DNA of 27,745 nucleotides, from NCBI GenBank assembly GCA_045588515.1, contig JAZNEH010000220.1, positions 1 through 27,745 of the forward strand, read 5' to 3'. Within the stretch, counting starts at the first letter, position 1; each line of letters starts with the position of its first letter. A model generated the notes under the pieces. That model searched no databases, was not told the origin of the DNA, and saw only the letters and a program-made list of their open reading frames with translations. Source of the stretch: Eubacteriales bacterium. GTDB lineage: Bacteria; Bacillota; Clostridia; Oscillospirales; QAKW01. Both the position numbers and the translations under genes were made by a program. This document shows, one piece after another, positions 1 to 27,745 of the stretch.

Positions 1-30
1 GTAGTCATTTTTCTCTTTAACATTTTTCTT

Positions 31-69
31 TCATAATAAAAACTCGGCAACACCGAGTTTTTATTATGA
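31..69. terminator. Bidirectional intrinsic terminator-like hairpin
   Basis: Perfect 17-bp inverted repeat TCATAATAAAAACTCGG (31-47) / CCGAGTTTTTATTATGA (53-69), 5-nt loop, A/T tracts on both sides. Confidence 0.75.
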
Positions 70-84
70 TTTTCCTCAAAAGGC

Positions 85-113
85 TTGACTTTTAGCACTA
101 AAAGTGTTAAAGT
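85..113 (+). promoter_or_regulatory. Sigma-A promoter of the ABC operon with an embedded palindromic operator
   Basis: TTGACT (85-90), 17 bp, TG-n-TAAAGT (108-113); palindrome ACTTTTAG-CA-CTAAAAGT at 88-105. Confidence 0.7.
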
Positions 114-148
114 CTAAAAAGGATAAAGATTTGGAGGGAAACCATAAA

Positions 149-1117
149 ATGCATACAAAAAAACTGATTGCGGCTTTGGCCGCTTTTACTATGTTGGTTA
201 CCGGGTGCCTTTCCTTAAGTTCCTGCGGGGCCGTGAACGATGGCACCTACAAAGTGGGCATCGTTCAACTGGTTCAGCATGAGGCTCTGGATGCTGCCAC
301 CAAGGGCTTTAAACAAGCCTTAACCGATAAACTGGGCGATAAAGTAAAGTTTGACGAAAAGAACGCCTCCGGCGATTCCGCCAACTGCACCACCATCGCC
401 ACCGGCTTTGTGGCCGATCGGGTGGATCTGATTATGGCCAACGCCACTGCTTCCTTGCAGGCGGCCGTTGCCGCCACCGGCGAGATTCCTGTGCTGGGTA
501 CTTCCATCACCGATTATGCCACCGCCCTGGAACTCGAAAACTGGACCGGCACCGTGGGCAACAACGTATCCGGCGCATCCGATCTAGCACCTTTGGATCA
601 GCAGGCGGATATGATTGCGGAACTGTTCCCCAATGCCAAAAAGGTGGGCTTGCTCTATTGCACCACCGAACCCAACTCCATCTATCAATGCACCAAGATG
701 GAAGAATATCTGAAAGCCAAAAATTTGGAGGTCAAATGGTTCGGCTTTACCGATACCAACGACGTTGCTTCTGTTACCAAGGCGGCCTGTGATGCCATGG
801 ACGTGATCTACATCCCCACCGACAACACCGCCGCTTCCAACAGCGAAGCCATTGCCAACGTGGTTCTGCCCGAAAAGGTGCCGGTGATCACCGGCGAAGT
901 GGGGCCCTGCAAAGCCTGCGGCGTTGCCACCTTAAGCATTGATTACTATGATATGGGCTACGCCACCGGCGAAATGGCCTATAAGATCCTGGTGGAAGGT
1001 GCCGATGTGAAAACGATGCCGGTTCAAACCGTGGATAAAGTTACCAAAATGTATAATGCGGCCAACTGCGAAGCCTTGGGCATTCCCGCCCCCGAAGGCT
1101 ACACCGTTATCGAATAA
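149..1117 (+). CDS. ABC transporter substrate-binding lipoprotein, COG2984/TrpX-like (aromatic amino acid type)
   Basis: Start moved to ATG 149 (GGAGG at 133-137); lipobox LSSC; motifs IVQLVQHEALDAA, NASGDS, YIPTDNT typical of this family. Confidence 0.85.
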   Translation: MHTKKLIAALAAFTMLVTGCLSLSSCGAVNDGTYKVGIVQLVQHEALDAATKGFKQALTDKLGDKVKFDEKNASGDSANCTTIATGFVADRVDLIMANATASLQAAVAATGEIPVLGTSITDYATALELENWTGTVGNNVSGASDLAPLDQQADMIAELFPNAKKVGLLYCTTEPNSIYQCTKMEEYLKAKNLEVKWFGFTDTNDVASVTKAACDAMDVIYIPTDNTAASNSEAIANVVLPEKVPVITGEVGPCKACGVATLSIDYYDMGYATGEMAYKILVEGADVKTMPVQTVDKVTKMYNAANCEALGIPAPEGYTVIE

Positions 1118-1144
1118 AAATAATAATCACCCGGAGGATTTCCA

Positions 1145-2110
1145 ATGGCAATTTTACAAAGCTTATTAAATTTTTTCAGTGATCTGATGAACTCCATGCC
1201 CGGCGCTGTGAACCAAGGCGTGATCTGGGGCATTATGGCCATCGGCGTTTACATTACTTATCGCATTTTAGACGTGGCTGACCTGACGGTGGATGGCTCC
1301 ATCGCCACCGGCGGTGCCGTTTGCGTGCTGTTGACCCTAAACGGCGTGCCCGTTTGGGTGGCGATGATCTGCGCCATGATCGCCGGGATGCTGGCGGGTC
1401 TGGTGACCGGCGTTCTGCATACCCTTTGCGGCATCCCCGCTATTCTGGCCGGTATTTTAACCCAGCTGGCCCTTTACTCCGTGAACCTGCACATTATGGG
1501 CTGGGGCACCGGCAACGGCCGGGCCAATCTGCCCATCAGCGTAGATAAATATGATATTCTGGTTTCCTCCCGCTATGTATTTGATTTAAGCCTGAAAAAC
1601 CCGCTGATCGTGTTGGTTTTAGTGGCATTGATTATTATCTGCCTGCTCTATTGGTTCTTCGGAACGGAGATCGGTTGTTCCCTGCGGGCCACCGGCGCCA
1701 ATCAGCAAATGGCTCGGGCTCAAGGCATCAATACCAAAAAAGGAATTATTTTAGGATTGGTGATCTCAAATGGGATGGTTGCTCTTTCCGGCGCACTTTT
1801 GAGCCAGTATCAAGGCTTTTCTGATATCAATATGGGCCGCGGAGCCATCGTTATCGGTTTAGCGGCTGTGATTATCGGCGAAGTGCTATTCAGCAAGATC
1901 TTCCGCAACTTTGCTTTGAAACTTTTGGCCTGCATTATCGGCGGCGTGATCTACTACGCTGTGATCCAGTTGGTATTGCGGCTGGGCCTTTCTACCGACG
2001 ATCTGAAACTGCTCACCGCCGCTGTGGTTGGCATCTTCCTGGCGATCCCCTATTGGAAAAGCACCGCCATTAAGCGGAATACGAAGAAGGAGGGCAAAGC
2101 AAAATGCTGA
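1145..2110 (+). CDS. ABC transporter permease, COG4120/TrpY-like
   Basis: Hydrophobic; ADLTVDGS, LRATGAN, GFSDINMGRGAIVIGLAAVIIGE motifs; lies between the binding protein and the ATPase. Confidence 0.88.
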   Translation: MAILQSLLNFFSDLMNSMPGAVNQGVIWGIMAIGVYITYRILDVADLTVDGSIATGGAVCVLLTLNGVPVWVAMICAMIAGMLAGLVTGVLHTLCGIPAILAGILTQLALYSVNLHIMGWGTGNGRANLPISVDKYDILVSSRYVFDLSLKNPLIVLVLVALIIICLLYWFFGTEIGCSLRATGANQQMARAQGINTKKGIILGLVISNGMVALSGALLSQYQGFSDINMGRGAIVIGLAAVIIGEVLFSKIFRNFALKLLACIIGGVIYYAVIQLVLRLGLSTDDLKLLTAAVVGIFLAIPYWKSTAIKRNTKKEGKAKC

Positions 2111-2898
2111 AAATTCAAGATGTAACCCAAATTTTTAACCCCGGTACCATCAACGAAAAGGTTGCCCTCAACGGCTTGAACCTGCACTTGAACGAAGGGG
2201 ACTTTTGCACCGTTATCGGCGGGAACGGGGCCGGTAAATCCACTATGCTGAATGCAGTGGCCGGCACCTATATCACCACCTCCGGCACCATTTTACTGGA
2301 CGGCGTGGACGTAACTTTGATGCCCGAGCATAAACGTGCCAAATATCTGGGGCGTGTGTTCCAAGACCCTATGACTGGCACCGCCGCCACTATGCAGATC
2401 GAAGAAAACTTGGCTCTTGCCAAGCGTCGGGGTCAGCACCGCGGCCTGAAACGTGGGATTACTCCCGCCGAGCGGGAAGAATATTATGAACTTTTGAAAC
2501 TTTTGGATCTGGGTCTGGAGGATCGGCTGACCGCCAAGGTCGGCCTGCTTTCCGGCGGCCAACGCCAGGCGCTGACTCTGCTGATGGCCAGTTTGGTGAA
2601 ACCCAAACTGTTGCTCTTAGACGAGCATACCGCCGCTTTGGACCCCAAGACTGCCGCCAAGGTACTGGAGGCCACCGATCGGATCATCGAAAAGGATCAT
2701 CTGACCACCCTGATGATCACTCATAATATGAAGGATGCTATTAAACACGGCAACCGGCTGGTGATGATGCATAACGGCAAGATCATCTTTGATGTTTCCG
2801 GCGAAGAAAAACAAAAACTGACAGTAGACGATCTGATGGCTAAGTTCAGCCAACAAAGTGGCGCCGAATTTGCCAACGACCGTGCTTTACTAAACTAA
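2104..2898 (+). CDS. ABC transporter ATP-binding protein, COG1101-like
   Basis: Walker A GGNGAGKS, signature LSGGQRQ, Walker B LLLLDEHTAALD, H-loop ITH; overlaps the permease stop. Confidence 0.93.
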   Translation: MLKIQDVTQIFNPGTINEKVALNGLNLHLNEGDFCTVIGGNGAGKSTMLNAVAGTYITTSGTILLDGVDVTLMPEHKRAKYLGRVFQDPMTGTAATMQIEENLALAKRRGQHRGLKRGITPAEREEYYELLKLLDLGLEDRLTAKVGLLSGGQRQALTLLMASLVKPKLLLLDEHTAALDPKTAAKVLEATDRIIEKDHLTTLMITHNMKDAIKHGNRLVMMHNGKIIFDVSGEEKQKLTVDDLMAKFSQQSGAEFANDRALLN

Positions 2899-2915
2899 AA
2901 GGTTAAAACTTTCCC

Positions 2916-2944
2916 TTGACAAAGGGATCTGCTTATGCTATATT
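2916..2944 (+). promoter_or_regulatory. Sigma-A promoter for the T-box/trpB leader
   Basis: TTGACA (2916-2921), 17 bp, TG-n-TATATT (2939-2944). Confidence 0.8.
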
Positions 2945-2957
2945 AATACCATATTGA

Positions 2958-3226
2958 AACCAATGAGTAAGAAGAGTAGGATCTTTGGAAACTCCAAGAG
3001 AGCCGCTGATGCTGGAATTGCGGCAGTGAAAGAGGATCTGAATGGCCTTACGAGGGCAACTGAACGCAAAGCGCTTGCTTTGTTAGTAGTCGTTGACGGG
3101 GCGTGCCCGTTATCGCCACGACCTGCGTGATTGCGCAGAATGAGCGGATGATTTTTCATCAATATGGGTGGCACCGCAGAAAAGGTTTTCTGTCCCATAC
3201 TTCCTTCGGGAAGTATGGGATTTTTT
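2958..3226 (+). ncRNA. T-box riboswitch, tryptophan-specific, transcriptional attenuator
   Basis: Stem I with AGUA (2975-2978) / GAA (3040-3042), AGAGA and GCUG motifs; specifier UGG at 3043-3045 bounded by helices GTAAG/CTTAC and GGATC/GATCT; antiterminator bulge UGGCACC (3169-3175), whose variable C would pair with the G73 discriminator of tRNA-Trp; lies upstream of trpB. Confidence 0.93.
3193..3226 (+). terminator. T-box attenuator terminator
   Basis: TCCCATACTTCC-TTCG-GGAAGTATGGGA followed by TTTTTT; the 5' arm overlaps the antiterminator 3' strand. Confidence 0.92.
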
Positions 3227-3245
3227 AATGGAAAGGAGCATAAAA

Positions 3246-3308
3246 ATGTTTTTAATGACCAAACGATGGCGAACCGGAAATACATTTGCCAATTTTAAAA
3301 ACATTTGA
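3246..3308 (+). CDS. Putative 20-aa leader peptide MFLMTKRWRTGNTFANFKNI
   Basis: AAAGGAG (3232-3238) 7 nt before ATG 3246; one TGG codon (3267-3269); TGA at 3306-3308, 2 nt before the trpB RBS. Confidence 0.5.
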   Translation: MFLMTKRWRTGNTFANFKNI

Positions 3309-3327
3309 ATAAAAGGAGAATATAACT

Positions 3328-4545
3328 ATGATCTTTAACAATATTGATTTCGATACCTATCTCAAAAACTATCCCGACGAAAAGGGCTATTTCGGTAAAT
3401 ACGGCGGATCCTTTGTTTCCCCCGAATTGCAAAAGGCTATGGACGAGATTACCGAAGCCTATTTCACCATCTGCAAATCCAGTAAATTCATCAGCGAACT
3501 GCGCCGCATCCGCAAGGAATTTCAGGGCCGGCCCACGCCGATCTCCCATCTGGAGCGCCTTTCTGCCAAGTTGGGCAATGTGCAACTTTACGTTAAGCGG
3601 GAGGACCTGAACCATACCGGCGCCCATAAACTGAACCATTGTATGGGCGAGGCGCTTTTAGCCAAGTATATGGGCAAGAAAAAATTGATTGCAGAAACCG
3701 GTGCCGGGCAACACGGTGTGGCCTTAGCCACTGCCGCCGCTTATTTCGGCTTGGAATGTGATATTTATATGGGCTCTGTGGATATTAAGAAGCAGGCGCC
3801 CAACGTGGCAAGAATGAAGATCCTGGGTGCCAACGTGGTAGAGGTCACCCACGGTTTGGCTACCCTGAAGGAAGCCGTTGATGCCGCTTTTGAGGCCTAT
3901 GCCCGGGAATATAAGGATGCCATCTATTGCATCGGCTCCGTGGTAGGCCCCCATCCCTTCCCCATGATGGTGCGGGATTTCCAAAGCGTCGTGGGCATCG
4001 AGGCCCGGGAGCAGTTCAAGGAAATGACCGGTGAACTGCCCGATGCCATCGTAGCTTGCGTGGGCGGCGGCTCCAACTCCGCCGGATTCTTTGCCGGATT
4101 TTTGAACGATCCTGTTACTATTTACGGTATTGAGCCTTTGGGCCGAGGCACCAAACTGGGCGATCACGCCGCCAGCCTGCAATACGGCACCGAAGGTGTA
4201 ATGCACGGCTTCAACAGCATTATGCTGAAAGATGAAAACGGCGATCCCGCCCCGGTTTATTCTGTTGCCAGCGGCTTGGACTATCCCTCCAGCGGGCCGG
4301 AGCACGCTTTCCTGCATACTCTGGGCAGAGTCAAATATGATGTGGTAAACGATGAAGACACCATCGACGCCTTCTTCGAACTTTCCCGGATGGAAGGCAT
4401 CATCCCCGCCATCGAAAGCGCCCACGCAGTTGCCTACGGTATCAAACTGGCGAAAGAGATGGGTAAGGGGTCTGTATTAATCAACCTTTCCGGCCGCGGC
4501 GATAAAGATATGGACTATGTGATTGAAAACTATGGCATTCGTTAA
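3328..4545 (+). CDS. trpB: Tryptophan synthase beta subunit, stand-alone (no trpA in window)
   Basis: PLP lysine motif [11 protein letters not shown], catalytic Glu motif [15 protein letters not shown], GLDYPxxGPEH, NLSGRGDKD. Confidence 0.95.
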
Positions 4546-4572
4546 CGATTGCAAAATAAAATATGATGTGTT

Positions 4573-4609
4573 AGAATAAGAGTGGATGTTCTCCACTCTT
4601 ATTCTTTTT
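4573..4609 (+). terminator. trpB terminator overlapping the MATE promoter
   Basis: 14-bp stem AGAATAAGAGTGGA / TCCACTCTTATTCT plus T-run; overlapping promoter TTGCAA (4549-4554), 17 bp, TAGAAT (4572-4577). Confidence 0.75.
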
Positions 4610-4621
4610 GCAGGAGTTTTT

Positions 4622-5977
4622 ATGAAGCGAACGAACGATTTAGGCAAAGACCGTATTCCGGGATTGATCCTGCGAATGAGCCTGCCCACCATTGCGGCAC
4701 AGCTGGTTAATTTATTATACAGTATCGTGGACCGGATCTATATCGGCCATATCCCCGGCATCGGCGAAAGTGCCCTGACCGGGATCGGGCTTGCCACCCC
4801 GGTGATTATCATCATTTCTTCCTTCAGTTCCTTTGTGGGCGGGGGCGGTGCTCCCTTAGCCTCCATTGCCCTGGGGCAGAAGAATTCCAAGCGAGCGGGT
4901 CAAATTCTGGGCAACGGTACCGCCTTGCTGGCGATACTCTCTATCCTACTACCCGCAGTCTTTTACCCGACTATGAAGCCCTTTTTGTTTATGACCGGCG
5001 CCGGCGAAGCCACCTACCCTTATGCGGCCGAATACCTGCGGATCTATCTTTTGGGAACGCCTATGGTGATGGTTGCCGTGGGGCTATCGCCCTTTATTCT
5101 GTTGCAGGGTAAAACCATGATCGCCACTCTTTCGGTGGTGATCGGCGCCGTTGCCAACATCATTTTGGATCCCCTCTTCATCTACGGCTTGAAAATGGGC
5201 GTCAAAGGCGCCGCTTTAGCAACCGTCATTTCCCAATCCCTCAGCGCAACCTGGGTGCTTTATTACCTGATCGCTAAAGCCCCCGCCTTGCGCATCCGCC
5301 CCCGGGACCTACGACTGCAACCTAAGATTTTAAGACGGATTGCCGCCTTGGGCATCTCTCCCTTTGTGATGAGTATTACAGAAAGTATTATTTCCATCGT
5401 AATGAACGGCGGGTTGAAACAATACGGCGGAGATCTTTATGTAGGCTGCCTGACCATTATGCAAAGCGTGATGCAGTTCATCGGCGTGCCGGTGGCCGGC
5501 TTCACCCAAGGAGTGGCCCCCATCATCAGTTTCAACTATGGCGCCGGCAATAAAAAACGGGTGCGTTCCACCTTTGCCATTATGCTCTTGATTCTATTTT
5601 CCTATACCGCCTTGCTGGCCCTTTCGACAATGCTGTTCCCCGGCTTTTACGCCGCCATCTTTACCAACAACGCCCAATTGATCGCCCTTTGTAAAAAGGC
5701 ACTGCCTATCTTTATGGGAGGAATGCTGATCTTCGGGATACAAAGAGCCTGCCAGACCGCCTTTTTGGCGTTGGGGCAAGCCAAGTTTTCCCTGTTCATC
5801 GCTCTGCTCCGTAAGATCATTCTGCTGGTGCCTCTAGCCTTGATCCTGCCCCGTTTTATGGGTGTCTTCGGGATCTATTGGGCGGAGCCCATCGCCGATG
5901 CCCTTGCCGCCACCACCTGCGGTATTCTGTTCCTTTGTAATTTTAATAAAATTCTCGCTAACCCACCCAAATCATAA
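4622..5977 (+). CDS. MATE family efflux transporter
   Basis: Start moved to ATG 4622 (AGGAG upstream); LPTIAAQLVNLLYSIVDRIYIG, NIILDPLFIY, GAALATVISQ, PIISFNYGA motifs; about 12 TM segments. Confidence 0.93.
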   Translation: MKRTNDLGKDRIPGLILRMSLPTIAAQLVNLLYSIVDRIYIGHIPGIGESALTGIGLATPVIIIISSFSSFVGGGGAPLASIALGQKNSKRAGQILGNGTALLAILSILLPAVFYPTMKPFLFMTGAGEATYPYAAEYLRIYLLGTPMVMVAVGLSPFILLQGKTMIATLSVVIGAVANIILDPLFIYGLKMGVKGAALATVISQSLSATWVLYYLIAKAPALRIRPRDLRLQPKILRRIAALGISPFVMSITESIISIVMNGGLKQYGGDLYVGCLTIMQSVMQFIGVPVAGFTQGVAPIISFNYGAGNKKRVRSTFAIMLLILFSYTALLALSTMLFPGFYAAIFTNNAQLIALCKKALPIFMGGMLIFGIQRACQTAFLALGQAKFSLFIALLRKIILLVPLALILPRFMGVFGIYWAEPIADALAATTCGILFLCNFNKILANPPKS

Positions 5978-5987
5978 AATCCATAAA

Positions 5988-6023
5988 ACCTCCTGCGGCC
6001 AATGTACCGTAGGAGGTCTTTTT
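5988..6023 (+). terminator. Intrinsic terminator after MATE
   Basis: ACCTCCTGCGG / CCGTAGGAGGT stem followed by a T-run. Confidence 0.75.
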
Positions 6024-6106
6024 ATATAAAAATGCCCCTTTTTTCCCTTTTTTCGCCAAACACTCCCCCCACACTCTACATCATCAAAAAGAACCGTTTT
6101 ACGCAA

Positions 6107-6192
6107 CAAGAAATATTTCTTGCTATTTCTTGTAATTTCTATTGACAAGAAATTATTTCTATGATAGGATGATAGCAAGAAATGGTTTCTTG
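6107..6192 (+). promoter_or_regulatory. Sigma-A promoter embedded in an array of CAAGAAA/TTTCTWK operator half-sites
   Basis: TTGACA (6142-6147), 17 bp, TG-n-TAGGAT (6165-6170); eight half-sites at 6107, 6116, 6126, 6136, 6146, 6156, 6176, 6186. Confidence 0.75.
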
Positions 6193-6249
6193 CTGAGAGA
6201 TCGTTTGGGATTGTGTTAATGGTTTTGGTTATCATGGAGGTGCATCATT

Positions 6250-6783
6250 ATGCAATACGAAAAAGTAATTTTGGAAATGCTTGAACGGATTCAAACATTA
6301 GAAGAACAAGTTCATGCATTAAAAGAAAAGCAAGCGACAATGCTTACGGATCCGTTTCCGGCGTCACCGCCGGTTTGCCGGGAGGGACTGATCCCGCCGA
6401 CTCCTCGCCGCACCAATTCCAAAGTAACTAACGAGATGCTGGAAGCTTGCTATCAGGCGGGCAGAAAAGCCACCGCTTCAGAGTATGCCGACGTGGTTCT
6501 ATTATCGGAGCAGGTCCATTTAAAAACCGGAATGAACAAAAACAATGCGCTGATGACAATCTTTGCGGTGATGGCATTGCTGAGGGGCGAGCTTTATAAG
6601 CGTGCGATCAGCGGGAAAGCCACCGCCAAATACTTTGATAACATTTTGCGGGATTACGGCAAAGGCGGCCTCCAGCGTGCCATTGCCGCTATGCGGATGC
6701 ACATTCATTACCGCCGCTCTCTACACCACAACGTAGACCTGCTGGAACAGATCTGCGATCAATATCAAACTAAAATCGGATGA
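6250..6783 (+). CDS. Hypothetical protein: N-terminal coiled coil, Pro-rich linker, helical domain paralogous to the next gene
   Basis: GGAGG at 6236-6240; 177 aa; aligns by eye with 6835-7203. Confidence 0.8.
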   Translation: MQYEKVILEMLERIQTLEEQVHALKEKQATMLTDPFPASPPVCREGLIPPTPRRTNSKVTNEMLEACYQAGRKATASEYADVVLLSEQVHLKTGMNKNNALMTIFAVMALLRGELYKRAISGKATAKYFDNILRDYGKGGLQRAIAAMRMHIHYRRSLHHNVDLLEQICDQYQTKIG

Positions 6784-6834
6784 AGATTAAATAATACTGT
6801 TATTTTTCGAGATAAACAATAAAGGAGAAACTAT

Positions 6835-7203
6835 ATGGGGAAGCAAAAACTAACGTCTGATATGATAGCACAGCTTTATCAGCTTGCTAAAAGTGTTCAT
6901 TTCGGGAAGATTTCAATGAAAAAAGCCAAGGAAACGGCAGAAACCCTCTATAAAATTCATCCCGGAACAGCGGAGGGATATTTTCGAAATTTATCGCATC
7001 TGCTTGCCGGCGAAAAATATATTCGCACCATGAACGAGCAAGCGACCCAATATTTTCTGGATCACATTTTAATTGATTTTGGGATTGAAGCTATGCGTGC
7101 TTCATTGGTTTCTATCAGCAAGCATAAGGCTTATTACGAGAATAAAGCGACAAAAGAGCGATATCTTGATCGCATATTAAAGGATTATCATTTTCAATTA
7201 TAA
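6835..7203 (+). CDS. Hypothetical protein, single helical domain paralogous to the previous gene
   Basis: AAAGGAG at 6821-6827; 122 aa; shares the LLxGExYxR, ATxxYxDxILxDxG, H..Y pattern. Confidence 0.8.
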   Translation: MGKQKLTSDMIAQLYQLAKSVHFGKISMKKAKETAETLYKIHPGTAEGYFRNLSHLLAGEKYIRTMNEQATQYFLDHILIDFGIEAMRASLVSISKHKAYYENKATKERYLDRILKDYHFQL

Positions 7204-7242
7204 AAAAACTCTCAATTGGGCTTTTTCCAATTGAGAGTTTTT
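7204..7242. terminator. Bidirectional terminator
   Basis: AAAAACTCTCAATTGG / CCAATTGAGAGTTTTT 16-bp stem between convergent ORFs. Confidence 0.85.
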
Positions 7243-7257
7243 CTATTTTGATACAGT

Positions 7258-7413
7258 TTACATTTTCTTCAGGAAGTCAGCGCTCATCTTTACGCTATCG
7301 AAGGGATCGCCGGGGCAGGTATCTTGTTCTACCACATAGTATTTTACACCGCATTTTTTGGCGGTATCCATCGTATTCCGCAGCGTATAGATCTGCAAAC
7401 CAAAATCTTTCAT
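7258..7413 (-). pseudogene. Internally deleted sugar phosphate isomerase/epimerase (xylose isomerase-like TIM barrel) mini-gene, 51 aa
   Basis: Not in the ORF track. Translates as MKDFGLQIYTLRNTMDTAKKCGVKYYVVEQDTCPGDPFDSVKMSADFLKKM: the family N-terminal GLQxYTxR motif is fused in frame to the C-terminal GVxYYVVEQD...DPFxS motif; AAAGGA RBS and TTGCTT-17-TAAAAT promoter (7477-7449) upstream. Confidence 0.75.
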
Positions 7414-7550
7414 CGTTCAAAAATTTCCTTTGGACTTTATTTTCATCCATTTTACCCCATTTCAAAGAAAAAAGCAACTCCTTGATAAAATTTCTACGAT
7501 ATGATACAATTTTAAAAACAAATTCCGGGAAATCACAAAGGAGAATGAAA

Positions 7551-8315
7551 ATGAAAATTGCCGTCATCACCGGCGCCAGTAGCGGAATGGGCCGGGAATT
7601 TGCAAAACAGATCGAAATGCAGGAGCATTGGGACGAACTTTGGGTCATCGCCCGCCGGGCAGACCGGCTGGAAGAACTAAAGGCAGAATTGACGGTTCCG
7701 GTGCGGGTGTTACCGCTGGATCTGACCGATAAAACCTGTCTGGCAGAATACAGCGCCTTACTGGAGAACGAAAAGCCGGAGGTGTCGCTCCTTATCAATT
7801 GCAGTGGGTTCGGCAAGTTCGGACGCTACGACCAGATCCCTCTGGAGGATTGCCTGGGGATGATCGACTTGAACTGCAAGGCCTTGGTGGCGGTGACCCA
7901 GCGCACCCTGCCTTATATCCCCAATGGCGGCCGGATCCTACAGGTGGATTCCCTTTCAGCCTTCCAGCCGGTGCCCTACCTGAACGTATATGCCGCCACA
8001 AAGGCCTTTGTTCTCAGTTATTCCCAAGGATTGCGAGCCGAGTTAAAACCCCGCAACATCAAGGTTTTGGCCTTTTGCCCCGGCTGGGTAAAAACCGAAT
8101 TCTTCAACCACGCAGAACAGACCAGCAACGATGCGGTGACCTATTTCAATAAGTGGTTCACCGCCGAAGAGGCGGTCAAGGACGCCCTGAAGGCTATAAA
8201 AAAAGGAAAGGCCGTTTGCGTGCCTTCCCTTGTGAACAAACTGCAGGTCTTCGGCGTGAAACATCTGCCCACCCAATTCGTCATCAACACCTGGATGAAA
8301 CAACAAAAACATTAA
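7551..8315 (+). CDS. Short-chain dehydrogenase/reductase (classical SDR)
   Basis: Start moved to ATG 7551 (AAGGAG at 7538-7543; promoter TTGATA-17-TACAAT at 7482-7510); TGASSGMG, YAATK, PGWVKTEF. Confidence 0.92.
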   Translation: MKIAVITGASSGMGREFAKQIEMQEHWDELWVIARRADRLEELKAELTVPVRVLPLDLTDKTCLAEYSALLENEKPEVSLLINCSGFGKFGRYDQIPLEDCLGMIDLNCKALVAVTQRTLPYIPNGGRILQVDSLSAFQPVPYLNVYAATKAFVLSYSQGLRAELKPRNIKVLAFCPGWVKTEFFNHAEQTSNDAVTYFNKWFTAEEAVKDALKAIKKGKAVCVPSLVNKLQVFGVKHLPTQFVINTWMKQQKH

Positions 8316-8318
8316 CAA

Positions 8319-8405
8319 TCCTCAAAAACTTTCAACCCACCAAGATTGAAAGTTTTCGAAAGGGAGTTTAAGAGGGAAAACCTTTTTCAAAAGGTTTTCC
8401 CTCTT
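8319..8405. repeat. REP/REPIN-like composite palindromic element, copy 1 (left hairpin missing)
   Basis: AAAACTTTCAA-10 nt-TTGAAAGTTTT core; 17-bp hairpin AAGAGGGAAAACCTTTT-TC-AAAAGGTTTTCCCTCTT (8370-8405); lies between convergent genes. Confidence 0.8.
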
Positions 8406-8941
8406 TGTTTCCTATATAAATGCCATAGGGGCAGGGTGTTATAGCGCAGGAGGGCGGTGGGTAGAAGGTTCAGAACCAGATTGACCGTTGCCACCGGCAG
8501 GGCGATGCCCGGCCCGCCACACCAAGGAAACAACACCAGTAAAAAGCCACTAAAGGCGTTCACGATATGGATCGCCACCCCGTAATTGGATTCCAACAAA
8601 AAACGGGCCAGATAAACAGGATCCTTGGGATCCCGCACCCGATCTTTATGAAAGCCGGTGAATCCGCCCAACTCGGGCACAAACCGTTTCCAGCGGCGGA
8701 TCCCCAGCCGGCGCAAAAATTTCCGCTCCCGCTCTTTCACTAGAAATAGCGGCACCCCCGCCCGGAACCAACGTTCCGGCAGGCGGCGAATTAAAAAAGC
8801 CTCCAGCCCATCCAGCGCAATCACCGTTAGCGTTGCGCCCAAGGAGATCAGCAGATAAAGCCATCCCCGCCCGGGCTCGAACAGATCCCAGACCCCGGCG
8901 ATCAGCAGATTCGCCAGTATAATAATCAAGATATAAAACAT
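8387..8941 (-). CDS. CrtO-like membrane protein (glycosyl-diaponeurosporenoate acyltransferase family)
   Basis: WKRFVP, FLLESNYGxxIH, NLLPxALLRYN pattern resembles the CrtO family (WKxxLP, ETxxxExxH, QRYN); several TM helices; AAGGAG RBS. Confidence 0.55.
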   Translation of the reverse strand: MFYILIIILANLLIAGVWDLFEPGRGWLYLLISLGATLTVIALDGLEAFLIRRLPERWFRAGVPLFLVKERERKFLRRLGIRRWKRFVPELGGFTGFHKDRVRDPKDPVYLARFLLESNYGVAIHIVNAFSGFLLVLFPWCGGPGIALPVATVNLVLNLLPTALLRYNTLPLWHLYRKQRGKTF

Positions 8942-9783
8942 TGGATCTCCTTTTCTGTGGTATAAGACAGCGGGATACCATAAACCCGCTCATAAGTTTC
9001 CTTCCATACTTGGTAATTGGCCTCCCCCATTCGGCGGGCATTTTCCCGATGATTTAATGTTGTATCGGGAAAAATCGCCGGCAGAAAATGCAACGTATAG
9101 GCCTGAATGAAGGCGCCGTCTGCCCCCATCTTTTCGGTGTCCTCCATCGTGATAAACACCGGCAGGATCGGCACATTATTCTTAGCCGCCAATTGAAAGG
9201 CACCGCTTTTTAAGGGGCGGGGCTTGCGGTAGTTCCACCACATTCCCTGCTCCGGGTAGATCAAAATCTTTTCGCCCCGCTTCAGCAATGTGGAAACACC
9301 CCGGAAGAACTCCCGCCAGACCCCCAAGTCAGAGGCCAGCGGCAGGGTGTTGCAATGGCGAAAGAAAAAGCCGAACAAGCCCCCAAAGGAGGTAAAATTT
9401 CCCTCCCGAATAATCTTATACAACCGCTTATGCCCCAGATCCTTTTGAATGGCCTTAAAGACCGCATACTGATCGTAGGGATTAAAATGATTACAGGTAA
9501 TGATAAGCCCCCTATCCGCCACTGGGCGGTAATGCTCCAGTCCCCGGATCTCCTTGATGACCAGTTGCCCCTTCCGGATGCAATGATCAAAATACAATCG
9601 GGCGCATTGGTTGGCGAATTCCGTTTTGATTTTAGCAAAAGGTTTTTCATTTAAGTAATCCGCCTCGCCGGGTTTCAAGGGCCGGGTGGGGGGATCCTGC
9701 TCCACATCTTCGTCGAAGCGGCCTTCCCGCTCCAAAAGGGCGATCTGTTCCAGAACCGCCTGCCGTTCGTTGGAAAGCGCCAT
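8926..9783 (-). CDS. Lysophospholipid acyltransferase, PlsC-like
   Basis: Start moved to ATG 9783; catalytic NHFNPYD (HX4D), block III IYPEQG, LKSGAFQLAA, VPILPV. Confidence 0.88.
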   Translation of the reverse strand: MALSNERQAVLEQIALLEREGRFDEDVEQDPPTRPLKPGEADYLNEKPFAKIKTEFANQCARLYFDHCIRKGQLVIKEIRGLEHYRPVADRGLIITCNHFNPYDQYAVFKAIQKDLGHKRLYKIIREGNFTSFGGLFGFFFRHCNTLPLASDLGVWREFFRGVSTLLKRGEKILIYPEQGMWWNYRKPRPLKSGAFQLAAKNNVPILPVFITMEDTEKMGADGAFIQAYTLHFLPAIFPDTTLNHRENARRMGEANYQVWKETYERVYGIPLSYTTEKEIQCFIS

Positions 9784-9785
9784 CT

Positions 9786-10742
9786 TTAAGCCCCCTTTTG
9801 CCGAGCAACAGCATAGGCCAAGGGGCAACTTTCCCGGCTTGCCTCGGTTTCTTGCCGGGCCAGTGCCATCAACCCTTCATATTGGCGGCAATCCCGTTCC
9901 CGATCTTCGGCAGAATACTGTTGCCGCATAGTCAAAAGTTCCCGATAATAGCCGGTACGAAATGCAAAATTCCAAAATTCCCGCTCAAAGGCCACGCCCC
10001 GATAATGCCACGGTTTCCAATTAATCTTAAAGTGCACCAACATCGGCCGGGGCCCTTCTTCCGCATTGGGAAAAGCGGTTTTATTCCAAGCCAACGGCAG
10101 ATAAGCCACCCGCCCGTGGCAAAGAACATTCAAATAATCCTGATCTTGGGCCACTCGGAAGGTATAATGCTCCATCAACCGGTTCAGAGCCCCCAAAAGA
10201 TCTGCCCGACGCATTTCCTTTAAATTCATCGAAAGAATGCCTGCGTTAAAATAATCTTCCCCGCAAAGACCCAGCACCTTTTCGGCATAACGGCGAAAAA
10301 CAGGGATGTCGGTGATTACTTCGTCGGTTACCGCCCCCACCAGATTCCAGCCCAAAGGGATATCATAAAGCCGAGCCAGATCGCCCAGCAAGATGATATC
10401 GCAATCCAAATATAGCCCCTTATCGTATTGAGGGAACAGAGTGGGAATCAGAAACCGGTAATAGGTGGCTTTGGTATAATAATCCCGCACGTGCAGATCG
10501 CCCAGCGCCGCCAGTCGATGCCCCACTTCCACAAATTCGATGCTAAAATTTTTGCGTTCTGCCTTTTTCAGTTCGTTTCGATGGTTCTCGCTCAGTTCAT
10601 CAATCAGAATATAGATCCGATAATCATCCCGCCGGGAAGCATATTCCAATATGGATTGCAGCGTCACCGCCAAAAAGGGCGCATAGCGGTCATCCACCGC
10701 AAAAAACACCGGGATTACCCGGTTTTTGAAAATCGAATACAT
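9786..10742 (-). CDS. Glycosyltransferase family 8
   Basis: Start moved to ATG 10742 (AGGAG upstream; promoter TTGTTT-17-TATAAT at 10805-10777); FFAVDD, TYYRFLIP, LYLDCD (DxD), YFNAGIL, QDQDYLN, HF. Confidence 0.9.
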   Translation of the reverse strand: MYSIFKNRVIPVFFAVDDRYAPFLAVTLQSILEYASRRDDYRIYILIDELSENHRNELKKAERKNFSIEFVEVGHRLAALGDLHVRDYYTKATYYRFLIPTLFPQYDKGLYLDCDIILLGDLARLYDIPLGWNLVGAVTDEVITDIPVFRRYAEKVLGLCGEDYFNAGILSMNLKEMRRADLLGALNRLMEHYTFRVAQDQDYLNVLCHGRVAYLPLAWNKTAFPNAEEGPRPMLVHFKINWKPWHYRGVAFEREFWNFAFRTGYYRELLTMRQQYSAEDRERDCRQYEGLMALARQETEASRESCPLAYAVARQKGA

Positions 10743-10947
10743 TGCAAAATCTCCTTGCCGTTTTCTTGATGATTCTATTATAGAACCGCCACTTGCAAGA
10801 AACAACCTACCGTTCCCCGCCCCCGCTCCACCCGTGGTTTTGGAACAGTAGAGTTCCAAAAAATCGGCTCTACTGCCGGTAGAGTGTTGCATTTTTGCGC
10901 ACTTTATGATAAAATAGTCCCATCAAAGAAAAGAAAGGAATTCCAAT

Positions 10948-11529
10948 TTGGTGGACATCAAGCCCATTATTGCAAAAAACATTGCCGAACTGCGCCAACG
11001 GGCCGGAATGACCCAACTGGAACTGGCAGAGCGGCTGAATTATACCGATAAAGCGGTTTCCAAATGGGAGCGGGGCGAATCAATTCCCGACGTGGCCGTT
11101 CTGGTGGAAATTGCCGGCCTGTTCCAAGTAACCTTAGACGATTTGGTGAAAGAGCATACCACGCTCCCCACACCCAACCAAAAGAAGCATCGCCACAACC
11201 GGGGCTTTATCACCGGGATGAGCGTGCTTTTGGTGTGGCTGATAGCCACAGCCATCTTCGTACCCCTTTTGATCTCCCTGCCCGGGGCGATCCAGATCTA
11301 TCTGCCCTACGTTTGGGCGGTGCCCGCCTCTATGATCGTATGGCTGGTGCTGAACTCCATCTGGTCTGACCGCCGCCGTAATTACCTGATCATCTCTTTG
11401 ATGGTCTGGAGCCTTTTGGCGGGGATCCACCTGACCGTTCTGCCCGCCGCCAATATCTGGCAGATCTACCTCCTGGGCATCCCCGGCCAGATCATCATCC
11501 TGCTTTGGTCGAAGGTGAAGGAGAAATAA
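10948..11529 (+). CDS. XRE-family HTH transcriptional regulator with C-terminal transmembrane helices
   Basis: IAKNIAELRQRAGMTQLELAERLNYTDKAVSKWERGESIPD followed by about 4 TM segments; promoter TTGCAT-17-TAAAAT at 10887-10915. Confidence 0.88.
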   Translation: MVDIKPIIAKNIAELRQRAGMTQLELAERLNYTDKAVSKWERGESIPDVAVLVEIAGLFQVTLDDLVKEHTTLPTPNQKKHRHNRGFITGMSVLLVWLIATAIFVPLLISLPGAIQIYLPYVWAVPASMIVWLVLNSIWSDRRRNYLIISLMVWSLLAGIHLTVLPAANIWQIYLLGIPGQIIILLWSKVKEK

Positions 11530-11531
11530 GT

Positions 11532-11654
11532 TAAGGGGAACTTTTTGTAAAAAGTTCCCCTTATGATCCCCTCAAAAACTTCCAATCTGTCAGGTCGAAA
11601 GTTTTCGAGGGAGAGTTTAAGAGAGGGAACCTTTTACAAAAGGTTCCCTCTCTT
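11532..11654. repeat. REP/REPIN-like composite palindromic element, copy 2 (complete)
   Basis: 15-bp hairpin 11532-11563; core AAAACTTCCAA...TCGAAAGTTTT; 17-bp hairpin 11619-11654; lies between convergent genes. Confidence 0.85.
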
Positions 11655-11657
11655 CGT

Positions 11658-12518
11658 TTATTCAATATTGAAAATCTGTTTGATCTCGTCGTCGATGACC
11701 TCAGGGGGCTGTTCCATCAGTTCCGGATGGCGCATCAGATTCTGGAAATCGTGGAAGGCGATGGCAAAATAACTGCCGCCGGCAATCCGCTCATCCATCA
11801 CAATGCCCAAAGGCATACATTTTTGGAACTCGATCTCCCCTCTACGCCGCTTGGCAACTTCCCGGGTGTTGCCCATCGAGATGGCAACAGAAGTGGTTCC
11901 GAACTCATAAACGTGATGGTAAATAGAGTCGGTGCGGATACTGGCCAGATCGGTGATTACCAGAGAAAGATGGAACGGGCTCATATCGATAATACTCTTG
12001 GGAAGCATATTATGGCGATCCATCCATTTCAGGATCTTCACTCCGCCTCGAAGCAGGCCGGGCGTTCCCAAAAGGATCTTAATGATCTTTTCGGTTCCGT
12101 TTTGAGGATCCTGAGAACGGTTGGCTTCGATATATTCGTTCAGCCGCCGCTGTACGTCAAAAATGGTATCAGTGGGCTGGAAATAGATTTTGGACATAGT
12201 GCCGCCATCGGCCAGGCTCCCCTTCAGCACCACCATCCCCACAGCGATCTCGTTGCGGGCATAAATATTGCTGTTCACCACAAAATGGTTCAGTTTGGGA
12301 TAGCGGGCGATCATCCGGATATAGGCCGTTAAAATCACCGCCAGCCGGGAGATCTTCATCCCTTCGGCTTGTTTGCTCCGGATATATTCCATCATCGGAT
12401 CGATGGGAATATCCAACGTGATCATATTCATCGAATCCACACGCTTATCCATTACGTGGGCTGCAACGGTATACATAGGATCCTGATTTTTCAGGCGAAT
12501 GCCGTCTTTTCTTTTCAT
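11658..12518 (-). CDS. Stand-alone 2-oxoacid dehydrogenase E2-like (CAT-fold) acyltransferase catalytic domain protein
   Basis: YPKLN, SPFH, C-terminal LGIVMDERIAGG...PELME at the position of the E2 DHRxxDG...P.LL motif; no lipoyl domain. Confidence 0.7.
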   Translation of the reverse strand: MKRKDGIRLKNQDPMYTVAAHVMDKRVDSMNMITLDIPIDPMMEYIRSKQAEGMKISRLAVILTAYIRMIARYPKLNHFVVNSNIYARNEIAVGMVVLKGSLADGGTMSKIYFQPTDTIFDVQRRLNEYIEANRSQDPQNGTEKIIKILLGTPGLLRGGVKILKWMDRHNMLPKSIIDMSPFHLSLVITDLASIRTDSIYHHVYEFGTTSVAISMGNTREVAKRRRGEIEFQKCMPLGIVMDERIAGGSYFAIAFHDFQNLMRHPELMEQPPEVIDDEIKQIFNIE

Positions 12519-12689
12519 AAAATAAAACCCCTTCTATTTTATTGGTTTTATTATAGCAGAACAATGTTGATTACGCAAGAAAAAACTGTAATTCTGTCGA
12601 ACCCCTGCTTATTTTAGGAAAAAACTTGCCATTTTTCAAATAATTTGATAGAATATATTATCAATGTATTATTGGAGAACCTATTCTTT

Positions 12690-13598
12690 ATGAACCAGTT
12701 AACCCAAAGCCTATTGATGGTTTTCGCCGCCTTCATCTGGGGCTCGGCCTTTGTGGCCCAAAGTATGGGCGCCGATCTATTGCCGGCCCTCACCTTTAAT
12801 GCCTTTCGCTCCCTGATCGCAGTGGGAGCCTTGCTGGCAGTAATCTTCCTTTTTTCGAAAGTGCAAAAGAAACCTTTTTTGCCGCCTCCAAAAACCCGCA
12901 AGGATCTTTTGATCGGCGGCATTTGTTGCGGAACAGCTCTGGCGGTATCTTCCGCCTTGCAACAAATGGGCCTTTCCGATACCGATCCGGGCAAGGCCGG
13001 ATTTATCACCGCCCTTTATATTGTTTTGGTGCCCATCTTCGGCCTCTTTTTAAAGAAAAAAGCGCCGGGCACCGTTTGGATCGCCGTTTTGCTGGCAGTG
13101 GCGGGACTATATTTTCTATGCATCAAAAAAAATATCGGCATCGAAACCAGCGATCTTTTGGTTCTTTGCTGTGCCTTTTGCTTCACCGGCCATATTTTGG
13201 TGGTGGACCACTTTTCCCAGCGGGTGGATGCCCTTTGGCTCTCCTGCGTGCAGTTTATGGTTGTAACGATTCTTTCCGCCATTCTGGCGCTCCTTTTCGA
13301 GCAACCCAACCTGGGCAATCTGACCGCCTGCCTCTTCCCCTTATTCTATACCGGCCTTCTTTCCAGCGGCGTAGCCTTTACCCTGCAGATCGTAGCCCAG
13401 AAAGGCGCCAACCCCACGGTTGTTTCGCTGATGATGAGTTTGGAATCTGTTTTTTCTGTGCTCACCAGTGCCGTTGTGTTAAAGCAATGGCTTTCCGGCC
13501 GGGAGTTCTTGGGTTGCGGCCTGATGCTGGCGGCCATCCTTCTGGCCCAATTGCCGCCCATTAAATTTTCAAGAAAACGAGGTGTTGCCCATGAGTAA
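12690..13598 (+). CDS. EamA/DMT family transporter
   Basis: Start moved to ATG 12690; IWGSAFVAQ, GKAGFITALYIVLVP, SGVAFTLQIVAQK, SLESVFS; about 10 TM segments; promoter TTGCCA-17-TAGAAT at 12626-12654. Confidence 0.92.
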   Translation: MNQLTQSLLMVFAAFIWGSAFVAQSMGADLLPALTFNAFRSLIAVGALLAVIFLFSKVQKKPFLPPPKTRKDLLIGGICCGTALAVSSALQQMGLSDTDPGKAGFITALYIVLVPIFGLFLKKKAPGTVWIAVLLAVAGLYFLCIKKNIGIETSDLLVLCCAFCFTGHILVVDHFSQRVDALWLSCVQFMVVTILSAILALLFEQPNLGNLTACLFPLFYTGLLSSGVAFTLQIVAQKGANPTVVSLMMSLESVFSVLTSAVVLKQWLSGREFLGCGLMLAAILLAQLPPIKFSRKRGVAHE

Positions 13599-14640
13599 GA
13601 TCACTTATCTGATCCAACGGGTTGCCAAGCTGAATACCAAAGGTCTGCGTGATCGGCTGGATCAGGTTCATAGCCAAACCGGCCGTTCCAAAGCCTTCAT
13701 TCTGGCGGATATGGCCCTTTGTGCCCTGCGCTATGAGGCGGGTTATATTGATTACACTATTTTCGGAATGTACCAGATGAACCACGCCCAGCGGAAGGAC
13801 ATTTTGACCCGAGGAAAAAACACCCGCTATGTGCAGGCCCTAAATAACCGGGCAGACTATCATTATTTCAATAATAAAACTGAATTTCTCACCCTGTTCA
13901 AAGAAGAATGTGGGCGGGATTTTCTGGATCTCTCTACAGCGGAGGCCGGAGATTTTGAAGCCTTTATTCAAAAACATCCGGTGATTATGGTGAAACCGGA
14001 ATCCGGCCTATGCGGGCGGGATATTGAAAAGATCGATACCCGGGCCGAAGAAAGCGCTGTTGCCCTTTATAACACCCTGAAAACCAGCGGACAAACTCTA
14101 ATCGAAGAAGTATTGGAGCAGGATGAGGCGGTGAACGCCCTTTATGCCCAAGCCATCAATACAGTGCGGTTAGTAACCATTCTGGACGATAACGGCACCC
14201 CCCACCCGGTCTACGCCGCAATGCGTCTGGGAAGCGGCGGAGCGGTGGTGGATAATTTCAACCACGGCGGAATGGTGATCCCAGCCGACCCCGAAACCGG
14301 CAAACTGATCGGCGTTGCCGTTGATAAGTTGGGGCGGAGTTACCAATCCCATCCCGATACTCAAATTACTTTCGACGGTTATCCACTGCCCCATTGGCAG
14401 GCCGCATTGGAATTGGCGGAAAAAGCCGCCAAAAAAATCCCCTCTGTGCGGTTTGTGGGCTGGGATATCGCTCTAACCCCCCAAGGCCCCAAATTGGTGG
14501 AAGGCAACCATTATCCCGGCCACGATATCTATCAATTGGTGGCCCAAAACCCAGAGAAAAAGGGAATGTTGCCGATTTTTGATGCGGTTGTTCCCTATCG
14601 GACCTTGAAAAACCGGATAAAAGCCAAGAAAAAGGCTTGA
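13591..14640 (+). CDS. ATP-grasp domain protein, sugar-transfer-associated type
   Basis: Start moved to ATG 13591 (GAGGTG RBS, overlaps the DMT stop); VKPESGLCG, LIEE, INTVRLVT, VDNFNHGG, FVGWDIALTPQGPKLVEGN. Confidence 0.85.
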   Translation: MSKITYLIQRVAKLNTKGLRDRLDQVHSQTGRSKAFILADMALCALRYEAGYIDYTIFGMYQMNHAQRKDILTRGKNTRYVQALNNRADYHYFNNKTEFLTLFKEECGRDFLDLSTAEAGDFEAFIQKHPVIMVKPESGLCGRDIEKIDTRAEESAVALYNTLKTSGQTLIEEVLEQDEAVNALYAQAINTVRLVTILDDNGTPHPVYAAMRLGSGGAVVDNFNHGGMVIPADPETGKLIGVAVDKLGRSYQSHPDTQITFDGYPLPHWQAALELAEKAAKKIPSVRFVGWDIALTPQGPKLVEGNHYPGHDIYQLVAQNPEKKGMLPIFDAVVPYRTLKNRIKAKKKA

Positions 14641-14696
14641 AAATATTGTCGGATATGCTAAAATAATGAAGTAAATAACTTGAAGGAGTCCTGAAT

Positions 14697-15992
14697 ATGC
14701 TGGATATTAAATTTATAAAAGAAAATCCGGAATTAGTAAAAGAAAACATCCGAAAAAAATTCAAAGATCATAAACTGCCCTTGGTGGATGAAGCCATTGC
14801 TCTGCACGAAGAAAAATTAGCCAGCAACCGCCGGGCGGATGAATTGCGGGCCAATCGGAACCGCTTGAGCAAACAGATCGGCGGCCTGATGGCAAAGGGC
14901 CAGCGGGAAGAAGCCGAGGCCATCAAAGCTCAGGTAACTGCTCAGGCCGAAGAATTGGCCGAACTGCAGAAGAAGGAAGCCGAACTGCAGGTGAAACTCA
15001 ATGAAGTGATGATGAAGATCCCCAATATAGTGGATGCTTCCGTTCCCGTTGGGAAGAACGACGAAGAAAATGTGGAAGTGGAGCAGTTTGGTGAAAAAGC
15101 CGTTCCCACCTTCGAGATCCCCTACCATACTGATATTATGGCCCACTTTTCCGGCATTGATAAGGAAGCCGCAGGCAAGGTTGCCGGCGAAGGTTTTTAT
15201 TACCTGATGGGCGATATCGCCCGCCTGCACAGCGCTGTTTTATCCTATGCCCGTGATTTTATGATCAATAAGGGCTTCACCTATTGCATCCCGCCCTTTA
15301 TGATCCGCAGTAACGTGGTAACCGGGGTAATGAGTTTTGAAGAAATGGACGCAATGATGTATAAGATCGAAGGGGAAGACCTCTATCTGATCGGCACCAG
15401 CGAACATTCTATGATCGGTAAATTTATCGATACCATCACCCCCGAATCTTCCCTACCCCTAACCCTCACCACTTATTCCCCCTGCTTCCGCAAGCAAAAG
15501 AGCGCCCACGGCATTGAAGAGCGGGGCATTTATCGAATCCACCAGTTTGAAAAGCAGGAAATGATCGTGATCTGTAAGCCGGAGGAGAGTATGGATTGGT
15601 TCCATAAAATGTGGAGTTACTCTGTGGAACTGTTCCGTTCTCTGGATATCCCCGTTCGGACGTTGGAATGTTGCACCGGCGATCTGGCTGATCTGAAAGT
15701 GAAATCCTATGATGTGGAAGCTTGGTCCCCCAAGCAGCAAAAATACTTTGAAGTTTGCTCCTGTTCCAATCTGGGCGATGCCCAGGCCCGCCGCTTAGGC
15801 ATCCGGGTGAAGGGTGAAGACGGCAAGAAGTATCTGGCCCATACCCTGAACAACACCGTTGTGGCACCCCCCAGAATGTTGATCGCCTTCTTGGAAAACA
15901 ACCTGGAATTCGACGGCGAGAAATTTAGTATCCGCATCCCCGAGGCTCTGCGCCCCTATATGGGCGGCCAGACCGTCATCAAAGAAAAATAA
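14697..15992 (+). CDS. serS: Serine--tRNA ligase
   Basis: MLDIKFIKENP start, long coiled-coil arm, GTSEH, motif 2 CFRK..GIYRIHQFEK, SCSN, motif 3 HTLNNTVVAPPR. Confidence 0.97.
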   Translation: MLDIKFIKENPELVKENIRKKFKDHKLPLVDEAIALHEEKLASNRRADELRANRNRLSKQIGGLMAKGQREEAEAIKAQVTAQAEELAELQKKEAELQVKLNEVMMKIPNIVDASVPVGKNDEENVEVEQFGEKAVPTFEIPYHTDIMAHFSGIDKEAAGKVAGEGFYYLMGDIARLHSAVLSYARDFMINKGFTYCIPPFMIRSNVVTGVMSFEEMDAMMYKIEGEDLYLIGTSEHSMIGKFIDTITPESSLPLTLTTYSPCFRKQKSAHGIEERGIYRIHQFEKQEMIVICKPEESMDWFHKMWSYSVELFRSLDIPVRTLECCTGDLADLKVKSYDVEAWSPKQQKYFEVCSCSNLGDAQARRLGIRVKGEDGKKYLAHTLNNTVVAPPRMLIAFLENNLEFDGEKFSIRIPEALRPYMGGQTVIKEK

Positions 15993-15996
15993 TCAC

Positions 15997-16026
15997 AAAA
16001 GCCCCGATTGATATCGGGGCTTTTTT
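15997..16026 (+). terminator. serS terminator
   Basis: AAAAGCCCCGAT-TGAT-ATCGGGGCTTTT followed by TT. Confidence 0.88.
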
Positions 16027-16092
16027 ATCGATAATGGTTGACTTTTGAAAGAGGTTATGTTACCATTCATCTATAATAAAACAAAATACCAG

Positions 16093-16258
16093 CCGATGGA
16101 GGCGCGGTTCGCCAAGAGTATGGCCGTTTTGGGGTTAGAAAACGGTTTGAAAGGGGCAACCGCCGAAGTGATTTTTCCGTCCCCCCCCGTTTTGCGAAAA
16201 ATTGCTGGGTCGGCGCAAAATATGCGCCGGACTGTCACGATTTGTGGAGTGCCATCTT
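16093..16258 (+). ncRNA. Lysine riboswitch (L-box)
   Basis: P1 GATGG/CCATC; GAGGCGC, AAGAGTA, GAAAGGG, GCCGAAG, CTGGG, ACTGTC and GGAGTG conserved segments in order; promoter TTGACT-17-TACCAT at 16038-16066. Confidence 0.88.
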
Positions 16259-16272
16259 ATGTATGATCTTTC

Positions 16273-16314
16273 CCTGCATAAGGCCGCTCCATAGGTGCCT
16301 GATGCAGGTTTTTT
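16273..16314 (+). terminator. Riboswitch expression-platform terminator
   Basis: CCTGCAT-A-AGGC...GCCT-G-ATGCAGG followed by TTTTTT, upstream of the RBS. Confidence 0.75.
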
Positions 16315-16335
16315 GTTGCTTTTTAGGAGGAGTTT

Positions 16336-17997
16336 ATGAAAAACGCAAAATTGCGCAAGATCGGCCTGATTCTGATCTCTGTTCTGCTGATGGCGGGATT
16401 ATTCTCCATCGCCTGCTTTGCAGAGGATGCGGCCGCCGAAGAGGTTTATACCTCGTTCTTCAACGAAACTGCTTGGTCCCTGTTGCCGCCGGTGATCGCC
16501 ATTGTTTTGGCTTTGATTACCAAGGAAGTTTATTCTTCCCTCTTTATCGGAATTCTTTCCGGCGGTATTCTTTATGCGGTGGGGGATGGAAAATTCAGTT
16601 TTGAAACGATGTTCAACGCCGTTGTAAACGATGGGTTGGTTGCCAATCTGGCCGATGCCTGGAATGTGGGCACCCTGATCTTCCTGGTGGTGCTGGGCGC
16701 TCTGGTTGTGATGATGAATCGGGCCGGCGGCAGCCGTGCCTACGGCGAATGGGCCGCCACCAAGATCAAAGGCCGCCGGGGTGCGCAATTTGCCACCTTT
16801 GGTTTGGGTGCTTTGATCTTTGTGGATGACTATTTCAACTGCCTGACCGTGGGCAGCGTAATGCGCCCCATCACCGATAAGCATCATATTTCCCGGGCAA
16901 AGTTGGCTTATCTAATCGATGCCACCGCCGCCCCCATCTGCATCATCGCCCCCATTTCTTCCTGGGCCGCCGCTGTCAGCGGCACTGTGGATGGGGTGAA
17001 CGGCATCTCGCTGTTCATCCAAACCATCCCCTATAATCTCTATGCCCTCTTGACCATCGCTATGGTCATTATTATCTCGCTGGGCGATTTCGACTTTAGC
17101 TCTATGCGCCGCCACGAAGAAAATGCCCGAAAAGGCGATCTCTTCTCCGATGCCGGCAATCCCTATGCAAATGCCGATCAGATTCCCGCCAGCAGCAAGG
17201 GCAAGGTGATCGATCTGGTGTTGCCCGTAGTGGTACTGATCGTGTTGAGTGTGGCCGGTATGGTTTACACCGGCGGTTTCTTCAGCGGCACCTCCTTCAT
17301 CGATGCCTTTGCCGGTTGCGATGCCGCCTACGGTCTGGCCGTTGGTTCCATTGCCGCTCTGATCGTGGATATGATCTACTTTATGGCCCGCCGGGTACTC
17401 TCCTTCAAGGAATGTACTGAAGCGTTGCCCGAAGGCTTTAAGCAGATGGTTCCCGCTATCCTGATCCTGACTTTCGCTTGGGGCTTGAAATCTATGACCG
17501 GCCTCTTGGGCGCCGGTACGTTCGTATCCGGCGTTGTGAAGGGCGCAACGGCCCTGCAGATCCTGTTGCCTGTGATCCTGTTCCTAGTGGCTGTTTTGCT
17601 GGCCTTTGCCACCGGCACCTCTTGGGGCACTTTCGGCATCCTGATCCCCATCGTTACCGATGTGTTTAAGGATTCTTTAGCCAATGTGGGCGAAACCGGA
17701 ACGATCCCTGCTATGGTGATCATCTGCATCTCTGCCTGCCTGGCCGGCGCCGTTTGCGGCGACCATTGCTCCCCCATTTCCGACACCACCATTATGGCCT
17801 CCACCGGCGCACAAAGCGACCACGTGGCTCACGTTTCTACCCAATTACCCTATGCACTCACCGTTGCCGGGGTTAGTTTGGTAGGTTACCTGCTGGCCGG
17901 CTTCGTTCAGAACGTATTCTTGGTTCTGGGCGTTTCCTTAGCGCTGATGATCGCAACCCTCTTTGTGATCCGTGCGATCGTTCGGAAAAAAGCCTAA
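16336..17997 (+). CDS. NhaC-family transporter, probable lysine permease (LysW-like)
   Basis: SLLPPVIAIVLA, FVDDYFN, KLAYLIDATAAP, TGTSWGTFG, GAVCGDHCSPISDTT, HVSTQLPY; preceded by a lysine riboswitch. Confidence 0.88.
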   Translation: MKNAKLRKIGLILISVLLMAGLFSIACFAEDAAAEEVYTSFFNETAWSLLPPVIAIVLALITKEVYSSLFIGILSGGILYAVGDGKFSFETMFNAVVNDGLVANLADAWNVGTLIFLVVLGALVVMMNRAGGSRAYGEWAATKIKGRRGAQFATFGLGALIFVDDYFNCLTVGSVMRPITDKHHISRAKLAYLIDATAAPICIIAPISSWAAAVSGTVDGVNGISLFIQTIPYNLYALLTIAMVIIISLGDFDFSSMRRHEENARKGDLFSDAGNPYANADQIPASSKGKVIDLVLPVVVLIVLSVAGMVYTGGFFSGTSFIDAFAGCDAAYGLAVGSIAALIVDMIYFMARRVLSFKECTEALPEGFKQMVPAILILTFAWGLKSMTGLLGAGTFVSGVVKGATALQILLPVILFLVAVLLAFATGTSWGTFGILIPIVTDVFKDSLANVGETGTIPAMVIICISACLAGAVCGDHCSPISDTTIMASTGAQSDHVAHVSTQLPYALTVAGVSLVGYLLAGFVQNVFLVLGVSLALMIATLFVIRAIVRKKA

Positions 17998-18012
17998 CCT
18001 TTAAAAATAAGC

Positions 18013-18068
18013 ATAAAAAAACCGCTTTCCCAACGGATGATGAATCAACCGGGAAAGCGGTTTTTTAT
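18013..18068. terminator. Bidirectional terminator
   Basis: AAAAAACCGCTTTCCC...GGGAAAGCGGTTTTTT between convergent genes. Confidence 0.8.
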
Positions 18069-18709
18069 TATAGTTTTGAAAAGCCGTTGCAGTTGACCAA
18101 AGCGTCTATCTTCACGCCGGCCTTGCAAAGGGGACATTCATGGGAAGGCCCGTTCACGTAATCCGGCAGATCAGTGGGATTGAACACTGATACCACCGGG
18201 AACTCTTCGATCTTTTCGGCCGTGGCAAACACCGAAGCTACGCCGGCCACCATCCCGCCATAATAGCGGATGGCTTCCAAAGCGCCCTTCACCGTACTGC
18301 CGCTGACGATGGATAAAGCCAACACCAAAACGTGTTTTCCTGCAATCATCGGCACCAAATTATCCCGGAAGATCAACTGGCTGTTGCTGGTGGTTTCGGG
18401 GGTTACCACATAAATCGTTTGATGGGCGTTCATATTGATATAATTGCCCTCGGTGAGCCGATCGGCCAAACAGGTTCCCACCACTTCCATTCCATCTAAG
18501 CAAAGGATGGTATCCACCACCGTAGAATGAGCATAGTAACTGCAGATTTCCTTTGCCATGGATTTGGCTTCGGAAAGGCGGGCCTTTTGGGCAGCCACGT
18601 CAATATAATAGTTGGTGTGATGTTGGCCGGTTACAAAATGGCCTTTCACCACCCGTAAATGCAAATTTTTACGCTTCGTTGCGTATTTGAAAGTATCTAA
18701 AGTGGGCAT
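18068..18709 (-). CDS. Type I phosphoribosyltransferase-fold protein (orotate PRT-like), degenerate PRPP loop
   Basis: GHFVTGQHHTNYYID, KHVLVLALSIVSGSTV at the PRPP-loop position, YYGGMVAGVASVF; C-terminal CPLC; promoter TTGTAA-17-TATAAT at 18760-18732. Confidence 0.7.
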   Translation of the reverse strand: MPTLDTFKYATKRKNLHLRVVKGHFVTGQHHTNYYIDVAAQKARLSEAKSMAKEICSYYAHSTVVDTILCLDGMEVVGTCLADRLTEGNYINMNAHQTIYVVTPETTSNSQLIFRDNLVPMIAGKHVLVLALSIVSGSTVKGALEAIRYYGGMVAGVASVFATAEKIEEFPVVSVFNPTDLPDYVNGPSHECPLCKAGVKIDALVNCNGFSKL

Positions 18710-18804
18710 CTTCCAGAACTCCTTTTTCTTTATTATATAATTTCTATCTAAAAATTACAAGGTTTTTGTTTAAAATTCCCAAAAAAACTTTTCGACATTC
18801 TCGT

Positions 18805-18863
18805 AAAATAGTTGACATTGCAACCATTTTTTGTTAATATTTAGTTGATAATGCAACTATTTT
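18805..18863 (+). promoter_or_regulatory. marR-ABC promoter with two palindromic operators
   Basis: TTGACA (18812-18817), 17 bp, TG-n-TAATAT (18835-18840); TAGTTG-ACATTG-CAACCA (18809-18826) and TAGTTG-ATAATG-CAACTA (18842-18859). Confidence 0.8.
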
Positions 18864-18878
18864 CAAAGGAGGGGCGCT

Positions 18879-19328
18879 ATGGAAAACTATAAACGTTATT
18901 TTTACAGCATTTCCCGTATTGCGCAGCAATATTATAATCGCCATATGACAGAAGATCTAACCGCGCAGGAAGCCCACGCTTTACGTGTGATTTCCGTTCA
19001 TCAATCTCTGAATCAGCAATTATTGGCGGATCGCTTGGGAATCGATAAATCCCAGATCACCCGATTGGTGAATCGCTTAGAAGAGCAGGAATATATTACC
19101 CGGGAAGCCGATCCCCGGGATCGGCGAGCAAAATTAATTGCCTCCACGCCAAAAGCCGATGCCGTAAAGGAACTGGATGTGGAATGGACGAACCGTTATT
19201 ATGATTGGTTGCTTTCAGCCTTGGAGCCTGCCGAAAAAGAACAATTCACCGAAACGCTGATAAAATTATATGAACGGGCCCGGGAATCCCGCAAAAACGG
19301 TTTTGCAGAATTGGAGGGAACGCAATGA
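18879..19328 (+). CDS. MarR family transcriptional regulator
   Basis: LNQQLLADRLGIDKSQITRLVNRLEEQEYITREADPRDRRAK winged helix. Confidence 0.93.
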   Translation: MENYKRYFYSISRIAQQYYNRHMTEDLTAQEAHALRVISVHQSLNQQLLADRLGIDKSQITRLVNRLEEQEYITREADPRDRRAKLIASTPKADAVKELDVEWTNRYYDWLLSALEPAEKEQFTETLIKLYERARESRKNGFAELEGTQ

Positions 19329-21037
19329 AACTGATCCTTCAATACGTAAAGCCCTATCTGAGGCAGATGCTTTTCGGCCTTTTGATCAAGTTCATCGGCT
19401 CCACTATGGATCTGGTGTTGCCTTATATTTTGGCTATGATCATCGATGTGATGATCCCCCAAAAGGATATGAAGATGGTGTTGCTCTGGGGCGGCATTAT
19501 GCTGGTCTGCTCCGGCATTGCCTGGATCGGCAATATCATTGCCAACCGATCCGCCGCCTTGGTGGCCCGCAAGGCTATGTATATTATGCGCCACGATCTT
19601 TTCAAAAAGATCTTTGCCCTTTCAAATCAACAGGTGGATCAGGCCACGATCCCCTCGCTGATCTCCCGTATGACGACCGATACTTATAATCTGCATCGGA
19701 TGATCGGAATGATGCAACGGATCGGGATCCGGGCGCCTATCTTAGTGATCGGCGGGATTCTGATGACTTGGAGTTTGGATCCTGTGCTTTCTGCAGTATT
19801 GCTGGCTATGTTGCCGCTGATGGGCTTTTTAGTCTATCGGATCAGTAAAAAGAGCGTGCCTCTATTTGCCAATCTGCAGGAAGAAAACGATGCTATGGTG
19901 CGCACAGTGCGGGAAAACGTGAGCGGCGTGCGGGTCATCAAAGCCCTCTCCAAAACCCAAGATGAAAAGGAACGGTTTTTAGGGGTTAACCAACGGGTTT
20001 ATAAAGCGGAAAGCAAAGCCAATAACACGATGGCCATCAATGCGCCGCTGATGAATCTGATTTTAAATCTGGGCTTAGTTTTGGTGGTGTTGATCGGGGC
20101 ACGCCGCATCAATGCCGGCATCACCGGGGTGGGCGCCATCACTGCCTTCCTCTCTTATTTCACCATCATCCTCAACGCTATGCTGATGATGACCCGGGTT
20201 TTAACCGGCTATTCCCGCTCCTTGGCCTCAGCCAAGCGGATCCGGGACATTTTGGACCTCCCCCATGGCCTGCAGGCCGAAGAACGGCCGGAATCCAACA
20301 CCGATGCCACCCTTGCCTTTGAAAATGTTTCCTTCTCCTATCATAAAAAGAAAGCCGATCTGGAGAACATCTCCTTCCGCCTGAATAAGGGCGAAAGTTT
20401 AGGGATTTTAGGCCCCACCGGCGCCGGCAAAACCACGTTAGCCAGCCTGTTGATGCGGTTTTACGATCCCGACCAAGGACGCATCCTCCTGCTGGGAAAG
20501 GATCTCAGGAGTCTGGAGCCCGCTGAGATCCGCAAACATTTCGGCGTGGTATTCCAAAACGATCTGCTCTTTCGGGATACCATCGGCGAAAACATTCGAA
20601 TCGGCCGGGCACTAACCGCCGATCAACTGAACGAAGCAGTAGCCGCCGCCCAAGCCGCCGATTTCGTGGCGGAAAAGGGCGGGCTGCAGGCAATGATCGA
20701 ACCCAAGGCCGCCAACCTTTCCGGCGGCCAGAAACAACGCCTTTTAATCGCCCGGGCTTTAGCCGGCCGGCCGGATTTTTTGATCTTAGACGATTCCTCC
20801 AGCGCATTGGATTTTAAAACCGATGCGGCCTTGCGGAAGATTCTGCGGGAAGAATATGCAGATACTACCTCGATCATTATTGCCCAGCGGATCAGTTCTG
20901 TTCGCCATTGCGATCAGATTTTGGTTCTGGAAGAGGGCATCTGCAAAGGGCTGGGGAACCACGATGCGTTAATGGAAACCTGCCCCCTTTATCGGGAAAT
21001 TTATTCCCTTCAAACCGGCGAGGAGGTGGCCCAATGA
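19325..21037 (+). CDS. Heterodimeric ABC exporter subunit A (TMD+NBD, degenerate site)
   Basis: 6-TM TMD; GPTGAGKT, LSGGQKQR, Walker B ILDDSSSALD (E to D), IAQR (H to Q). Confidence 0.92.
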   Translation: MKLILQYVKPYLRQMLFGLLIKFIGSTMDLVLPYILAMIIDVMIPQKDMKMVLLWGGIMLVCSGIAWIGNIIANRSAALVARKAMYIMRHDLFKKIFALSNQQVDQATIPSLISRMTTDTYNLHRMIGMMQRIGIRAPILVIGGILMTWSLDPVLSAVLLAMLPLMGFLVYRISKKSVPLFANLQEENDAMVRTVRENVSGVRVIKALSKTQDEKERFLGVNQRVYKAESKANNTMAINAPLMNLILNLGLVLVVLIGARRINAGITGVGAITAFLSYFTIILNAMLMMTRVLTGYSRSLASAKRIRDILDLPHGLQAEERPESNTDATLAFENVSFSYHKKKADLENISFRLNKGESLGILGPTGAGKTTLASLLMRFYDPDQGRILLLGKDLRSLEPAEIRKHFGVVFQNDLLFRDTIGENIRIGRALTADQLNEAVAAAQAADFVAEKGGLQAMIEPKAANLSGGQKQRLLIARALAGRPDFLILDDSSSALDFKTDAALRKILREEYADTTSIIIAQRISSVRHCDQILVLEEGICKGLGNHDALMETCPLYREIYSLQTGEEVAQ

Positions 21038-22791
21038 AAGAAAAACGCTTTTCTAAACACGCTCTTTTGCGGCTGGGCGGCTATCTCCTAAAATTCAAAT
21101 GGGTATTATTAGCGGCCATTCTTTTATCCTTCGCCTCTAACATTTTAGCCCTTTTAGGGCCGGAACTTTCCGGCAAAGCCATCGATGCGGCCACCGGCGG
21201 CATCGGGAAGGTGGATTTTCCTGCCGTTTACCGTTATGCGGGGCTGATGGCACTATTCTATCTGGCATCGGCGGTAATGGCCTATATTTTGCGGATTTTA
21301 ATGATCCATATTGCCCGAAAGGTCACCTTCCGCCTGCGGCAGGATCTTTTTGACCGGCTGGCAGATCTGCCGGTGGGTTTTTATGACACCCACGCCCCCG
21401 GGGATATTCTGAGTCGGATTAGTTACGATGCGGATAACATCAGCGAATCCTTGGCCTCGGATGTCATCGCAATTCTCACCAGTTTAATCACCATTGTAGG
21501 GTCCCTTTATATGATGCTTCGCATCAGTCCCCTGCTCCTTTCGGTCTTTGCCATCACCGTTCCCCTTTCTATTCTCTTCACCCGCTACTTTTCCAATCGG
21601 GTGCGCCCCCTATTCCGCCTGCGGAGTAAAAAGTTAGGGGAACTGAACGACTATGTGGAAGAAAAGATCTCCGGCCAAAAGACCTTAAAATCCTATAACC
21701 AGGAGCAAACGGTACTAAAGGAATTTGACGAAGTGGACGAAACCGTGTTGGAGGCCTATTATCAGGCGGAATATCAGGGCAGTATGATGGGCCCCTCTAT
21801 GAACCTGATCAACAATCTTTCTCTGGCCTTGATCTCCATTCTGGGCGCCTTTTTGTTCATCAAAAGCGGTGGCACTTGGATCACCATCGGCAGTATTTCC
21901 AGTTTCGTTCTTTATAGCCGCAAATTCTCCGGCCCCATCAACGAGATCGCCGGCATTTATAGCGAGTTGCAATCGGCCTTGGCGGCAGCAGAACGCATTT
22001 TCGGCCTGATGGATGAAGCCCCGGAGGCGGCGGACGCGCCGATGGCTAAAGCCCTGCCCCAGGTGGAAGGAGAAGTGGAACTAAAAAGCGTGCAGTTCGG
22101 TTATACTCCCGAAAAAACCATCCTAACGGATTTTTCCCTGAAGGCAGAGCCGGGCAAACTGGTTGCCATCGTGGGCCCAACAGGCGCCGGCAAAAGCACA
22201 TTAATCAACCTTTTGATGCGCTTTTACGAAGTAAACGAAGGATCACTCTTGCTGGACGGCAACCCCTTCGATCATATCACCCGGGAGAGTCTGCGACATT
22301 CTTATTCTATGGTTTTGCAAGATACCTGGCTTTTCTATGGAAGCATCTATGAAAACATTGCCTATGGCCGGCCCAACGCCACAAAAGAGGAAGTGATGGC
22401 CGCCGCCAAAGCGGCCGGGATCCATCCTTTTATCGAAGGGTTGCCCGAAGGATATGATACCATTCTAACCGACGATGCGGCCAATATCTCCAAAGGCCAG
22501 AAGCAACTTTTAACCATTGCCCGGGCCATGCTGATGGATTGCCCTATGCTGATTTTAGACGAAGCCACTTCCAACGTGGACACCCGCACCGAAAAATTGG
22601 TGCAAAAGGCTATGCGGGAACTAATGGCCCATAAAACCTGCTTTGTGGTGGCCCACCGGCTCTCCACCATCCGGGATGCCGATTTGATCCTGGTTGTGAA
22701 AGACGGCGCCATCGTGCAACGGGGCACCCACCAAGAACTGCTGGCCAGCGGCGGCTTCTACAGCGAACTTTATAACGCACAATTTGAATGA
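21034..22791 (+). CDS. Heterodimeric ABC exporter subunit B (TMD+NBD, consensus site)
   Basis: Start moved to ATG 21034 (ATGA overlap, GAGGAGG RBS); GPTGAGKS, ISKGQKQ, ILDEATSNVD, VAHRLSTI. Confidence 0.92.
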   Translation: MKEKRFSKHALLRLGGYLLKFKWVLLAAILLSFASNILALLGPELSGKAIDAATGGIGKVDFPAVYRYAGLMALFYLASAVMAYILRILMIHIARKVTFRLRQDLFDRLADLPVGFYDTHAPGDILSRISYDADNISESLASDVIAILTSLITIVGSLYMMLRISPLLLSVFAITVPLSILFTRYFSNRVRPLFRLRSKKLGELNDYVEEKISGQKTLKSYNQEQTVLKEFDEVDETVLEAYYQAEYQGSMMGPSMNLINNLSLALISILGAFLFIKSGGTWITIGSISSFVLYSRKFSGPINEIAGIYSELQSALAAAERIFGLMDEAPEAADAPMAKALPQVEGEVELKSVQFGYTPEKTILTDFSLKAEPGKLVAIVGPTGAGKSTLINLLMRFYEVNEGSLLLDGNPFDHITRESLRHSYSMVLQDTWLFYGSIYENIAYGRPNATKEEVMAAAKAAGIHPFIEGLPEGYDTILTDDAANISKGQKQLLTIARAMLMDCPMLILDEATSNVDTRTEKLVQKAMRELMAHKTCFVVAHRLSTIRDADLILVVKDGAIVQRGTHQELLASGGFYSELYNAQFE

Positions 22792-22797
22792 AAAACA

Positions 22798-22924
22798 AAA
22801 AGGAACCTTTTTGAAAAAAGGTTCCTTTTAAAATCCTCCAAAAACTTTCAAGCCGTCCATTTTCAGTTTGAGAGTTTTAGAAGAGGGGACCGGGGAGGAA
22901 CCTTTTCTAAAAGGTTCCTCCCCG
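22798..22924. repeat. REP/REPIN-like composite palindromic element, copy 3 (complete)
   Basis: 15-bp hairpin 22798-22829; core AAAACTTTCAA...TTGAGAGTTTT; 16-bp hairpin 22891-22924; lies between convergent genes. Confidence 0.85.
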
Positions 22925-22932
22925 CTTCTTAT

Positions 22933-23829
22933 TTAAATTTCGTTCAGTATTTTTTCGATCACGTCTTTGGTTGCCAAGCCGGGCAGGCTTGCCGTTGCCC
23001 CGCCGCAGGCACTCCCCAATTTCAGAGCATATTCATAGCCTTGATCAAAACCGGCCACAAAACCGGCCACCATGGAATCCCCGGCCCCAACGGTATTAAT
23101 GGCGGTTACCTTCGCAACGCCGGCAGTAAATACTTGGTCGGTTTCCGTCAATAGCAAAGCGCCGTCTTTCCCCCGGGAGATCAAAACATTCCGGGCTCCT
23201 TGGGCCTGCAGTTCCCGGGCCGCATCGGCAATCTCAGCCTCATTATGCAGTTCCCAGCCCACCAATTCTTCCAGTTCCCGATGGTTGGGCTTGATCAGGA
23301 AGGGATGATATTTCAGCACGTTCAATAACAGTTTCCCGGTGACATCCACAACGCAACGGATGCCCTTCGGCGCCAGCAATGCCAAAATCTGCTCATAGAT
23401 ATCAGCCGGTAAGGAGGAAGGCACGCTCCCTGCCAGCACCAGCGTATCTTCGCCGGTCAACTGCTCCAGTTTTTTCCAAAGAGCGGCGATGGCTTCTGCA
23501 TCGATTTTAGGGCCTTGGGCGTTGATTTCGGTTTCCTGCTCCCCTTTCATTTTCACATTGATGCGGGTGAGCCCCTCTTTCAGCGGAATAAATTCGGTTT
23601 TAATGCCTTGGCTCCGCAAGTTTTCTTCCAGCGCTGCGCCGGTGAACCCGGCGATAAAGCCCAACGCTGTATTTTCCTTACCCAGTTCCTTCAAAATCAG
23701 AGAAACGTTCACGCCCTTGCCGCCGAAATAAAGTTCCTCGCTGGCAGAACGGTTGGTTTCCCCCAATTCCAGATCCTTCACTCTGATCACATAGTCTAAG
23801 GCCGGATTAAACGTAACGGTATAAATAAT
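22933..23829 (-). CDS. fruK: 1-phosphofructokinase (PfkB family), apparent ATT start
   Basis: N-terminal IYTVTFNPALDYV lies upstream of the tracked GTG; GGKGVNVS, TRINVK, LIKPN, INTVGAGDSMVAGF. Confidence 0.85.
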   Translation of the reverse strand: MIYTVTFNPALDYVIRVKDLELGETNRSASEELYFGGKGVNVSLILKELGKENTALGFIAGFTGAALEENLRSQGIKTEFIPLKEGLTRINVKMKGEQETEINAQGPKIDAEAIAALWKKLEQLTGEDTLVLAGSVPSSLPADIYEQILALLAPKGIRCVVDVTGKLLLNVLKYHPFLIKPNHRELEELVGWELHNEAEIADAARELQAQGARNVLISRGKDGALLLTETDQVFTAGVAKVTAINTVGAGDSMVAGFVAGFDQGYEYALKLGSACGGATASLPGLATKDVIEKILNEI

Positions 23830-23840
23830 TATTTTTTCTC

Positions 23841-24677
23841 CTATTTCTTCATAATCTCGTTATAAATCTCATTTTTCGGCACGCCCCGATCCTTGGCGGC
23901 GGCTTTGATTGCTTCTTTTTTGGAAAGACCGGTTTGCACATAATAGTCCACGTGGGCGGCGGGCGAAAGTTTTTGCCAAAAAGCCTCTTCCGCCGGTTCC
24001 TCTGTGGCCCCTTCCAAAACGATCACGTATTCGCCTCGGGGATCGGTTTCCTCATAATAGGCGATCATCTCTTCCACTGTGCCCCGTTGCACCGTTTCGT
24101 GCAATTTCGTCAGTTCCCGGCAAAGAGCGATCCGCCGATTGCCAAAGACGGAAAAAAGATCCTGCAGGGTGCCACGCAGTTTTTGGGGTGCTTCGTAGAA
24201 GATCAGAGTTTCTTTGGTATAGCGCAGGCTCTCCAGATGCTCCCGGCGATTTTTTTTAGTGGTGGATAAAAATCCCTCAAAAGCAAATCGGCCGGTGGGC
24301 AGGCCGGAAAGCACCAAGGCGCTGATTAAGGCGCAGGGCCCGGGCACCACCGAAACTTCATAGCCTTCTTCCGCCAACAGTTTCACCAGATCCTCGCCGG
24401 GATCGCTGATTCCCGGCATTCCGGCATCCGTTACCAAAGCGCAGGTTTCCCCTTTTTGGATCCGTTTCAGGATCTCCAGCCCACGCTCCCGCTTGTTATG
24501 TTCAAAATAACTGATCAGCGGTTTATGGATGCCCATATGATTTAAAAGTTTCAAGGTATTCCGGGTATCCTCGGCAGCAATGAAATCCACCTGCTCCAGC
24601 ACCTCCCGGCACCGGCGGGAAAGATCCCCCAGGTTCCCGATGGGCGTTCCCACCAAATATAAAACCGGTTCGCTCAT
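23841..24677 (-). CDS. rsmI: 16S rRNA (cytidine1402-2'-O)-methyltransferase
   Basis: LYLVGTPIGNLGDLS, IAAEDTR, LVTDAGMPGISDPG, FEGFL, YEAP, RELTKLHE, RGEYV. Confidence 0.96.
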   Translation of the reverse strand: MSEPVLYLVGTPIGNLGDLSRRCREVLEQVDFIAAEDTRNTLKLLNHMGIHKPLISYFEHNKRERGLEILKRIQKGETCALVTDAGMPGISDPGEDLVKLLAEEGYEVSVVPGPCALISALVLSGLPTGRFAFEGFLSTTKKNRREHLESLRYTKETLIFYEAPQKLRGTLQDLFSVFGNRRIALCRELTKLHETVQRGTVEEMIAYYEETDPRGEYVIVLEGATEEPAEEAFWQKLSPAAHVDYYVQTGLSKKEAIKAAAKDRGVPKNEIYNEIMKK

Positions 24678-25421
24678 CTATTGATGCTCCCTTCGGTAAA
24701 TTTGTTTCAATTCTTCGGTTTCCGATCCGTCGGCGTTATGGAGGATCAAGGTGGGCTCGATGGCCAGTTCCCGCTTGCCGCTGCGCACCCCCTCCACCAA
24801 AACCAGAATAGCCGGTTTCCCGGCCTTGGGTTCCACTAACCGCAACCGGGAAGGGGAAAAACCGCCCGCCTCCATTTTTTGCAAGATCTCACCCAACCGA
24901 TAGGGGCGATGCACCATCGCCAGCCGGCCGCCGGACTTCACCAGATAAGCCGCCGCCCGGATCACATCTTCCAATGTGCAGGCCTCTTCCCGCCGGGCCA
25001 GTTCCCGATAGGGATTTTGCCCGGGGATCCCCCGCCCCACAGGTTCATAGGGCGGATTGACCGTTACCAGATCATAACAGCCGCCCTGCACCATAGAGCG
25101 GATCTCTTTCAGATCCCCCTCATAAATTTCCAGCCGGTCTTCGCAACGGTTTTCTTTTTGACTTCGGCGCATCAGTTGGCATAAATAGGGCTGGATTTCA
25201 ACAGCGGCCGCCGCATCGGCATCGCCCTTAGCCAGCATTAAGATCGGAATGATCCCGGTGCCGCTGCAAAGATCCATTAATCTCATTCCCGGCTTACAAC
25301 GGGCAAAATCCACCAACAACACCGCATCGGTTCCAAATCGAAAAAAACGGCTGTTTTGCCAAAGTTTCCAACCGTTCATTTGCAGGTCGTCCAGTTCGTC
25401 AAATCGGTTCAGTTCAGTCAT
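24678..25421 (-). CDS. tRNA1(Val) adenine37-N6 methyltransferase family (YabB/TrmN6-like)
   Basis: Start moved to ATG 25421 (overlaps the upstream stop); FRFGTDAVLL, DLCSGTG, NPPY, ARREE, MVHRP; adjacent to rsmI. Confidence 0.88.
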   Translation of the reverse strand: MTELNRFDELDDLQMNGWKLWQNSRFFRFGTDAVLLVDFARCKPGMRLMDLCSGTGIIPILMLAKGDADAAAAVEIQPYLCQLMRRSQKENRCEDRLEIYEGDLKEIRSMVQGGCYDLVTVNPPYEPVGRGIPGQNPYRELARREEACTLEDVIRAAAYLVKSGGRLAMVHRPYRLGEILQKMEAGGFSPSRLRLVEPKAGKPAILVLVEGVRSGKRELAIEPTLILHNADGSETEELKQIYRREHQ

Positions 25422-26355
25422 TTTCAAAGGCCTTACGGCGCAGATCGTCGCCATAAAAATAACAATAGGTGAAATGCCCCAGTAAGCGGGAAACGATCCG
25501 CTCATCGTAGGCGTTCTGGATCCCCTCTAAATTCAAGTTAGTGGAAAATAGCATCGGCTTGCCGCAGCGGATCCGCCGATCCATCAGATCGGTCAAGGTC
25601 GCCATCGTATAGCCGGTGCGGCTCTCGGTGCCGAAATCATCCAAAATCAGCATATCACATTCAAAAAAAGGTTCCAGCTCCGTTTCGCTATCTTTAAAGC
25701 GGGAGGCATCCAGCCGCCGGGCAAATTCCGGCGCACTGATATAAACCACGCTTTTGCCCTGCTCCAAAAGAGCCTTGGCAATGGCAGTGGAAAGATAGGT
25801 TTTGCCCAGCCCGGTGGCGCCCACAAATAAAAGGCTCCGATTCTGATCCTCAAACCGAGCAGTATATTCCTTCGCCAGTTCATAGATCCGGCGCATATTT
25901 TCCCGGGGGGAAAGCAGGCCGTTATGTGCGGCATTGCTGAACAAGGAAAGATCAAAATTTTCAAAACTCTGATGTTCCAACTGTTGTTCCAAATTGGATT
26001 GCTGAAAATTCCGGGCAATCAATTCTCGCTTGAAACATTGGCAGAGTCCCTCTTCTGTGCGGCCGGTATCCTGGCAGAGGGGACATTCGAAATGAGGCTC
26101 CAGATCTGCCTTTATAGAGAGGAGAAAGGCTTCCCGCTTTTGTTGCAGATCGGCCAGTTCCCGGGCTTCGGCTTCGCCGTTTCCGCCCTTCATCATTGCG
26201 GCGCAATAGCGACTGCCGGCCTCGGTGATCTCCCGATCCATCTGCAGCAAAACAGGGTTTTCGGCGTAAACCTTTTCCCGGCGCTCTGCCGCCTCATAAA
26301 TCGCTTGGGCCCGCTTGGCGGAAAAGGCCGCCCAAAGTTCTTCCTTATGGTTCAT
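25414..26355 (-). CDS. DnaC/DnaI-like replicative helicase loader ATPase
   Basis: CPLCQDTG...CQC zinc motif, Walker A GATGLGKT, Walker B LILDDFGTE, STNL, ERIVSRL; follows dnaD. Confidence 0.88.
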   Translation of the reverse strand: MNHKEELWAAFSAKRAQAIYEAAERREKVYAENPVLLQMDREITEAGSRYCAAMMKGGNGEAEARELADLQQKREAFLLSIKADLEPHFECPLCQDTGRTEEGLCQCFKRELIARNFQQSNLEQQLEHQSFENFDLSLFSNAAHNGLLSPRENMRRIYELAKEYTARFEDQNRSLLFVGATGLGKTYLSTAIAKALLEQGKSVVYISAPEFARRLDASRFKDSETELEPFFECDMLILDDFGTESRTGYTMATLTDLMDRRIRCGKPMLFSTNLNLEGIQNAYDERIVSRLLGHFTYCYFYGDDLRRKAFEND

Positions 26356-27266
26356 CCGTTACCACCTCCTGCTTGCATTTTTTCAATCATTTTCCGTTCC
26401 AGATCCGAAAGGCCCTGATGCAGTTTCCGGCCGGTATCTTCCGGCTTTTGATCGATAATATCCTTCGCCCGCCGATATCCTTTTTGATGCCAATCTTCCA
26501 AGATCTTGTTCATATAGGCAAAACTCATCTGCCCCTTCCGATCCATACATCGATCATAGGCTTCGATAATCAATTCTTCCGTTAGACCCATCGAAGCCCA
26601 AAGGGCAATCTGTTCCCGCTGTTTTTTGGAAAAAGCAGTGGCGATGCGGAAGGCTTTCGCCAGCCGATTTTCCAAACTGCGGGCATATTCCAATTTACTG
26701 ATATGGGCTTCGGCCTTTTCAAAGGTATCAATTCCATTATCAAACCAATCGGCGGCAACCGTTTCCATATAGCGATAGGAGAACTTATCAATGCTGTTGC
26801 AATAAGCCACCAGTTGCAAAATCATTTCCGCCGAAAAATGCAGGTTTTCCACCATATTATAGAATAAGGAAAGCAACATCGAACTCACAGTTTTGCCGGT
26901 GATCCGCTGGATCTCTGCCACCATCTCCCGGAAACTTTGATCGGTTTCTTCCAAAATGATCGTTGCCTGAACCCGGGGCAGTTCCTTGGTTTGAATGGTT
27001 TTAACGGCGTTCACCAGCCGCAATTTGCCCTGCTCCTTGGCAAAAATCTTTTCTTTCACCCAGAAATCAATGGCGCTCTCCACATCTTCCGGGGCAATAT
27101 TACAATAAGAGGCAATCGACGCAGTATCGTGGGCCATTTTATTGAAACGCATCAAAAAAAGTAATACCTTCAATTGTGCGCCGGTAGCAATGCCCAATAA
27201 TCCATCCACCACCCGGGTGGGAATCTCCACACACGGTATTCTGGTTTCTTCAAATTGATACTTCAT
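26352..27266 (-). CDS. dnaD: DnaD domain replication initiation protein
   Basis: N-terminal wHTH with AIDFWVKEKI; two DnaD/DnaB_2-like repeats (YMETVAADWFDNGI; YMNKILEDWHQKG); promoter TTGCAA-17-TATAAT at 27329-27301. Confidence 0.82.
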   Translation of the reverse strand: MKYQFEETRIPCVEIPTRVVDGLLGIATGAQLKVLLFLMRFNKMAHDTASIASYCNIAPEDVESAIDFWVKEKIFAKEQGKLRLVNAVKTIQTKELPRVQATIILEETDQSFREMVAEIQRITGKTVSSMLLSLFYNMVENLHFSAEMILQLVAYCNSIDKFSYRYMETVAADWFDNGIDTFEKAEAHISKLEYARSLENRLAKAFRIATAFSKKQREQIALWASMGLTEELIIEAYDRCMDRKGQMSFAYMNKILEDWHQKGYRRAKDIIDQKPEDTGRKLHQGLSDLERKMIEKMQAGGGNG

Positions 27267-27341
27267 CCTTTTTCTCGCCCCTTTCTGTGTCGTACAGAAT
27301 ATTATATAAAATTTTCTTTATAATTGCAAGGGGGGGAATGG

Positions 27342-27432
27342 AAAAACCGCTGTATCCTTTTGTGCAAAAACCGCTGTATCCTTTCGCTATCGTTAACGGA
27401 AGCGCCTTTCTTATATGCAAAAACCGCTGTAC
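27342..27432. repeat. Three direct copies of AAAAACCGCTGTA
   Basis: AAAAACCGCTGTATCCTTT at 27342-27360 and 27366-27384; AAAAACCGCTGTAC at 27419-27432. Confidence 0.8.
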
Positions 27433-27447
27433 GTCGGTACAGCGGTT
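27419..27447 (-). terminator. Intrinsic terminator of the SGNH gene
   Basis: AACCGCTGTAC-GTCG-GTACAGCGGTT stem, with a U-run on the minus strand. Confidence 0.8.
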
Positions 27448-27451
27448 GGCT

Positions 27452-27745
27452 TTATAAAACATCCAATATCTGAAGGAAGAAATCCCGGTAAATATCATAG
27501 CCCTCCTGAGTAAAGTGGACGCCATCCTCCACAAAGATATTGGTTCTGACCTTGAAATAATCCCCCACGTCGGCGGGATCCGCAAAAAAGCCGGGGAAGG
27601 TGCGATGGCAAACGTAGGTGGTATCGTTATGATGATCGCAATAGGTCTTCAGAAGTTCATTGAATTGCTCCACGTGGCGGAGCCATAACTTATCGCCCTG
27701 ATAGCGCTTGGTCGGGTTCGCATCGCAGGCATAAAGTTTGATGCC
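27452..27745 (-). CDS. SGNH/GDSL hydrolase family protein, C-terminal part (runs off the window)
   Basis: Frame open to the window edge; DGVHFTQEGY (block V DxxH) and FNELLKTYC. Confidence 0.75.
   Translation of the reverse strand, partial: GIKLYACDANPTKRYQGDKLWLRHVEQFNELLKTYCDHHNDTTYVCHRTFPGFFADPADVGDYFKVRTNIFVEDGVHFTQEGYDIYRDFFLQILDVL

Follow-up and report, generated by a model that had tools for sequence, protein, structure and literature searches.

A conserved leader peptide with a single Trp codon lies between a Trp-specific T-box and trpB in gut Clostridia and may provide a second check of tryptophan supply

A short open reading frame (uORF), led by its own Shine-Dalgarno (SD) sequence, separates a Trp-specific T-box terminator from trpB in the stretch of clostridial DNA analysed here (27,745 nucleotides at its full length, referred to as the window). 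Sequence comparison confirms the uORF as real and places it in a widespread group of short leader peptides, found in gut Clostridia, that share the core Leu-Leu-Thr-Lys-Arg-Trp. It has the marks of a genuine leader-peptide gene, presumably translated, and most likely adds a second, ribosome-based check of Trp supply. In its specific form, the reading that we consider on balance to be probable holds that the uORF encodes a Trp leader peptide, that a ribosome paused at its UGG codon senses the level of Trp-tRNA, and that this pause favours expression of the downstream gene.

The anatomy of the leader, all of it on the forward strand, is established feature by feature. A sigma-70-type promoter-like site (2916..2944) comprises TTGACA, a spacer of 17 nt and TATATT with a TG extension (11 of 12 matches). 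All the hallmarks of a Trp-specific T-box of family RF00230 follow: a covariance-model match with full-length alignment (2954..3200; 105 bits, against a gathering score of 93), a UGG specifier (3043-3045, present as GAA-UGG-C in the specifier position), a T-box sequence with its UGGC bulge (3166-3177), and an intrinsic terminator (3192..3226) in which a stem-loop at 3192-3221, with a 13-bp stem and a 4-nt loop, precedes a T-run. The SD of the uORF, AAAGGAG (3232..3238), lies 7 nt upstream of the ATG at 3246, which opens a frame of 20 codons (3246-3308) containing one TGG. The first part of this frame, M-F-L-M-T-K-R-W-R (3246..3272), is the conserved core as defined by a codon table over 84 leaders, and includes the putative sensor codon TGG (3267-3269) flanked by CGA on either side (3264-3266 and 3270-3272). 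The remainder (3273..3308) is a tail, unconserved in relatives, whose TGA stop (3306-3308) falls 2 nt short of the trpB SD AAAAGGAG (3311..3318). The trpB gene itself (3328..4545, with its ATG at 3328) encodes a tryptophan synthase beta-type PLP enzyme of 405 aa with a PALP domain (PF00291). It is apparently stand-alone, no TrpA (PF00290) or IGPS (PF00218) having been found in the 89%-complete genome. The earlier note had described a uORF situated between a Trp T-box terminator and trpB, and each of the elements it named is present where it had been placed; the same arrangement, an SD-led short frame between a Trp-specific T-box terminator and the regulated gene, also occurs in relatives. No terminator-like site, and so no second terminator after the uORF, was found between 3246 and the start of trpB. 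Rfam models returned only noise below threshold over this region, with no family covering the uORF and no match to RF00513 (Trp_leader).

A lone SD-led frame of 20 codons could arise by chance, and the case for the uORF therefore rests on its conservation. Within the genus, 16 of 26 orthologous leaders carry it, the next gene being trpB in some and a lipoprotein binding-protein gene in others; these 16 members were found by T-box homology alone, with no Trp codon required, and in every one of them TGG occurs as codon 6, 7 or 8, following the conserved peptide. A T-box-anchored pattern scan, in which few chance matches are expected, yielded at least 119 further genome stretches, almost all from Clostridia. 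Among 80 loci retrieved, an ATG lies in frame with the TGG in 73, nearly all labelled Clostridia or Eubacteriales, while the remaining seven are out of frame and all come from non-Firmicute records. A strict form of the pattern, applied to an even sample of the order, was found in 27 of 401 genomes and in 10 of 30 families, with no match to a reversed-pattern control. At least one carrier is cultured, namely Caproiciproducens galactitolivorans BS-1 (locus L077). An SD-like motif precedes 84 of 85 uORFs; the ribosome-binding site and the Trp codon, which the earlier note had proposed to check by alignment of related leaders, are thus both strongly conserved. The sequence is single-copy in the source genome, where none of the seven other T-box leaders is followed by a comparable uORF wherever enough downstream sequence is available (two lie near contig ends). 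A search of 400 genomes of the class for a tandem-Trp variant, W-W-R, produced one real match; a match in the source genome looks like chance.

These observations bear directly on a set of explanations that dispense with sensing altogether, in which the uORF would be an untranslated RNA element, a chance ORF, the stub of a lost gene, the scar of a mobile element, or a micropeptide with a function of its own. We regard this set as extremely improbable. It would accommodate the frequent loss of the uORF, and a start codon that in the window's clade is enclosed in a stable hairpin, but it must contend with a peptide maintained despite synonymous variation, an invariant frame, the nearly universal SD, a single copy in the source genome, the absence of any Rfam family over the uORF, and the fact that the hairpin is missing from most of the family. 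The existence of members with as few as 8 residues, together with unconserved tails and four unrelated downstream gene families, argues against both a gene stub and a partner micropeptide; the possibility raised earlier that the uORF is the 5' remnant of a deleted gene is accordingly abandoned, since a short frame conserved on its own precedes genes of four unrelated families. A mobile-element scar with inverted-repeat ends was likewise considered and rejected, since the sequence is single-copy in the source genome and always located behind a Trp T-box. On the other hand, the uORF has been lost at least four times within the genus, and is thus dispensable, which counts against a leader-peptide sensor.

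What is conserved is the beginning of the peptide. Conservation is limited to the first 7-9 codons, M-x-L-L-T-K-R-W, followed mostly by R; over 84 leaders nothing is conserved past position +1 from the Trp, and +1 itself varies (R, C, Q or stop), some members ending in W followed directly by UGA. At three positions left free in the search pattern, Leu occurs at -4 in 63 of the 84 leaders, Thr at -3 in 63 and Lys at -2 in 66, encoded respectively by five, all four and both of the available codons. Such synonymous variation at the Leu, Thr and Lys codons establishes selection at the level of the peptide. The resemblance of RWRTG in the window to WWRTS in TrpL, drawn in the earlier note, holds for W-R and fails for the TG tail. 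A second bias concerns the Arg codon preceding UGG, which is CGA in all 16 genus members and, where the pattern left the Arg codon free, in about 19 of 21 plausible members counted by eye; in the source genome CGA makes up 8.9% of Arg codons and is used in 10 of 130 Arg-Trp pairs. This genome contains a tRNA-Arg with anticodon ACG and none was found with UCG, implying that CGA is read by I:A wobble.

Conservation of amino acids with synonymous variation of codons makes the uORF core a candidate that may cause peptide-sequence-dependent ribosome arrest. One form of this idea is a ligand-sensing arrest peptide comparable to TnaC, ErmDL or SpeFL, whose trigger would be free tryptophan, indole or some other small molecule lodged in the exit tunnel, as opposed to the supply of Trp-tRNA. 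Selection on the amino acids of an N-terminal core of 7-8 residues, which a pure hungry-codon sensor would not need, speaks for it, as do members ending in W-UGA, reminiscent of arrest at a stop codon. Basic-x-basic patterns are intrinsically slow and undergo macrolide-dependent arrest in short leader peptides such as ErmDL, and K-R-W-R fits this pattern. We nevertheless consider ligand sensing decidedly unlikely. The residue after the Trp is free. Arrest at high Trp would be required to turn the gene off, but the site of the stall lies about 48 nt from the main SD and is unpaired with it. In addition, the RNA-binding domain of Rho (PF07497) was found in none of 30 genomes searched from the genus, of which 17 reach at least 90% completeness, whereas 9 of 14 control genomes were matched; a TnaC-type, Rho-dependent output is thereby excluded in this genus.

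The genes downstream encode TrpB (63), TrpB2, a PF04392 binding protein or an ECF S-component, four unrelated families that all serve Trp acquisition, and UGG occupies the specifier position in nearly all printed leaders, as judged by eye; the Trp-specific gene context of the uORF is established. In the sequence of events that we favour, the T-box would let RNA polymerase pass when uncharged tRNA-Trp accumulates, after which a ribosome would load on the strong SD of the uORF and meet the single UGG after 5-7 codons. Were charged Trp-tRNA scarce, the ribosome would pause there, with peptidyl-tRNA-Arg held in the P site on a rare CGA codon read by inosine wobble. The conserved residues upstream and the CGA might lengthen or stabilize the pause at this one codon sufficiently to make it useful, and the paused ribosome would then favour expression of the Trp-acquisition gene. 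Two-layer sensing of tRNA-Trp on a clostridial trpB, as suggested in the earlier note, is in our judgement the best reading of the data. Its foundation in a conserved uORF, SD and Trp codon stands, and the stop geometry of the model on which it was based is confined to a minority.

That model is rtpLP of the Bacillus subtilis at operon, where plentiful Trp-tRNA allows a terminating ribosome to cover the next SD, and a stall at UGG frees it. Published accounts describe a Trp T-box combined with a Trp-codon leader peptide upstream of rtpA, complete translation of which prevents translation of rtpA (PMC2311275; PMC10327191). Beyond this experimental precedent, the window itself has a suitable layout, the uORF stop lying 2 nt from the trpB SD, where a terminating ribosome would be expected, from usual footprint sizes, to reach approximately 3318-3320; in a minority of the relatives, too, the uORF ends no more than about 20 nt before the main ATG or runs into it. 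Across 84 leaders, however, between -4 and 187 nt (median 42) separate the uORF end from the main ATG, and in six of them the frame closes immediately after the Trp codon, more than 50 nt short of that ATG. Conservation is concentrated on the Trp codon and the codons preceding it and does not extend to the stop. The stop-to-SD distance, a further property that the earlier note had singled out, is therefore not conserved, and this variability in tail, stop position and spacing argues that SD blocking by a terminating ribosome is not general; it fits the window by geometry only, and overall we find it quite unlikely. Under the mechanism favoured here, the pause could still act in the window and its closest relatives by keeping ribosomes from the stop 2 nt upstream of the trpB SD, where termination would cover that SD.

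In the same members the pause could also hold open a hairpin that joins the start of the uORF to the sequence preceding the trpB SD. This clade-specific hairpin (3244..3306, forward strand), absent from the earlier note, consists of an outer 12-bp stem (3244-3255 with 3295-3306) and an inner stem (3267-3273, UGGCGAA, with 3285-3291). Both the start codon and the Trp codon of the uORF lie inside this hairpin, which ends 8 nt upstream of the trpB GGAG without including the SD, and has no T-run. Complementarity between its arms exceeds that of shuffled sequences in 7 of 16 genus members, the window's included (p=0.007); in the wider family the same pairing gave a mean z of 0.1, with 4 of 61 at p<0.05. 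In a multiple alignment of the module the 3' arm is out of register, and the arms are too invariant for a covariation test. Pairing of the uORF start with the pre-SD sequence was accordingly rejected as a feature of the family and is real in those seven members only.

Several considerations weigh against a sensor of this kind. A lone Trp codon is weak beside the two or three of trpL or rtpLP. No conserved route leads from a pause to an output: stop position and stop-to-SD distance vary, the hairpin is limited to fewer than half of the genus members, and modelling of a stalled ribosome barely changes the predicted accessibility of the main ribosome-binding site (0.52 to 0.57). Complementarity of the uORF core to the main ribosome-binding site, the spacer or the T-box leader shows no excess over shuffles family-wide. 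Sequestration of the SD in the manner of ermC was rejected for the family on these grounds, as was long-range pairing between the Trp-codon region and the T-box leader. With a strong SD some 40 nt further on, a short uORF could just as well supply ribosomes for re-initiation, an effect of opposite sign. Terminator strength did not differ between leaders with and without the uORF, in a comparison that is given no weight, as the parsing of six leaders was unreliable.

A route to output that requires neither conserved RNA pairing, nor a fixed stop position or spacing, is matched by these data. A ribosome paused at UGG could serve as a roadblock against 5'-to-3' decay, so that a shortage of Trp-tRNA would prolong the half-life of read-through mRNA and not open the trpB ribosome-binding site. 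The source genome encodes RNase J and RNase Y, the uORF with its strong SD opens the part of the transcript specific to read-through, and such an effect would be independent of the downstream gene, consistent with four unrelated target families. An erythromycin-stalled ribosome reportedly stabilises ermC mRNA in B. subtilis, as found by Bechhofer and co-workers. On the other hand, the 5' end of the transcript lies about 290 nt upstream and is highly structured, such that, short of prior cleavage of the leader, a further barrier might contribute little, and the clade hairpin is left unexplained; protection from decay in place of SD opening seems to us unlikely. A bolder proposal, which we offer as possible but doubtful, would combine such an output with the conserved peptide: L-L-T-K-R-W would be a new, very short nascent-chain arrest motif that, together with an inosine-read CGA in the P site, makes a single UGG a sharp sensor of Trp-tRNA, possibly also of free Trp or indole, acting without RNA rearrangement, for example as a roadblock shielding read-through mRNA from RNase J. 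If true, this would place a second regulatory layer over indole and tryptophan salvage in a large share of gut Clostridia.

Tandem sensing of tRNA-Trp by a T-box and a leader peptide has been known from one case, the anti-TRAP operon of B. subtilis, and literature on T-boxes combined with leader peptides, uORFs or arrest peptides yielded rtpLP, as a B. subtilis case only, and no description of the present family. The same design would here be represented by a large family with a conserved peptide, distributed across many families of Clostridia from gut and rumen and serving trpB, trpB2 and two kinds of transporter, and would then be a recurrent solution and not a curiosity. The combination of one sensor codon, a conserved nascent chain of 7 residues and a nearly invariant rare CGA suggests a way in which a single codon can be made a good sensor, a design of interest in regard to ribosome stalling and to codon-pair effects in bacteria. 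The nature of the regulated genes also hints at the means by which gut anaerobes auxotrophic for Trp recover indole and tryptophan, metabolites known to affect the host.

Among known systems, classical attenuators such as trpL of Escherichia coli sense Trp-tRNA through ribosome pausing, and the uORF resembles trpL as a short SD-led frame in which Trp is followed by Arg. It differs in having a single Trp codon and no match to RF00513, and in that the terminator precedes the uORF and belongs to the T-box; the hairpins of terminator and antiterminator that follow and overlap the leader frame in trpL are not present. With the leaders of ermC, ermD and cat it shares a very short conserved nascent peptide (7-9 residues) and a proposed early stall, and with ErmDL in particular a basic-x-basic motif (R-W-R in the uORF family, R-L-R in ErmDL). 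Stalls of that type need an antibiotic and open a hairpin sequestering the main SD, whereas no SD-sequestering hairpin is found at the uORF and its context is amino-acid supply. The likeness to TnaC lies in a conserved nascent peptide, a Trp residue (essential in TnaC) and a link to tryptophan. TnaC, however, senses free Trp at its stop codon and acts by blocking Rho, a factor that the search of the genus did not find, and the uORF family would need a regulatory sign opposite to that of TnaC. By layout the closest likeness is to rtpLP, a leader-peptide coding region reportedly described in the B. subtilis at operon by Chen and Yanofsky in 2003 and 2004 (cited through PMC2311275 and PMC10327191). 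In this operon (rtpA-ycbK), rtpLP has three consecutive Trp codons and works through a stop adjoining the rtpA SD. In both systems a Trp T-box terminator is followed by an SD-led Trp-codon frame upstream of the regulated gene, and charging of tRNA-Trp would be sensed twice, in transcription and in translation. The Trp codon that would act as the sensing element in rtpLP fashion is present as one TGG in all 16 genus uORFs, and a stop near enough to occlude the SD is found in the window, though not family-wide. The clostridial leaders are set apart by this single Trp codon in place of three, a conserved preceding peptide, a rare CGA and a variable stop distance, and by targets that are genes of Trp acquisition (trpB, trpB2 and transporters) as opposed to an anti-TRAP protein.

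The T-box leader upstream of trpB in the window is full-length (2954-3200; RF00230, 105 bits against a gathering score of 93), is preceded by a promoter-like site at 2916-2944, and presents UGG (3043-3045) within GAA-UGG-C at the specifier position in the model alignment, together with a T-box sequence at 3166-3177 whose UGGC bulge is that expected for tRNA-Trp. Six bases past its terminator, a 13-bp stem with a T-run (3192-3226), lies the Shine-Dalgarno (SD) sequence AAAGGAG (3232-3238), spaced 7 nt from the ATG (3246) of a 20-codon upstream ORF (uORF). This uORF contains CGA-TGG-CGA at 3264-3272 and its stop codon (3306-3308) is 2 nt upstream of the trpB SD, AAAAGGAG (3311-3318); trpB itself begins at ATG 3328 and encodes a 405-aa PALP-family protein. 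All these features are on the forward strand, and the coordinates assigned to this stretch in the earlier note match the sequence throughout. A hairpin absent from that note has an outer pairing of the uORF start (3244-3255) with 3295-3306 and an inner one of the region around the Trp codon (3267-3273) with 3285-3291. No terminator was found 3' of the uORF, and Rfam matches over the leader were confined to the T-box.

Among 30 genomes of the genus examined, 26 each have one homologue of this T-box, and 16 of these 26 leaders carry an SD-led uORF at the same site. All 16 peptides open with a M-F-L-M-T-K-R-W variant or the shorter M-G-L-I-R-W; the RBS and Trp codon of the uORF, whose conservation had been proposed as a check, are thus retained together, the latter in 16/16 though not required. 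Arg follows Trp except in two members with an immediate stop, and beyond this point the peptides share no likeness and end at different places. On a tree of T-box sequences, presence or absence of the uORF needs at least four changes on well-supported branches; since the uORF family long predates the genus, these represent at least four independent losses. Leaders lacking the uORF resemble clean deletions between the two AAAGGAG SD repeats (window 3232-3318), and in the nearest pair of leader loci, L002 (with uORF) and L004 (without), the junction looks like just such an event. A mobile element was rejected as an explanation for the uORF sequence, because it is single-copy in its own genome. 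Within the genus, some leaders precede trpB and others a PF04392 lipoprotein gene, a difference seen even between close relatives, some with very closely related T-boxes; in about ten congeners (loci L005, L006, L008, L010, L013-L015, L017, L034 and L036) it is a PF04392 binding-protein gene, not trpB, that the orthologous Trp T-box drives, whether or not the uORF is present. It seems that trpB and the PF04392 ABC transporter operon have repeatedly exchanged the leader; in the window (104-2898) this operon lies directly 5' of the T-box, is served by a promoter of its own and lacks a T-box.

The uORF extends well beyond the genus. When a single genome of each species was scanned with a pattern that took the generic T-box sequence as anchor and demanded an appropriately spaced ATG, Leu codon and CGATGG, at least 119 stretches matched. 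Among the matches listed, 73 of 80 loci examined have the ATG in frame with TGG, nearly all labelled Clostridia or Eubacteriales, including Acutalibacteraceae, Oscillospiraceae, Ruminococcaceae, some Lachnospiraceae and Christensenellaceae, and one cultured carrier, Caproiciproducens galactitolivorans BS-1; the seven out-of-frame matches are non-Firmicute records (Proteobacteria, Actinobacteria and others), the expected noise. The specifier position is UGG in nearly all family leaders viewed (judged by eye). The genes that follow, among the matches listed, encode TrpB (63), TrpB2, PF04392 binding proteins and two ECF S-components, all of them routes of tryptophan acquisition. A stricter pattern applied to an even sample of the order picked out 27 of 401 genomes, spread over 10 of the 30 families, and a reversed-pattern control matched none.

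Codon counts relative to TGG in 84 distinct leaders, in which positions -4, -3 and -2 were free of the search pattern, reveal a conserved peptide core. Leu occupies -5 in 78 (TTA, TTG, CTT, CTG; constrained in part by the pattern) and -4 in 63 (five different codons), Thr occupies -3 in 63 (all four codons), and -2 is Lys in 66 (both codons) or Arg in 8, followed by Arg at -1 in 84/84, as CGA, the pattern requiring CGATGG. Fixed amino acids with synonymous codon variation imply, at the level of sequence, that selection is on the peptide or its codon-by-codon decoding, not on an RNA motif. Position +1 is Arg in 71 (CGA, CGT, CGC, CGG), Cys in 7 (TGT, TGC) and stop in 6 (TGA), Gln being seen as well when this position was left unconstrained; nothing is conserved past it. 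The base 3' of UGG is always C or U family-wide (3264-3272 in the window), and the codon it begins is CGN, UGY, UGA or CAR, each one transition from CGN, and never AGR, a pattern that relaxed selection with a bias towards transitions could explain, as could a constraint on the base that follows the sensor codon.

The Arg codon at -1 departs from this synonymous variation: all 16 genus members use CGA there, an unbiased count since these were found by T-box homology, as do about 19 of the 21 credible members (counted by eye) from a metagenome scan allowing any CGN or AGR. In the source genome CGA accounts for 8.9% of Arg codons and serves 10 of 130 Arg-Trp pairs. Anticodons of the Arg tRNAs found there are ACG, CCG and CCT, with no UCG, so that CGA must be decoded by inosine-adenosine wobble, a pairing reportedly poorly decoded in E. 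coli (Curran 1995) and strongly inhibitory in yeast.

The source assembly (1.6 Mb, 89% complete) yielded no homologue of TrpA or TrpC (indole-glycerol-phosphate synthase), for which reason trpB looks like a stand-alone indole-salvage gene, subject to the incompleteness of the assembly; it suggests Trp auxotrophy with indole salvage, from an assembly in which only 40 tRNA genes, none for tRNA-Trp, were found. No terminator-like site was found 3' of trpB. The MatE gene downstream of trpB may fall outside the T-box-controlled transcript, as it is preceded by a TG-extended promoter-like site (4549-4577). The seven other T-box leaders of the genome have no comparable leader ORF in their readable downstream sequence, which is short for two near contig ends. 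The genome encodes RNase J and RNase Y. Elsewhere in the window, a lysine riboswitch (RF00168, 94.5 bits, 16089-16262) precedes a NhaC/Na_H_antiporter-family transporter gene (16336-17997), a known arrangement for lysine uptake.

The earlier note had proposed tandem transcriptional and translational sensing of tRNA-Trp at trpB, after rtpLP, the Trp-codon leader peptide of the B. subtilis at operon. Its sensor half is well supported on sequence grounds: the strong SD, invariant frame, Trp codon in all genus uORFs, peptide-level selection, and restriction to Trp T-boxes and Trp-acquisition genes argue for a translated leader peptide reporting on tryptophan. Since conservation stops with the Trp codon, the residue after it being nearly unconstrained, the decisive event would be decoding of UGG, with a 6- or 7-residue peptidyl-tRNA-Arg on CGA in the P site. 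We infer that the conserved nascent chain and wobble-read CGA may make the pause at a single hungry codon longer or more stable, for instance by keeping a very short peptidyl-tRNA from dropping off, and would thereby compensate for the missing tandem Trp codons.

The output half does not hold family-wide. Peptides range from 8 to 34 residues and the stop-to-SD distance proved not to be conserved, the interval from uORF end to main ATG being -4 to 187 nt (median 42), although that from TGG to main ATG is less variable (median about 62 nt, middle half 57-69). The hairpin of the window exceeds shuffles in 7/16 genus members, its own included (p=0.007), and is absent by shuffle test from the wider family. 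Opening of a sequestered SD, as in ermC, is unsupported: complementarity of the uORF core to the main RBS, spacer or T-box leader is no higher than in shuffles across the family, and predicted accessibility of the main RBS rises only from 0.52 to 0.57 when the footprint of a stalled ribosome is forced unpaired. Blocking of Rho in the manner of TnaC is excluded for the genus, where the Rho RNA-binding domain PF07497 was found in none of 30 genomes (17 at least 90% complete), and Rho appears to be missing from the lineage. For the window, the clade-specific hairpin with the stop next to the trpB SD remains a candidate output; for the family, there remain protection of mRNA by the paused ribosome, or an effect on ribosome traffic or re-initiation that could be of opposite sign.

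No description of this uORF family was found in the full texts searched, which did not include the main T-box review; our contributions are its peptide consensus, CGA bias, range of target genes and recurrent loss, together with the elimination of several mechanisms of output. A T-box joined to a Trp leader peptide is a known arrangement. The family is nonetheless not assigned to the rtpLP mechanism, the documented precedent, which requires a leader stop next to the SD (PMC2311275, PMC10327191), a feature present in the window but not general among its relatives.
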